Below are positions 1-64,000 of a DNA stretch of 64,000 bases, piece by piece. The notes beneath the pieces were generated by a model. That model searched no databases, was not told the DNA's origin, and saw nothing but the letters and a program-made list of their open reading frames with translations. This DNA comes from Candidatus Binatia bacterium (lineage in GTDB: Bacteria > Desulfobacterota > Binatia > UBA9968 > JAJDTQ01). The position numbers and the translations under genes are program-made. Where the stretch lies: positions 704,001 through 768,000 of the forward strand of contig OY762897.2 in the NCBI GenBank assembly GCA_963666515.2, given 5' to 3'. Position 1 is the first letter of the stretch, and every line of letters starts with the position of its first letter.

Positions 1-1214
1 TCGCGCACGAAGTCGCGGATGTTCTCGAAGTAGAGCGGGTTGAAGTAGGTGCGGTGCGAGAAGTCGTCGAGGATCAGCACGTCGAAGTTCTTGAGTTCCT
101 CGACGAAGATCTCGTCGATGGGGAAGGGGATCAGGCTCAGCTCGTTCTCGCGCACGTCCACCACGTCGCTGGGAGTGCGCAGGAAGACGAACGAGACCAG
201 TTCCAGGAACGGGTCCTGTTTCAGCGCGAAGCGGAGGAACCGGTAGTTCCACGACGGGGACCCCGACAGGGTCAGCACCCGCAGCTTGTCCCGGCGCACC
301 TCCATGCGGAACGCCTTGCGGTTGTTGCCGGCGATGCTCTCGCCGGCCAGCTCGGGCAGGGTCAGGGTAAAACCGTGGGCGCCCAGCTCCCGCGGCGTGT
401 AGTTCATGGTGATGCGGTTCTGGTAGGCGTCCCGGTCGATGGCGATGGGATGCGTCGAGATGAGGTTGCGGCCGAGGTTGAAGTAGAGCGGCACGTTGGC
501 GCCGGCCAGGCCGTACGCCTGAATGGTGAAGTCGATGGTGATGGCGCGGCCGCGAAAGGCCAGCTCCGGGGCGCGCAGGCCCGCGATGCGCAGGTCCTTG
601 AAGCCGTCCGCCTGTCCCACCGCGATGGCGAGGAGCGGCCTGGGGTGGCCCTTGAAATCGTCGAGGGCATCGGCCGGGTTCACGATGCCGTCGGACACGA
701 CGATGGTCCCGGCGGCGTCCGGCTCGTGTTTCGCCGCCTGTTCGAGGGCATGGAACAGCCGGCTGGCGTCGCCCGCGGGGGCCGCGGCCCCAAGCCGGTC
801 AAAATCGCGTGGGGCGGTCTCCCGGTCGAAGGCGTAGAGCTTGAGATCGTATTTTCCGGCGAGGCCGCGGGTCAGTCCGGCGGACGCAAGCGCCTCCCTG
901 GCGGCGTCGAGCCGGGTGGCGTCACCGCGGCCGGCGGCGAGCCCCATGCTCTCGGAAGTGTCCAGCAGCACCACCAGCGGGCGCCGCAGCGGCGTGGGCT
1001 CCTCCACCGTGCGCACGGGCCCCAGGAGAAACAGCAGCAGCAGGGCGTAGACCACCCCTCGCAGCAGCGTCAGCAGCGAGGCCTTGCCGAGCCCCAGGCT
1101 CCGGTGCAGGAAGCGGAACTGGTTGACCAGGAGGCCCGCCGCGGCCAGCGCCAGCGCCGCCACCAGCCACAGCGGCAGCCCTCCGCCGAATACGATGTCC
1201 AGTGTTCCCGTCAT
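1..1214 (-). CDS. Membrane-anchored VWA / glutamine-amidotransferase-like domain protein of the MoxR-VWA cluster (runs off the window end)
   Basis: Not in ORF track. Hand translation from ATG at 1214: MTGTLDIVFGGGLPLWLVAALALAAAGLL..., two TM helices, VVLLDTSESM (DxSxS), later LRVLTLSGSPSWNYRFLR...FDVLILDDF. Starts 6 bp after the DUF4159 stop. Confidence 0.75.
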   Translation of the reverse strand, partial: MTGTLDIVFGGGLPLWLVAALALAAAGLLVNQFRFLHRSLGLGKASLLTLLRGVVYALLLLFLLGPVRTVEEPTPLRRPLVVLLDTSESMGLAAGRGDATRLDAAREALASAGLTRGLAGKYDLKLYAFDRETAPRDFDRLGAAAPAGDASRLFHALEQAAKHEPDAAGTIVVSDGIVNPADALDDFKGHPRPLLAIAVGQADGFKDLRIAGLRAPELAFRGRAITIDFTIQAYGLAGANVPLYFNLGRNLISTHPIAIDRDAYQNRITMNYTPRELGAHGFTLTLPELAGESIAGNNRKAFRMEVRRDKLRVLTLSGSPSWNYRFLRFALKQDPFLELVSFVFLRTPSDVVDVRENELSLIPFPIDEIFVEELKNFDVLILDDFSHRTYFNPLYFENIRDFVR

Positions 1215-1220
1215 GACATC

Positions 1221-1985
1221 CTACTGGGTGAGCCGGCGGCGGATGAACGGCACGTGGATCAGGTCCTGCTTGTAGTTGCCGGTCATGGAGTAGAGGATCA
1301 GGTTGACGCCGAGATGGAAGGCGTCGCGACGCTGCTCCTCGCCGTTGGGCACACACGGGTGGCTCCACCGTCCGAGACCGTCCCGTTCCCAGGCGCCCGC
1401 CAGGTCGTTGTGGCAATAGACCACCGGCGTGGTCTCGCCGAGTTGGATGCCTTCGAGGTAGGAGCTGGTGGCCACCCGGCCGCCGATCCGCCGGAGCAGG
1501 TAGTAGCTCCGCAGGAGCGCGTGGGTGAGGGGAATCTTGCGCATCTCCCGTGCGGGGAACAACCGCTGCATCTCCGCGCGGAAGCGCCGGTCGAAGCCGT
1601 AACCGAGCTGCCCGAGGGTGTTGTCGGCCAGCAGGAAACCGCCGAACGACAGGAAACGCCGGAGGTTCCGCAGCTCGTCCTCGGAGAACGGCTGGAAGTC
1701 GTACTTGCCGGCCATGTAGAGGAACGGGAACGAGAAAAGCTCGGGGTCGGTGAGCCGCACCACCCGGCGTTCCAGCGCCGCGTTCACGCTGGTCCGGCGC
1801 ATCAACTCCTCCATCAACGGGGTCACGGCGCGGGGACGCGGGTCCCAGTCGCCGCCGCGGTAGCGCACCTGGGCGAAGACGAACTGGATCCGTTGCGCAG
1901 AGTCCGCCGCGGGAAGCGCCGCCGGCAGGCTCCACGCGGCCGCCGCGGTTCCCAGCAGGCTTCGCAGGAATTTTCGCCTATTCAT
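1221..1985 (-). CDS. DUF4159-like protein with twin-arginine signal
   Basis: MNRRKFLRSLLG Tat-like N-terminus; GGDW, FPFLYMAG, LRRFLSFGGFLLAD, NDLAGAW, GVNLILY motifs; overlaps upstream gene. Confidence 0.8.
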   Translation of the reverse strand: MNRRKFLRSLLGTAAAAWSLPAALPAADSAQRIQFVFAQVRYRGGDWDPRPRAVTPLMEELMRRTSVNAALERRVVRLTDPELFSFPFLYMAGKYDFQPFSEDELRNLRRFLSFGGFLLADNTLGQLGYGFDRRFRAEMQRLFPAREMRKIPLTHALLRSYYLLRRIGGRVATSSYLEGIQLGETTPVVYCHNDLAGAWERDGLGRWSHPCVPNGEEQRRDAFHLGVNLILYSMTGNYKQDLIHVPFIRRRLTQ

Positions 1986-4077
1986 AATTCCGTTGCCCCA
2001 GCCAGCTTTCGAACAGCAGCGTGAGGATCAGCACCACCACCAGGCCCAGCGCGAGGTCGGTGCGGGTGCCGCCGCCGGACAAGGCGCCCGCGGCAAGGAC
2101 CTCGTGGCTCACGGGCCCGAACTTCCGCTGCAGCTCGTCGGCGCCGATGCGCTCCAGGCGCGATTCCATGGGCGGCGGGTTCACCGCGTACAGCGAGGCG
2201 ATGTCCAGTCCTCCGCCGGGGGAGACCACCCGGTAGACGCCGGCGAAGTGGTTGCCGTCGAAGGAGCCGGAAGCCTTTCCCTCCGCCGGCTCCAGCGTGA
2301 CCTCTCTCTCCGTGCGGTTCGGGTCCACCACCCGCAGTTGCTTCCCGGCGTGGGCGGCGTCGGCGGACCATCGTTTCGCCGTACCCGCGGTGATGCCGGT
2401 GTCGATGGAGCCGCTGCCGCCGCCCGCCATGTAGGTCACCAGGGATTGCATCAGCGGTACGTAGCCGGTCTTGAGAGGAAGGTTGTTCCAGGCGCTGTCC
2501 GCGGTGGAGGTGTACAGGAGAATCCGGCCCTTGCCGTGCTCCTTCTCCACCACGAGCGGCTCGCCGTTGCTCAACCGCATCAGGGTGCGTCCGCCCGCGG
2601 ACGCCAACGCGAAGTACGACGATACCTTGACCGCGCGCAACGAGTCCAGCAGGCGCCGGTCCGCGAAGGCGCGCAGGGCGGGATGCGCGACGTCCACCTC
2701 GCCCACGGTGACGTTCCGGTCCAGGGGCGCCCGCCGCCGCGGCCCAAGGGGGCCGGGGAGGAGCGGGGAGGCGTTGCTCCACAGCGCCCGGTTGTAGTCC
2801 TCGGCCGCCACCTGGTCGCCCAGGGACAGCAGCAGGCCGCCGCCGCGCTCGACGAAGGCGGCGAGCCGGGCCACGAATGCCGGCGGCAACGCGGCGACGT
2901 TGGCCAGGACCACGGCCTGATACCCGTCGGGGTCCACCCGGCCCACGGCGCCGGAGAGGATGACCTCCGGCAGCAGCACCGAGTTGGCCACGTCGCCGGC
3001 AGGGTTCAGCGCCCGGCTCAGGAAGAAGGTCTCGCTGGCCACCAGCGCCCTCTGGGGGTCGCCGTCCACCAGCAGGACGTTCAGCCGGTCCCGGGTGTGC
3101 AGGGTGAAGTAGTGCCGCAGGTTGCCGGACAAGCCGTCCCCGTGGAGCGACACGTAACCGGAATGGCTGCCGGGCCGGTCGAGCTTGAACCGGAAGTCCA
3201 CCGTGGACTCCTCGTCCGGCGACAGGGTCACCTGCTTCTCGTCCCGCACTTCGCCGTCGATGGTGAGGCGGGCCGCCAGGTCGGGGATGGCGCCGTCGGC
3301 AAAGCCACCGAGTGTGGCCGCCAGCCCGATATCCAGTCCCGGAGCGACGTGGACGGCCCGGGAGGCGAGCGCGGTGACGGTGGCGCTCGGCGGGGCGTCC
3401 GGCGAGCCCACGGTGACGATTTTCACCGGGACGGTGGGATCGTACTCGCCCACGGCCGGCAGCGACAGCCGGTCCCAGCCGGAAAGTCCCAGGTCCGTGA
3501 CCACCCACAGGGCCTTCTGCCCGCCGCTTTGGCCCAGGAGCCCGTAGCCCGTGCGCAGAGCGGCCGTGAAGTCCGCGGCGCCGGCGGTGACCGCCAGCGG
3601 CCCGAGGTCTTTGAGGGCGGCTTCCCGCGGGTCCTTGAGCCGGGGTTGCCGGCTGCCCACCGGGTTGGTGGCGACTACCGCGGCCCGGTCGCCCTCGCCC
3701 AGCGCCTCCAGGATGCGGCCGGCGGCCTGCTTCGCTTCGCTGAACGTGGCGCCCTGGTCGCGCACCTGCATGCTCAGCGAGTTGTCCACGACGATGACGG
3801 TGGCGAGCGGCGCGCCCCGGGCCGCGAGCCCCACGCCGGTTTCCCACAGTGGGTGCGCCATGAGCAGCACGAGGAAGATGATGGCCAGGGTCCGCACCGC
3901 CAGCAGCAGCCAGTTGCGCAGGTTGTAGGTGCGCGCCACCCGCCGCTGCGAGATCAGCACGAACCGCACCGCGGGGAAGCGCAGGCGTTTCTGCTGCCGC
4001 CGGTTGAGCAGGTGGATGACCAGCGGGATCACCGCGGTGGCCAGGGCCGCCAGGTACAAGGGGTAGAGGAACGCCAG
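1978..4077 (-). CDS. BatA-like N-terminal double-TM + VWA domain protein
   Basis: AFLYPLYLAALATAVIPLVIHLLNRR...FPAVRF (BatA-like), VVDNSLSM MIDAS, GATase-like region, C-terminal TM. Start placed at CTG 4077 behind GGAGGA; ORF track uses TTG 4059. Confidence 0.8.
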   Translation of the reverse strand: MAFLYPLYLAALATAVIPLVIHLLNRRQQKRLRFPAVRFVLISQRRVARTYNLRNWLLLAVRTLAIIFLVLLMAHPLWETGVGLAARGAPLATVIVVDNSLSMQVRDQGATFSEAKQAAGRILEALGEGDRAAVVATNPVGSRQPRLKDPREAALKDLGPLAVTAGAADFTAALRTGYGLLGQSGGQKALWVVTDLGLSGWDRLSLPAVGEYDPTVPVKIVTVGSPDAPPSATVTALASRAVHVAPGLDIGLAATLGGFADGAIPDLAARLTIDGEVRDEKQVTLSPDEESTVDFRFKLDRPGSHSGYVSLHGDGLSGNLRHYFTLHTRDRLNVLLVDGDPQRALVASETFFLSRALNPAGDVANSVLLPEVILSGAVGRVDPDGYQAVVLANVAALPPAFVARLAAFVERGGGLLLSLGDQVAAEDYNRALWSNASPLLPGPLGPRRRAPLDRNVTVGEVDVAHPALRAFADRRLLDSLRAVKVSSYFALASAGGRTLMRLSNGEPLVVEKEHGKGRILLYTSTADSAWNNLPLKTGYVPLMQSLVTYMAGGGSGSIDTGITAGTAKRWSADAAHAGKQLRVVDPNRTEREVTLEPAEGKASGSFDGNHFAGVYRVVSPGGGLDIASLYAVNPPPMESRLERIGADELQRKFGPVSHEVLAAGALSGGGTRTDLALGLVVVLILTLLFESWLGQRNYE

Positions 4078-4078
4078 C

Positions 4079-4969
4079 TTACTTCCTCCAGCTCAGGTAG
4101 CTCACCAGAGCCTGGTCCAGCGGCGTGGCCGTGGAGACCAGTTGATAGTCGATGGCGTACTCGTGGCAGCCCGACCGGAGCGTGTCGATGTGGTTCTCCA
4201 TCACCCGGCGGTACTCGGCCTGTATGGCCTTGGGATCGGCCGTGACCCGGAGCCGGGGGTCCTCGATGTCCTCGAAGCGGGTGTTGCCGGAGAAGGGCAG
4301 GGTCAGCTCGGTCTCGTCCAGCACGTGGAACACCAGCACGTCGTTGCCCCTGTAGCGGAACAGGCGCAGCCCCTGGAGCACCGACTCGGCGTCGTCCAGG
4401 AGGTCCGACACCAGCACCACCAGGCCGCGCCGGCGGATGCCGCCGGCCACCTCCCGCAGGATGCGGCCCACGTCGGTGTCGCCTCCGGTGGTCTCGGCTT
4501 CGAGCCGCTGCAGCAGCTCCACCATGTAGCCGCGGGTGGCCTTGGGCGGAAGCTGCGAGTCGATGCGGTCGGAGAAGGTGGTGAGCCCGGCGGCGTCCTG
4601 CTGCCGGAGGATGAGGTAGGCGAGCGAAGCCACCAGGATGCAGGCGTACTGGAACTTGGTGACCTCGCCGGACGCGTAGTCCATGGAGCCGCTCACGTCC
4701 AGCAGCAGGTGGGTCTTGAGGTTGCTCTCGTCCTCGAATTCCTTGATGAAGTAGCGGTCCAGCTTGCCCAGGGCCTTCCAGTCGATGCGCCGGATCTCGT
4801 CGCCCGGGGCGTACTCCCGGTGCTGCTCGAACTCGACGCTGAAGCCCTTGGCGCGGCTCCGGTGGAGCCCGGCCATGACGCCCTCCACGACCCAGCGCGC
4901 CTTCAGATGCAGGTTCGAAAGCCTCGCCAGCACCGCAGGGTCGAAGTAGCTTTGTTCGGGGGTGGCCAT
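4079..4969 (-). CDS. DUF58 domain protein (MoxR-associated)
   Basis: GLHRS..KGFSVEFEQHREYAPGDEIRRIDWK and LLLDVSGSM motifs. Confidence 0.92.
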   Translation of the reverse strand: MATPEQSYFDPAVLARLSNLHLKARWVVEGVMAGLHRSRAKGFSVEFEQHREYAPGDEIRRIDWKALGKLDRYFIKEFEDESNLKTHLLLDVSGSMDYASGEVTKFQYACILVASLAYLILRQQDAAGLTTFSDRIDSQLPPKATRGYMVELLQRLEAETTGGDTDVGRILREVAGGIRRRGLVVLVSDLLDDAESVLQGLRLFRYRGNDVLVFHVLDETELTLPFSGNTRFEDIEDPRLRVTADPKAIQAEYRRVMENHIDTLRSGCHEYAIDYQLVSTATPLDQALVSYLSWRK

Positions 4970-5196
4970 GAGCGCCGAAGCGGTAGTGGAATACGGCGTC
5001 AGTTAACCACCTTCGCCCGGCGAACTCAAGGCGGCGGAGGCCGGTCGAGGTGGCGCCGTGGTGTGAATGGAGCCGGCAGGCAACGGCGTGCCGGTGTCCC
5101 GTTCGGAGATCGGTATGCTAAGATGCGCGAAGCGATGGCGGCGGGCGGGAAGGGCGAAGGACACATCGGATCACCGGCGCACGGGCGTACCCATTC

Positions 5197-6411
5197 GTGA
5201 AACGGAACAGCGGACTTCGGGCCATCGGCAGGGACCGGGTGGCGCTCCTGGGCTATCTCACTGGCGGGCACTTCGCCGTGCACTGGTTCGGCCAGCTCTT
5301 TCCCATGATCCTGCACCCCCTGGAGGTGGCGCTGCGGCTGAGCTACGTGCAGGTGGGTCTCCTCACCACCACGCGGGAGCTGACCACCGGGCTCACGAAC
5401 CTGCCGGCGGGGGTTCTGGGGGACCGCCTGGCGCGTCATCGGACCGCGATCCTGGTCTCGGCCCTGCTGGCCTTCGGGGTGGCCTACCTCACCTTCGGCC
5501 TCGCCCCCGGCTACTTCTATGCGCTGGTCGCGGCCGGGCTCGTGGGGGTGGGCATCGCCCTGTGGCATCCCACGGCCATGGCGTCGCTATCGAGCCGGTT
5601 TCCGGAACACCGGGCCACGGCGTTCGCCGTCCACGGCATGGGCGCCACCACCGGCGACACCCTGACGCCGCTGGCCGTCGGCGTTCTGTTGACTCTCTAT
5701 CCCTGGCGCAACGTCATGGCATTGCAGGTCCTTCTGGCCGCGGCGCTGAGCGTTCCCTTGTGGCTCGGCCTGCGCGGCGTCTTTGCCGCGCCGCCGGCCG
5801 CGTCCGGGACCGGCGGCGGCACGGAGGGGTCGGGTCTGGGCGAGTTCCTCCGCAACCCTGCCTTCCTGGGCGTGGCCCTGGCCAACGGGCTCATGAACGC
5901 CGGCCGGATCCTGATCATGACCTTCTTCCCGCTCTACGTGCAGGAGACCTTGGGCTACGGCTCCACCGGACTGGGCTACTACTACGCGCTGCTGCACGTG
6001 TTGGGCACGGTCTCCCAGCCCGTCCTGGGCTACCTGTCGGATCGCTTGGGCCGGAAGGCCGTGCTGTTGCCGGCGTTCCTGATGCTGGCGGTGCTCTACA
6101 CGCTGATTCCGCTGGTGCGTCCGGGGGTTCCTCTGGGGATCGTGGTGACCCTCATCAGCCTGTTCTTCTACACCCTCAGCAACATCACCGCGGCCGCGGT
6201 CGTGGACGTGGCAGGCTCGCGCATTCAGGCCACCTCGCTGGGCATCACGTTCCTTTCCAACAGCCTGTTCACCCTGCCCGGCCCGGTCATCGCCGGATAC
6301 CTGGTGGGGCTCTACGGCATGGGCTCGGTGTTCTACCTGTCCGGCGGCTTTCTGCTGGCGGCCGCGGTGGCGATCGTCCCGTTGCGGCTTTACCGGGGTT
6401 CCGGACGGTGA
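5197..6411 (+). CDS. MFS transporter
   Basis: About 12 hydrophobic segments; GVLGDRL and GYLSDRLGRK motif A. Confidence 0.9.
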   Translation: MKRNSGLRAIGRDRVALLGYLTGGHFAVHWFGQLFPMILHPLEVALRLSYVQVGLLTTTRELTTGLTNLPAGVLGDRLARHRTAILVSALLAFGVAYLTFGLAPGYFYALVAAGLVGVGIALWHPTAMASLSSRFPEHRATAFAVHGMGATTGDTLTPLAVGVLLTLYPWRNVMALQVLLAAALSVPLWLGLRGVFAAPPAASGTGGGTEGSGLGEFLRNPAFLGVALANGLMNAGRILIMTFFPLYVQETLGYGSTGLGYYYALLHVLGTVSQPVLGYLSDRLGRKAVLLPAFLMLAVLYTLIPLVRPGVPLGIVVTLISLFFYTLSNITAAAVVDVAGSRIQATSLGITFLSNSLFTLPGPVIAGYLVGLYGMGSVFYLSGGFLLAAAVAIVPLRLYRGSGR

Positions 6412-6487
6412 TCCCTCGGCTTCGTTTCGGTCGGGCCCGTCCCGAGGGTGTCCAAGGGCTCGATGTGAGCCGTGACGGGAACGGACC

Positions 6488-7237
6488 ATGACTTCCTGGC
6501 TGTCCCCGATCTCGAACATGGAGCTGCCGCCCGATGCCGTCCACGTGTGGCGCACGGCCACCGAGGTTCCCGAATCCCGCGTGGCCGCCCTGCACGATCT
6601 CCTGTCGCCGGACGAGCGCGCCCGCGCGGGCCGGTTCGTGTTCGAGGCAGACCGGCGGCGGTACATTGTGGCCCGGGGCGTGCTGCGGACCCTCCTCGGG
6701 CGTTATCTCCGCGTGGAGCCGACCTCCCTGGTGTTCCGTTACGGCGCCCACGACAAGCCGTCGCTGGCGGGAACCCCCGGCGGCCGGGACGTGCGTTTCA
6801 ACCTGTCCCATTCCTACGGGTGGGCGCTGCACGCCTTCGCCGTCGGGCGGGAGGTCGGCGTCGACGTCGAGCGCATACGTCCGGAAACCGACATCGTGGG
6901 CGTCGCCGAGTATTCCTTCTCGCCCGTGGAGGTGGCTTCCTTGATGAGCGTTCCGGATGGGCAGCGGCGCGAGGCCTTCTTCAACTGCTGGACGCGGAAG
7001 GAGGCGTTCATCAAGGCCCACGGCGAGGGGATCTCGCTGGGCCTCAGCCGGTTCGACGTGACGTTGCGGCCGGGCGAGCCCGCGGCGTTGCTGCGGTTCG
7101 ACCAGGACCCCGCGGAGGCGGCCCGATGGTCCATGCGCGCCCTGGACGCGGGCGCGGGCTACAAGGCCGCGCTGGCAGTGGAAGGGGAGGGATGGGATCT
7201 CAAGTGCTGGGAATATCCGGATGAGGGTCTGTTCTGA
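6488..7237 (+). CDS. Sfp-type 4'-phosphopantetheinyl transferase
   Basis: LSPDERARAGRF, FNLSHS, VGVDVE, FFNCWTRKEAFIKA. Confidence 0.93.
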   Translation: MTSWLSPISNMELPPDAVHVWRTATEVPESRVAALHDLLSPDERARAGRFVFEADRRRYIVARGVLRTLLGRYLRVEPTSLVFRYGAHDKPSLAGTPGGRDVRFNLSHSYGWALHAFAVGREVGVDVERIRPETDIVGVAEYSFSPVEVASLMSVPDGQRREAFFNCWTRKEAFIKAHGEGISLGLSRFDVTLRPGEPAALLRFDQDPAEAARWSMRALDAGAGYKAALAVEGEGWDLKCWEYPDEGLF

Positions 7238-7289
7238 GGTTCATCCGGTTCCACCGGAACAAGACAATCGACACGGAAAGGAGAATCAC

Positions 7290-7838
7290 ATGGCGCGCAT
7301 CGCGAAGATCGAGACGAAGGAAGCCCTGGCCCCGGAGCACCATGCAGTGTTCGATGCCATCGCGCAGAGCCGCGGCCGGGTGCAGGGGCCGTTTCCCATG
7401 CTGCTGCACAGCCCGGAGCTGGCCGGCCGCGTGGCGCACCTGGGCGCCCACGTGCGCTTCGAGATGGGACTTTCCCAGAAGCTCAAGGAACTGGTGATCC
7501 TCACCGTGGCGCGGGAACTGGACTGCGCCTTCGAGTGGTCGGTGCACGCCGGGCACGCGCGCGCCGCGGGGATCACGGACGACTGCATCGAGGCCGTGCG
7601 GATGCGGCGGGAGCCCGCGGGCCTCACCCCGGAGGAAACCGGCGTGCGCCGCTACGCCCGTGAGCTGATCCGGTCCCATCGCGTGAGCGCGGAGACCTTC
7701 GCCGCGGCGGAAGCGCACCTGGGGGCCGCGGGCTGCGTGGAGCTTTCGGCCTTCATCGGATACTATGTGCTGCTGGCGTGCGTCCTGAACTCCATGGAGG
7801 TGGAGCCCGCGGAGGATGGGGACGTGCTGGACCCATGA
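7290..7838 (+). CDS. Carboxymuconolactone decarboxylase (CMD/AhpD-like) family protein
   Basis: GPFPMLLHSPELA, ELVILTVARELDCAFEWSVH; GGAG RBS before ATG 7290. Confidence 0.85.
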   Translation: MARIAKIETKEALAPEHHAVFDAIAQSRGRVQGPFPMLLHSPELAGRVAHLGAHVRFEMGLSQKLKELVILTVARELDCAFEWSVHAGHARAAGITDDCIEAVRMRREPAGLTPEETGVRRYARELIRSHRVSAETFAAAEAHLGAAGCVELSAFIGYYVLLACVLNSMEVEPAEDGDVLDP

Positions 7839-7884
7839 GGGATCAGGCCGGAATCACCGACGGGACGGACATGACGGAGCGGAC

Positions 7885-9480
7885 ATGAGCGACAGACCCA
7901 ACTTTCTCTTCATCATCACCGACCAGCACCGGGCGGACCACCTGGGCTGCTACGGCAATCCGGTGGTCCAGACGCCACACATCGACGGGTTGGCGTCGTC
8001 GGGAGCCCGCTTCGAGCGGTTCTACACGGCCACGCCCATCTGCATGCCCAACCGGGCGACGCTCATGACCGGCCGGATGCCGTCGCTCCACGGCGTGCGG
8101 CACAACGGCATCCCGCTCTCCTGGCGGGCCACGACGTTCACCGACATCATGGCCGCGGCCGGGTACCACACGGCTCTCATCGGCAAGTGCCACCTCCAGA
8201 GCATCAAGGACGACCTCCCGGTCATCGGCATGCCCGAGCCGGACCCGCGGCTTACCCGGCCCCCCGAGCGGCTCCGCGAGGCGCGCAAGGACATCGGCGG
8301 GCGCTACGACCAGGAGCTGCCGTCCACCTGGGCGAAGGATCCGGAGTTCGAGCCGGTGTTTCCCTACTACGGTTTCCAGCACGTGGAGTTGTGCATCAAG
8401 CATGCCGACCAGGTGGTGGGACACTACGAGCGCTGGCTCCGCGAGCGCCACCCGGACCCCGACTCCCTGCGCGGGGCGAAAAACCAGCTTCCGGGCAACG
8501 ACTACCGGGCGCCTCAGGCGTGGCGCACCCGCATGCCCGAAGAGTTGTACCCCACCAGCTACGTGGCGGAGCGCACCATGGCGTTCCTGGAGGAGCACGT
8601 GGATTCGGGACAGGAGCGGCCGTTCTTCCTCCAGTGCTCGTTTCCCGACCCGCATCACGCGTTCACGCCGCCGGGCCGGTACTGGGACCTCTACCATCCT
8701 GAGCAAATCGAGCTGCCGGCTTCGTTCCATCGCGGCGAGCATCCGGTGCTGCCGCACCTGGCCCGGCTCTACGAGGAGCGCGACCGGGGCGAAGCCAACC
8801 GCGACGGCCAGCGCGGCTTCGCCATCACCGAGCGGGAGGCGCGGGAAGCCATCGCCCTCACCTACGGCATGATCACCATGATCGACGACGCCATCGGCCG
8901 CATCCGGGCGCGGCTGGAAGCCCTGGGTCTGGCGGAGGACACGGTGATCGTCTTCACCAGCGACCACGGCGACTTCATGGGCGACCACCAGCTCCTGCTC
9001 AAGGGCGCGCTGCACTATCGCGGGCTGGTGCGGGTGCCGTTCATCTGGGTCGATCCCGCGGAACCCGCGAAAGGGGTGGTGAACTCCGGGCTGTGCGGCA
9101 CCCTGGACCTGCCCAGCACCTTCCTGCACCGCGCCGGCCTGGAAGGCCACAATGGCATGCAGGGGGTAAGCCTGCTGCCGGCCATGGACGGGTCGGACAC
9201 CGGCTACGACTCGCTGCTCATCGAGGAGCACCAGCGCCGCGGCTACATGGGCTTCGACAACAACTTCCGCGCCCGCACCCTGATCACGCCGGACCGGCGC
9301 CTGACCCTGTACGAGGGCACGGATTGGGGCGAGGTCTACGACCTGGAAAACGACCCGGACGAGATGCGCAACCTGTGGGACGAGCCGGGCTCCCGGCGCG
9401 CCGAGCTGACCGAGGCGCTGGCCCGCAAGATGATGGCCCTCGCCGACACGAGCCCCCTGGCGACGCATCACGGGCCGTAG
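7885..9480 (+). CDS. Sulfatase-like hydrolase (Cys-type)
   Basis: PNFLFIITDQHR, CMPNR (CxPxR), GKCHL, PDPHH, TSDHG, YDLENDPDEMRNL. Confidence 0.92.
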   Translation: MSDRPNFLFIITDQHRADHLGCYGNPVVQTPHIDGLASSGARFERFYTATPICMPNRATLMTGRMPSLHGVRHNGIPLSWRATTFTDIMAAAGYHTALIGKCHLQSIKDDLPVIGMPEPDPRLTRPPERLREARKDIGGRYDQELPSTWAKDPEFEPVFPYYGFQHVELCIKHADQVVGHYERWLRERHPDPDSLRGAKNQLPGNDYRAPQAWRTRMPEELYPTSYVAERTMAFLEEHVDSGQERPFFLQCSFPDPHHAFTPPGRYWDLYHPEQIELPASFHRGEHPVLPHLARLYEERDRGEANRDGQRGFAITEREAREAIALTYGMITMIDDAIGRIRARLEALGLAEDTVIVFTSDHGDFMGDHQLLLKGALHYRGLVRVPFIWVDPAEPAKGVVNSGLCGTLDLPSTFLHRAGLEGHNGMQGVSLLPAMDGSDTGYDSLLIEEHQRRGYMGFDNNFRARTLITPDRRLTLYEGTDWGEVYDLENDPDEMRNLWDEPGSRRAELTEALARKMMALADTSPLATHHGP

Positions 9481-9583
9481 GAGACCGCATCGGCTGGATG
9501 CGCCCTGTGGACACGGGCGGGTTGAAACCCCTGCACCCGCGTGTCCGCGAGGCGCGGCCCGCTTGGTGATGGGTAGGAACTCC

Positions 9584-10591
9584 ATGGGAGACAATCGGCT
9601 GGAATTGGGCCTGGGGTTGCGCGCGCGGCATCCGTCCGTGCTGGCCGAACATTCGCGCCAGGCCGAGGACGCGGGCTTCAGCCACGTCTGGCTGTACGAT
9701 TCGCCGCGTTGCGCCGAGCCGTACGTTTCCTTGCCCTATTGCGCCATGGCCACGTCGCGGGCCATCGTCGGCCTGGCGGTGACGAATACCCAGACGCGCG
9801 ACCCGACGGTGGTAGCCAACGCCTTCGCGACCCTCGCCATCCTTACCGGAGGCCGGGTCAAGTTCGGCGTCGGGCTCGGCGACAGCGCCGTAAAGTTCCT
9901 CGGCAGGAAGCCGTCCCGTTTCGACGCGTTCCGGGAAAGCATCGACGTCGTGCAGGGGCTCCTCCGAGGCGAGAGCGTGCCCTACAACGGCCGCCGGCTG
10001 GCGCTTCCGGCGGTGCCCGAGGTCAAGCCGCCGCTGTTGCTGGCGGCCGAGAGGCCGCGAACCTTCAAGCTCGCCGGGGCGGCCGCCGACGGGGCCATCA
10101 TCAGCCCGGGCGGGTCGCCGCGCTTCCTGCGTTACGCCATCGGGAGGATTCGGGAAGGCGCGGCGCGGGCCGGACGGGACCCGGATGCGCTCCACATCTG
10201 CGCCTGGACCCACTGTGTCGTGGGCGAGACAACGGAAGAGGCCATGGATGCGCTGGCGCCCGAAGTGGGCCGGACCCTGTTCAAGGCCGCGTTGCGGGTT
10301 CCGCCGGAAGTGCTGGGCGCCTCGGAACCGCTGTTGTCGGACGAACTGCGCGGCCACGTGCTCGACGAGGCCACGCGGCAGGACCACGAGTACGATCTCG
10401 CGCGTACCCTGCGCTCCGCCCTGGGCGACGAGTTGTTCCGTGAGATGACCCTGATGGGCACGCCCGACGACTGCGCGCGCAAGATCGCGGAACTGGCGGA
10501 GGTGGACGGCCTCAGCCAGCTCATCGTCAACGTCTACGGCCAGGATCGCGAATTCGCCCTGAAGACGTTGGGCAGCCAGATGGCCCGCTGA
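9584..10591 (+). CDS. LLM-class flavin-dependent oxidoreductase
   Basis: AEDAGFSHVWLYD, TRDPTVVANAFATL..LTGGR..FGVGLGD, AGAAADGAI; start could be 9569. Confidence 0.85.
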   Translation: MGDNRLELGLGLRARHPSVLAEHSRQAEDAGFSHVWLYDSPRCAEPYVSLPYCAMATSRAIVGLAVTNTQTRDPTVVANAFATLAILTGGRVKFGVGLGDSAVKFLGRKPSRFDAFRESIDVVQGLLRGESVPYNGRRLALPAVPEVKPPLLLAAERPRTFKLAGAAADGAIISPGGSPRFLRYAIGRIREGAARAGRDPDALHICAWTHCVVGETTEEAMDALAPEVGRTLFKAALRVPPEVLGASEPLLSDELRGHVLDEATRQDHEYDLARTLRSALGDELFREMTLMGTPDDCARKIAELAEVDGLSQLIVNVYGQDREFALKTLGSQMAR

Positions 10592-10629
10592 CCTGAAACA
10601 CACCACCCGCGCCGCGACAGGCGGCGTCC

Positions 10630-11556
10630 CTACAGCGGTACCGCCTCGCCCTCCGGCACTTTGTCCTTGTCGATGTGCTTCAGCGCCTGGACGACGAAAT
10701 CCTGCCCGAACACCTCGGTCCAGCCCTTCTGCAGCCTGCCCACCATGGGGCCGGGCTTGCCCTCGCCGATGGCGTTGCCGTTGATGCGGGTGAGCGGCAG
10801 CACGCAGCGCGAGGTGGTGGTCATGAACGCTTCGTCGGCGTTCATGATGTCGTACAACTGGAAGTCGGTCTCGTCCACCGGGATGTCCAGGTGCTGGGCG
10901 ATCTCCAGCACCGCGCCCCGCGTGACGCCCGACAGGATGGTCTGAACCGGCGCCGTGACCAGGGTGCCGTTGCGCACGATCCAGAAGTTGGCAGCGGTCA
11001 ACTCGGTGACGTTGCCGTCCAGGGTCAACAGCAGGGCATAGGCCTCGGGGTCCACCAACTGGGCCTGCTGCTCCGCCAGCCACAGGTGCATGCGGCTGGT
11101 GCTCTTGATCTTGGGGTCCCACACCTGGGTGGGGATGGCGCGGATGTGCGTGGTGATGACGTGGCCGCCGTAGATGTAGTGGTGGGCGAACTTGTTGAAG
11201 GCGATGGGCTCGCACAGGATCACCACCGTGGCCCGGCCGGCCTTGTCCGGCCCGCGGGTGACGTAGTGGCCGACGAAGTAGTCCTCGTCCGCTCCCAGCA
11301 GCCCCTTGTTCTGCTTCACCAACTCCACGGTGGTCTCGTGCATCTCGTCCGCGGTGAGGCCGGCATCCAGCTTCACCGCCTTGAGCGACCGGTAGAGGCG
11401 GGCGATGTGCCGGTCCAGTTGAAATATCTCCCCGCCAAAGGTCCGCGTCCGCTCGAACACGCCCAGGCCGGACAGGAAACCGCGGTCATATATGGAAACG
11501 CTTGCCCGACTCTCGGGCAGGAACTCGCCGTTGACGTATGCCGTGCGCTCTTCCAT
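10630..11556 (-). CDS. Aminotransferase class IV (branched-chain/D-amino-acid aminotransferase-like)
   Basis: AYVNGEF, SIYDRGFLSGLGVFE, HIARL, IKSTSR (PLP Lys), ILSGVTR, ADEAFMTTTS; GGAG RBS before ATG 11556. Confidence 0.88.
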   Translation of the reverse strand: MEERTAYVNGEFLPESRASVSIYDRGFLSGLGVFERTRTFGGEIFQLDRHIARLYRSLKAVKLDAGLTADEMHETTVELVKQNKGLLGADEDYFVGHYVTRGPDKAGRATVVILCEPIAFNKFAHHYIYGGHVITTHIRAIPTQVWDPKIKSTSRMHLWLAEQQAQLVDPEAYALLLTLDGNVTELTAANFWIVRNGTLVTAPVQTILSGVTRGAVLEIAQHLDIPVDETDFQLYDIMNADEAFMTTTSRCVLPLTRINGNAIGEGKPGPMVGRLQKGWTEVFGQDFVVQALKHIDKDKVPEGEAVPL

Positions 11557-11659
11557 GGAATGCTCCCTTCGGGATATGGTTTGCCCCACATCGTAGGACT
11601 TTCGGCGGGCATCTGTAAACCGGATTCCGGTAGACCACAGGCGCCGTCCTCCGAAAGAT

Positions 11660-11695
11660 TTGACAACTGATTGCACAACTCTTAGCCTACGTAGG
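11660..11695 (+). promoter_or_regulatory. Sigma70-like promoter with overlapping palindromic operator for the TA operon
   Basis: TTGACA (11660-65)-N17-TAGCCT (11683-88); perfect palindrome CCTACGTAGG at 11686-11695. Confidence 0.6.
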
Positions 11696-11721
11696 TAGTT
11701 TACGATGAGGAGCACTTCACC

Positions 11722-12126
11722 ATGAGCAGCAAATACGCCCCGCTCGAATCGCACCTGCGTGACTTGGGCCGCGCACACGTGCCCATGACGTTCAGCGACA
11801 TCGAGCGCGTTGTCGGTCTACGGCTGCCGCCGGCAGCCTTCAAGCACCGTGCATTGTGGTCCAACAACCCTGGCAACTGGGTCATGACGAAGGCCTGGCT
11901 GGCGGCGGGATACGAGACCGAGAAGGTCGACATGGAGAAGCGCAAGCTCGTATTTCGGAAGGCCGTGCCGGATGCCCCGGCCCCAGATGCCGGCAGCGAC
12001 TCGTCCAGGGCCGAACGTAGCGGTTCGTTCGCGGACATCTTTGGCGCGCTGAAGGACACAGTGACGATATCGCCTGGCACGAATCTGACGGACCCGATCG
12101 ACGAAGACTGGAACGCCGCGCGGTAA
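11722..12126 (+). CDS. Putative antitoxin (small N-terminal domain + VapB-like acidic tail)
   Basis: GAGGAG RBS; directly upstream of PIN gene; C-terminus FGALKDTVTISPGTNLTDPIDEDW resembles VapC-neutralising tails. Confidence 0.65.
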   Translation: MSSKYAPLESHLRDLGRAHVPMTFSDIERVVGLRLPPAAFKHRALWSNNPGNWVMTKAWLAAGYETEKVDMEKRKLVFRKAVPDAPAPDAGSDSSRAERSGSFADIFGALKDTVTISPGTNLTDPIDEDWNAAR

Positions 12127-12133
12127 CCGCCAC

Positions 12134-12547
12134 ATGACCGACTATTTGCTCGATACGTGCGCTGTCATCTGGACCGCACACAACGACCCCTTGCGCGAGG
12201 CGGCGGCGAGTGCATTGCAAGACGCGTACCGCCGCGGGGCGCGGTTGTTCGTGTCTCCCATCACAGCGTGGGAGATCGCGATGCTCGTTGCGAAAGGGAA
12301 GATCGCGCTGGCCCAGGATACGGGCCTGTGGTTCGAGCGCTTCTGCGCGCTGCCTTCGGTAACGTTGGCCGCGATGCCGGTATCCGTGCTGGTCGCATCG
12401 ACCACCCTTCCGGGTACGCCGCCCCACGATCCGGCGGATCGCATCATCATTGCAACCGCACGTGCCTTCGGATACGTGCTCACGACGCGTGACGCCGAGA
12501 TCCAGGAGTACGCGGGTCAGGGTCATGTACGGGTCGTCGAGTGCTGA
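12134..12547 (+). CDS. vapC: PIN-domain toxin, VapC family
   Basis: YLLDTCAVIW, SPITAWEIAML, HDPADRIIIATA, TTRD. Confidence 0.9.
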   Translation: MTDYLLDTCAVIWTAHNDPLREAAASALQDAYRRGARLFVSPITAWEIAMLVAKGKIALAQDTGLWFERFCALPSVTLAAMPVSVLVASTTLPGTPPHDPADRIIIATARAFGYVLTTRDAEIQEYAGQGHVRVVEC

Positions 12548-12558
12548 CCTTGGCGGCG

Positions 12559-13188
12559 TCACTGGGCTTCGATCAGCAACCGGAGCAACTCCTCGGGCGA
12601 GTCCACGATGTGGTCGGGGGTTTCCTTCGTGAGCGTGGCTCGGCTCTGATAGCCCCAGGTGACGCCCGCGGTGCGGACGCCCGCTGCCTTGCCGTGGCGG
12701 ATGTCGCCGCGGGTGTCGCCGATCATGAACCCCTGTTCCGGCGGGACATGGAAATGCGCCAGGGAGTGCAGTATCTTCTCGCTCTTGGCGCCCGGCTGTC
12801 TGGCATCGAGCACCAGCGAGACGCATTCGTTAACTTCGTTCCGCGCGAGGCCCTGCCGTACCAGGTTCTCGTAGTTGGAGGTGACGATGACGATGATGTG
12901 CCGTTGCGACAGGGTCCTCAAAAGATCTGGGATGCCCGGGAACATGGTCGGCTCGTAGCCGTCGGCTTCCAGCAGGGCGTGGGTCCGGCGGGTGTAGCGG
13001 TCGATGTCGGCTTCCGGGACGCCCAGCAGTGCGGCGAGGCCGGCGGCGTTCAGGTCTTCGATGGTCTCGAAGTCGTTCCGGGTCGGCGGCCGGCCCAGCC
13101 CGGTATCCGCGGCGGTCCGCTGGAAGGCGCCCAGGAGCTGGTCGAAGGAGTCGACGAGGACGCCGTCATAGTCGAAGTGGAGCAGCAT
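12559..13188 (-). CDS. HAD-family hydrolase (phosphoglycolate-phosphatase-like)
   Basis: FDYDGVLVDS motif I, IVTSN, MIGDTRGDI, VTWGY. Confidence 0.9.
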   Translation of the reverse strand: MLLHFDYDGVLVDSFDQLLGAFQRTAADTGLGRPPTRNDFETIEDLNAAGLAALLGVPEADIDRYTRRTHALLEADGYEPTMFPGIPDLLRTLSQRHIIVIVTSNYENLVRQGLARNEVNECVSLVLDARQPGAKSEKILHSLAHFHVPPEQGFMIGDTRGDIRHGKAAGVRTAGVTWGYQSRATLTKETPDHIVDSPEELLRLLIEAQ

Positions 13189-13204
13189 GCGGCGGGGCTG
13201 CGGT

Positions 13205-14233
<1,029 letters not shown>

Positions 14234-14262
14234 GGTGGCAAGCTTCCTTCCGTTGCTTCCAA

Positions 14263-15870
14263 CTAACCGCGCAGCTTCCGCATGGTCTCGCGGGTCTTGC
14301 GGACTGCCGCGTCGTCTCCCACGGCCTCGTAGACCCCGACCAGGACCCGGTACACGCCGGGGTGGAACGGATTGATCTGGAGCGCCTCCAGCAGGGCGCC
14401 GCGCGCGCGCGCGTGGTCGCCGGCCTCGTGGTGGAGCCGCCCGGTCAGGTAATACGTGTGCACCGCGTCGGGGTCGAGATACCGGGCCTTCTCCAGGTGC
14501 GGCAGCGCCTGGTCGTAGCGCCGGGACTGGATCAGGGTCTCGCCCAGCCGGTTGAGGATGACGGTGGAGTCGGGTCCGGCCCGGAGCGCCCGGCGGTACT
14601 CGGCGCCGGCCGCCCGCAGCCGGCCGCGCTCGCGCAACCGGTCTCCCAGGTGGGTGCGGTTGCGGGCGATCTCCGACCGGATCTCGGTCAGGTCCACGGA
14701 AACCGGCTGGTCTCCCTGCTCCGCGACCTTGAAGCGGCGCAGGCGGCTGCCCTGCACGACCGTGAGCCCCTGGCTTTCCACGAAGCGCCGCCAATCCGCT
14801 TCGAAGCCGTCCAGCGGCACGCCCATGACCGCTTCGATGGCTTCCGCGGTGGAGAGCCGCCTCACCAGCGACAGCACCTCCCGGATGCCCCCGGGGCCCT
14901 TGCTCCGGGTGATGTAGTCCACGGCCGAGGCCACCTCGGCGTAGGCGAGCTGGACCTGCTCCGGCGTGTCCAGGCGGATGAGGGACGGCTCCATGTCCTT
15001 GAAGCTGACGAACTCCTGCCGCTCGACGGCCGTGGCCAGCAGGGTCTCGTTGGCCGGCGTGAGGTAGTCCGGCCGCTCGCCCTGCACCGGGTTCCGCCAC
15101 ACGGTCTCGTAGTAGCGCGCGATGCCTTCGTGCAGCCAGATGGGCGCCTTGTTCCGCGTCAGGTTGACGATGACCCGGTGGATGTACTCGTGGACGAGGG
15201 AGTCGAGCCAGCGGTATCCGTGGGCCATCACCCGCGGCGAGATGATCATGACCTTGTTGAACTTGCACAGCCCGATGGCGCCGGTCTCCTCGATGTCGCG
15301 CTGCGTGAACGTGGTGATGGCGGTGAAGGACTGCACGTCCGGGGCGATCTCGATCCGCACCTTGCCGCGCGGCCGGTACCCCAGCGCGCGCTCCACCTCC
15401 CGGTGGGCCTGCTCCAGCGCCGCCAGCGCGGGTTCCGCCAGGATGCCGTCGCTCTCTTCGTGCAGGTGGAGCAGGAAGTGGTCGCTCTCGTAGCGCTTGA
15501 AGTGGCGGGTGACGTCGTGGGTCTGTTGCAGCAGCAGCCGCAGGGCCTGGCGGCGTTCGTCCTCGGCGTCGATGGCCAGGGCCTTCTCCACGGTGGCGAG
15601 GGCCTTGGCGTAGGAACCGTCGTAGTAGTACAGCAGCGCGGCCAGGTCCAGCGCGTCCACGGACCGCGGCTGCGTTTCCAGGAGCCGTTCGATGACGGGG
15701 CGGGCATCCTCGACCCGCCACTCCCCCAGGAGTTCCCGCGCCGTCTCGACCGCGGAGGCCTCGGGCGCCGGGTCGGCGGCGTGTCCGGGAACCGCGGCGC
15801 CGAGCGTGAGGACGCACGCGAGCCACAGCGCGCGGGACGCGTGTCGGAACCCTGTGGAAAGTCTCTTCAT
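14263..15870 (-). CDS. Exported TPR protein with peptidase MA-like (gluzincin) domain
   Basis: Signal peptide, TPR-like repeats at both ends, LVHEYIH (HExxH) and WLHEGIARYYE. Confidence 0.8.
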   Translation of the reverse strand: MKRLSTGFRHASRALWLACVLTLGAAVPGHAADPAPEASAVETARELLGEWRVEDARPVIERLLETQPRSVDALDLAALLYYYDGSYAKALATVEKALAIDAEDERRQALRLLLQQTHDVTRHFKRYESDHFLLHLHEESDGILAEPALAALEQAHREVERALGYRPRGKVRIEIAPDVQSFTAITTFTQRDIEETGAIGLCKFNKVMIISPRVMAHGYRWLDSLVHEYIHRVIVNLTRNKAPIWLHEGIARYYETVWRNPVQGERPDYLTPANETLLATAVERQEFVSFKDMEPSLIRLDTPEQVQLAYAEVASAVDYITRSKGPGGIREVLSLVRRLSTAEAIEAVMGVPLDGFEADWRRFVESQGLTVVQGSRLRRFKVAEQGDQPVSVDLTEIRSEIARNRTHLGDRLRERGRLRAAGAEYRRALRAGPDSTVILNRLGETLIQSRRYDQALPHLEKARYLDPDAVHTYYLTGRLHHEAGDHARARGALLEALQINPFHPGVYRVLVGVYEAVGDDAAVRKTRETMRKLRG

Positions 15871-15934
15871 CGGTCCGGCGGCGACGGGGTGACGGGGATG
15901 GCGCGCGCTGCCGGCGCCGGCCCAGCACGATCGG

Positions 15935-18900
15935 CTATTGCGACAGCTCCTTGAAATAGCGCTCGACCTGATCCTTGTAGCGTTCCGGCACGCCCTCCTT
16001 CAGCGACTCCAGAACCTCCTGGCGAAACCGCTCGGGCTTGTAGTCGTCCTTCCCGGGGAGCTTGAACTTCTCCGTGTCCAGGCCGGTCAGGTTGTCGTCG
16101 ATGTCGTGGTCGGGGAACTGCGGGGTCCCGGCGGGGGGCAGGAACTGCCCCGTGGGCAGGAACCGGCCGCGGCGGAACACGTGGACCAGCGGCACCCGCC
16201 CGAACCGTCCCCGCTGGGCCAGCCGCTGCATCGCCTGCTGCATTTGCTGGCTGGATTCGGACAGGCGGTTGATGGCCTCCTGTTCGGGGGGAATGGCCTG
16301 TCCCGGGCGGAGTGAGCCCAGCTCGCCGGTGGCCTCGCCCATGAACGCGCCCGCCTCGGCGATGTTGTTGACGATCTTCGGGTCCAGCGACGGGAAGAGT
16401 TGGAACAGGTACCGCAGCCTTTCCACCAGGTCCCGGGTCCGGGTCGCCAGCACGTCTTCCCGCGTGGCAAGCTCCCGGACCTCGCCCTTCTGCGGCGCGG
16501 TCAGCTCCGGGTAGGGGAGGCCGGCGATGGCCCGGTACTCCCGCGCCAGCGCCGTCAGCATCGCCAGGGCCGCCTTCTGCACCTCGTCCAGCGCTCCGAT
16601 TTCCGCAAGCTCTTCGGTCACCGGCCCCAACTGCTTGGACAGCGCGTCGAAGTTCCGGTTCTCGATCATTTCCCGCAGCCCCGACAGCAGCCCGCGGACG
16701 GCCGCGCTGCGCTCGCGTTCCGCCGGGGGCCGGGCGCGGTCGCTCTCCAGGCCGGGAGCGGCGAGCAGATGGGCCAGCACCGCCAGGTCGGCCTGGGCGC
16801 CCGCCGCAAGCCGCCCGACGGCCTGCTCGCGCTGCTCGTCGATCTCCCGGGTGTTGTCCTTGTGGACGCTCTCGGTTCCCAGCAGGATTTCCTGCTGTTC
16901 CCGGAGGATCTGCTGCAACTCGTCGCTGGAGCGGCTCATGGCCCCCTGCATGCGGGACATCATGGACCCCTGGGCCTGCTGCTGTCCGCTCCGCAGCGAA
17001 GCCGCGAGCTGCGCCATCTGGTTGAACAGCTCCCGCGCCAACTGCATGGCGCCCTCGATGTCGCCCTCCCTGAGCTTCTGGCGGATCCGGTCCATCATGG
17101 ACTGCATGTCCGAGAACGGCATGTTGCGCAGGTTCTGCGGGTTGACGAACTGGTTCGGAACCTGTTGGGCGAACTGCATGAGCGATGCCTGCAGTTCCTG
17201 GAGTTGCCGGGCGAGTTCCGACAGTTCCTTCAGCACCTCGTCCAGCTCCTTGTTGCCGCTTCTCAGCTTCTCCAGCGAGTCCATGAAGCGCTGCTGGTCC
17301 TTGACCATGTCCTTGGCGGTGGCCGCCATGTCCTGTCCCGCGAGCCGCCGGCTCACGTCCTCGCTGAGCATCGATAGCCGTTCCAGCTCCGTGGCCATGG
17401 CGTCGTGGGCCTGCTCGCGCTCGGCCGGCGACGCCGCCTGCCGCATCCCCTCCATGAGATCGGTCCGCGCGTGCTCCAGGTTGTTCCTCAGGGTCTCCAG
17501 GTCGGACCATGTGGCGAAGTCGCTGATGCGATCCTCCCGGGTGCGCCGCATGGCCTCGTCCACGCGCTGCGCCATCCGGTCGAGGCCCTCCGCCAGCCGC
17601 TGCCCCGGCTCGCCCTCCTGCGGTTCGTCAGGAGGAGCTTCGAGGTGGTCGCCCAGCAGGTCCACCATCTTGTCGGAGATGTCGCGGATCATCTCGGCCA
17701 CCTGGCGGTGCTCGGCCTTGAGGTTCTTGAGGCGGAGGCTCAAGGGCCGCGACTTGACGAGCTTGGGACCGGAAATGGTGTCGTTGTCGAGCACCTCCAG
17801 GTGGTAGACCACGACGTCGCCTTCCTTGAGACGGATGGTGTCCAGATCCCAGATGAACATTTCCTGGAGGGTGCGGGCAACCTCGTCGCGCCACACCGGG
17901 ATGCGCTCCTCCCGGTCCCCGACCGCGGCCACCAGGGTGACTTGCCGGACGCCGTAGTCGTCTCCGGCGCGGTACTCCAGGGCCAGCCTCTCGTCGCCGT
18001 TCACTTCCAGGTCTTCCGTCGGCTTGAGCAGCTCCACGAGCGGGAAGCTGTCGGGCACGGCGACCATTTCGTAGGGCACCGGCAGGTTCTCGAAGCCGAA
18101 GGCGTCCTCCAGGCGGATGCGGTACGGCTGCGAGCGGAACAGCACGATGCTGCCCTGGGCGTTGTCGCCGGTGATCTTCAGCGGCACCTCCCGGCCGTCC
18201 TCCAGGGCGACGGCCGCCTGAGCCATGCTCTTGTTGGTGGTGGCGGAGAAGCTCAGGGTCGAGCCCTTGACGCCGCGGACGTTGCCGCCGGTGAAGGTCC
18301 GGTCGGGGAGGCCCGTGTAGTGGGGCGGGTAGAGCGTCACCTTCAGGTCCGTGACTGCCGGCCGGTCCACCGCGGTGACCGCGTACCAGGGCGACTCGAA
18401 CGGCCCGGTTACGACCTGGTAGACGAGGTTCTCGGTGACCTCGGGCAGCACGGCCGCGTACCGTCCGTCCTCGGCCCGGTCCATGCCGACGGTCTGTGCC
18501 GCGTCGTCTCCTTGCCCTGAAGGGGCGGGCTTGAACACCAGCTCCACGCGGTCCGGACGGGCGCCGGAGGTGACGGCTTCGACGGAGACCGCGGCGCCGC
18601 GGATCACCCGCACGTCCCGGGTCACCACGCGGATGAATATCTCGGCCGGCGGCAGGTGCTCCAGCGGATGCGCCACCAACGCCACGGCGCGGCCGGGGAA
18701 GTCCGGGAGCCAGACGGCCAGGGCCAGCACCGGCGCGGCCGACAGCGCCAGCAGCCGCACCCTGGCCCGCAACGGCCGGGTGTCCACCAGCGCCGCGGGT
18801 TGCATGGGACGGATCTGGTCGCGGGTCTGGCGGATCAGCGCGTGGATCATGGGCGCGGAAGCGCCGCCCGTCCGGGCCGAGTCCGCCAGTTGCGGGTAGA

Positions 18901-19225
18901 GCTGCAGCGAGTTGATGAGGTTGTTGCGGAGTTCCGGGCGCAGCCTCTCGACGGCGCGGGCCGCCCACGAGAGGCTCCGGGACCGCAGGAAATGCCACAG
19001 CGTGAGCCCGGTGACCGCCAGCAGCGTGGCGACGGAAAGCAGGCTGAAAGCCAGGGGGGCGTAGGGCAGGTGTTCCTTGACCGCGTCCACGCCCATGCCC
19101 AGGGCCGCCAGCACGGCCAGCGCGGTGCCGGCAAGGCACAGCGACTCCAGGCCCCGGACCCTTCGGGACCGGTTCACGAACCCTCGCAGGAAATCGTCTA
19201 TCGGACGGTAGTCTTCTTCGTGCAA
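15935..19225 (-). CDS. DUF4175-like large membrane/coiled-coil protein
   Basis: N-terminal TMs, YPPHYTG, AGDDYGV, EVLDNDTISGPK, long Q/E-rich helical region, C-terminal VPERYKDQVERYFKEL. Confidence 0.75.
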   Translation of the reverse strand: MHEEDYRPIDDFLRGFVNRSRRVRGLESLCLAGTALAVLAALGMGVDAVKEHLPYAPLAFSLLSVATLLAVTGLTLWHFLRSRSLSWAARAVERLRPELRNNLINSLQLYPQLADSARTGGASAPMIHALIRQTRDQIRPMQPAALVDTRPLRARVRLLALSAAPVLALAVWLPDFPGRAVALVAHPLEHLPPAEIFIRVVTRDVRVIRGAAVSVEAVTSGARPDRVELVFKPAPSGQGDDAAQTVGMDRAEDGRYAAVLPEVTENLVYQVVTGPFESPWYAVTAVDRPAVTDLKVTLYPPHYTGLPDRTFTGGNVRGVKGSTLSFSATTNKSMAQAAVALEDGREVPLKITGDNAQGSIVLFRSQPYRIRLEDAFGFENLPVPYEMVAVPDSFPLVELLKPTEDLEVNGDERLALEYRAGDDYGVRQVTLVAAVGDREERIPVWRDEVARTLQEMFIWDLDTIRLKEGDVVVYHLEVLDNDTISGPKLVKSRPLSLRLKNLKAEHRQVAEMIRDISDKMVDLLGDHLEAPPDEPQEGEPGQRLAEGLDRMAQRVDEAMRRTREDRISDFATWSDLETLRNNLEHARTDLMEGMRQAASPAEREQAHDAMATELERLSMLSEDVSRRLAGQDMAATAKDMVKDQQRFMDSLEKLRSGNKELDEVLKELSELARQLQELQASLMQFAQQVPNQFVNPQNLRNMPFSDMQSMMDRIRQKLREGDIEGAMQLARELFNQMAQLAASLRSGQQQAQGSMMSRMQGAMSRSSDELQQILREQQEILLGTESVHKDNTREIDEQREQAVGRLAAGAQADLAVLAHLLAAPGLESDRARPPAERERSAAVRGLLSGLREMIENRNFDALSKQLGPVTEELAEIGALDEVQKAALAMLTALAREYRAIAGLPYPELTAPQKGEVRELATREDVLATRTRDLVERLRYLFQLFPSLDPKIVNNIAEAGAFMGEATGELGSLRPGQAIPPEQEAINRLSESSQQMQQAMQRLAQRGRFGRVPLVHVFRRGRFLPTGQFLPPAGTPQFPDHDIDDNLTGLDTEKFKLPGKDDYKPERFRQEVLESLKEGVPERYKDQVERYFKELSQ

Positions 19226-19458
19226 CGGAGGATCCTCCCGGCGGTGGCCGCTACCGAATACCCGTTGGAAGTCCGTGTCGTTTGATCCATTCTAGAGTTT
19301 TTTCCCGGATTCACAAGGGCGAAGGGCCATGTGCGGGCGGGTCCGAACCCCGTCGAGCGGCGAGACCGGCCGCCAATCTGGCAACTCACCGGGGCTTGTG
19401 CTATGACCCTTGTTTCACCTGCATTCCCCGCAAGAACCCCGGCGAAAGGACCCGTTGC

Positions 19459-21038
19459 ATGGACCGCGACCCCACGGCACTGCCCCTCGTCTGTCATGAA
19501 GGACACGAAGACCACGACCACGATGAGCCCCTTCCCGATGAAGACCACCCCATGTGGCGTCCGAGCGCATCTCGCTGACCTCCGTCGGCATCGACATCGG
19601 CTCGTCCACGTCCCATCTCATCTTCTCCCGGCTGGTCCTCCGCCGGCAGGGCATCTCCCTGTCGAGCCGTTTCGTGGTGGTGAGCCGGGAGATCGTCTAC
19701 GAGTCGCCGATCCTGCTGACGCCCTACGTGGACAAGCTGACCATCGACACGGAGAAGCTGAACGAGTTCATCCACGACGCCTACGCCCGCGCCGGCCTCA
19801 CCCGCGGCGACATCGACACCGGCGCCCTGATCGTCACCGGCGAGGCCGCCAAGAAGAAGAACGCGGAGGCCATCGCGGCCTTGTTCTCGGAGGAGGCGGG
19901 CAAGTTCGTGTGCGCCACCGCCGGCCACAACCTGGAGGCGATTCTGGCGGCCTACGGCTCCGGCGCGGTGGAGGCGTCGACCCGTGACGGCGACGTCGCG
20001 TGCCTGAACGTGGACATCGGCGGCGGCACCAGCAAGATCGCCATCACCCGGGGCGGACAGGTGGTGGACACCGCGGCTCTGGAGGTGGGCGCGCGGCTGG
20101 TGGCCCTGGACGAGAGCCAGAAGATCAACCGGCTCGAGGACGCGGGAGCGCGCATCGGAGACGCCAGCGGCGTGCCGCTGGCCTTGGGCCAGGTGCTGGC
20201 GGAGGCCGACAAGGAACGCATGGCCGGGACGTTGAGCGGCTGTCTGCTGGAGGTGCTGGGACGCGGGCCGTTGTCGCCGCTGACCCAGGAGATCATGCTG
20301 ACGCCGGCGCTTTCCTATCAGGACCCGATTCATTCCGTCCAGTTCTCCGGCGGCGTGTCGGAGTACATCTACGGCTACGAGACCGGGGACAAGGGGGACC
20401 TCGGCAACCACGTGGGGAGGAAGATCCGCGCCGGGGCCGTGGAGCTGGCGACCCGCGAATCGTGGGAATTCAAGGAACCCGAAGTGCGCATCCGCGCCAC
20501 GGTCATCGGCGCCTCCCAGTACACCGTGCAGGTGAGCGGCAACACGATCTTCCTGTCCGACGACACCGTGCTGCCGCTGCGGAACCTCCAGGTGATCACG
20601 CCGCGTTTCCGCCAGACCGAGCCGCTCACCACCGAGGACGTGCGCGGCGCCATCGAGAGCGCGCTGCAGCGCTTCGACATGACCGAGGGGGACCGCGGCG
20701 CGGCGCTGGCGCTCCACTGGGAGCTGGGGCCTTCCTATCCCCTCATCAAGACGCTGGCCACCGGCGTGGTGGAGGGGATGAAGGAGCACCTCCGTCAGGG
20801 ACGGAATCTGGTGCTGGTGTTCGACGCCGACATCGCCAAGCTGGTGGGCAACATCATCGACAAGGAAATCCGTCCCGGGACCGGCGTCATCTCCATCGAC
20901 GGCATCGACCTCAAGGACTTCGATTTCGTCGACATCGGCGAGGAGTTGCCGGACGCCAAGGCCGTGCCGGTGGTGATCAAGTCGCTGATCTTCCGTCACG
21001 AAGAGTGGGGCAGGGGACGCCTGCTGGCCAACGACTGA
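19459..21038 (+). CDS. eutA: EutA-like actin/HSP70-fold ATPase, apparently frameshifted near 19555 (His/acidic N-terminal piece 19459-19578 + main ORF 19554-21038)
   Basis: SVGIDIGSSTSHL, TGALIVTGEAAKKKNA, FVCATAG, NVDIGGGTS, IRATVIGASQ, PVVIKSL; AAAGGA RBS before ATG 19459, none obvious before GTG 19554. Confidence 0.8.
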
Positions 21039-21086
21039 CGGCGGGCGGCGCGCCACCCTTCCCGAAAGCCTGCCGCAAGTAACGTC

Positions 21087-22052
21087 CTACCTCTCGGGAC
21101 GACGGGCGTTCATCCTGCTTCCAAGCCTGATGGGGTGCTCCGGGTGGAGCGTCCTGAAGCCTGCGATGGAGACCCACACCCGCAAGAGATGGCGGCCGGC
21201 GCCGTCGGCGGCGAACCGGGTGCGCGTGTGCAGGACCACATGGTTGTTGAAGTATTCGATGTCGCCGGGCTGGAGTTCCAGGGAAACCGCGACCTCGTCG
21301 GCTACGGTATTGAAGACTTCGAGAGCGCGGTTCTGGGCCTCGGTCAGCTCGGGGACTCCGGCCAGTTTCTGCGCCCGTCTGATGTGGACCGGGAAGGCGC
21401 AGGCGTTGAACACGCCGCGGTGAACGCTCAGGAACGGCAGCCGGGTCCACGGGTGGGCGTGGTCCGGATGCGGGTGCGGCAACGCCACGTGAAACGGCCG
21501 GGTGAGCACGCGCAACCGCTCGGGATACTCCGCCGCCAGGATGTTGTAGACGGTGGCGGCGCTGGCGAACCTGCGGGTTCCGCCGGCGCGGGCGGGGCTC
21601 AGGCAGAGGAAGCCGATGACGTCTTCGGGGTCGGCGTGAAAGGGAAGCTCGCCGGTCGCGCGAAATCCCAACCGGTCGCGGTTATCGGACTCCGCCCGTA
21701 CGTGCGCCATCCGCACCCCTCCCGGCTGCTCGGCGATATCGCCCAGCAGTCCGCTCAGGGCCGAGAAGGCGCCGGCGACCTCCGGCTCGTTCAGGCTCGT
21801 CAACGGCAGACCCCGGAGGATCCGGAAACCGAGACCGGACTTGAGTTCACGGGCGGTGGCCGCCATCTGCGAAGCCAGCAGCGGCCGGCGGGGCGTCTTC
21901 CGAGGCCCGGCTACGGGCGCTTCCCGCGCCAACGCCGAAAGCTCCGCCAGTTCGCCGCCGGTGAAGTGATGGCGCCAGGCTTCCGACCGTTCGATGTCGC
22001 CCGGCGCCCAGGCCGCGGGGTCTGCCGTCCTTGGAAACTCTCTCGCGTCCAT
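21087..22052 (-). CDS. TauD/TfdA-family Fe(II)/2-oxoglutarate dioxygenase (clavaminate-synthase-like)
   Basis: GFRILRGLP, FHAD (HxD), LQPGDIEYFNNHVVLHTR (distal His), RHLLRVW. Confidence 0.88.
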   Translation of the reverse strand: MDAREFPRTADPAAWAPGDIERSEAWRHHFTGGELAELSALAREAPVAGPRKTPRRPLLASQMAATARELKSGLGFRILRGLPLTSLNEPEVAGAFSALSGLLGDIAEQPGGVRMAHVRAESDNRDRLGFRATGELPFHADPEDVIGFLCLSPARAGGTRRFASAATVYNILAAEYPERLRVLTRPFHVALPHPHPDHAHPWTRLPFLSVHRGVFNACAFPVHIRRAQKLAGVPELTEAQNRALEVFNTVADEVAVSLELQPGDIEYFNNHVVLHTRTRFAADGAGRHLLRVWVSIAGFRTLHPEHPIRLGSRMNARRPER

Positions 22053-22071
22053 GGCCCTGCAAGCGATGGCG

Positions 22072-23409
22072 TCACTTTTCGCGGAAGGCGTCCTGCCGGT
22101 AGCCCCGGAGGGGTTGCAGGACGTATTCGATGACGCGTTGCGTGCCGAGGATGAGCGCGGCTTCCGCGGCCATTCCGGGCAGCAGTTCGACTTTCTGCCC
22201 CTCGATCTCCATGTAGGTCCGGTCGAGATCGATGAGCGCCTTGAACACGGGGCCGGCCGGCCCGGGCTGCGGAGCGGTTGCCGGGCCGGCGCCGGCCGCG
22301 ACGTTCCCGGGCGCCGGCGAGCCGCCCTGAGCCCCTGCGTTCACCGCATCCTTGCCCACGTGGCTCACCGTGCCCTCGATGGCGCCGTAGCGGCGGAAGT
22401 CGAAGGTCGCCACCTTGAGGGTGACCCGCTGGCCGGGCTTCACGAAGCCGATGTCGGTGTTGGCGACGAAGGCCTCCACGCGGACCCCGGCGTTGCCGGG
22501 TACGATCACCATGAGGCGGGCGCCGGGCTCCACCATGCCGTTCTCCGTGTGCACGGCGAGGTCCTGGACCACGCCGTCCACCGGCGACCGCAGGGTGTGC
22601 CGGGCGCGGTGCTCCCGCGCCTGGCGGAGATCCTGCCGCAGCACGATCATCCTTTCGCGAACGGCCGCGAGGGTGGAACGGCGTTCCCGGTAGAACTCGG
22701 AGGCGGCGCGTTCCTTCTGCGCCCGGATCCCCGCCAGAGAGGCCGTGACCTCGGTCAGCTCCCTGCGGCGCAGCGCGATGTCGCCCTCCAGCTCCACCAG
22801 CCGCTCCTGCTCTTCGAAAAGAGCCAGTCGGGAGCCGTGGTCCCTGCGGTACAGGGTCTCGCGCATGGCCGTCCGCTCGCGCAGAATGGGCAGCAGGCTC
22901 CTGTGCTTGGCGAGCGCGGCCTCGATGGTGAGGAGTTGCGCGCGACGCTCCGCCATCACGCCGTCCAGTTCGTGGAGACGCGCCCGGTGCGCCGCGACCT
23001 GATCCGCCAGGAGCGCCTTGTTGACGGAGACGATCTCCGGCGGGGCGCCGGCGGGCGGGTGGAAAGGCAGGGCCTTGCGCCACGCCAGGGCGGCCTCGAG
23101 GCGCGCGGCTTCCACGGACTTGATTTGAAGCTCGGCGGCGAGCTTGGAGATCTCGGCGTCCACCAGGGTCGTGTCGATCTCGATCAGCACGTCGTCCTGC
23201 TCGACCGGGGTTCCTTCCTCGACGGCGATGCGGCTGATCTTGCCCTGCTCGAAGGACCGGATGACCTTCACCTGCCCGGTGGGCACGATGCGGCCCGGAG
23301 CCACCGCGGCCAGTTCGACCTCCGCCACCGACGCCCACGTCAGGGTGGCGACGAGAAAGACGCAAAGCGCTACGAGCAGGAGGACGTCCGGGCGATGGAA
23401 TCTCTTCAC
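22072..23409 (-). CDS. HlyD-family type I secretion membrane-fusion (adaptor) protein
   Basis: N-terminal TM, APGRIVPTG, lipoyl half-motifs, long coiled coil, LRSPVDGVV, DIGFVKPGQ, FDFRRYGAIEG, LLPGM, RVIEYVLQPL. Confidence 0.93.
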   Translation of the reverse strand: MKRFHRPDVLLLVALCVFLVATLTWASVAEVELAAVAPGRIVPTGQVKVIRSFEQGKISRIAVEEGTPVEQDDVLIEIDTTLVDAEISKLAAELQIKSVEAARLEAALAWRKALPFHPPAGAPPEIVSVNKALLADQVAAHRARLHELDGVMAERRAQLLTIEAALAKHRSLLPILRERTAMRETLYRRDHGSRLALFEEQERLVELEGDIALRRRELTEVTASLAGIRAQKERAASEFYRERRSTLAAVRERMIVLRQDLRQAREHRARHTLRSPVDGVVQDLAVHTENGMVEPGARLMVIVPGNAGVRVEAFVANTDIGFVKPGQRVTLKVATFDFRRYGAIEGTVSHVGKDAVNAGAQGGSPAPGNVAAGAGPATAPQPGPAGPVFKALIDLDRTYMEIEGQKVELLPGMAAEAALILGTQRVIEYVLQPLRGYRQDAFREK

Positions 23410-23852
23410 GCGGAGCTCCCGAGGCCCTCCCCTCTCGACCGCCGCAACCGGACCCCCTTCTCACCGGCCCACAGGAGAGAACAGGCCGCGGCGGCAAGCA
23501 CAAGAGCGGCCCGCCACCATCCGAGGACGTCCCCGACCTCCCACCAGTGGAACAGCGTCGTCACTTCACCCGCGGCCAGGGCGAGCAACATCAAGGCCGG
23601 CAGGGCGTACGGTCTGACGAGCCGGTTCAAGGAGGCTGCGATCACGAAGACGAAGATCGAAAACAGCATCGCGCCGACCACCGCGCTGCCGGCGGACCTG
23701 CCGTGGTACTCCACAAGCCACGCCGTCTGCCCCATGAGCCAGAATGCTCCGGCAACGACGGCGAAGCACGCTGCCCGCGATATCCTGAGATACCGGCTGA
23801 ACTTGTCGTCCCCTTCCCTGTGGCGGAAGGCTCCCATGAACTCGAATTGCAT
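23406..23852 (-). CDS. Small 4-TM membrane protein (candidate immunity/accessory protein)
   Basis: AGGAGG RBS; four hydrophobic segments; 4-bp overlap with hlyD start. Confidence 0.7.
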   Translation of the reverse strand: MQFEFMGAFRHREGDDKFSRYLRISRAACFAVVAGAFWLMGQTAWLVEYHGRSAGSAVVGAMLFSIFVFVIAASLNRLVRPYALPALMLLALAAGEVTTLFHWWEVGDVLGWWRAALVLAAAACSLLWAGEKGVRLRRSRGEGLGSSA

Positions 23853-23904
23853 CGTTGCCTCCTGTAACGGTCACGTTTCCATGATTCCTGCATCGAACGG
23901 GTAA

Positions 23905-23936
23905 GGCGACGGGGGATGCGTGAATCCCCCGTCGCC
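23905..23936 (-). terminator. Strong intercistronic hairpin (mRNA stabiliser or leaky terminator) after the precursor gene
   Basis: Perfect 13-bp stem GGCGACGGGGGAT-gcgtga-ATCCCCCGTCGCC; only a short T tail on the minus strand. Confidence 0.7.
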
Positions 23937-23979
23937 GTTCTGGCCATGCCGCAAACGCTGCTTCGTGACGGCGGTTGAC

Positions 23980-24447
23980 CTATGGCATTCCCATTGCGTT
24001 GTTCATGTCCTGGGCGGCCTCGTCGGGATCGATGGCGCAGTTGGGACTGGTTACCAGCGTGCCGATGGCGCCCGTAGCCGCACCCGCGGCGGTTCCGAGA
24101 ACAGCGCCTCCGCCCGTCACGATGGTGGCGGTCCCTCCCAAGGCCGCGCCCACCGTAGCGTCCACCGCGACGTCGGTGCCACACGAGCCTCCCGAATCGG
24201 TGTCGTCGCTGCCACCGAGATTCGATGACACCGCGTCATCGTAGTCGTCCGCGCTCATGTTGTCCTCGTCGTCCGAGCTGCACGAGCAACTGGAACAACT
24301 GCAGCTACACCCGCAGCCACATCCGCACCCGCAGCCACATCCGCACCCGCATCCGTGGATCTCCAGGTCCAGCTCGTCCTCCCGCGCATCGAGCAGCCAG
24401 GGAACGGCTACCGGCCCCTTTTCGATGGAATGGTTGAAGAGTTGCAT
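23980..24447 (-). CDS. Cys-rich putative secreted peptide precursor: (GC)8 tract + acidic spacer + glycine-zipper bacteriocin-like segment
   Basis: AAGGAG RBS 7 nt before ATG; synonymous codons vary along the repeat; first gene of the membrane protein-hlyD-tauD run. Confidence 0.8.
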   Translation of the reverse strand: MQLFNHSIEKGPVAVPWLLDAREDELDLEIHGCGCGCGCGCGCGCGCSCSCSSCSCSSDDEDNMSADDYDDAVSSNLGGSDDTDSGGSCGTDVAVDATVGAALGGTATIVTGGGAVLGTAAGAATGAIGTLVTSPNCAIDPDEAAQDMNNAMGMP

Positions 24448-24736
24448 TTCGTATCTCCTTCCTGGTTTGGATTGTTGAGCGTGCTATCGCCGCCCACATA
24501 AGATTAAATCGGCCAGGTGGAGTCGAAACTTTAGGGGAAATTTCGCGGTCAAGGCATTTTTCTGCACAGCGGTCACCGGCCGCGGGGGACGACGACCGGT
24601 GACTGCGCCTCGTTGCTGCGAAAAAGTGGGATGGATGAGTGTGGCGGGCCGGGGCTAGTCTGAAGTTCTGAGGCCAAGACAGCGTAAGTGGTTGAATTTA
24701 GGGGGAATAGGATTGAGACGGCAGTACGGGTTCTGA

Positions 24737-26497
24737 CTACACGGGGAGTTTGAGGTGGAGGAGTTCCAAGGCGAGGCGTTGGAGGTCGGTGGGGAGGGTG
24801 AGTTGTTGGAAGGTCAGCTTTGAGCCTTGGAGTTGAAGGGTATTGCGGGTGAGGGTGGCCAAGTGGCGGAGCAGACCGCGGAAGTGGTGCACGGGTTGCC
24901 CCTGTGGGGTTCGGCGGGTGGCGGCTTTGCGCTCGGAGCTGTGGGAGGGCACGCTGGGGCTGACGGGGGAGGGGCGGCGGCGAGCGGCGTCCTGGGGGTC
25001 GTCTTCGGCGAACAAGAGTGGAGCCCAGGCTCGCCGCATGTGCCACTCGACGTAGTAGGCGAGCATGCACAGGAAGACGTGGGCGCGCACGCGCTGGGAC
25101 AGGCGGTGGTGGATCGGGCGCACGTGGAGGTCCACGGTCTTGAGGCATCGGAAGGCGCGCTCGACTGCGGCGAGGCGTTTATAGGCGCTGACGGTGGAAG
25201 TGGCATCGAGGAGGGGCTCAGGGACGGAGGTGCGGATGACGTAGAGGCCGTCGAGGCGGGCCTCTTGAGCGATGGCGTCGGATTTGCGCTGATAGCGGAA
25301 CGAGGACTCGGTGACGGTCATGTCGAAGTGCTTGGCCATCTTGAAGCGGCCCAACACCCGGCCCACCCGCAGTGCGATGGCGCTCTCACCGCGAAGCGGT
25401 CGTTTGGGGCGTTGGGTGGCCCGGACGATCTTGTCCAGTTCCTGCTCGGTGGCGTCCAGCAGGGCTTGGCGTTTGCGCCGACGCTCCTGGCACAGCAGGG
25501 GGTTGAGGCAGGCGATGAGGCGTTCGCCGGGGAAGTCTGGATGAGCGATTTCAGCCAGGTCGGTGTGGTCGAACAGGGACGACTGCAAGGGGCCTTGGTC
25601 TTGGGCGAGCTTGGCGACGGCATCGCTGCGTAGTGCACTGATCCAGTCCAGACCCTCCACCGGGCGCAGTTCCTCGTCGATGCGCGCACTGGTCAACATT
25701 CCCCGATCGCCGACGAACACCACACGCTCGAGCCCGAAGCGCTCGCGGACCTTGTGGATCTGGTCCGCCAAAGTGCTCGGGTCAGCGGTGTTGCCCTCGT
25801 AGACCTCCACCGCCACCGGACAGCCGTCGGCGTTGCACAGTAGTCCGTAGACGATCTGCAGCTTGCCTTTCTTGCCGTCCCGCGAGTAGCCGATGCGCCC
25901 CAGCGGGCAGCGCCGCCCTTCGAGATAGCTCGAAGTCACGTCGTAGAGCACCAGCGTGCCGTGGTGGAGATGGCGCTTGGCCAGACTGCGTTCGATGCGC
26001 CCCTGACGCTCCCCCAGCCAGTCCATGGCCTCATACAACTCTTCGGCCTGCACCGCCTCAAGGCCGAGTTCCTCGCCCAGGGTGGACGTCGCACTCTCGG
26101 CATCCAACGCCCGCGCCGTGGCCAGCTTCGAGTCCGGACACAGCACCCGGGACACGATCAAGGCCACACTACGGTCGCGTTGGACGCTGTGCCGAGAGTC
26201 CAGCAGCCGCTCCAGCCCCAGCGCCTTGACCGTGCCCAGCACCGCAGCCACGTGTCCATGGGGGCGTGAGCGCAACACTTGCAATGCCTCCTCGGCCGGC
26301 ACCAGGGTCTTGCCGCCGAGTGCGAGGCGCACCAGTTCCACCACCGAATCGGGCAGGTGGGAGAGGTTGCCGACGGTTTCGTTTTTGACCTTGCCGTTTT
26401 CGCGGTAGGAGCGCCTGAGCAGGTGGGTGGTGTAGACTCGGTCTTTGTATCGACGCGTGGTAGTAACGACGTGTACGGCGGCCTTGCGTCTTGGCAT
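24737..26497 (-). CDS. tnp: IS1634-family DDE transposase
   Basis: LLRRSYRENGKVKNETVGNLS, LYDVTSSY, GYSRDGK, VFVGDRGM, VERAFRCLK, VRAHVFLCMLAY. Confidence 0.93.
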   Translation of the reverse strand: MPRRKAAVHVVTTTRRYKDRVYTTHLLRRSYRENGKVKNETVGNLSHLPDSVVELVRLALGGKTLVPAEEALQVLRSRPHGHVAAVLGTVKALGLERLLDSRHSVQRDRSVALIVSRVLCPDSKLATARALDAESATSTLGEELGLEAVQAEELYEAMDWLGERQGRIERSLAKRHLHHGTLVLYDVTSSYLEGRRCPLGRIGYSRDGKKGKLQIVYGLLCNADGCPVAVEVYEGNTADPSTLADQIHKVRERFGLERVVFVGDRGMLTSARIDEELRPVEGLDWISALRSDAVAKLAQDQGPLQSSLFDHTDLAEIAHPDFPGERLIACLNPLLCQERRRKRQALLDATEQELDKIVRATQRPKRPLRGESAIALRVGRVLGRFKMAKHFDMTVTESSFRYQRKSDAIAQEARLDGLYVIRTSVPEPLLDATSTVSAYKRLAAVERAFRCLKTVDLHVRPIHHRLSQRVRAHVFLCMLAYYVEWHMRRAWAPLLFAEDDPQDAARRRPSPVSPSVPSHSSERKAATRRTPQGQPVHHFRGLLRHLATLTRNTLQLQGSKLTFQQLTLPTDLQRLALELLHLKLPV

Positions 26498-26504
26498 ACA
26501 TGGG

Positions 26505-26532
26505 ATTGTAGCACAATCACCGAATGAGTCAA
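26505..26532 (-). promoter_or_regulatory. Transposase promoter (sigma70-like, extended -10)
   Basis: Minus strand TTGACT-N16-TACAAT with TG preceding; ATG 7 nt downstream. Confidence 0.55.
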
Positions 26533-26645
26533 GTCTATTTAGTGACTACATGTTACGCCTGAAATCTGCCCTTGAATCCCCAAATGTCTATCCAATACAA
26601 TGAGTTAGAGGCTGTCAGGCCGGAATCCGGCCCCAGAACTTCAGG

Positions 26646-27299
26646 CTAGTGCGCCACCTGGGCCATGGCCATGGTGATGGACTCTTCGATTTCGGCGATG
26701 ACGGCGCCCACCTCGCGCCCGATGAGGTCCATGACGCGGAGTTGCTCGACACGGGGACGCACCCGCTCCATCTCGCGTTCCGAGAAGATGTCGCTCAGGA
26801 TGTCGCAGGCGTCCACCAGGCAGACCAGCGCCACGTCCCGCGGGTCGGGCATGTCGTCGGACAGCAGCACGTCCTCCATGCGCAGCTTGACGCCCCGTTG
26901 CACCCGCCCGTCGATGGTGGGATAGCGGCGGGAATGGAACACCCACAGGAACTTCTCGTCCTTGGCCTCCAGAATGCCCCGTTCGACGAGGCTGTCCATG
27001 GCCCGCTGGCGGACGTCGGCGGCGTGCTCCCGGGCCAGCACCTCCACCCAGGCCTTGGTGCTCATGGTTTCCCCGGCGTTGGCGATGCGCTCCAGTGAGC
27101 CGTCCAGCAGGGGGTTGCCGGTGGGTGTCGAGTCGAGGACCTGAAGCTTCTCGGGGTCGGTGTCGATGCGGTTGGCGAAGGCCAGGTCCATCAGCACCGC
27201 CCCCACCAGGATGTGCTCCACCGCACCGCCCCGGATGGGCAGGAACAGGCCGTCGTCGTCCAGCATCAACAGCAGGATTTCTTCCGTGAACGTAAGCAT
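26646..27299 (-). CDS. GPP34 (GOLPH3/Vps74-like) family protein
   Basis: LTFTEEILLLMLDDD, GAVLMDLAFANRI, PTGNPLLD, LVERGIL, FLWVFHSRRYP. Confidence 0.85.
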   Translation of the reverse strand: MLTFTEEILLLMLDDDGLFLPIRGGAVEHILVGAVLMDLAFANRIDTDPEKLQVLDSTPTGNPLLDGSLERIANAGETMSTKAWVEVLAREHAADVRQRAMDSLVERGILEAKDEKFLWVFHSRRYPTIDGRVQRGVKLRMEDVLLSDDMPDPRDVALVCLVDACDILSDIFSEREMERVRPRVEQLRVMDLIGREVGAVIAEIEESITMAMAQVAH

Positions 27300-27308
27300 G
27301 CGCCTGAC

Positions 27309-27641
27309 CTATTCTGCCGCGAGGGCGGCGTCACGGGTTTCGTGGTATTCAAGCATGTTGAGGAAGCCGCTCACCTCCATCACCGATTTGCACGAGGGCT
27401 GGAGCGCGCACACGGCCAGCTTGCCGCCTTCGTTCTGGCACTTCTTCGCGCTGACGAGGACCACCCGCAGTCCGGCGCTGCTGATGTACTCCATGTTCTC
27501 GCAATCCAGCAGCACGCGATGGTCGCCGCGCTCAATGATCTCCGAGATCCGCTTCTCGAGCTCCGGGCTGGTGAAACCGTCGACGCGCCCGTTCGGGGCC
27601 ACCACCACCAAGGATCCTTTGGTTTCCTCTTGAATGTCCAT
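27309..27641 (-). CDS. STAS-domain anti-sigma-factor antagonist
   Basis: GRVD, VLLDCENMEYISSAGLRVVL (phosphorylatable Ser), VMEVSGF; true start MDIQEE at 27641. Confidence 0.92.
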   Translation of the reverse strand: MDIQEETKGSLVVVAPNGRVDGFTSPELEKRISEIIERGDHRVLLDCENMEYISSAGLRVVLVSAKKCQNEGGKLAVCALQPSCKSVMEVSGFLNMLEYHETRDAALAAE

Positions 27642-27710
27642 CCGGCACCTTTTCTTCCGGTTTCGACAGACCCTGCCAACAGCTATCGCGGCATTGTTGC
27701 CAACAAGTGA

Positions 27711-27724
27711 TTGATCGATATCAA
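27711..27724. promoter_or_regulatory. FNR/CRP-family binding site (consensus FNR box)
   Basis: TTGAT-CGAT-ATCAA, intergenic, 70 bp upstream of the STAS gene. Confidence 0.6.
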
Positions 27725-27829
27725 TGTGGCCCACGTATACCACAGGGGCAAGGCTTGGGCAACAAGCCCGCAGCCGCCAATTCCGCCAGGAGCGGTCACG
27801 AAACGTCAACCGTTCATGCCGCGCGGGCG

Positions 27830-29401
27830 TTACTTCTTGCCGGGCTCGAATCCTCCCTGCTCGTGGTACACGATCTTCTTGTCTTCCTCGAACGCCCGGA
27901 CCGATGGAATGGTCCCGCGCAGGCCGAGTTCCTTCCAGCGCTCGGCCACTTGGTCGTACATCTCCCGCCTCAGCGTGGTGCGCTTGGAGAACACCGGCAG
28001 GTAGCGGTGTTCCTTGCAGGCGTTGATCAGCGCCTTGGACCCGTAGGGCCGCTCTTCCGGCGGGTTCTGGGTCGGGTCCAGCCACGTGCTCCAGGTGTTG
28101 CGCAGCAGGTCGATGTCCTCGATGGGGTTGCAGCGGCTGCTCATGGCCCAGATCACTTGGTCCATGTCGGTGGGGTCGATGTCCTCGTCCACCGCGATGA
28201 TCCACTTGGTGTAGTAGGCGCCGCCCGGCACCTGGGCCGCCAGGGCCAGACACTGGGCCGCGTGGCCGGCGTAGCGCTGTTCCAGGCTGATGACGGTCAT
28301 GCCGAAGCCCCCGGCGCCGGCCGGGTGGGCGTAGACGCCCTGAACGCCCGGTATGCCGAGCTTGTCCAGGTCGTCCCAGATGCGCGCCGACCGGATGACC
28401 GCGAAGAAGCCGCTCTGCTCGCAGGACGGGTAGTCCGCCATGATGGCGTTGGTGAGCACGGGGTTGGAGCGGTAGTGCACCCGGGTGATGTCCACCAGCG
28501 GGCATCCGGCTTCCGGCCTGCCGTAATATCCGGGGAACTCCCCGAACGGTCCCTCGGTCTTCACCGAGTTGGGGTGGATGACCCCCTCGACCACCAGCTC
28601 GGCGTTGGCCGGCAGCAGCAGGTCGCTGGTCTGGGCCCGCACCACCGGGATGGCCTCGCCCTTGATGCCGCCGGCGAACTCGTACTCCGACACGTTCTTG
28701 GGAAAGGTCTGGGAGCCCACCAGCATGAACAGCGGGTCGATGCCCCAGGCCGCGGCCACGGGCACGGACTCGCCCTTTTCCCAGTAGCGGGTGATGTGCA
28801 GCCGCGCGTCCTTGCCCGGCGACAGGTAGAGCCCCACCTGCTGCTTGCCCTGGAACATCATCCGGTAGGTGCCCACGTTCAGGTATCCGGAATCCGGATC
28901 GCGGGTGAACACTGCGTCCGCGGTGCCGGCGTAACGGCCACCGTCCAGGGGCCAGTGCCTGGGGATGGGAAGCTCTTCCAGGTCGATGTCCGCTCCTTCG
29001 AGGGTGTTCTCGTAGACCGGAGCCTCGGCGGCCGGCACCTCGCGCGGCGGGATGCGGTCCTTCATCTTGTCCTTGAGCCGGCGGATCAGCTCCAGCGTCG
29101 GCGTCTCGGGGGGCTCCTCGATGGTCAGGGCGATGCGCTTGGAGCTGGGGCCCAGGATGTTCCACAGCATCCGCGCGCCGATGGCGCTGTCCTCATACCC
29201 CCTGGGGTTGTCGAACAGGATGGCCGGGGACGGGTTCTGCTTGGCGACGAGGTAGGTGATGGCGCTCATCTCCTCGTCCCGGTCCACCGGCTTGTCGATC
29301 TGGACCAGCTCGTTGATGCCTTCCGCGCGGTCCAGCCACTCGCGGAGATCCTGAATCGGACGGCCTGCCGCCGCCGGCTCCGTCCTGTTCGCTTCGGCCA
29401 T
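27830..29401 (-). CDS. UbiD-family (prFMN-dependent) decarboxylase
   Basis: DLREWL, DGGRY, NVGTYR, ELVVEG, EGPFGEFPGYY, IIAVDEDIDP. Confidence 0.92.
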   Translation of the reverse strand: MAEANRTEPAAAGRPIQDLREWLDRAEGINELVQIDKPVDRDEEMSAITYLVAKQNPSPAILFDNPRGYEDSAIGARMLWNILGPSSKRIALTIEEPPETPTLELIRRLKDKMKDRIPPREVPAAEAPVYENTLEGADIDLEELPIPRHWPLDGGRYAGTADAVFTRDPDSGYLNVGTYRMMFQGKQQVGLYLSPGKDARLHITRYWEKGESVPVAAAWGIDPLFMLVGSQTFPKNVSEYEFAGGIKGEAIPVVRAQTSDLLLPANAELVVEGVIHPNSVKTEGPFGEFPGYYGRPEAGCPLVDITRVHYRSNPVLTNAIMADYPSCEQSGFFAVIRSARIWDDLDKLGIPGVQGVYAHPAGAGGFGMTVISLEQRYAGHAAQCLALAAQVPGGAYYTKWIIAVDEDIDPTDMDQVIWAMSSRCNPIEDIDLLRNTWSTWLDPTQNPPEERPYGSKALINACKEHRYLPVFSKRTTLRREMYDQVAERWKELGLRGTIPSVRAFEEDKKIVYHEQGGFEPGKK

Positions 29402-29460
29402 GCTTCACCTTCCTTGTCTTGTGATGTTCGTTTCCTTCTTGGTCAGCGGTATCGCCGCGG

Positions 29461-30225
29461 CTACTCCTTCATGTCTTCCGGCAGCAGCCCGGCGAAGTAG
29501 GCGAACGCGTGGTGGGCGCGCCCGCGGTTGGTGGCCCCCATGACGGCGATGTTCCGGCCCGGCATGGACGGCGCCTCGCCGATGCTGCTGGCCACCCACT
29601 GCATGTAGGCGGTGCGCTCCAGGTAGACGGCGTGGCTGGTGGCCTCCTCGACACAGTCGCCCACCGCGGTCATTCCGTGACCCTGCATCAGCACGGCCAT
29701 GCGGTCGCCCAGCGTGGCCACCAACTCGGCGCCGTCCTGGACGCTGTAGATGAGCCGGGGGCTGTGGAAGATGGGCGTCTCCGGGGCGAACGCCGACGCT
29801 TGGTTGTAGATGGGACGGATGGGCACGCCGGCGATGGCGAAGGCTGTGGCCAGGGGCTGGTGCGTGTGCACCACCGAGTTGACGTCCGGGCGCGCCTGCA
29901 GGATGGCCGCGTGGATCATGGTTTCCCGGGGCGGGATCTTGAGATTGATCACGGCTTTCTGGTTGCCGGCCTGGGCCCAGTTGGCCTCGCTGTTCTCCAT
30001 GTAGGCGTCGATGTCCACTTCCATGATGTCCCTGGCGCGGATCGACCCCAGGGGCGCCAGCACCGGCTTGATCAGCAGCTTGTTGGTGCCGGGGATGCGC
30101 GCGCTCACGTGGCCGTGGTAGTCGGCGAGGCCCTGGTGGAAGAGGATGCGGGTGGCCAACGCCACGGTCTTCTTGAGCCGACCGAGCTCGCGCGCGTTGA
30201 GTTTGCCCTTCTGCGACTTGGCCAT
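29461..30225 (-). CDS. Class II aldolase/adducin family protein
   Basis: GHVSAR, PPRETMIH, SVVHTH, LMQGHG. Confidence 0.88.
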   Translation of the reverse strand: MAKSQKGKLNARELGRLKKTVALATRILFHQGLADYHGHVSARIPGTNKLLIKPVLAPLGSIRARDIMEVDIDAYMENSEANWAQAGNQKAVINLKIPPRETMIHAAILQARPDVNSVVHTHQPLATAFAIAGVPIRPIYNQASAFAPETPIFHSPRLIYSVQDGAELVATLGDRMAVLMQGHGMTAVGDCVEEATSHAVYLERTAYMQWVASSIGEAPSMPGRNIAVMGATNRGRAHHAFAYFAGLLPEDMKE

Positions 30226-30521
30226 GGAGGTTCCTCCTCGATAACGCCGAACCGGGCCCCGCGCCGGGATTCGTGGTTTGCACGGACGAACGGGAAGGCG
30301 GAACGCTGCTTCAGCGGGAAAGAAAAACGGGCGGAAAGCCCGTTGGAATCGGGGGTTTCATAGCACACGGGACCCCGCGAATCCAGCCGGCTCCGTAGAC
30401 TCCCGGCGCGGCTTTGTGTTACAAATGCTCCTGCCTTCCGCCTCATCGGCCCGAATCAATTTTCCACAAGGTCGTTTCGGAGCTCCGGAAGTCGCTTGCC
30501 GGCGAGTGAGGGACGAAGTTC

Positions 30522-33437
30522 ATGGACTACAAAGACACGCTCAACCTCCCCAGGACGGCGTTCCCCATGCGCGGCAACCTTCCCCAGAAGGAGCCCGCGT
30601 GGGTGGAGAAGTGGGAGCGTGAGGGCATTCACGGGAAGATGGTGGAGGCCAACCGCGGCCGCCCCAAGTTCATCCTTCACGACGGTCCGCCGTACGCCAA
30701 CGAGCGCATCCACATCGGCCACGCCCTCAACAAGGTCCTCAAGGACATCATCGTCAAGTACAAGAGCATGCGGGGCTATTGCACGCCCTACGTCCCCGGC
30801 TGGGACTGCCACGGCCTCCCCATCGAGCTGCAGGTGGAGAAGAACCTGGGGCGGGAGAAGAAGAACCGGCTCAGCAAGGTGGAGGTGCGCCAACTGTGCC
30901 GCGCTCACGCGGAGAAGTTCATCGGCGTCCAGCGGGAGGAGTTCAAGCGGCTGGGCGTGCTGGGCCGCTGGGCCGAGCCCTACCGGACCATCGACTTCGA
31001 GTACGAGGCCACCGAGGTCCGCGAGCTGGGCAAGTTCATGGCCAGCGGCGCCATGTACCGGAGCAAGAAGCCGGTCTACTGGTGCGCTTCCTGCGCCACC
31101 GCGCTGGCCGAGGCCGAGGTGGAGTACGACAACCAGCGCACTCCGTCGGTCTACGTGAAGTTCCCAATCAAGGACGCCAAGGGGAAGCTGCCGGACGACG
31201 GGGACGGCGGCTTCGCCATCTGGACCACCACGCCCTGGACGCTGCCGGCGAACCAGGCCATCGCCCTGCATCCGCAGATGCGTTACCGCCGCGTGCGCAC
31301 CCCCGCGGGCGTGCTGGTGGTGGCGGAAGAGCTGGCGCCTTCGCTGATGGAGGCTTTCGGGTATGACGCCGGGGCCTTCGAGGTGCTGGAGGGTTCGTGG
31401 TCCGGGGCCGAGCTTGAAGGCATCGTGTGCTCGCACGCGTGGCTCGACCGGGACGTGATCGTCATCCTGGGAGAGTTCGTCACCGCGGACCAGGGCACCG
31501 GTTGCGTCCACGTGGCGCCGGGACACGGGCACGAGGACTTCGAGGCGGGCCGCCGCTACGGCCTCGACGCCTATGCGCCGGTGGACGACAACGGCCGGTT
31601 CACCGCGGACGCCGCGGAGTTCCAGGGCGACATGGTCTTCGACGCCAACCCGCGGATCGTCGCCCGGCTCGACGAAGAGCAGCGCCTGCTGGGGTCCCAG
31701 GACATCGACCACAGCTACCCGCACTGCTGGCGCTGCAAGCAGCCGGTGCTGTTCCGCGCCACCGAGCAGTGGTTCATCTCCATGGCGCACACGGGCCTGC
31801 GACAGGGCTCCCTGGACGCCATCGAGCAGGTGCAGTGGATCCCCCCCTGGGGGCAGGACCGCATCACCGGCATGATGGCCAACCGTCCGGACTGGTGCAT
31901 CTCGCGGCAGCGTTCCTGGGGCGTGCCCATTCCCGTGCTGTACTGCGCGGACTGCGGCGAGACGCACCTGAGCGAGGCGTTGTGCGAGCACGTGGCCGGG
32001 CTGTTCGAGCAGGAAGGGTCCGACGCGTGGTTCCTGAGGCCGCCGGAGGAGCTGGCGCCTTCGGGGTTCCGCTGCCAGAGCTGCGGCTCCGTCCGGTTCT
32101 CCAAGGAGGAAGACATCCTGGACGTCTGGTTCGACTCCGGCGTGAGCCACGCCGCGGTGGTGGAACGCCATCCGGAGCTGGGGGGCAGGGCCGATCTCTA
32201 CCTGGAGGGCAGCGACCAGCACCGCGGCTGGTTCCACACCTCGCTTCTCACATCCGTGGCCAACCGCGGCCGGGCGCCCTACGACGGCGTCCTGACCCAC
32301 GGCTTCGTGCTGGACGGCAAGGGACACAAGATGTCCAAGTCGATGGGCAACGTCACCGCGCCCCAGGAGATCATCAAGAAGTTCGGCGCCGACATCATCC
32401 GGCTGTGGGTGGCGGCCGAGGACTACCGCGACGACGTGCGCATCTCCGACGAGATCTTGAACCGGCTGGTGGAGTCGTACCGCCGGCTGCGCAACACCGC
32501 CCGTTTCCTCATCGGCAACCTGCACGACTTCGACCCCGCGGCCGACTCGGTGAGCCCCGATGCGCTGGAGCCCTTGGACCGCTGGATACTGGACCGCAAT
32601 CAGCGGCTGCTGGGACGGTGCCTCGAAGCCATGGACCGGTTCGAGTTCCACGCCGTCTACCACGCGCTGAACAACTACTGCAGCGTGGATCTCAGCTCCC
32701 TCTACCTGGACATCGTCAAGGACCGGCTCTACTGCGAGGCGCGCGAGTCCAGCGGACGGAGATCTGCGCAGACCGCGCTCCACCACATCCTGCAGACCCT
32801 GGTCCACCTGATGGCGCCCATCCTCTCGTTCACCGCGGAGGAGGTATGGGAACATGCGCCGCGCACCGCGGCGCGGCCCGACAGCATCCTGCTCTCGCCC
32901 CTGCCGGAACCGGACGAGAGCCTGTCGGATGCGGCGCTGGCAGCGGAGTGGGACCTGCGCCTGAGCCTGCGCGGCGAGGTGCTGAAGGCGCTGGAGGCGG
33001 CGCGTCAGTGCGGCGCCATCGGCCATTCGCTGGACGCGCGGGTGGCGCTCTATCCAGACGCCTACGGGGAGGCTCCGGCCATTCAGGAGCTGTTGCGCGC
33101 CGATGCGCCGATGCCGTGGGAAGACGTCTTCATTGTCTCGCAGGTGTCGGTGACGCCGGGCGAGCCGTCCGGCGATCTCGTCTACCCGGAGCCCAAGGTC
33201 GGAGGCGAAATCGACGGCAAGGGGGCTGAGGCGACAACGACTCCAGGGCGGGGCACGGGCTACGAGAGCCTGCTCCTGGGCGGGGCCATCGGCGTTTACC
33301 CGGCCGACGGCGGCAAGTGCCAACGGTGCTGGAAGTACCACGCGGCGGTAGGAGCGGACGCCGCCCATCCGGGGGTCTGTCCCCGTTGCGCGGAGGTGTT
33401 ACGATCTTTACCGCAGGCCGAAAGCGCGCACGCATAG
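30522..33437 (+). CDS. ileS: Isoleucine--tRNA ligase
   Basis: [42 protein letters not shown]-terminal CQRC...CPRC zinc finger. Confidence 0.98.
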
Positions 33438-33913
33438 TCTCCCTGCTGGCCGTGATCCTGCTGCTCGACCAGGGCGCCAAGCTGCTCGTTGACCACACGA
33501 TTCCGCTGCATCACTCGATTCCCGTCATCGAGGGCTGGTTGGACCTGATCCACGTCCGCAACACGGGAGCCGCGTTCGGGTTGCTGGCCGGTCAACACCG
33601 CGCCTTGGGCTCCTACGTCCTGATCGTCTTCTCGCTGGTGGCCATCGGCTTCGTGATCCATCTTCTGCGCCGTCTCTCCGACACGGACACCGGGCTCATC
33701 CTGTCGTTGACGTTCATACTGGCGGGGGCGCTGGGCAATCTCGTGGACCGCGTGTTCCACGGCGAGGTGATCGACTTCGTGGACGTCTACTGGAATGCCT
33801 GGCACTGGCCGGCGTTCAACGTGGCGGACAGCTTCATCACCATCGGCGCGGTGCTGTGCGTCTGGTGCCTCATGCGCACCAAGGGCCGTGACCCGTTCGC
33901 TCCCGCCCGGTAG
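33386..33913 (+). CDS. lspA: Lipoprotein signal peptidase II (start uncertain)
   Basis: [29 protein letters not shown]; classic ileS-lspA order. Confidence 0.92.
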
Positions 33914-33918
33914 CGCTC

Positions 33919-34692
33919 ATGGAACAGCAGGTCACGTTCGGCAATGCCAAGGGTGAGCGTCTGGCGGGGGTGCTCCACCTTCCGCAGGAGGCCGCCAACG
34001 GTTTCGGCGTGATCCTGTGCCACGGCATGGAATCGAGCAAGGAGAGCCGCAAGCTGCTGCACCTGGGCGGGTCCCTGAGCCGCGCGGGATTCACCGTGCT
34101 GCGCTTCGACTTCACCGGCGCCGGTGAATCGTCGGGGGACTGGGACTCCATCACCTGCACCCGCCAGGTGGAGGATCTCAGGGCCGCCCATGAATTGTTG
34201 AAAGGCCGCGGGATCGTGCGGGTGGGCGTCATCGGCTCCAGCATGGGAGGCACGACGGCGCTCGCGTACGCGAGCGGGGCGGAGAACGTGGCCGCGGTGG
34301 CGACCCTGGCGGCGCCCTTCGATCCGCGCGAGTTGCTGGAGCGAGACTTCCATCCCGAGGCCATCGAGCTGTGGCGCGCCCAGGGTTTCATCGAGTTCGG
34401 CGGCGGCCGGCTCACGACGGACTTCCTGGAAGAAGCCCTCACCGTGGACGCCGTTGCCACCGCGGCGCGGATCACCTGCCCGGTGCTGGTGATCCACGGG
34501 GACGCCGACATGACCGTGCCGGTGAGTCAGGCGCGGGCGCTGTACGCCGCGCTGCCCGGCGAGAAGGAGCTGCTGATTTTCCCCGGCGCCGACCACCGCT
34601 TCACGGGAGCGGAAGACCGCGACGCGGCCCTGAGCCGGGCCGAGGACTGGATGACGCGACACCTGGGAGCCGGTCCGGGCAATGCGCCGTAA
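33919..34692 (+). CDS. Alpha/beta hydrolase
   Basis: ILCHG, RFDFTGAGES, GSSMGG, IHGDAD, GADH. Confidence 0.88.
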   Translation: MEQQVTFGNAKGERLAGVLHLPQEAANGFGVILCHGMESSKESRKLLHLGGSLSRAGFTVLRFDFTGAGESSGDWDSITCTRQVEDLRAAHELLKGRGIVRVGVIGSSMGGTTALAYASGAENVAAVATLAAPFDPRELLERDFHPEAIELWRAQGFIEFGGGRLTTDFLEEALTVDAVATAARITCPVLVIHGDADMTVPVSQARALYAALPGEKELLIFPGADHRFTGAEDRDAALSRAEDWMTRHLGAGPGNAP

Positions 34693-35131
34693 AGGATTCG
34701 GTTTGTCCGGACAGGCTCTTACGGAGGTCCGCGGTGTGACCCGGCGCGGCGTGTTGTGTGCGGTAATGCTGGGAGTCCTCGGCTGCCAAGGCGAAGGCGA
34801 TACCACGGCCCAGGGAGCGGCGGAGGCGTTCCTGGACTGGCACTATGTGGAGATCGACCTGCCGCGGTCCAGGGAATACACCGTCGGGCTGGCCCGGAGC
34901 AAGCTGGACGAGCAGATCCGGCTGACGTCCGGCCACGCCATCGACGCGGGCACGCGCAAGCCCCGGGTCTACTACAAGCTCGTGGAACGAAGGGACGCCG
35001 GTGGCCGCAGCGCGTTCGTCTACCGGCTCACCATCCGGCCGGAAGGCGGCGGGGAGTTCTCCCGCAGGCTGCTCATCCGCGTGCGCAAGGAAGAAGCGGG
35101 CTGGCGGGTGTCCAACTACATGGAATACTGA
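34682..35131 (+). CDS. Hypothetical lipoprotein
   Basis: Hydrophobic stretch ending VLGC lipobox; start uncertain. Confidence 0.6.
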   Translation: MRRKGFGLSGQALTEVRGVTRRGVLCAVMLGVLGCQGEGDTTAQGAAEAFLDWHYVEIDLPRSREYTVGLARSKLDEQIRLTSGHAIDAGTRKPRVYYKLVERRDAGGRSAFVYRLTIRPEGGGEFSRRLLIRVRKEEAGWRVSNYMEY

Positions 35132-35159
35132 CGCGTCAGTTGTTATGACTACAGGTGCC

Positions 35160-36416
35160 ATGACTCTGAGTGAAACAGGGCCTCTGGCCCCCTATCGTAT
35201 CCTGGATCTGACCGACGAGCTGGGCTTCCTCTGCGGCAAGACCCTGGGCGATCTGGGCGCGGACGTGGTCAAGGTGGAGCGTCCAGGCGGGGACGCCGCC
35301 CGGCTGATCGGGCCGTATCTCGACGGCGAGCGCCATCCGGAGAAGAGCCTCTACTGGTTCGCCTTCAACAACAGCAAGCGCGGCGTCACGCTGAACCTCG
35401 AGGCTCCCGAGGGGCAGGCGCTGTTCAAGCGCCTCGTGGAGAAGGCGGACTTCGTGCTGGAGACCTTCCGGCCGGGCTGGCTGGAGGAGATCGGCCTCGG
35501 CCATGACGTCATCCGCGCCGCCAACCCCGGCACCGTGCTGGTGTCCATCACCCCCTTCGGCCTCACCGGCCCCTACAGCCGCTACCGGGCCACGGACATC
35601 GAGATCATGGCCATGAGCGGCTGCATGTCGCTCACCGGCGATCCGGACAAGCCGCCGCTTCGGGTGACGTTTCCGCAGAGCTATCAGTGGACCGGCTCCT
35701 ACGCCGCCATGGCGGCGCTGGTGGCCCACACCCAGCGCCGGCGCACCGGCCGGGGCGAGCACGTGGACGTGTCGGCCCAGGCCTGCATGCTCTGGGGCTT
35801 CTCCCACGCCCATACCTTCTGGGACCTCAACCGCTCGGTGGAGAAACGGGCCGGCTCCTTCATGACCGGCCGCACCATCACCGGCGCCAAGATGCGGGTG
35901 TTCTGGCCCTGCAAGGACGGCTACCTGAACTTCATCATCTATGGCGGCGAGGCCGGGCGAAAGACCAACCAGGCGCTGGTGGAATGGATGGCGGAGAAGG
36001 GCGCGGCTCCCGCGTTCCTGCTGGAGAAGGACTGGCGCACGTTCAACATCGAGCAGGTGACCCAGGAAGAGATCGACGTCATGGAGGAGCCCATCGCGGA
36101 GTTCTTCACCGGGGTCACCAAGGCCGAGTTCTTCGAGGCGGTGACGAGCCGCGGCATGTTGGGCTACCCGGTGTCCACCGCCCAGGAGCTGCTCGCCGAC
36201 CCGCAGCTCAAGGCGCGGGATTTCTGGCAGGAGGTGGACCACCCCGAGCTGGGCCGCTCCATCACCTACCCCGGAGGATTCGCCCGTTTCTCGGAGTTCC
36301 CCTGCCGCATCCGCCGCCGCGCGCCGCTCATCGGCGAGCACAACCGGGAGATCTACGGAGAGCTGGGTCTGGATGCCGGGGAGCTTTCCCGGCTGGAGAG
36401 CGAGGGCGTGATCTAG
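35160..36416 (+). CDS. CoA-transferase family III (CaiB/BaiF)
   Basis: RILDLTD, LGADVVKVERPGGD, NNSKRGVTLNL, APLIGEHN; start 35145 or 35160. Confidence 0.92.
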   Translation: MTLSETGPLAPYRILDLTDELGFLCGKTLGDLGADVVKVERPGGDAARLIGPYLDGERHPEKSLYWFAFNNSKRGVTLNLEAPEGQALFKRLVEKADFVLETFRPGWLEEIGLGHDVIRAANPGTVLVSITPFGLTGPYSRYRATDIEIMAMSGCMSLTGDPDKPPLRVTFPQSYQWTGSYAAMAALVAHTQRRRTGRGEHVDVSAQACMLWGFSHAHTFWDLNRSVEKRAGSFMTGRTITGAKMRVFWPCKDGYLNFIIYGGEAGRKTNQALVEWMAEKGAAPAFLLEKDWRTFNIEQVTQEEIDVMEEPIAEFFTGVTKAEFFEAVTSRGMLGYPVSTAQELLADPQLKARDFWQEVDHPELGRSITYPGGFARFSEFPCRIRRRAPLIGEHNREIYGELGLDAGELSRLESEGVI

Positions 36417-36443
36417 GGGTCTTGCTCTGGAAGCGGAAAGGTC

Positions 36444-37658
36444 ATGAAAGCACTGGAAGGTCTCAAGGTGGTGGAGTTCGCCGCGTACGCGGCCGGGCCG
36501 GTGGTGGGCAAGCACCTGGTGGACCAGGGCGCCACGGTGGTGCACCTGGAGTCGCGGATGCGCCCCGACGGCTTCCGCACCCACTATCCGCCGTACAAGG
36601 ACAACATCCACGGGCTCAACCGCTCGGGCCTGTTCGCGCTGTGCAACAGCGAGAAGCTGGGCATCACCCTCAACCTCAAGAAGGGGCCGGAGGCGACGGC
36701 CCTGGCCAAACGCATCGCGGGATGGGCGGACGTGCTGGTGGAGAACTTCAGCCCCGGCACCATGGGCCGTCTGGGCCTGGGGTACGAGACCCTGAGCGAG
36801 GTCAACCCGAGGCTCATCATGCTGAGCAGCTCGAACCTGGGACAGAGCGGCCCCCACGCCCATCATCCCGGCTTCGGCTCCCAGTTGTCCTCGCTGGCGG
36901 GCTTCACCAACCTCACGGGGTATCGGGACGGCTCGCCCCAGATCCTCTACGGCCCCTACATCGACTACATCGCCGTGGGCTACGGCGTGGTGGCGGTGCT
37001 GGCGGCATTGGAGCACCGGGACGCCACCGGCCGCGGCCAGCACATCGACCTGGCGCAGTACGAGACCGGGCTCCAGTACATCGCTCCGCTGCTGCTGGAC
37101 TACACCCTCAACGGCAACATCGCCGTGCGCGACGGCAACCGCCATCCGGAAGCGTCGCCCCACGGCGCCTTCCCGTGCGCCGGCGACGACAACTGGTGCG
37201 TGCTCAGCGTGGCGTCGGACCAGCAGTGGCGCGCCCTGTGCCAGGCCATGGACCGCCCGGACTGGGGCGGCCGGGACGAGTACGCCACCGCGGAGCGGCG
37301 ACAGAAGCGGGCGGACGAGTTGGAGGCCCGCATCGGCGAGTGGACCCGACAGTTCGAGGTACGAGAGTTGGTGGAAAAGCTCCAGGCCGCCGGCGTGCCG
37401 TCAGGCGTGGTCAACGGTATGGACCATGTCTACGACGACCCGCAACTCGTGCACCGCGGCCAGTGGAACCGCATGGACCACCCCGAGATCGGCGCCATGT
37501 CGTACCAGCGCGCTCCCTACACCCTGTCCGAAAGCGACGGCGGCCCCGACCGCCGGGACCCCCTGCTGGGCGAGCACAACGAGTACTTCTACCGCGAGCT
37601 GCTGGGGCTTGCGGAGGACGAGTTCGAGACGTTCACGCAAGACGGGATCATCGACTAG
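36444..37658 (+). CDS. CoA-transferase family III, second subunit/paralogue
   Basis: LEGLKVVEF, ADVLVENFSPG, GPYID, TGRGQHIDL, PLLGEHN. Confidence 0.92.
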   Translation: MKALEGLKVVEFAAYAAGPVVGKHLVDQGATVVHLESRMRPDGFRTHYPPYKDNIHGLNRSGLFALCNSEKLGITLNLKKGPEATALAKRIAGWADVLVENFSPGTMGRLGLGYETLSEVNPRLIMLSSSNLGQSGPHAHHPGFGSQLSSLAGFTNLTGYRDGSPQILYGPYIDYIAVGYGVVAVLAALEHRDATGRGQHIDLAQYETGLQYIAPLLLDYTLNGNIAVRDGNRHPEASPHGAFPCAGDDNWCVLSVASDQQWRALCQAMDRPDWGGRDEYATAERRQKRADELEARIGEWTRQFEVRELVEKLQAAGVPSGVVNGMDHVYDDPQLVHRGQWNRMDHPEIGAMSYQRAPYTLSESDGGPDRRDPLLGEHNEYFYRELLGLAEDEFETFTQDGIID

Positions 37659-37673
37659 AGCGACGCCTGCCGA

Positions 37674-38156
37674 ATGAACGCGTGCGCCACAATCCAGCTC
37701 GGCGACGAGGCCTTCGCCGCCATGACCGCCCACGCCTCGGAGACCTACCCGGAAGAGTGCTGCGGAGTCATCCTCGGCGGCGACAGCGGCGACGAGGTCC
37801 ATCGGCTCGACAACATCCAGAACCGGCTGCACGCCGCCGATCCCGAGACGTTTCCCAGGGACGCACGCACCGCCTACACTCTGGACCCGAAGGAATTCGA
37901 GGCCGTCCTGCAGCAGGCGGAGAGCCGGGGTTTGGCCTTAAAGGCTCTCTACCACTCCCATCCCGACCACGACGCCTATTTTTCCGCGGAAGACAGGGCG
38001 TGCGCCACGCCCTTCGGCGAGCCTACCTATCCCGACACGGTCCAGATCGTGATCTCGGTGATGAACGGCCGCGTCGGGCGTGTGGCGGTCTACGCGTGGA
38101 GCCCCGATGCCGAGGATTTCGTCGAGACCACCCTGAAGCGGGTGCCGGACCGTTGA
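37674..38156 (+). CDS. M67 (JAMM/MPN+) metallopeptidase
   Basis: YPEECCG, YHSHPD...FSAED JAMM motif. Confidence 0.9.
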   Translation: MNACATIQLGDEAFAAMTAHASETYPEECCGVILGGDSGDEVHRLDNIQNRLHAADPETFPRDARTAYTLDPKEFEAVLQQAESRGLALKALYHSHPDHDAYFSAEDRACATPFGEPTYPDTVQIVISVMNGRVGRVAVYAWSPDAEDFVETTLKRVPDR

Positions 38157-39010
38157 TGCCGCAGCATCACAACCTGGACGTTCGCGGCCTCCGCATCCAC
38201 TGGGTCGAGTGGGGCAGGCGGGGACCGCAGCCGGTCATCCTCGTCCACGGCTTTCGTGACCACTGCCGGACCTGGGACTTCTTCGTGAACGAACTGCTGG
38301 CCATCTCGCCGGACCTGTGGCTGGTGGCGCCGGACTGCCGGGGCCACGGCGACAGCGGTTGGGTGGGCGCCGGCGGCTACTACCACTTCTTCGACTATCT
38401 ACTCGACCTCGATTGCCTCGTTCGGCATCTGGACGCCCCGGTCGTGCGGCTCGTGGGTCATTCCATGGGCGGCACCATCGCCTGCCTTTACGCCGGGACG
38501 CATCCCAGCCGGGTGTCGAAGCTCGTTTCGGTGGAGGGTTTGGGACCGGCTGGAATGTCGTTCGCCGACGCGCCCAGGCGAGCCGCGCAGTGGCTGGAGG
38601 AGGTGCCGGCCGTGGAGGATGGCGCCGGCTATGCGAGCCTGGAGTACACCGCAGACCGGTTACAGCGAGCCTATCCCAGGCTGACCGAGGAGCGGGCGCG
38701 TCACCTGGTCCACCACGGGATGCGCCGGATGGAGACGGGCGCATGGCAGTGGAAGTTCGATCCGCTTCACCGGACCACCTCGCCGCAACCGTTCTACGTG
38801 GAGCAGTTCCGTGAGTTCCTGCGCCGCGTCGCCTGTCCGAGCCTGGTGATTCAGGGAGCGGAGAGCGAGCACCGGGTGCGGGGCGACGTAAAGGCCCGGT
38901 ACGGTTGGCTGCCCGGCGCGGAACTCGTCACCTTGCCAGACGCCGGCCACATGGTCCAGCAGGAGAACCCGGAGGCCCTCGCCCGAACCCTGGCGCTGTT
39001 TCTCGTGTGA
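38156..39010 (+). CDS. Alpha/beta hydrolase
   Basis: TGATG coupling at 38156; LVHGF, PDCRGHGDS, GHSMGG, AGHMV. Confidence 0.9.
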   Translation: MPQHHNLDVRGLRIHWVEWGRRGPQPVILVHGFRDHCRTWDFFVNELLAISPDLWLVAPDCRGHGDSGWVGAGGYYHFFDYLLDLDCLVRHLDAPVVRLVGHSMGGTIACLYAGTHPSRVSKLVSVEGLGPAGMSFADAPRRAAQWLEEVPAVEDGAGYASLEYTADRLQRAYPRLTEERARHLVHHGMRRMETGAWQWKFDPLHRTTSPQPFYVEQFREFLRRVACPSLVIQGAESEHRVRGDVKARYGWLPGAELVTLPDAGHMVQQENPEALARTLALFLV

Positions 39011-39101
39011 GCCGCGCTGGTATTCTGCGCCCCCAACCCAGCGCGCTCAGGTTTGAAATGCCCACGCGATGTTGCTACCGTGCGGGCCAGGGAGAGCAAT
39101 C

Positions 39102-39386
39102 GTGGGCAACGACGTAAGACTGTTCCTGCGGGCGGGAGAGCAGGTCAAGCACAACCGCAACCTCCAGTGGGGCGTCGGAATCGTGGAGGAAGTGATGACC
39201 TCTAACGTCCCTGGCGGCACTTGTCTGGCCCGGATCCGCTTCCAGGACGGCCGCCTCCGCGTCTTCCACAACGACCTCGATAACGAAGGCTGCTGCTATT
39301 ACTTCGGCATCCGCCACTACGACGATCCCGGCCACAAGAGCGTCCGCCGCCAGCTCCTGGCGTACCTCGACTCCGACGACTGCTGA
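39102..39386 (+). CDS. Small hypothetical protein (DUF3553-like beta-barrel)
   Basis: GGAG RBS, GTG start; GEQVKH...WGVG...IRFQDGR...CCYY. Confidence 0.6.
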   Translation: MGNDVRLFLRAGEQVKHNRNLQWGVGIVEEVMTSNVPGGTCLARIRFQDGRLRVFHNDLDNEGCCYYFGIRHYDDPGHKSVRRQLLAYLDSDDC

Positions 39387-39465
39387 CGGATGACCAGGAC
39401 CTTCGCCGGAGTGCGGGTCATCGATCCTGCGGCGAAGCGATCAGGTCGGAAGGCTCGTGTGCCCG

Positions 39466-40620
39466 TCAATGCCGGCCGGTCGTCGCCGGCAATCCCCCAG
39501 TCGTGCACACGTTGAACACCCAATCACCCCGGCGCACGCGGTATGGCCGTTTGGCCGCGGGACTGACAAGGTAGTTTTCGCCCCGTGGATAGATGGCGCG
39601 GAACGCCTGGACCGCGACGATGTTCAGCCTGTCCGGATCGATCCTGCACTCGAAGAGGTCCAACTGGTCGCGGCCCCGACGGACCACGAAGTCCACTTCG
39701 CGGTGCGATTTGTCCAGCCAGTAGAAGATGTCCTCATCCCGGTGCCTGTAGCGCAGAGAGTCCAGAACGAGATGCTCCCACAGCAGTCCGCGGTCGTCGT
39801 CCCTGACACTATCCCAACCCTTTTCCAGCGTGACGAAACCCGTATCGAAGGCATAACACTTGGGGCGGCTGACGATCTCGCGCCGGCCGCCGCCGTGGAA
39901 GGGGCGCACCAGATGCACAGCGTGAGCAATCTGCATGGCTTCGATGTGCGCCTTGACGGACGGACGGCTGAGCTCACTGAGACTGGCCAGTTTGCCGTAG
40001 TCGAGCTGCCCGCCGCTCTGGCGCAGCAGCAGCCGGAAAAGCGACAGAAAGCCCTGACGGTTGCGGATCGCGAACAGTTCCAGGATGTCGCGGGCGTAGA
40101 AGCTGTCGATCCATTCGCTGAAGAAATCGGGATCCTTGCAGTCCGCCAACAGCGGCTCCGGCAGGCCGCCGTGCAGCAACCGGCGGTCGAGGCTTCCGAT
40201 CCCGAACGGACCGGAGCATTCCTCCCACAACACCGGGCAAAGGTGCACTTCCGCCTTGCGTCCGGTGAGCGAGTCACGAAACTTGCCGGTGGCCGCCAAC
40301 GTCGATGATCCCGTGGCCAACACCCTGACCTGCGGATATTCATCGGCCGCGATCTTCAATAGACGGCTGGGGTCGGCCAAACGGTGCACCTCGTCCAACA
40401 CTACGACCGCCCCCGGAGTCTGACCTTCCAGGAACAGCTCTGGGTCCTCGAGAGCCCGAAGCGAGGACGGCAAGTCACAGTTCAGATAAACGACGTTCTC
40501 ATCCGGCAACATCCGCGCCAACGTCGTCTTGCCCACCCGACGGACGCCCGATAGCCAGACCACGGAACGACGCGACCAAGCTCGGAGGACTCGGTCCAAC
40601 CAAAGTGCGCGTTCAATCAT
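39466..40620 (-). CDS. AAA_14 ATPase with DUF4143 C-terminal domain
   Basis: GVRRVGKTT, VLDEVH, ATGSS, GGLPE, KCYAFDTG, EVDFVV...FEC. Confidence 0.88.
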   Translation of the reverse strand: MIERALWLDRVLRAWSRRSVVWLSGVRRVGKTTLARMLPDENVVYLNCDLPSSLRALEDPELFLEGQTPGAVVVLDEVHRLADPSRLLKIAADEYPQVRVLATGSSTLAATGKFRDSLTGRKAEVHLCPVLWEECSGPFGIGSLDRRLLHGGLPEPLLADCKDPDFFSEWIDSFYARDILELFAIRNRQGFLSLFRLLLRQSGGQLDYGKLASLSELSRPSVKAHIEAMQIAHAVHLVRPFHGGGRREIVSRPKCYAFDTGFVTLEKGWDSVRDDDRGLLWEHLVLDSLRYRHRDEDIFYWLDKSHREVDFVVRRGRDQLDLFECRIDPDRLNIVAVQAFRAIYPRGENYLVSPAAKRPYRVRRGDWVFNVCTTGGLPATTGRH

Positions 40621-40622
40621 AC

Positions 40623-40660
40623 TCGTATTCTACATTCAGCCGTCCAAATGTAAAGTACGA
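40623..40660 (-). promoter_or_regulatory. Probable leaderless promoter with palindromic operator for the AAA/DUF4143 gene
   Basis: Minus strand TTTACA-N16-TAGAAT-N6-ATG; inverted repeat TCGTA..TACATT / AATGTA..TACGA spans it. Confidence 0.55.
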
Positions 40661-40764
40661 TGGCCGTAAAGTCTATGGGGGGAGTCGGCGGACAGAGTGT
40701 AGAGGAAAGCGGGACTTGGCAAGTGGTCCAAGCCCTTGCCAAATCCCGCATGTTGCTCGATCGG

Positions 40765-41493
40765 TCAGCCCGACAGGTTGGCCTTGTAGAAATCCACTGT
40801 CCGCTGCCAAGCGTCGGCGGCGGCTTCGGGGTGCCAGCGGTCGGCGTTGGTGTTGTTGTTGAAGGCGTGCTTGGCGCCGTCGCCGTAAATCTTGAGGTCG
40901 ATGCTCTTGCCGTGTTTGGCCAGCTCGGCCTTCAGAGGCTCGATGCCGGGCATGATGTTGGGATCGTCTTCCGCGTAGTTGCCCATGAGCGGGCAGGCGA
41001 TGTTGGCCACCTGCTCCAGCGGGTCGGGGTTGCGGCCGTAGTACACCACCGCGGCGTTGAGCTGGCTGCACTTGGTGGCGAAGTTGAGGGACTGGCCGCC
41101 GCCCCAGCAGTAGCCCACCACCCCCACCTTGTCGTTGGCGAAGCCCTGGCTCTTGAGGTACTCCAGCGTGTTCGTGAGGTCTTCCACGCAGCCGGCCGGG
41201 TCCAGGCTCCGGATGGCGGCGATGGCGTCCTGCGAGGTCTGGTACTGCGCGGTGCCGCCGGTGCGCTGCAGCAGATCCGGGGCCAGCGCGGCGAAGCCTT
41301 CCTTGGCGAAGTGCCGCGCCACGTCCTTGATGTGGTCCACGAGCCCGACGTTCTCGTGAATCACGATCACCGAACCCAGGTTGGCGCCGCCCTTGGGCCG
41401 CGACAGGTAGCCCGTGCAGCTTCCGTATTCGACCGTTCCCGATTCCAGCTCGGGGTCATTCTCGTCTACGAGATAGGGTATGGTGTCCGCCAT
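40765..41493 (-). CDS. Dienelactone hydrolase family protein
   Basis: VIHENVGL, ALAPDL, GYCWGG, AVVYYG, HAFNN; GGAGG RBS. Confidence 0.92.
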   Translation of the reverse strand: MADTIPYLVDENDPELESGTVEYGSCTGYLSRPKGGANLGSVIVIHENVGLVDHIKDVARHFAKEGFAALAPDLLQRTGGTAQYQTSQDAIAAIRSLDPAGCVEDLTNTLEYLKSQGFANDKVGVVGYCWGGGQSLNFATKCSQLNAAVVYYGRNPDPLEQVANIACPLMGNYAEDDPNIMPGIEPLKAELAKHGKSIDLKIYGDGAKHAFNNNTNADRWHPEAAADAWQRTVDFYKANLSG

Positions 41494-41568
41494 ATCCAGA
41501 GTTCCTCCTTCGTAAACCACTAAATCAGTATAGCAGGTGATGCATTATGCCGCCGAAAAGATAAAGGC

Positions 41569-42534
41569 TCATGGCTTCGCCATCAACGTCAAGCCGACAC
41601 GGAAACCCAGGATGGGATAGCCGAGATCCGCTTGCCTGTGATGACGATAGGCAGACCGGAGGACATGGGGCGCATCCCACCAGGAACCGCTACGTTGCAT
41701 GCGGCGGTTGCACCTATCCCCTTGTGTCCAGGCAGTTCCGTCCCTCGGTGCATTATCGTAGCCCGCGTTTCTTCGTCCGCAGTCTTCTACCCACTCGGTC
41801 ACATTGCCGTGAGTATCGTGCAATCCAAACGCATTCGGTGGAAAAGACCCGACGGGAACAGTCCTCCTTCTATCGAGCCCTCCCTTCCCCAAGCCTGCGG
41901 AACGGCGGCTGCGGCGCTGTCCGTTGTAGTTTGCCTGATCCGTTGATATCGTGTTCCCGAAGTGAAAGGGCCCTGTTGTCCCGGCGCGGGCTGCGTACTC
42001 CCATTCCGACTCCGACAATAACCGGTATCGTTCCCCGGTCTTCCGCGACAGCCACTCTGCGTAGGCTTTGGCATCATACCAGCTTACACAAACAACAGGG
42101 TCACGCTCGGTTTGTCTGAAGAGGTGGTTCTTCCACGAGAGCCCGTCGTCCTTCTGCCACCTGTTGTTGCTGCTCAGGTAATAGCAACCATGACTCATAT
42201 CGTGTTGGGTGTCCTTCACGAAGGCTCCAAATTCACCGACGGTTACTTCATACTTACCCACTCCGAACGGCTGGGGTATCGTGACTTCATGCTGAGGACC
42301 TTCACGATCACGCCTGCCTCGTTCACCACGTGGGGAGCCCATCATGAACTTGCCGGCGGGCACAACCACTATTTCAGGGCATTCGTCACAGTCGCGAAGC
42401 ACCTCTCCGGCCTGAAACGCCCAAGACGGCGCTGTGGCCAGTATCATGAAGATCACGACAATTATGGTGGCATGGATGCCATGTCCGATTCGACCAGCCG
42501 ATCCCGATTCACGCATGATGGGTCCTACGCTCAT
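41569..42534 (-). CDS. Exported formylglycine-generating-enzyme (SUMF1/FGE-sulfatase) domain protein
   Basis: Signal peptide, CDECPE, FMMGS, EGPQH, YEVT, PVVCVSW, RLLSESEWEYAARAG, GNVTEW, GFRV; visibly lower GC than neighbours; start uncertain. Confidence 0.85.
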   Translation of the reverse strand: MSVGPIMRESGSAGRIGHGIHATIIVVIFMILATAPSWAFQAGEVLRDCDECPEIVVVPAGKFMMGSPRGERGRRDREGPQHEVTIPQPFGVGKYEVTVGEFGAFVKDTQHDMSHGCYYLSSNNRWQKDDGLSWKNHLFRQTERDPVVCVSWYDAKAYAEWLSRKTGERYRLLSESEWEYAARAGTTGPFHFGNTISTDQANYNGQRRSRRSAGLGKGGLDRRRTVPVGSFPPNAFGLHDTHGNVTEWVEDCGRRNAGYDNAPRDGTAWTQGDRCNRRMQRSGSWWDAPHVLRSAYRHHRQADLGYPILGFRVGLTLMAKP

Positions 42535-42593
42535 GGTGTCGTTCCTTTGTAGTGTAACCCATAGACCGTTGAGTTGACTTGTCAGGCTGCTCG

Positions 42594-44765
42594 CTATGCC
42601 GCCGCCAGCCGCGAACCCCGCCGTTGCCTCTGCACCAGGTACAGCCCCGCGAACAGCACCCAGGCGGCGAACTGGACGGTCATGCGCAGGGAGTCGACGT
42701 CGCCCGCCACGAGGCCCGGGCGGAAGGCGGCGATGCAGACTACTATCAGCAGAAGCCGTTCGGGCCAGCCGCAACGGTCCTTGAAGAATCCCTGCATGGC
42801 CGCGGCAAAGGCCATCATGGCCACCAAGCCGTTCACGATGACCCAGACGACGCTGAACAGGTCGTTGAGCCAGATGATCGTGCCGTCCGGCCCCACGCCG
42901 GCGATCAGCAGCAGTTCCAGGTTGAAGATGAACACGAACGGCAGGATCGCGGTGCGCAGGTCGTAGGTGAACCCCTGCATGCCGGTCTTGATGGGATCGG
43001 AACCGGCGATGGCGGAGGCGGCGAAGGCCGCCAGCCCCACCGGCGGCGTGTCGTCGGCGAGAATGCCGAAGTAGAAGACGAACAGGTGGGCCGCCAGCAC
43101 CGGGATCACCAGGCCCGCCTGGCCGCCCAGGGTGACGATCACCGGCGCGGTCAGCGTGGCCATGACGATGTAGTTGGCGGTGGTGGGGAGCCCCATGCCC
43201 AGGATCAGGCTGGTGACCGCGGTCAGCAGCAGCATGAGCACCACGTTGCCCAGGGAGATGATCTCGATGGCCTCGATGAACCGGCTGCTGAGCCCGGTCA
43301 GGGTCACGGTGCCGACGATGATGCCGGCGGCCGCGGTGGCCACCGCGATGGGCGCCATGTTGCGGGCGCCGGACACGCAGCCTTGCAGGATCTCGCGGAT
43401 GCTCAGGGCCAGTCCCTGCAATATCGCCTGCCCGAGTGATCCGGGCGCCGGGTTGTCCGGGGCGGGTCGAAGGACCGCGGCGCAACTCTGGACCAGCCGC
43501 TGTATGACCATGATGGCCAGGGTCAGGAGAATGGCGTTGAACGCCGCCGAGATCGCGGAGAACCGCAGTATGACCAGCGTGTAGATCAGCGCCAGAATCG
43601 GAACCAGGAAGTGAAAGCCTTTGAGGAACGTGGGCCAGAATGGCGGCAACTCTTCCACGGGTATCGCGGTCAAGTTCAGCTTGAGCGCTTCGAGGTGGAC
43701 CACGTAGAGCAGGGCGATATATGAGAGCACCGCCGGTATGGCCGCAGCCGTGACGATGTCGATGTACGGGAGCCCGAGAAACTCCGCCATGATGAAAGCA
43801 GCCGCGCCCATGACCGGCGGCAGGAGCTGCCCGTTGGTGCTTGCGCCCACCTCCACGGCCCCGGCCTTGTAAGCCGGGAGCCCCACCCGTTTCATCAGCG
43901 GGATGGTGAAGGTCCCTGTGGTGGCCACGTTGGCGATGGACGAGCCGGATACCATGCCGGTCAGTCCGGAAGCCAGCACCGCGGCCTTGGCCGGTCCGCC
44001 GCGGAAACGGCCTACCATGGCGTACGCCACCTGCACGAAGTACTCCGCCGCCCCGGCCCGGTCCAGCAGCGCCCCGAACAGCACGAATAGGAACACGAAA
44101 TCGGTGGACACACCCAGCGGCACGCCCCAGATGCCGCTGTCCGACAGGTACATGTGGTCGACGATGAACTCGAAGGGGATGCCGGGGTGGGCGAGAAACC
44201 TCGGCAGGTACGGTCCGATGAAGCAGTAGACCAGGAAGACCGTGCCCAGCGCCGGCAGCGCCAGTCCCAGGGAGCGGCGCGCCGACTCCAGCAGCAGGAG
44301 GACGAACGCCGCGCCGATCCACACGTCCCGCGTCAACGGGAGGCCGGAACGTTCGATGATCCCCACGTAGTCCCACGCCAGGTAGGCGGTGCCGCAGCCC
44401 GCCAGGGCCGCGATGATGAAGTCGTACCAGGGAATCTTTACGGGATCGCGCTTGCGGTGGCCCGGAAACAACTGCTGCATCAGGGCGTTGAAGCGCTCCA
44501 GTGTCGCGGCCCGCCGTATGGCCGGGAAGGCCAGATAGACCAGCAGTACGGCAAAGGTCAGGTGGATGCTGCGGGCGATGATGGAGTTGATGGGATCGTA
44601 GGCGATGTAGAGCTGGAACAGGGACCAGCAGAGCGCAAGCACCCAGAGGAACCCCCCGACCGGTCCGCCGGGAGAACGGGTCTTTCCTTCGCCCTCGCCC
44701 AACTCGGCCAACGCTTCAAGGTCGACGTTCTCGCCGGCGGTGTCGTCGCGATCGGATGAATTCAT
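42594..44765 (-). CDS. TRAP transporter fused 4TM/12TM permease
   Basis: GGPAKAAV, SGSSIANV, GQLLPPVMGAAAF, GMGLPTTANY, DDTPPVGLAA. Confidence 0.93.
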   Translation of the reverse strand: MNSSDRDDTAGENVDLEALAELGEGEGKTRSPGGPVGGFLWVLALCWSLFQLYIAYDPINSIIARSIHLTFAVLLVYLAFPAIRRAATLERFNALMQQLFPGHRKRDPVKIPWYDFIIAALAGCGTAYLAWDYVGIIERSGLPLTRDVWIGAAFVLLLLESARRSLGLALPALGTVFLVYCFIGPYLPRFLAHPGIPFEFIVDHMYLSDSGIWGVPLGVSTDFVFLFVLFGALLDRAGAAEYFVQVAYAMVGRFRGGPAKAAVLASGLTGMVSGSSIANVATTGTFTIPLMKRVGLPAYKAGAVEVGASTNGQLLPPVMGAAAFIMAEFLGLPYIDIVTAAAIPAVLSYIALLYVVHLEALKLNLTAIPVEELPPFWPTFLKGFHFLVPILALIYTLVILRFSAISAAFNAILLTLAIMVIQRLVQSCAAVLRPAPDNPAPGSLGQAILQGLALSIREILQGCVSGARNMAPIAVATAAAGIIVGTVTLTGLSSRFIEAIEIISLGNVVLMLLLTAVTSLILGMGLPTTANYIVMATLTAPVIVTLGGQAGLVIPVLAAHLFVFYFGILADDTPPVGLAAFAASAIAGSDPIKTGMQGFTYDLRTAILPFVFIFNLELLLIAGVGPDGTIIWLNDLFSVVWVIVNGLVAMMAFAAAMQGFFKDRCGWPERLLLIVVCIAAFRPGLVAGDVDSLRMTVQFAAWVLFAGLYLVQRQRRGSRLAAA

Positions 44766-44879
44766 GGGGCCGCCCGGATGGCTTGTGCGCTGGTGTTTCG
44801 TCAAGTGGACCGGCCCGGGGCCGGGCGCTTGCGCCCGCGCCCCGAGCCGTGCGTCATTTCGGGGAAGGAGACCGGTTGC

Positions 44880-45845
44880 CTACTGCCAGCCCTTCTCCTT
44901 GTAGTACTTCACCGCTCCCGGATGCAACGGAGCCGAGAGGCCGCCCAGCATGTCCTTCGGCTGCAGGTGCTTGAAGTTGGCGTACGAGTTGCGGAGCGTG
45001 TCGAGGTTCTCGAAGATGGTCTTGACTACCGTGTACACGGAGTCGGCCGACTCCTTCTCGCCGGTGACGAAGGTCGCCTTCACGGCGTAGGTCGGAACGT
45101 CGTTGTCCACGCCCTTGTAGGTCCCGCCGGGGATCTTGGTCATGACGTAGAAGGGGTTGTCCGCCACCAGCTTCTTGATCGGCGCGGTGTCCACCGGAAC
45201 GATGTCGATGGCGGTGCTGTTGGCGATCTCGAGGCCGCCGCCCCAGGGAACCCCGATGGTGTAGAAGAACGCATCGATCTTCTTGTCCACCAGCGCGCGG
45301 TTGGCCTCGTTCTGCTGCAGACCTTCGGCCTTGATGTCCTTGTCCTTGTCGATGCCGGAGAGGCGCAGCACGTCCTCAGCGTTGCCCCGCTGTCCCGATC
45401 CGGGGTTTCCGATGTTGACGCGTTTGCCCTTGAGGTCCGCTATGGTCTTGATGCCCGTGTCCTTGCGGGTGACCAGCATGACCGCCTCGGGATGGACGGT
45501 GAAGACCGTGCGCAGTCCCTTGTCCGGCTTGCCCTTCCAGTTCTTCTTGCCGTTGGCGGCGGCCCAAACCCAGTCGGACTGGGCCACGCCGTAGTTCAGC
45601 AGCCCCCGCTGGATGGACCGGATGTTGAAGACCGATCCGAGCGCCGGCCGGCCGATGCAGTTGTAGCCCTTGCCGCCCAGCTTGTCGTTGACGATCTTGC
45701 AGATGTTCAAGGCCACCTGGTAGTAGACGCCGGTCGTGGAGCCGCCGCCGATAACCAGGAAGTTCTGTGCCGCCGCATCCTTGGCCGCCACCGTCAGGCC
45801 GCCGCACAGCGCCAGACCGAGCATCAACGTGAGTAAACGCTTCAT
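44880..45845 (-). CDS. TAXI-family TRAP solute-binding protein
   Basis: Signal peptide, GGGSTTGVYY, GSVFN, AQSD, LKGKRVNIGNPGSG, PLHPGAVKYYKEKG. Confidence 0.93.
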   Translation of the reverse strand: MKRLLTLMLGLALCGGLTVAAKDAAAQNFLVIGGGSTTGVYYQVALNICKIVNDKLGGKGYNCIGRPALGSVFNIRSIQRGLLNYGVAQSDWVWAAANGKKNWKGKPDKGLRTVFTVHPEAVMLVTRKDTGIKTIADLKGKRVNIGNPGSGQRGNAEDVLRLSGIDKDKDIKAEGLQQNEANRALVDKKIDAFFYTIGVPWGGGLEIANSTAIDIVPVDTAPIKKLVADNPFYVMTKIPGGTYKGVDNDVPTYAVKATFVTGEKESADSVYTVVKTIFENLDTLRNSYANFKHLQPKDMLGGLSAPLHPGAVKYYKEKGWQ

Positions 45846-46051
45846 GGGATCCTCCTTTGAGTTAGGGTTCCGCCGTCAGACCTCCCGGAACCAACAGCCG
45901 TGTCCATGCCACATCGGGTGCCGCAATGCAACCGGGCTCCGAGTGGATATTTCCCGCGTCCTGCGATAGGACACTAGGGACGCCCCCACGGGTCCCGGTA
46001 CCCGTGTTTTACCGCAGCGACGTCCGGAAAATCCGCAGGAAGGAAGACGGA

Positions 46052-47425
46052 GTGGCTGAAGTCGCCGGCATGCTCGACATGGCCCGACTGAAAGAAGCCG
46101 TGGCCGCGGGCCGGGTGGACACCGTGCTGACGGCGTTCACCGACCTCTACGGCCGGTTCATGGGGAAGCGCCTGGACGCGGGCTTCTTCCTGGACGCCGC
46201 GGCGTCGGAGGGCACCCACGCGTGCGACTACCTCCTGACCGTGGACATGGAGATGGAGCCGGTGCAGGGCTACCGTCTGGCCAACTGGAAGAAGGGGTAC
46301 GGCGACTTCCACCTGGCGCCCGACCTGAGCACCCTGAGGCGGCTGAGCTGGCAGGAGAAGACCGCCATGGTGCTCTGCGACGTGCGCCACAACGCCTCCC
46401 ATGAGCTGGTGGCGGAAGCGCCGCGGTCGATCCTGCAGCGGCAGGTGGAGGCGCTCCGCGACCTGGGTTTCGAGGCCATGGCGGCGTCGGAGCTGGAGTA
46501 CTACCTGTTCGAGGACTCGTACCGGCAGGCCGCGGACAAGCACTACCACGACTTGGCCCCGGCCGGCGGCTACATCGAGGACTACCACGTGCTCCAGGGC
46601 TTCCGGGAGGAAGGCTTCCAGGGCGCGGTGCGGCGCCACCTGCGGGACTCGGGAGTGCCGGTGGAAAGCTCCAAGGGCGAGTGGGGTCCGGGCCAGCACG
46701 AGTTGAACGTGCGCTACGGCGACGCCCTCACCATGGCCGACCGCCACTGCGTCTACAAGGAGTGCCTGAAGGAGGTGGCGGAGCAGATGGGGCTCAGCGT
46801 CACCTTCATGGCCAAGTACGACTCGGAGCTGGCGGGGTCGGGCTGCCACGTGCACCTGAGTCTTTGGCGGGACGGCGGCAACGCCTTCGCCGGGAGCGGC
46901 GGTGCGGACGGTTTCTCCGACGTGTTCCGCTGGTTCCTCGGCGGCTGGCTGGCGCATCTGCCCGAGACCATGGTGCTCTACGCGCCCACCGTCAACTCCT
47001 ACAAGCGCTACCGCGCCGAGTCCTGGGCGCCCACGGGCATTGCCTGGAGCCTCGACAACCGCACCGCCGGGTTCCGGGTGGTGGGGCAGGGGGACGGCTG
47101 CCGCATCGAGTGCCGCGTGCCCGGCGCGGACTGCAACCCCTACTTGGCCTTTGCCGCGGCTCTGGCCGCGGGCATGGACGGCATCCGGCGGCGCATCGAG
47201 CCGCCCGCGGCCTTCGACGGCAACCTGTACGCGGCCGGCGACGTGCCGCAGGTGCCGGGGTCGCTGGGCGAGGCCGTGGAGCTGTTCGAGGACAGCGGGT
47301 TCTGCCGCGAGAGCTTCGGCGCGGAGGTGGTGGAGCACTACTCCCATTTCTTCCGCACGGAAGAAAGAAAGTACCGCGAGGCCGTCACCGACTGGGAAAG
47401 GAAACGCTACTTCGAGCGGATTTGA
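46052..47425 (+). CDS. Glutamine-synthetase-like gamma-glutamyl ligase (PuuA-like)
   Basis: DLYGRFMGKR, SELEY, EWGPGQHE, TFMAK, GSGCHVHLSL, NSYKR, DNRT, RIECRVPGADCNPY; start 46052 or 46070. Confidence 0.9.
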   Translation: MAEVAGMLDMARLKEAVAAGRVDTVLTAFTDLYGRFMGKRLDAGFFLDAAASEGTHACDYLLTVDMEMEPVQGYRLANWKKGYGDFHLAPDLSTLRRLSWQEKTAMVLCDVRHNASHELVAEAPRSILQRQVEALRDLGFEAMAASELEYYLFEDSYRQAADKHYHDLAPAGGYIEDYHVLQGFREEGFQGAVRRHLRDSGVPVESSKGEWGPGQHELNVRYGDALTMADRHCVYKECLKEVAEQMGLSVTFMAKYDSELAGSGCHVHLSLWRDGGNAFAGSGGADGFSDVFRWFLGGWLAHLPETMVLYAPTVNSYKRYRAESWAPTGIAWSLDNRTAGFRVVGQGDGCRIECRVPGADCNPYLAFAAALAAGMDGIRRRIEPPAAFDGNLYAAGDVPQVPGSLGEAVELFEDSGFCRESFGAEVVEHYSHFFRTEERKYREAVTDWERKRYFERI

Positions 47426-47428
47426 ACA

Positions 47429-48148
47429 ATGCACGGTGTTGAGGACGGAGAGGCGCCGTTCATCGGCGTGACGACCTACGGGCGGGGGCCGCACAACCGG
47501 TTCATCCTGCCGGCGGAGTACGTCGATGCGGTGCGCCGCGCCGGCGGCATCCCGTTGCTGCTGCCGCCGGGGGAGGAGCGCCTGGACGCGGTCCTGCCGC
47601 TTCTCAAGGCGGTGGTGTTCAGCGGCGGCGGCGACCTCGATCCCGACCTTTACGGCGGCGGCCAACACGAGACCATCTACATGGTGGAGCCGGAACGGGA
47701 TCGTTCCGAGATCGAGCTGGCCCGGCGCGTGTTCGGTTTGAGCGTCCCCACCCTGGCCATCTGCCGCGGGACGCAGATACTGAACGTCGCCGAGGGCGGC
47801 ACGCTGATCGAGCACCTGCCCGACGAAGTGGGAGAGACGGTGACCCACCGCGCGCCGCCGCGGGAGCCCATCGCCCACCCGGTGAAGGTGGAGCCGGCAT
47901 CCCGGCTGGCCGGCATCCTGGGAGCCACCGACTTCTCGTGCATGTCCTGGCACCACCAGGCCGTTCGCCGGGTGGCCCCCGGATTCGAGGTCGTGGCGCA
48001 TGCCCCGGACGGCACCATCGAGGGCCTGGAGGCGCCGTCGCATCCCTGGCTCGTGGCCGTGCAGTGGCACCCCGAGCTGACCGCCGCGGAGGACCCCATC
48101 CAGCAGCGCCTGTTCGACGCGCTGGTGGAGGCCGCGATCGAGCGTTGA
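47429..48148 (+). CDS. Gamma-glutamyl-gamma-aminobutyrate hydrolase (peptidase C26, PuuD-like)
   Basis: SGGGD, AICRGTQ, SWHHQAV, VQWHPE. Confidence 0.92.
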   Translation: MHGVEDGEAPFIGVTTYGRGPHNRFILPAEYVDAVRRAGGIPLLLPPGEERLDAVLPLLKAVVFSGGGDLDPDLYGGGQHETIYMVEPERDRSEIELARRVFGLSVPTLAICRGTQILNVAEGGTLIEHLPDEVGETVTHRAPPREPIAHPVKVEPASRLAGILGATDFSCMSWHHQAVRRVAPGFEVVAHAPDGTIEGLEAPSHPWLVAVQWHPELTAAEDPIQQRLFDALVEAAIER

Positions 48149-48165
48149 GCACGGTGACCCTTTTC

Positions 48166-48240
48166 CTCCGTCACCCCGGACTTGATCCGGGGTCCAGAGG
48201 GGTTTCGCCTGGATTCCGGGTCAAGCCCGGAATGACGGAG
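48166..48240. repeat. CGTC-type REP doublet (REPIN-like)
   Basis: CGTCACCCCGGACTTGATCCGGGGTCCAG ... CTGGATTCCGGGTCAAGCCCGGAATGACG; each arm self-palindromic, arms inverted. Confidence 0.85.
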
Positions 48241-48310
48241 AGGGGGCCGGGGAAGCGGCGCTTGCGGATTTCCGCGCGGGTCCACGAAGGATAGTTGTCC
48301 AGTCCGGACC

Positions 48311-49117
48311 ATGGCTATGCGTCTGAAGAACAAGGTGGCACTCATCACAGGCGGCGCCGGCGGCATCGGCCGGGAGACCGCGCTCCTGTTCGCGCGCGAA
48401 GGCGCGCGGGTGGTCATCGCCGATGTCGATGACCGGGGCGGCAAGCGCCTCGCCGGCCGCATCAACCGGAGCGGCGGCGAGGCCGTGTATTGCCATGCGG
48501 ACGTGTCCCGTGACGGCGACTGCGCCGGCATGGTGGCGGCCGCGGAGACGGAGTTCGGCGCGCTCCACGTCCTGTTCAACAACGCCGGCATCATGCGGGT
48601 CGACGATGGCGGCGCGGTGGAGACCTCCGAAGAAGTATGGGACGCCACGCTGGCCGTGAACCTCAAGGGGGTGTTCCTGGGCTGCAAGCATGGCATCCCG
48701 GCGCTGCGCCGTGCCGGCGGCGGCTCGGTCATCAACACGGCGTCGTTCGTGGCGCTGATGGGCGCGGCCACGCCGCAGCTCGCCTACACCGCCAGCAAGG
48801 GGGGCGTGGTCGCCCTCACACGGGAGTTGGCGGTGATCCACGCCCGGGAGAACATCCGGGTCAACGCGTTGTGCCCCGGTCCGTTGCGCACGGAGCTGCT
48901 GATGAAGGTGCTGGACACCCCGCGCAAGCGGCAGCGGCGCTTGGTGCACATTCCCATGGGACGGTTCGGCGAGGCCCGCGAGATCGCCCGTGCGGCGCTT
49001 TATCTGGCGAGTGACGAGTCGTCTTTCGTAACGGGCACGGAGTTCGTCGTGGACGGCGGCATCACCGCGGCCTACGTCACGCCGGAGCCGGCGCGGCCGC
49101 GCAAGGGGAAGGGGTGA
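48311..49117 (+). CDS. Short-chain dehydrogenase/reductase
   Basis: [31 protein letters not shown]. Confidence 0.93.
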
Positions 49118-49125
49118 GAAGGGGC

Positions 49126-52806
<3,681 letters not shown>

Positions 52807-52831
52807 GGCAAAGCCTGAGCGGGGACGAAGG

Positions 52832-53410
52832 CTATAGTGGTTTCCCGACCTCCCTGTCCAGATACTCCAGGGCCATCCGCGCGGCCTGATAGTCGGGATC
52901 GTGCCGCAAGGCCCGTTCGAAGGAGCGCCTCGCCGCGTGGAAGTTCCCCTGCATTACACGCACACGGCCGAGATTGAAATGCGCGAACTGGTAGCAACAG
53001 TATCGCTTGGCCGAGATCGCCTTCTCGAGCCACGGGACCGCTTCGTCCGGGCGGCCGAGATCGATCAGGTACGCCCCGATATCGTTGTAAGGATTGCCGA
53101 AGTCCGGATCGAGCGCGATGGCTTTCTCGCATTCGGCAATGGCTTGTTCGAGATGCCCGAGCATGCTGAGCGACCAGCCCAGGAAGGTGTGGCCCTCGGC
53201 CGTCGGCAGAATCTCGATGGACTCCCGGAAACTGTCGACCGCAGCCTGGTATCGGCCGTTGAGATGCAGGAGGTAGCCTTGCCGCCAAAGGGCGTAGGCG
53301 CGCATCTTGTCGGGAACTTCCGAAGGCTCGCCTGACTGTCCGTGAGCCGCAGGGGTCAGCGACAGCGCCACCAGGAACACCGCGGCCAGGAATGAGCGGG
53401 ACCCGATCAT
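52832..53410 (-). CDS. Exported TPR protein
   Basis: Signal peptide; TAEGHTFLGW, DPDFGNPYNDIG, AHFNLG repeats. Confidence 0.8.
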   Translation of the reverse strand: MIGSRSFLAAVFLVALSLTPAAHGQSGEPSEVPDKMRAYALWRQGYLLHLNGRYQAAVDSFRESIEILPTAEGHTFLGWSLSMLGHLEQAIAECEKAIALDPDFGNPYNDIGAYLIDLGRPDEAVPWLEKAISAKRYCCYQFAHFNLGRVRVMQGNFHAARRSFERALRHDPDYQAARMALEYLDREVGKPL

Positions 53411-53485
53411 GGGAGCACCTGTTCCAGCATGTCCGGCACGCGCCCTCCCGGGCCGTTTCAGCAGCAACTTGGTGTCAGCAGGTCT

Positions 53486-54304
53486 CTACCCGCTGAGAAA
53501 ACCTGTCACCAGCGCCGCCGTGTCCTCCGGCCGTTCGGCCTGGGGGCTGTGGCCGGCGCCCTTCACGAGCTTCACGCCGTTGGAACCGGAGATGCCCTCC
53601 GCGTAGGCTTCGCCGTGCGCCAGCGGCACCATGTGGTCCGATTCGCCCCACACCACCAGGGTCGGCGCCGCGATGCGGTGCAGCCGGCTCCTGAGCGAGC
53701 GGTTGTAGAAATAGGGCGGGTTGAAGCCGAACCGGTTGGTGAAGCGTATCATCTGGTAACGCCGCAGCTCGTCCTCGATGTTCTCGGCCCGGCCGTCGGG
53801 AAACAGCGCGTGTCCCGCCGGCGTTTGGTCGTTCTCGAACAGCATGGCCCGCAACTCGGAGTAGTCGGTGCCGCGCACCGGGTGGGACATCATGAAGATG
53901 TCGCCGATGGGAGCACCGGACACGAACAGGCCCGATGCGTCGATGAGCACGAGCCGGCGGACCTTCTCGGGGTGCCGCGCCGCAAGCTCGGCAGCCGCCC
54001 AGCCTCCCACGCACGCGCCCACCAGGTCGAAGCGTTCCAGGCCGAGGGCGTCGATCACCTCCAGGTAGTGGAATACCAGGTCCTCTGCCGACTCCAGGTA
54101 CTCGATCTCGTCCGATGCCGCGCACCCGGGATGGGCCGGAGCGTACAGCCGGCAGCTCTCCACGAGCTTTTCGTGGAAAGGCATCCAGCCTTCGGTGACG
54201 GCGTGAACGTCGGCGAATCCGTGGAGGTAGAGCGTGGGCTCGCCGGAACCGTCTTCCAGCACCGAGACCTTCCGGCCGTTGACGTCGAGGGTCCGCCCGC
54301 TCAT
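53486..54304 (-). CDS. Alpha/beta fold hydrolase
   Basis: LYLHG, GACVGGW, VVWGESD, AGHSPQAE; ATGA overlap with LLM gene. Confidence 0.85.
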   Translation of the reverse strand: MSGRTLDVNGRKVSVLEDGSGEPTLYLHGFADVHAVTEGWMPFHEKLVESCRLYAPAHPGCAASDEIEYLESAEDLVFHYLEVIDALGLERFDLVGACVGGWAAAELAARHPEKVRRLVLIDASGLFVSGAPIGDIFMMSHPVRGTDYSELRAMLFENDQTPAGHALFPDGRAENIEDELRRYQMIRFTNRFGFNPPYFYNRSLRSRLHRIAAPTLVVWGESDHMVPLAHGEAYAEGISGSNGVKLVKGAGHSPQAERPEDTAALVTGFLSG

Positions 54305-55545
54305 GCGACCGCTCCGGCCGCAAGGGTCTCTTCCATCCTCGGGTAGGCATTGGCGAAGACCCGCGCGGAGTCTTCCCTCAGCGCCGGCGCCACCTCGGTG
54401 GCGAACAGGCGCTGGCTCTTGAGCGCCAACTCACCCGGCATGTTGCCGAGATGGAACTGGATCAGCAGGTTCCCCACCTGGGACTTCTCGATGAGGTCCA
54501 GGATCTTCCGGTGCACGGTCTCGGGGCTCCCGACGACGATGGACTGGGCCTTGTCCAGCTCGTCCCAGTCGTTGACGTCCCCCAGCATGGAGCGGTTCGG
54601 GTCGGAATGCTTCAGGAATTCCTTCCACGCCGGGGCCGGGATGTAGGGCACGCCGGCGCCGAAGGTGAGCTGGCGCCCTTCCTTTCGCAGATGCCCCTTG
54701 AGGCAGTTGCGCAGGAAGTACCAGACTCCCTCTTCGCATTCCTCCCTGGCCTGGGCGTCGGTTTCGCTCACGTAGGCCGACATCAGGATGCCCATGCGGT
54801 ACGGCTGGTAGCTGTCGCCGTGCTCCTCCAGCACCTTGGAGAACTGCTCGCGGGCCTTGTAGGTCTCGCCGCCGTGGCTCCGGGACGAAAGGAAATAGCA
54901 GTAGCCGCGCTTGGCCACCTCGGTGAGGGTCGATGCGCTCCGGGAGCCCGGCACCCAGATGGGCGGATGGGGCTTCTGGGTGGGCTTGGGCCAGGGATTG
55001 ACGTAGCGCAGCGGATAGTAGTGGCCCTCGTGGTTGAACGGGCCGTCGTCGGTCCAGGCGCGCACCACCAGGTCCACGGCCTCCCAGAAGCGTTCCCGGG
55101 AGGTCACCGACGGGATGTCGTAGTTGTAGTTCTCGGGGCCGCCGCCGGGCGCGAATCCCGCGATGATGCGCCCGTTGCTCATGTTGTCGAGCATGGCGTA
55201 CTCTTCCGCCACCCGGAGCGGGTTGATGTGGAGCGGCAGCAGGTTGCCCAGGACGCAGATCTTCGCCTTGCTGGAGCGCTGGGTCAGCGCCGCGGCGATG
55301 AGGTTCGGCGACGGCATCAGCCCGTAGATGTTCTGGTGGTGCTCGTTCAGCACCAGGCCGTCGAAGCCCAACTCGTCGGCGTAGGCGAGCTGGTCGATGT
55401 ACTCCTGGAACAGGCCGCGGGACTTCTCCGAGTCCCACAGGCTGTTGGGGACCGTCACCCAGCCGGTATCGTACTTCTCGTCGAAGTCCTCGGGCAGGTG
55501 GGGATAGGCCATGAAATGCCAACAGAAGAGCTGTACCGGATGCAT
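54301..55545 (-). CDS. LLM-class flavin-dependent oxidoreductase
   Basis: ADELGFD..VLNEHH, PSPN, PLRVAEE..MLDNMSNGR, PWPKPTQKPHPPIW. Confidence 0.9.
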   Translation of the reverse strand: MHPVQLFCWHFMAYPHLPEDFDEKYDTGWVTVPNSLWDSEKSRGLFQEYIDQLAYADELGFDGLVLNEHHQNIYGLMPSPNLIAAALTQRSSKAKICVLGNLLPLHINPLRVAEEYAMLDNMSNGRIIAGFAPGGGPENYNYDIPSVTSRERFWEAVDLVVRAWTDDGPFNHEGHYYPLRYVNPWPKPTQKPHPPIWVPGSRSASTLTEVAKRGYCYFLSSRSHGGETYKAREQFSKVLEEHGDSYQPYRMGILMSAYVSETDAQAREECEEGVWYFLRNCLKGHLRKEGRQLTFGAGVPYIPAPAWKEFLKHSDPNRSMLGDVNDWDELDKAQSIVVGSPETVHRKILDLIEKSQVGNLLIQFHLGNMPGELALKSQRLFATEVAPALREDSARVFANAYPRMEETLAAGAVA

Positions 55546-55612
55546 GTTCCCTCCCAACGTGATGCGGCTACGACGCGGAAAACCCTCTAGCCCATGGTGT
55601 AGGGGCCGTCAA

Positions 55613-56206
55613 TCAGGTGAAGCTCCTGGCCCGGGCTTTCCGTCTCAGACGGACTCGCGTCCAGCCCATCAACCAGCCGATGAGCAGGACTCCCGCGCCG
55701 GCGACGAACCACCACAGCCGCATGTCGCGCTGGAGGTTGCTGCTTTCCTGCCGGAGACGCCGGAGCAGGCGTTTGTCGTTCACGGTTTCCTTGCTCAGCT
55801 TGTCGTTGTCGGCCGCGAGCTGCAGGTTCTCGCCGCGAAGCTGTTCCAGCTCCGCCGCCTGGGCTTCGACCTTGGCGGTCAACTCTTCGACGCGCCGCTG
55901 GGGCGGCGCCTCGGTGGTCAGAAAGTTCTTGAGCACGTAGCCCCGGCGCCCGTCCGGGAGCGATACGAGACTGTATTCGCCTTCCTCTCCCTCGACCTCC
56001 ATCTCGTTCCCGGTCTGCAAGGCGGCGATGATCCTGTGCGCGACGCTCGGTCCCGAACGCAGCATGATCTCGCGATGGCCGCTGACGTAGACCGTCTGCG
56101 CATGGGAGAGCGGGCCGGACAAGAGCATCACCAAGCCGAGGAGCCATGCCGGACGGAGCGCGCCTCGGATCCGGTTCAACCTGTTACGTGGGTGGTTCAT
56201 GGGCAT
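55613..56206 (-). CDS. SH3-domain membrane protein (TIGR04211/YgiM-like)
   Basis: Signal peptide, MLRSGPS, GYV, coiled coil, WFVAGAGV TM, basic tail. Confidence 0.85.
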   Translation of the reverse strand: MPMNHPRNRLNRIRGALRPAWLLGLVMLLSGPLSHAQTVYVSGHREIMLRSGPSVAHRIIAALQTGNEMEVEGEEGEYSLVSLPDGRRGYVLKNFLTTEAPPQRRVEELTAKVEAQAAELEQLRGENLQLAADNDKLSKETVNDKRLLRRLRQESSNLQRDMRLWWFVAGAGVLLIGWLMGWTRVRLRRKARARSFT

Positions 56207-56237
56207 GCGGGCGGTTCGAGGCGGTCGAGACCCGTTG

Positions 56238-57116
56238 CTACGAGGGGGCGTCCGCCGGTAAACCCATCTGCGACAACACGGTGCACGCCATCAGGCTGCC
56301 CCTCTCACCCAGTTGGCCGGAAACGGAGAAGTGGTGCGTTCCCGGCACCTCCAGGTAGGAGCAGTCCAGGCCCCGCTCCCGGCACAGGGCGAAGAAGTCC
56401 CTGGACATGCCGATCCACCCGCGCGTCTCCGCTCCGCCTACGGCCACCACGAACGGAGTCCGATCCAGGGGCGGATGGAGCATGGCGCTGATTTCCCGGG
56501 CGGTGTCGGGGGTCAGGCGGATGTCCTCGTTGGACGAGACGTAGAAGACGGGGTCCGGGTCGTACACGCCCGTGATCGCCACCGCGCCCTTGATGAGGTC
56601 CGCGGGCAGGCCGTCGTCCTCCCAGCGGTGGCTCAAGGCCCTGGCGGTCAGGTGGCCGCCGGCCGAGGACCCGGACAGGTAAAGCCGCTCCGGGTCGCCG
56701 CCGTACTCCGCGATGTGGCGGTAGACCCACGCGATGCCTTCCCGGGTCTCGCGCATGATGTCGGGCACCGTGACCTGCGGGCAGAGGTCGTATTCCAACA
56801 GCACCATGGTGGCCCCTGCCTCCACGAACGGCTCGGAGATGAAGCTGTAGGCGTCCTTGCTGCCGCCGCGCCAGTAGCCGCCGTGGATGTACACCTGCAC
56901 CGGCGCGCCGGGCTGCGCGGCCGGGAAGATGTCCAGCAGCATCTGGGGCCCGTCGCCGTAGCGCACGTCGCGGAAGTGCTTCAGCTTCGCGCGGGTGGCT
57001 TCGCTGGCCTTTTCCCGCTCCACCGCCAACTGCGGATACTCGGTGACGGTGGTGCGGGGATTGAACTGGTACTCCATCTCCTCCCGCTTGAAGTCCTTGT
57101 AGACCGTCTCCGCCAT
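56238..57116 (-). CDS. Alpha/beta hydrolase, arylformamidase-like
   Basis: YIHGGYW, YDLCP, GSSAGGHL, HHF; AGGAGG RBS. Confidence 0.88.
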   Translation of the reverse strand: MAETVYKDFKREEMEYQFNPRTTVTEYPQLAVEREKASEATRAKLKHFRDVRYGDGPQMLLDIFPAAQPGAPVQVYIHGGYWRGGSKDAYSFISEPFVEAGATMVLLEYDLCPQVTVPDIMRETREGIAWVYRHIAEYGGDPERLYLSGSSAGGHLTARALSHRWEDDGLPADLIKGAVAITGVYDPDPVFYVSSNEDIRLTPDTAREISAMLHPPLDRTPFVVAVGGAETRGWIGMSRDFFALCRERGLDCSYLEVPGTHHFSVSGQLGERGSLMACTVLSQMGLPADAPS

Positions 57117-57265
57117 GAGAACTCCTCCTTGACAGCGCGCCCGCCTTCACTCCCAGAGCCATTTGTGTATCAGATACGATCACGTGAAGCGAGAAGATTT
57201 CCGCGCGCGGAGCGCCGGACCGTATCCCTTGCCACCGGATGGAACATGCCGTAAGGAAGGGCGGC

Positions 57266-58624
57266 ATGGATATGTCGAGTTACGCAGAACGTCGCCGGGC
57301 GTTCGTGAACGGCATGGGCGAGGGAGTGGCCATCATCGCGGCCGCACCCCAGTCCACCCGGTCCAACGACGTGGAGTACCGGTACCGGCAGGACAACGAT
57401 CTGCTCTATCTTACCGGGTTCCCCGAGCCCAACTGCCTCTGCGTCCTGTCACCGCAGCACGAGCGGGAGCGGTTCATCCTGTTCGTGCAGCCGCGGGACC
57501 GGGAGAAGGAGACCTGGACCGGAAAGCGGTACGGCGTCGAAGGGGCGCAGGACGTGTTCGGCGCAGACGCCGCCTATACCATCGACCAGGTGGGGGAGGT
57601 CCTGCCCGCGCATCTGGCGCAGACGGACAACGTCTACTTCGCGCCCGGCCGGGACGAGGGCGTGAACACGCTGATCCGGGGGCTCATCGACCGCAGCCGG
57701 TCGGGGCGCGCCCGGACGGGCCGGGGTGTGGTGTCCCTGGTGGACCCGGGGGCGATCCTGCACGAAATGCGCCTCTGCAAGTCGGCCGGGGAGCTGGACC
57801 TCATGCGCAAGGCCGTGGCCGCGTCCGCGCGGGCGCACGCGGCGGCCATGAGAGAGGCGCGGGCCGGGACCTTCGAATACGAGCTGGAGGCGCTGCTGGA
57901 GTACCACTTCCGCTCCGCCGGCGGATCGGGTCCGGCCTACCCCTCCATCGTCGCCTCCGGCGCCAACGCGACGATCCTCCACTACACGCAGAACGACCGC
58001 CGCATGGGCGAAGGCGACCTGGTGCTCATCGACGCGGGCGCGGAGTTCGACGGGTACTGCTCGGACGTGACCCGCACCTTTCCGGTGGGCAAGGGCTATT
58101 CGCCGTCCCAGCGGCGAATCTACGAGATCGTGCTGCGGGCGCAGGAGGAAGGCATCGCCACGGTGCGTCCGGGGGCGTCCATGGAGGACATCCACCGGCG
58201 CGCCACCGAAGTGCTGGTGGAGGGCTTGCTCGATATCGGTCTTCTGTCCGGGGAGGCCGGCGAGCTTGTCGAGAAGGGGGAGCACACCCGCTTCTACATG
58301 CACCGCACCGGCCACTGGCTCGGGCTGGACGTGCACGACGTGGGCCGCTACCGGGTGGACGGCGCGGCGCGTCCGCTGGAGCCCGGAATGGTCCTCACCG
58401 TGGAGCCCGGCCTCTACGTGGCCGAGGATCTGGAGGAGGTTAGCGACGACTACCGCGGCATCGGCGTCCGCATCGAGGACGACGTGCTGGTGACCGAGGC
58501 CGGGCACGAGGTCCTGTCGGCCGCCATCCCCAAGGAAGTCGACGAGATCGAGGCCATCCGGAGGGAGGCGCTCGCTCGGTCGGCGCTCACTCGCAGCCGA
58601 GGCAGCGGATGGTCTCGAAGATGA
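57266..58624 (+). CDS. pepP: Xaa-Pro aminopeptidase
   Basis: YRQDNDLLYLTGF, ILHY, LIDAG, SDVTRT, GHWLGLDVHD, TVEPG, GVRIEDD. Confidence 0.93.
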   Translation: MDMSSYAERRRAFVNGMGEGVAIIAAAPQSTRSNDVEYRYRQDNDLLYLTGFPEPNCLCVLSPQHERERFILFVQPRDREKETWTGKRYGVEGAQDVFGADAAYTIDQVGEVLPAHLAQTDNVYFAPGRDEGVNTLIRGLIDRSRSGRARTGRGVVSLVDPGAILHEMRLCKSAGELDLMRKAVAASARAHAAAMREARAGTFEYELEALLEYHFRSAGGSGPAYPSIVASGANATILHYTQNDRRMGEGDLVLIDAGAEFDGYCSDVTRTFPVGKGYSPSQRRIYEIVLRAQEEGIATVRPGASMEDIHRRATEVLVEGLLDIGLLSGEAGELVEKGEHTRFYMHRTGHWLGLDVHDVGRYRVDGAARPLEPGMVLTVEPGLYVAEDLEEVSDDYRGIGVRIEDDVLVTEAGHEVLSAAIPKEVDEIEAIRREALARSALTRSRGSGWSRR

Positions 58625-58772
58625 CCGTCTCGTCGCCCGCGGTCCGCGCGTGGTCCAGCACCACGCGAAGGGCCTTCGACGGGTCGGGGAGCCCGTACTT
58701 CTCGGCCATGGCATCCAGCCATTCCTGCTGTACCCGCTCTATCTCCAGGCTCGCGTTGATCTTGTCCTTCAT
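58587..58772 (-). CDS. Small hypothetical protein (ribbon-helix-helix-like, C-terminal CxxC)
   Basis: AAGGAG RBS; WLDAMAEKYGLPDPSKALRVVLD...IRCLGCE; overlaps pepP 3' end. Confidence 0.6.
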   Translation of the reverse strand: MKDKINASLEIERVQQEWLDAMAEKYGLPDPSKALRVVLDHARTAGDETVIFETIRCLGCE

Positions 58773-58837
58773 TCGATGCTCCTTTCCGAATCGGTGAGAT
58801 CGGCCTCGTGGGAGGGCCGGGGTTCAACCGCGGGGCG

Positions 58838-61090
58838 TCACCTGTCCGCCCAGCGGCCGAGTTCTTCCAACAGGGTCATTCCGGTCTCGTCACGCCAGTC
58901 GCGGCAAAGACCGGCCAGGGAACGCTTGAGGGCGGGCAGGGGATCGGCCGCCGGCGTCATGAATCCGGCTTCCGCGCGAAGCCAGCCCAGCAGGTCGTCC
59001 AGACCGGCGAACCTTCCGCTGCCCATGGCCTCCCGCAGTCGCGGCACCGTCTCGCCGGCGAAACGCTGCTTGTTCTCCAGGTCGATGATGTCCGGGAGCA
59101 GCAGCGCGGCCTCGTCCAGCGACACGCCGATGCACGACAGCAGTTCATTGTAGAGGGACCGCGCCATCCGGTCGGCCTTGCCTCTCACCTGTTCAAGCAG
59201 TCCGGTTCCGGCGGCGTCAAGGGGTTCTCCGTCCGGGAGGAGCTGACAGTACAGCTTGAGCTTGGGCTCGGTGCCCGACGGCCGGACGGTGATGATGAAG
59301 TGGTCGGTATGGGCCTGGAGCACGTTCCGCGGCAGCCGGTCGGTGTCGCCGGCGATGGGGCCGAAGCGCTCCGGGTCCCAGTAGTCGACGAAACCCCGCA
59401 CCGGCTGTCCGGCCAGCTCCCGGGGAGGCGCTTCCCTGAGGCTGGCCATGATCCGGTCCTTCTTGCGCGTCCCCTCGGCGCCCGCCAGGGCGATGCTGCG
59501 GTTGACGTTGTCGTAGCTTCCCAGCTCCCGGAGCATGTCGACGTAGTAGTCCAGCAGGGTCCGGTCCTCGTCCAGCAGCCGCTGGTAGAGGCCTGCCAGG
59601 ACCATGCAGGCCGGGGTCGCGTCCTTGTCCCGGATGCCGGGTGCCATGACCACCCCGTGGCTCTCCTCCGCGGCGAGCACCAGGTCTTGCGGTGAGCAGG
59701 CGACGTCCCGGTAGCGGCCGGTGCGATCCAGGGTCTTGAGTACGTCCGCCACGTACTTGAACCCCACCAAGAGGTCGTCGATGAGCCACGAGTCGCCCGC
59801 TTCGGCCACGATCCGTCCGAGCAGGCGGGTGGTCACCAGTGTCTCCATCACCAGGCCCCGTCGGCGCGGGCCTTGGGGGTCGAGCATGAGATGGTGGCAG
59901 AGGATGGCGGCGATCTGGTTGCCGTCGAAGTGGTACCAGGAGCCGTCCGCCAGGCGCGCCTCCATGCCGATGCGGTCGGCGTCGGGGTCGCTGGAGAGGA
60001 CAATGCCGACGCCGTGCGTGTCGGCAAACTCCCGCGCCGGCTCGGTGGCGTGGGGCACTTCCGGGTTGGGCGCCTTGAAGGGAATGGCCGCGAAGCTGCC
60101 GTCCAGGCCCTGGTCAGGAGGGATCAGCAACGGGAAGCCGAGACGCTCCAGCACCGGCTTCACCGTGTTCACGCCGCAACCGCACAGCGGCGTGTACACC
60201 ACCGGCGCTTCGGGATCGGGCGGGCGGAGGTTCCCGTAGAGCCGGACATAGGTGTCCACGTACGCCGCCGGGAGGTCCGCGGGCAGCGGGCGGATCATTC
60301 CCGACCGAAGGCCCTCCTCGAAAGGGACGGTGCGCACGTCCGTGGCATTCTCCATGGCGTCCACCAGCCGCTGGTCCTCGGGGGCGATGGGCTGGCTGCC
60401 ATAGGCGTCGTAGACCTTGATGCCGTTGTCGTCCGGCGGGTTATGGGAGGCCGACACGTTGACGCCGCCCGCGGCGTCAAGCTGGACGATGAAGCACGAC
60501 AGCTCCGGCGTGCTGGTCACCGCGCCGTCGTCCTCGGGCTCGGCCAGGTAGGAGACGATGCCGTTGGCGGCGTAGATCTCGCACGCCAGCCGGGCCAGCG
60601 ACCGCGACGAAAGCCCCAGCAGGGGGTGCCCCGGACCCAGGAACCCGTACACGCCGGCATTGTCGGTGAACACCCGCACGTCGTTGGCCACAACCACGCT
60701 CAGCGGTTGTCCGGGCGAGTGGTCCTCGGCCTTGTCATGGAGGCTCCCGGCGGGACTGTCTTCATGACGGATATTTTCGGGGAAGCTTGCCTTCAGGTAG
60801 TTCGAATGTCCCTGGGCGGTCATGGCCACCGTCGAAGGATTCATCCGGTTGGGGCCGTAGCCCATGGGGCCGCGCCGGCCTCCGGTGCCGAAGGGCAGCA
60901 CCTGACGGAACGAGTCGAACACCAGCGCCAGACGCGCGTCTTCGAGGTGCCGGGCGATGATCTCCGGCTCCGCGTACGGAATCTCCCCGCTCATCCAGCG
61001 GCGCAGGCGCGCCGCGGCCTCCTTTCCGGCCGGGCCGTAGCGCTTCTCCAGCAGCGCCGACGTCCGTTCCAGTCGCGCGGGGCCGGTCAT
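58838..61090 (-). CDS. Phosphohexomutase (PGM/PMM family)
   Basis: FGTGGRRG, SASHNP, DPDADR, GFKY, EESHG, RPSGTEPK. Confidence 0.9.
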   Translation of the reverse strand: MTGPARLERTSALLEKRYGPAGKEAAARLRRWMSGEIPYAEPEIIARHLEDARLALVFDSFRQVLPFGTGGRRGPMGYGPNRMNPSTVAMTAQGHSNYLKASFPENIRHEDSPAGSLHDKAEDHSPGQPLSVVVANDVRVFTDNAGVYGFLGPGHPLLGLSSRSLARLACEIYAANGIVSYLAEPEDDGAVTSTPELSCFIVQLDAAGGVNVSASHNPPDDNGIKVYDAYGSQPIAPEDQRLVDAMENATDVRTVPFEEGLRSGMIRPLPADLPAAYVDTYVRLYGNLRPPDPEAPVVYTPLCGCGVNTVKPVLERLGFPLLIPPDQGLDGSFAAIPFKAPNPEVPHATEPAREFADTHGVGIVLSSDPDADRIGMEARLADGSWYHFDGNQIAAILCHHLMLDPQGPRRRGLVMETLVTTRLLGRIVAEAGDSWLIDDLLVGFKYVADVLKTLDRTGRYRDVACSPQDLVLAAEESHGVVMAPGIRDKDATPACMVLAGLYQRLLDEDRTLLDYYVDMLRELGSYDNVNRSIALAGAEGTRKKDRIMASLREAPPRELAGQPVRGFVDYWDPERFGPIAGDTDRLPRNVLQAHTDHFIITVRPSGTEPKLKLYCQLLPDGEPLDAAGTGLLEQVRGKADRMARSLYNELLSCIGVSLDEAALLLPDIIDLENKQRFAGETVPRLREAMGSGRFAGLDDLLGWLRAEAGFMTPAADPLPALKRSLAGLCRDWRDETGMTLLEELGRWADR

Positions 61091-61126
61091 CGCTTGGACA
61101 TTCCCATGGGTCCGAGTTGCAGGCGC

Positions 61127-61156
61127 AAAAAAGGCGGCCCCGGAAGGCCGCCTTTT
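61127..61156 (-). terminator. Rho-independent terminator after the second ubiD
   Basis: AAAAAAGGCGGCC-ccggaa-GGCCGCCTTTT; T-run on the minus strand. Confidence 0.8.
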
Positions 61157-61171
61157 CGTTCTCGGCGAGTG

Positions 61172-62746
61172 CTACCGTCCCGTGCGGGCCAGCGAGTGCA
61201 CCCAGCCGTGCATGCGGGACCTCGCGTTGGCGATGTCGTTGTCGCTGAAGAAGTTCTTGAGGTCCACCTTCTCCACCGCGTAGACCGGGCGCAGGAAGTC
61301 GCTCTCGTAGCCGAACGGCACGGTGGCGTCGATGCCCATGCCGCCTTCGAACACGGTGTTGGAGGCGGTCCACTGCCGGTCGCCGGCGGTCATGCGCTCG
61401 GCCGGCATGAAGGTCTGGCCGCGCCCGCCCGGGATCGGGTTCAGGATGTCGGTCTTGGGGTTCACCCGGGTGGTGAGGCACCACATGATGTCGTCCATGT
61501 CGTAGATGTCGGTGTCCTCGCTGGCGGCCACCACCAGGCGGGAGCCCTGGGAGGTGGACAGGATGGCCGACATGAAGTTCCGCTGCCAGCCTTCCTCGAT
61601 GCGGTTGCGCTTCTTCACCTGGATGATGGCGCCGCCCCAGTCGGTCATGCAGTAGGGGATGTTGACGTCCTGGATGATGCCGGGCTGCATGCGCTCGCAC
61701 AGGAGGTACATGCAGGCCTCGCGCACGGTGGTGTCGATGTTGTGGTCGTCCAGGGTGTGGACGCCCAGCGGGAATATGATGGGCTTGCCCTCGCGCTTGC
61801 GCGTGGTCACCGCGGTGACGTGGAAGGTGGGCGCCTTGTAGGCCTTGCCCATGTAGCCGGCCCATTCCGGGTGGAAGTGGAAGCGGCCCTGGATGTCGGC
61901 TTCCTCCGATTCCGCGGTCTCGTAGCGGCGGTCGCGCGGGTTGACGTAGCCTTCCAGCACCACCTCGCAGTCGGCCAGCGCCAGCGCGTCCACGGTCTTG
62001 GCCTTGACCACCCGCACCGGCGAGCCCTGCACCGCGCCGGCCACGCCCAGCTCGTCGCAGCCCTGTGGCAGCACCACGTAATCGAAGCCGGCTCCCGCCA
62101 GGAGCGTGCAGGAAGGCGGCACCCCGAAGCACATGGTGATGGGGACGGGCTTGTCGGCCTGGTAGTACTTGGACACCACCTGCCACATGTGCGATCCCGG
62201 CGAGATCTGGAAGGTGGCGACGTTGCCCCAGCGGAAGTTCATGCGGTTGTAGCCCAGGTCGGTGCCGCCGTCGAAGTGCTCGCCGGAGATGAGCCGGTTG
62301 CCCGATCCCACGGTAAGTTCCGGCTCGTACTCGGTGTGGCGGATGGGCAGCATGTACTCGTTGACGTCCTTGGGGTCCTTGATGATCTCCTCGTGGACCG
62401 GCGCCTCCTCGGAGCTTACTTCCACGGGCGGGATCTGGTTCTTGATGGCGTCGGCGAGCTTGCGGGTGCGGTCGGTGTGGCTCTCCCAGCCGAACATCTT
62501 GTTGATGACGCCCATGTCGCCGAACAGGTTGGTGACCGCGCGGTGGTAGGGCTTGTCCTTGACGTTGTTGAACAGGATCGGACAGCCGCCGTCCAGGTTC
62601 TTCTGGATCGCGGTGATCTCCAGGTCGGGATCGACCTCCTTGTCGGTCTCGATCAGGTCGCCCTCGGCCTTGAGCCACTCCAGCGCGTTGCGAAGGTCGT
62701 GGATATCTTCCGCCGCGGCGCCGAGTTTCTTTGCTGCTTTTGCCAT
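61172..62746 (-). CDS. UbiD-family decarboxylase (divergent paralogue)
   Basis: DLRNALEWL, VDPDLEI, ILFNNVK, GYNR, EVVLEG, PEWAGY, EDTDIYD, MGIDAT. Confidence 0.88.
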   Translation of the reverse strand: MAKAAKKLGAAAEDIHDLRNALEWLKAEGDLIETDKEVDPDLEITAIQKNLDGGCPILFNNVKDKPYHRAVTNLFGDMGVINKMFGWESHTDRTRKLADAIKNQIPPVEVSSEEAPVHEEIIKDPKDVNEYMLPIRHTEYEPELTVGSGNRLISGEHFDGGTDLGYNRMNFRWGNVATFQISPGSHMWQVVSKYYQADKPVPITMCFGVPPSCTLLAGAGFDYVVLPQGCDELGVAGAVQGSPVRVVKAKTVDALALADCEVVLEGYVNPRDRRYETAESEEADIQGRFHFHPEWAGYMGKAYKAPTFHVTAVTTRKREGKPIIFPLGVHTLDDHNIDTTVREACMYLLCERMQPGIIQDVNIPYCMTDWGGAIIQVKKRNRIEEGWQRNFMSAILSTSQGSRLVVAASEDTDIYDMDDIMWCLTTRVNPKTDILNPIPGGRGQTFMPAERMTAGDRQWTASNTVFEGGMGIDATVPFGYESDFLRPVYAVEKVDLKNFFSDNDIANARSRMHGWVHSLARTGR

Positions 62747-62849
62747 TTACAACTCCTCTTGTGTGATTTGCGTTTGATGGGATGCGTGCGTCAGATGCGA
62801 TACAGCCGGCAGGATAAGCCATGAAGCGTCCCCGTGGGGACATCACTCC

Positions 62850-62924
62850 CCGTCATTCCGGCGAAAGCCGGAATCCAGAACGTCCAAAATGGCCTCTGGA
62901 TTCCGGCTTTCGCCGGAATGACGG
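62850..62924. repeat. CGTC-type REP doublet (REPIN-like)
   Basis: Perfect 30-bp inverted repeat CCGTCATTCCGGCGAAAGCCGGAATCCAGA around a 15-bp spacer. Confidence 0.88.
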
Positions 62925-63041
62925 AATCCGCGAACAGCGATAGTTCCCACTTTAGTTAACGAATGGGGCCGTTGCTGTCAACTGAGTCGCGTTGTTTCAC
63001 CGTGTCCCGGCCCGATCGGCGGCCGGGAGCGCTTTGCCCTC

Positions 63042-64000
63042 TCACCCAGGGCCGGGCCGGAACCGCCGCTTCCAGGTCAGGGCGGCCCGGATGCTCAGGT
63101 AGACCACCGCGAGGCACAGCAGTTCCAGCATCCACGCGTATTGATACGAGCCCGTTACGTCGTAGGCGAAACCGCCGAACCAGGTGCCGAGAGCCGCGCC
63201 GAGTCCGAAGGTGATCTCCAGGAGCCCGACGATCATGGCGACGTTCCGGCCCCAGAAGATGTCCGCGATGGTGGAGGCGTAGACCGGGTTGCTGGCGCTG
63301 TGGCCCAGCCCGTACAGGAGGGCGAACGCCGCCGGCCACCAGCCGGGCGCCTCGGGGCCCAGCGCCATGAGCACGCCGACGCCGCCCAGCCCCATGAGGG
63401 TGGCGAGGCGCAGCGCGCGCTCCCGGCCGATGCGGTCCGAGGCAAAGCCCCAGATGGCCGTGCCGGGGACCCGCGTCACCCCCACCAGCCCGAAGATCGA
63501 GGCCGCGGCGAGCTTTCCGAACCCGCGGTGGATCAGGTGGGCGACGGCGTGGGTGTACACCAGCGTAATCCCCGCGCCGACGGCGAGGTGGCCCACGGCG
63601 ATGCACCAGAACGGGAACGAGGACAGGGTCTGCCTGAGCGTCCAGTCCCGGTGGCCGGCGGGCCTTGCCGAGGGGGACGTGACGGCCGCCGCGCTCCGGT
63701 CCGGCGCGTCGACGGCGCCGCCGTCCGGAAGCTGGCCGATGTCCTCGGGCCGGCGCCGCTGCAAGAGCCCGTTGAGCGGCACGTGGACCAACAGGATGGC
63801 CGCCCCCAGCAGCGTCATGGCGCCTCGCCAGCCGTAGCTCGTGATGAGCACCTGCACGCCGGGAACGATCACGATGCCGACGCCCAGTCCCATGGCGGCG
63901 ACGCCGATGGCGGAGGCCCGCCGCCTGCGGAACCAGTGGGCCAGCACCGCAGTGGTGCCGACGAAGTCGATGCAGCCGACGCCGAATCCCGCCAGCAGGC
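63042..64000 (-). CDS. MFS transporter (start lies outside the window)
   Basis: WFRRRRASAIG, YGWR, GFASDRIGRE, YDVTGSY. Confidence 0.88.
   Translation of the reverse strand, partial: LLAGFGVGCIDFVGTTAVLAHWFRRRRASAIGVAAMGLGVGIVIVPGVQVLITSYGWRGAMTLLGAAILLVHVPLNGLLQRRRPEDIGQLPDGGAVDAPDRSAAAVTSPSARPAGHRDWTLRQTLSSFPFWCIAVGHLAVGAGITLVYTHAVAHLIHRGFGKLAAASIFGLVGVTRVPGTAIWGFASDRIGRERALRLATLMGLGGVGVLMALGPEAPGWWPAAFALLYGLGHSASNPVYASTIADIFWGRNVAMIVGLLEITFGLGAALGTWFGGFAYDVTGSYQYAWMLELLCLAVVYLSIRAALTWKRRFRPGPG

Follow-up and report, generated by a model that had tools for sequence, protein, structure and literature searches.

Siderophore-microcins (MccE492, H47, and M) and class II microcins are exported by ABC–HlyD–TolC systems and are encoded next to a small membrane immunity protein. 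In the siderophore-microcins, the membrane-active peptide carries a chelator moiety, namely a catecholate that glycosyltransferase-type enzymes attach to the C-terminus, and an active C39 domain removes the leader. Polymorphic toxin systems were reportedly described by Zhang, Aravind and colleagues in 2012. We know of no described polymorphic toxin family that uses a RiPP-type leader-plus-core enzyme substrate as its constant module.

Captophorins, including bufferins, oxazolin, and fontiphorin, are products of an MNIO and a partner protein. They contain 5-thiooxazoles and have a Cys-rich repetitive core in which Cys is followed by Gly, and MNIOs that form 5-thiooxazoles favor the Cys-Gly dyad (available text of PMC13097082). 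The adjamnio-I group comprises 100 proteins of 122–293 aa with 8–21 Cys and no known signature, encoded in the order precursor, MNIO, and PME-type 2 (PMC12452194, Table 2). In the available main text of that paper, the terms “ABC transporter” and “TauD” occur 0 times and “secretion” once, and toxin tails and immunity genes are not described. The CdzC/D–CdzI–CdzAB system of Caulobacter exports glycine-zipper-type hydrophobic bacteriocin-like proteins by type I secretion (T1SS) and includes a small multi-TM immunity protein (available text of PMC5380434).

The window, a 64,000-nucleotide stretch of a Binatia genome, contains four genes that share features with these systems. We regard it as reasonably probable that they are one half of a two-locus system making and exporting a modified, toxin-like protein. 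The gene linkage, modular architecture, and family assignments are established by sequence comparison.

The four window genes and the modular precursor

All four ORFs lie in the same orientation on the minus strand (Table 1). The initial annotation had described them as a (GC)8 precursor gene (pre), a 4-TM protein gene (mem), and genes for HlyD and TauD, and each was found. The details it gave were also seen. The RBSs of pre and mem are AGGAAGGAG and ACAGGAGG, 7 and 5 nt 5' of the ATG, respectively. A hairpin separates the two genes, the stop codon of mem overlaps the GTG start codon of HlyD by 4 bp, and HlyD and TauD are spaced by 19 bp. The folding energy of the hairpin is −28.9 kcal/mol, compared with −17.0 ± 2.0 kcal/mol for shuffled sequences. 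A strong hairpin of differing sequence is found 3' of the precursor in all 14 precursor/4-TM-gene pairs examined in relatives. The four-gene synteny, whose recurrence the initial annotation had proposed to check, is present in identical order in five further genomes of the genus. As judged by comparison, the four genes form one conserved unit, and the observation exceeds chance in view of the leader dN/dS, the mixed repeat codons, and the recurrent hairpin.

Table 1. Features of the window genes and their surroundings
Feature	Position	Strand	Description
Precursor gene pre	23980..24447	-	155 aa; ORF with strong RBS; leader, Cys run, acidic spacer, C-terminal hydrophobic hairpin domain
Leader, residues 1–32 (…PW.L……LDLEIHG)	24352..24447	-	Invariant residues; dN/dS
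Cys run, residues 33–56	24280..24351	-	(Cys-Gly)7–8, then Cys-Ser dyads; presumed MNIO core
C-terminal Gly/Ala-rich hydrophobic segment	24037..24183	-	Flanked by Cys89 and Cys137; putative toxin module with membrane activity; read from sequence
Hairpin between pre and mem	23905..23936	-	Perfect 13-bp inverted repeat, 6-nt loop
4-TM protein gene mem	23406..23852	-	148 aa; four hydrophobic segments; putative immunity protein for hairpin-type C-terminal domain
HlyD-family type I secretion adaptor	22072..23409	-	445 aa; TIGR01843 at 333 bits
TauD/TfdA-family Fe(II)/2-oxoglutarate oxygenase	21087..22052	-	321 aa; PF02668 at E 1.4e-33
IS1634-family insertion	24655..26649	-	208 bp upstream of pre; context only, outside the system; 21-bp inverted repeats; transposase NF033559 at 308 bits

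The IS1634-family element is present in five genomic copies of 98.8–100% identity. An empty-site joint was found in 4/4 runs examined, with short sides of 23–31 nt. IS-free forms of the region upstream of pre coexist with the inserted form, in which about 200 bp 5' of pre stay intact.

Proteins of the precursor family start with an invariant leader of 32 residues. A Cys-Gly/Cys-Ser run follows, then an acidic spacer, and the C-terminal domain is variable. M1, W17, L26, D27, L28, and G32 of the leader are invariant across 24 sequences. The leader is under purifying selection as judged from its dN/dS of 0.32 (219 pairs), with a value of 0.03 for residues 25–37 (184 pairs). Conservation in the precursor is highest in the leader, followed by the Cys run. 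In the window precursor (...LDLEIHG-(CG)...), this run contains exactly eight Gly-Cys dyads followed by Ser-Cys dyads, with mixed synonymous codon usage. The run differs in length among relatives, and in a close strain it is shortened in frame by a 6-nt deletion at 24286. The Cys-bracketed C-terminal architecture is common to most long relatives; the fold model of the segment is of low confidence.

The family is tiny. It gave 26 matches among 5.8 billion proteins and 27 representative clusters among 1.84 billion proteins, with matches only in Binatia-type MAGs, and the system appears confined almost wholly to one uncultured Binatia genus. The precursor family matched no Pfam or NCBIfam model, in agreement with the initial remark that its type was not recognized. 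On sequence inspection, the precursor has no N-terminal hydrophobic segment and hence no Sec signal peptide. The leader ends in ...LDLEIHG before C; its spacing agrees only loosely with the hydrophobic consensus of leaders ending in GG, GA, or GS, and no cleavage site was assigned. A small classical microcin was rejected as the product: the protein has 155 aa, and its C-terminal domain is swappable.

The second locus, putative tailoring enzymes, and predicted export

The genome encodes a single MNIO, at C1:664 kb (PF05114, 248 bits). The MNIO (C1:663.3–665.0 kb) and its partner, together with an HlyB-like ABC transporter (C1:661.5–663.3 kb), constitute a second conserved locus about 63 kb upstream of the window genes and outside the window. 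The initial statement that the window holds no usual RiPP maturase is correct for MNIO and YcaO. Its choice of TauD as the only tailoring candidate does not stand, given that an MNIO and partner are part of the relatives' operons and are kept about 63 kb away here.

In relatives, the complete operon has the order precursor–(immunity)–MNIO–partner–HlyB-like ABC–HlyD–TauD. Complete operons with the precursor/4-TM gene were found at loci L055, L057–L066, L068, and L111. The relatives' MNIO (PF05114, 236–240 bits) and partner are located directly between the precursor and ABC–HlyD–TauD, and the precursor lies upstream of the MNIO at a distance of 7 nt (L057) or 98 nt (L058). Across the 27 genomes of the genus, the precursor, HlyD, and orthologous TauD are each present in 26 and the MNIO in 25; G014 is the sole genome that lacks all four together. 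Eleven other species examined have the split layout at the same pair of chromosomal slots, which with the window's genome makes at least 12 species. In 2 of 12 split-layout genomes (G005 and G011), the MNIO match contains an in-frame TAG, so that the enzyme may be decaying in them or not be needed.

The closest solved structure of the MNIO is 3BWW (E 1.5e-35), followed by TglH and MbnB (E 1.8e-6 for MbnB). In a fold search, the partner model (pLDDT 70.8) shows a DUF2063/RRE-like fold; it matches TglI (E 5.8e-7) and NGO1945 (E 4.9e-4), with the next match at E 0.29; MbnC ranks 14 (E 2.1). The partner does not match Pfam DUF2063 and is therefore PME-type-2-like in the terms of PMC12452194.

The MNIO, rather than TauD, is likely the main maturase, because the relatives' operons place MNIO and partner beside the precursor, an arrangement that is split here. 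By analogy with described enzymes, the MNIO probably makes thiooxazole-type heterocycles on the Cys-Gly dyads. From conserved co-occurrence, the sole basis for this step, we infer that the MNIO locus acts in trans over 63 kb on the precursor.

H139, D141, and H275 of TauD are invariant in 17 sequences, R287 is invariant as well, and the HxD...H iron triad is intact. Its nearest solved relatives are the “predicted hydroxylase” 7N7V and the small-molecule hydroxylase FrbJ. A 33–35% identical TauD occurs in unrelated RTX-adhesin T1SS operons. The TauD gene is 3' of HlyD in 31/32 full-length HlyD matches. TauD is neither the sole tailoring candidate nor the likely main one, and is probably a second tailoring enzyme.

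An unmodified bacteriocin, similar to Cdz or class II microcins, is a rather unlikely alternative in which the Gly-Cys run would be a linker, disulfide, or metal site, and the distant MNIO locus and TauD would serve another purpose. The succession of precursor, hairpin, small TM immunity gene, and HlyD is a classical layout, and the MNIO is interrupted in two split-layout genomes. Moreover, the Caulobacter T1SS exports glycine-rich hydrophobic bacteriocins with TM immunity proteins, apparently unmodified (PMC5380434, available text). However, the precursor is immediately upstream of the MNIO in relatives, and this genome's MNIO locus contains no other Cys-rich ORF by tblastn and by the region's ORF list. 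The conservation of the Cys run, second only to that of the leader, and the position of TauD after HlyD in 31/32 cases also speak against this alternative.

Gly-Cys/Gly-Ser-rich cores are substrates of McbBCD-type cyclodehydratases. One YcaO, encoded at 562 kb and accompanied by a C39-ABC (C1:560–572 kb), is the only one in the genome and in principle could turn the Gly-Cys/Ser-Cys dyads into thiazoles and oxazoles of a microcin-B17-like azole peptide. That locus is 165 kb distant and possesses its own transporters, and no YcaO adjoins any precursor in the loci examined, whereas MNIO and partner do. We consider such a product very improbable.

The ABC transporter has HlyB as its best bacterial solved match (386 bits) and is 76% identical to the relatives' HlyD-adjoining ABC. 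The HlyD score is above the TIGR01843 cut-off of 209 bits, and this HlyD is the only copy in the genome. One OEP/TolC-like gene completes the parts for type I secretion, which are all present at three separate loci; the type I export proposed initially is supported by the HlyD. The N-terminal 160 residues are missing from this genome's ABC, and with them the peptidase-like domain. The long ABC of relatives contains an N-terminal C39-like domain (Pfam C39, 21.1 bits vs a cut-off of 22) with the catalytic Cys replaced by Ser and His by Arg, and this domain is non-catalytic by its sequence. The short form is also found in five other split-layout genomes and three fused operons and is therefore a stable variant. 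A double-glycine C39/PCAT-type bacteriocin or class II microcin was rejected, the ABC having no catalytic C39 domain. This genome yielded no leader protease.

The split operon, the ABC without its N-terminal domain, and the IS upstream of pre could together mark a decaying remnant whose window genes no longer work together. G006 is clearly decayed at the same slot, with a degenerate 68-aa precursor and no TauD. In the window's genome, however, the reading frames of all seven genes are intact. The recurrence of the short ABC, the retention of the split layout across species, and the intact region upstream of pre, of which IS-free forms coexist, also make decay improbable here.

Tails, downstream genes, and the proposed mechanism

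The gene 3' of the precursor varies with tail type and encodes a 4-TM protein, Sel1-repeat proteins (E 1e-59 and 2.5e-74), or another small TM protein. Homologues of the 4-TM protein are present in 20/27 genomes of the genus, mostly adjoining a precursor. Tail-less precursors of 61–81 aa lie directly before HlyD–TauD, leaving no space for an immunity gene, and the 4-TM gene is missing exactly where the tail is missing. Stand-alone precursor/4-TM-gene modules occur apart from the enzyme and export genes. Tail and 4-TM-protein identities co-vary (Mantel test, 13 pairs; 14/2000 permutations reach the observed value), a co-variation confounded by relatedness, with a rho of 0.53 between leader and tail identities.

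One tail class contains an SxHxxGxAxD...HxH motif and by profile matches the Hedgehog N-domain of LAS-type zinc-peptidase fold (E 4e-5); this zinc-peptidase-like sister class falls below the Pfam cut-off. Family searches matched the window-type tail and 4-TM protein to no known toxin or immunity family, and the 4-TM protein to no Pfam family, DoxX included. By comparison of its members, the precursor family follows a polymorphic toxin/immunity logic, with a constant N-terminus, variable C-termini, and tail-specific downstream genes. The 4-TM gene, tracking the tails and absent beside tail-less precursors, behaves like a putative immunity gene, as initially proposed.

Captophorin-like, non-toxic metal handling would assign these parts differently. 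The Cys tract, modified or not, would act at the cell surface to buffer or scavenge copper or a different metal, the hydrophobic C-terminus would only anchor the protein to the membrane or surface, and the 4-TM protein would have an accessory, DoxX-like role. The MNIO is nearest to 3BWW-type enzymes, members of the Cu-associated thiooxazole group (available text of PMC13097082), and bufferin clusters include the small membrane protein DoxX (available text of PMC12452194). The precursors with only leader and Cys run also retain HlyD–TauD. This explanation is unlikely in view of the loss of the 4-TM gene together with the tail and its lack of a DoxX or other Pfam match. Swapped tails, one of them zinc-peptidase-like, each with its own downstream gene, and stand-alone modules are typical of toxins and not of metal buffers, and the precursor lacks the Sec signal peptide of bufferins.

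In the two-locus toxin system that we prefer, the pre product would comprise a 32-residue recognition leader, a Cys-Gly/Cys-Ser dyad run, an acidic spacer, and a hydrophobic hairpin rich in Gly/Ala and bracketed by Cys. The TglI/NGO1945-like partner would bind the leader, and the MNIO would oxidize the repeat cysteines successively. The likeliest products would be 5-thiooxazoles, as in bufferins, oxazolin, and fontiphorin, yielding a contiguous metal-binding tract. TauD might, more tentatively, hydroxylate within the constant N-terminal module. Export would proceed through the HlyB-like ABC without peptidase domain, the window HlyD, and the single TolC-like protein. The C-terminal hairpin would damage competitor membranes and the 4-TM protein would shield the producer, while the RNA hairpin 3' of pre probably keeps the transcript of pre more abundant than those of the downstream genes.

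It is conceivable, though doubtful, that the protein is a Trojan-horse metallophore-toxin, in which the MNIO would turn the N-terminal (Cys-Gly)n tract into a poly-thiooxazole metal chelate that enters target cells by a metallophore receptor and drags its fused toxic tail, of whichever type, in with it. The tail-less 61–81-aa precursors would then represent a free metallophore ancestral to the toxins, and the system would be a ribosomal, modular counterpart of siderophore-microcins.

If correct, the preferred reading would join MNIO enzymes, so far associated mainly with Sec-exported copper-binding peptides, with polymorphic bacteriocin-type toxins, here type-I-secreted. A RiPP leader-plus-core would be the constant module that delivers a family of swappable toxins, one MNIO would process up to ~25 consecutive Cys-Gly dyads, and a TauD-type oxygenase would be stably paired with a T1SS adaptor. 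Cluster-based genome miners would miss biosynthetic genes that are distributed over two conserved loci ~63 kb apart. All seven needed genes are now identified. The Binatia genus is uncultured and without experimental genetics, and heterologous reconstitution is therefore the only route.

Comparison with known systems

The window system resembles captophorins in its 3BWW-like MNIO, its partner with NGO1945/TglI fold, and a Cys-rich repeat in which Cys is followed by Gly. It differs from them in lacking a Sec signal peptide and DoxX, in a partner without DUF2063 signature whose best fold match is TglI, and in a bare (CG)n repeat instead of EGKCG. HlyB/HlyD export, TauD, the fused variable toxin-like tail, and the immunity-like gene are further differences. 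The bufferin/captophorin class was rejected on the missing Sec signal peptide and DUF2063 (PME-type 1) partner, although the chemistry may be alike. Methanobactins (MbnA/B/C) also employ an MNIO acting on Cys before a small residue and a leader-binding partner, and MbnB is a weak homologue; however, their precursors are ~30 aa with two modified Cys and different transport.

The adjamnio-I proteins fit the window family in size, Cys count, and gene order, a match by the description in Table 2 of PMC12452194 and not by alignment. Cdz proteins are similar by description in T1SS export, a hydrophobic bacteriocin-like module, and a small multi-TM immunity protein. They measure 84–86 aa, lack a Cys repeat, and according to the available text of PMC5380434 are probably unmodified, with no MNIO or TauD involved.

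Siderophore-microcins share the export type, the neighboring immunity protein, and a chelator joined to a membrane-active part. In the window system, however, the tract presumed to chelate is ribosomally made and lies at the N-terminus, and the C39-like domain is either altered (Cys to Ser, His to Arg) or absent. Polymorphic toxins are exported by T5, T6, or T7SS and are not known to use the T1SS predicted here. Like them, the window family combines a constant N-terminal module with C-terminal domains that vary and with downstream genes specific to each tail, and additional toxin/immunity modules stand alone within one genome.

The four-gene operon and the adjacent insertion sequence

The window contains four co-oriented genes that encode a 155-residue precursor (pre) with a leader and a (Gly-Cys)8 run, a protein with four transmembrane helices (mem, the 4-TM protein), HlyD, and TauD. 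Strong Shine-Dalgarno sequences precede both pre and mem. The stop codon of mem overlaps the start of HlyD by 4 bp; a 19-bp gap separates HlyD from TauD. Gene orientation, ribosome-binding sites, hairpin and spacing are all as the initial annotation described them. Neither pre nor mem matched any family in Pfam and NCBIfam searches. An NCBIfam match between the 4-TM protein and a Shiga-toxin subunit model was rejected as chance (E 0.004, 16 bits versus a cut-off of 715).

Coordinates of the features (window positions unless another contig or locus is named; C1, contig of this genome unless G005 or G011 is named)
Feature	Position	Strand	Remarks
TauD	21087-22052	minus	ORF; PF02668, E 1.4e-33
HlyD	22072-23409	minus	ORF; TIGR01843, 333 bits, above cut-off
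mem (4-TM protein)	23406-23852	minus	ORF
Perfect hairpin	23905-23936		13-bp stem
pre	23980-24447	minus	ORF
IS1634-family element	24655-26649		21-bp inverted repeats; 208 bp upstream of pre; abuts stop of GPP34-family gene
MNIO	C1:664073-664954		single copy in this genome
MNIO-partner-ABC block	C1:661.5-665.0 kb		261-aa partner, 599-aa ABC; ~63 kb from pre
Tail-less precursor	L050:8227-8412
Tail-less precursor	L080:4387-4605
Tail-less precursor	L081:10001-10246
MNIO match	G005:C1:2112641-2113522		one in-frame TAG
MNIO match	G011:C1:2287464-2288345		one in-frame TAG
RiPP-like cluster	L069 (G000:C1:560000-579999)		outside the window

The IS1634-family element is one of five copies in the genome, which share 98.8-100% protein identity. 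A joint that skips the element (24652 to 26644) is present in contigs of all four sequencing runs compared, with short sides of 23-31 nt. This IS-free joint is a minor form in runs X1-X3 and the sole form in the related strain of run X5. The insertion looks recent and polymorphic.

The contig of the X5 strain, about 97% identical to that of the window, also carries an in-frame 6-nt deletion in the cysteine run (at 24286), a 12-nt deletion between the pre stop codon and the hairpin (at 23947), and substitutions clustered at 24310-24340.

A small precursor family with divergent tails

Precursor homologues, often in multiple copies, are found in 26 of the 27 genomes of the genus, as are HlyD and an orthologous TauD; an MNIO is found in 25. 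The 2.7-Mb genome G014 lacks all four genes, and the second genome without MNIO, G019, is 76% complete. Other genera of the order (33 genomes, 13 genera) yielded a single weak precursor match (E 5e-4). Searching 5.8 billion proteins by indexed words returned 26 matches, and a profile of the 40-residue N terminus gave 27 among 1.84 billion cluster representatives. When one genome of each prokaryotic species was scanned for the pattern, 22 precursor loci emerged, several of which share coordinates with same-genus genomes. All 22 lie in metagenome-assembled genomes titled Candidatus Binatia, 'Deltaproteobacteria' or 'Thermodesulfobacteriota'. The precursor gene is genuine and conserved, and its family is very small. 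Within reach of these searches, the system appears confined to one uncultured genus.

All members are sequentially composed of a leader, a run of about 8 to 25 cysteines in Cys-Gly, Cys-Ser or Cys-Ala dyads, and an acidic spacer, after which they diverge. The leader contains the invariant residues M1, W17, L26, D27, L28 and G32, followed by CGCGC. The leader has a dN/dS ratio of 0.32, which falls to 0.03 over residues 25-37; dS is saturated. Gly and Cys codons are mixed within the run, indicating that the repeat is maintained at the protein level and not by DNA slippage. The AlphaFold model of the whole precursor is of too low confidence for use (mean pLDDT 48.6).

Four types of tail are distinguished. 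In type 1, that of the window, a Gly/Ala-rich hydrophobic stretch is bracketed by two cysteines, and a 4-TM gene follows. In the window's precursor, the cysteine run covers residues 33-56 and the C-terminal domain residues of about 86-155. Type 2 carries the motif TSGxxGxH...SxHYxGxAxD...HxHxExD. A profile of this type hits the Hedgehog N-terminal domain (LAS-type peptidase fold) in its zinc-binding core, with an E value of 4e-5; single type 2 sequences fall below the Pfam cut-off. Type 3 is followed by Sel1-repeat proteins (Pfam Sel1, E 1e-59 and 2.5e-74), and type 4 by an unrelated small transmembrane protein of 123-139 residues. In addition, tail-less precursors of 45-81 residues consist of a leader, a cysteine run and a short acidic end. 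They occur at L050, L080, L081, L086 and L096 and as proteins P0035 and P0038. In the first three loci the tail-less gene, encoding 61-81 residues, directly precedes HlyD-TauD at a spacing of 124-219 bp, with no 4-TM gene. Tail-less precursors look like classical RiPP precursors, and this form may be ancestral.

Tails and 4-TM proteins appear to vary together. Across 13 precursor/4-TM pairs, the clusters defined by tail identity are also those defined by 4-TM identity (Spearman 0.33), and the observed value was reached in 14 of 2000 permutations of a Mantel test, both results being confounded by relatedness. A strong hairpin lies 3' of the precursor in 14 of 14 pairs, with the stem kept and its sequence different. 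The shared N terminus, differing tails, tail-specific genes, pair co-variation and kept hairpin jointly follow the grammar of polymorphic toxins with cognate immunity genes. The N-terminal module also stands alone. Against a toxin reading, no known family was found for the window-type tail or the 4-TM protein; a Protein Atlas search with the latter returned only generic small membrane-protein clusters, with recognition below the mark.

Genomic layouts and the probable modification and export genes

The 20-kb regions around relatives' HlyD-TauD pairs reveal two layouts. Layout A, to which the window belongs, occupies one constant chromosomal slot, flanked by an EutA-like gene on one side and a GPP34-family gene on the other. 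The synteny noted in the initial annotation recurs in this slot, with a long precursor, 4-TM gene, HlyD and TauD in six genomes including this one. The slot holds a short precursor with HlyD and TauD at L050, HlyD and TauD alone in four genomes, precursor and 4-TM gene alone in three, and a decayed copy in one. At L067 (genome G021), a 4-TM gene and a tail ORF that lacks a leader come after HlyD and TauD. L080 and L081 contain the same short operon as L050, the only one of the three assigned to the slot. Three relatives of window 26646-29165 (L030, L031 and L053) carry, beside the slot, duplicates of the GPP34-family gene and of the STAS part at the C-terminal end of the neighbouring 618-residue gene. 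These duplications suggest repeated rearrangement at an insertion hot spot.

Layout B lies elsewhere and has the order precursor and/or 4-TM gene, MNIO, partner, ABC, HlyD and TauD, with genes overlapping or closely spaced. The precursor is 7 nt (L057) or 98 nt (L058) upstream of MNIO, and the layout-B MNIOs match PF05114 with 236-240 bits. In this genome, MNIO, its partner and an ABC transporter 76% identical to that of layout B form a separate block, with no precursor, HlyD or TauD beside it. Identical neighbours flank the block in 11 other species retrieved, so the split is old and stable. The initial annotation had read the operon as encoding an exported peptide with TauD as the sole local tailoring candidate. 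This interpretation is supported in part: HlyD points to export by type I secretion (T1SS), but MNIO and its partner exist elsewhere in the genome besides TauD. From the gene arrangement, MNIO would act in trans, if it acts at all.

Among solved structures, the MNIO comes closest to 3BWW (E 1.5e-35), followed by TglH (8HCI) and, at a weak score, MbnB. 3BWW is described as a member of the large MNIO-PME1 group with 5-thiooxazole products, and 5-thiooxazole-forming MNIOs as preferring a Cys-Gly dyad; the reported 5-thiooxazole signature is a change of about -4 Da per Cys with absorbance near 305 nm (PMC13097082). The partner has no Pfam match. Its model (pLDDT 70.8) contains a C-terminal beta/alpha domain mostly above 80, and a fold search with it returned TglI (E 5.8e-7 and 1.3e-5) and NGO1945 (E 4.9e-4), the next match being at E 0.29. 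Predicted complexes of MNIO, partner and precursor residues 1-62 scored 0.71, 0.72 and 0.71 versus 0.00 for two precursor-replaced controls; an MNIO-replaced control scored 0.65. The prediction was counted neither for nor against an interaction. The in-frame TAG in the MNIO matches of two split-layout genomes, G005 and G011, counts against a role for MNIO, and may represent real decay, assembly error or recoding.

The ABC transporter is HlyB-like (386 bits). Long forms possess an N-terminal C39-like domain in which, compared with the genome's own true C39-ABC, the catalytic Cys is replaced by Ser and His by Arg. Short forms, including that of this genome, lack the domain. The transporter therefore would not cleave the leader. 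One TolC-like gene is present in the genome. A peptidase of the S9 (prolyl-oligopeptidase) family, secreted and about 650-685 residues long, recurs in relatives, where its gene directly follows precursor/4-TM modules, comes after TauD, or separates the precursor from MNIO (L034, L035, L038, L039, L042, L044, L045, L055, L057, L058, L068, L112 and L113). It is a candidate processing protease in relatives. A search of this genome at a threshold of E 1e-20 yielded no homologue, and the peptidase was rejected as leader protease here. Cleavage by the one true C39-ABC that this genome encodes (C1:570 kb) was likewise rejected, as in the loci examined it is unlinked to any precursor.

That C39-ABC belongs to a separate RiPP-like cluster (L069), together with a YcaO with a winged-helix N terminus, a 976-residue second ABC, an MMPL transporter, a LolA-like protein and a tryptophan-halogenase-like gene. 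The cluster has no HlyD next to it, and the only T1SS-type HlyD of the genome is that of the window.

TauD is directly 3' of HlyD in 31 of 32 full-length HlyD matches and retains H139, D141, H275 and R287. Orthologues of this TauD form a clade that reaches to about 49% identity; below it comes a gap, and the next relatives share no more than 38%. Among 401 genomes sampled across 146 genera of the class, the orthologue is restricted to this genus (25 of 26 genomes). The nearest solved relatives are 7N7V ('predicted hydroxylase'), for which no publication was found, and FrbJ. These relatives act on small molecules, which counts against peptide tailoring. A first metagenome scan (query P0112) gave no confirmed relative. 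In a second (alignment A4), all matches were either orthologues from within the genus, at 64-74% identity, or distant TauDs of at most 39%. Neither recovered genomic context for the 49-57% identical clade (P0106-P0130).

In metagenome contigs L121, L123 and L126, a TauD of 33-35% identity ends LapA-like adhesin operons, after an RTX/cadherin adhesin, an ABC with a C39-like domain, HlyD, a BTLCP peptidase and a PAS-HD protein. TauD enzymes may be recurrent T1SS companions beyond this precursor family. Since they occur in RTX-adhesin operons of other bacteria, the T1SS-TauD linkage may have another, more general meaning.

Proposed mechanism and comparison with known systems

In the proposed mechanism, the RRE-like domain of the partner would bind the leader, and MNIO would oxidise Cys-Gly and Cys-Ser dyads in turn, most likely to thiooxazoles. 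TauD would hydroxylate a residue of the constant module. TauD is kept with tail-less precursors, so its target should be the leader, cysteine run or acidic stretch. Fe/2OG Asp hydroxylases that act on Gly-rich acidic motifs are described in RiPPs (PMC12186529). The protein would then be exported via ABC, HlyD and TolC. The C-terminal module would hit competitors, and the 4-TM protein would protect the producer.

The system differs from known ones in several respects. Having neither a signal peptide nor the DUF2063 signature, it is no bufferin, and without a catalytic C39 domain it is no double-glycine bacteriocin. Adjamnio-I precursors have 122-293 residues and 8-21 cysteines, in the order precursor-MNIO-PME-type 2 (PMC12452194). 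On size, cysteine count and gene order, they may belong to this family or to one related to it. The main text of that paper mentions neither ABC transporters nor TauD, and its adjamnio-I alignment (Fig. S3) may hold this family. No paper in the library searched contains both MNIO and HlyD. A wider query joining MNIO to bacteriocins, type I secretion, glycine zippers, polymorphic toxins and TauD matched 619 papers, and none of the 25 listed contains MNIO.

Siderophore-microcins are T1SS-exported bacteriocins with membrane immunity proteins. The system is likened to Cdz, also a T1SS-exported bacteriocin with a membrane immunity protein (PMC5380434). In its working, it most resembles a hybrid that joins the metallophore peptides made with MNIOs to such bacteriocins and their immunity proteins, and within the scope of these searches its combination of known kinds of parts is not in print.
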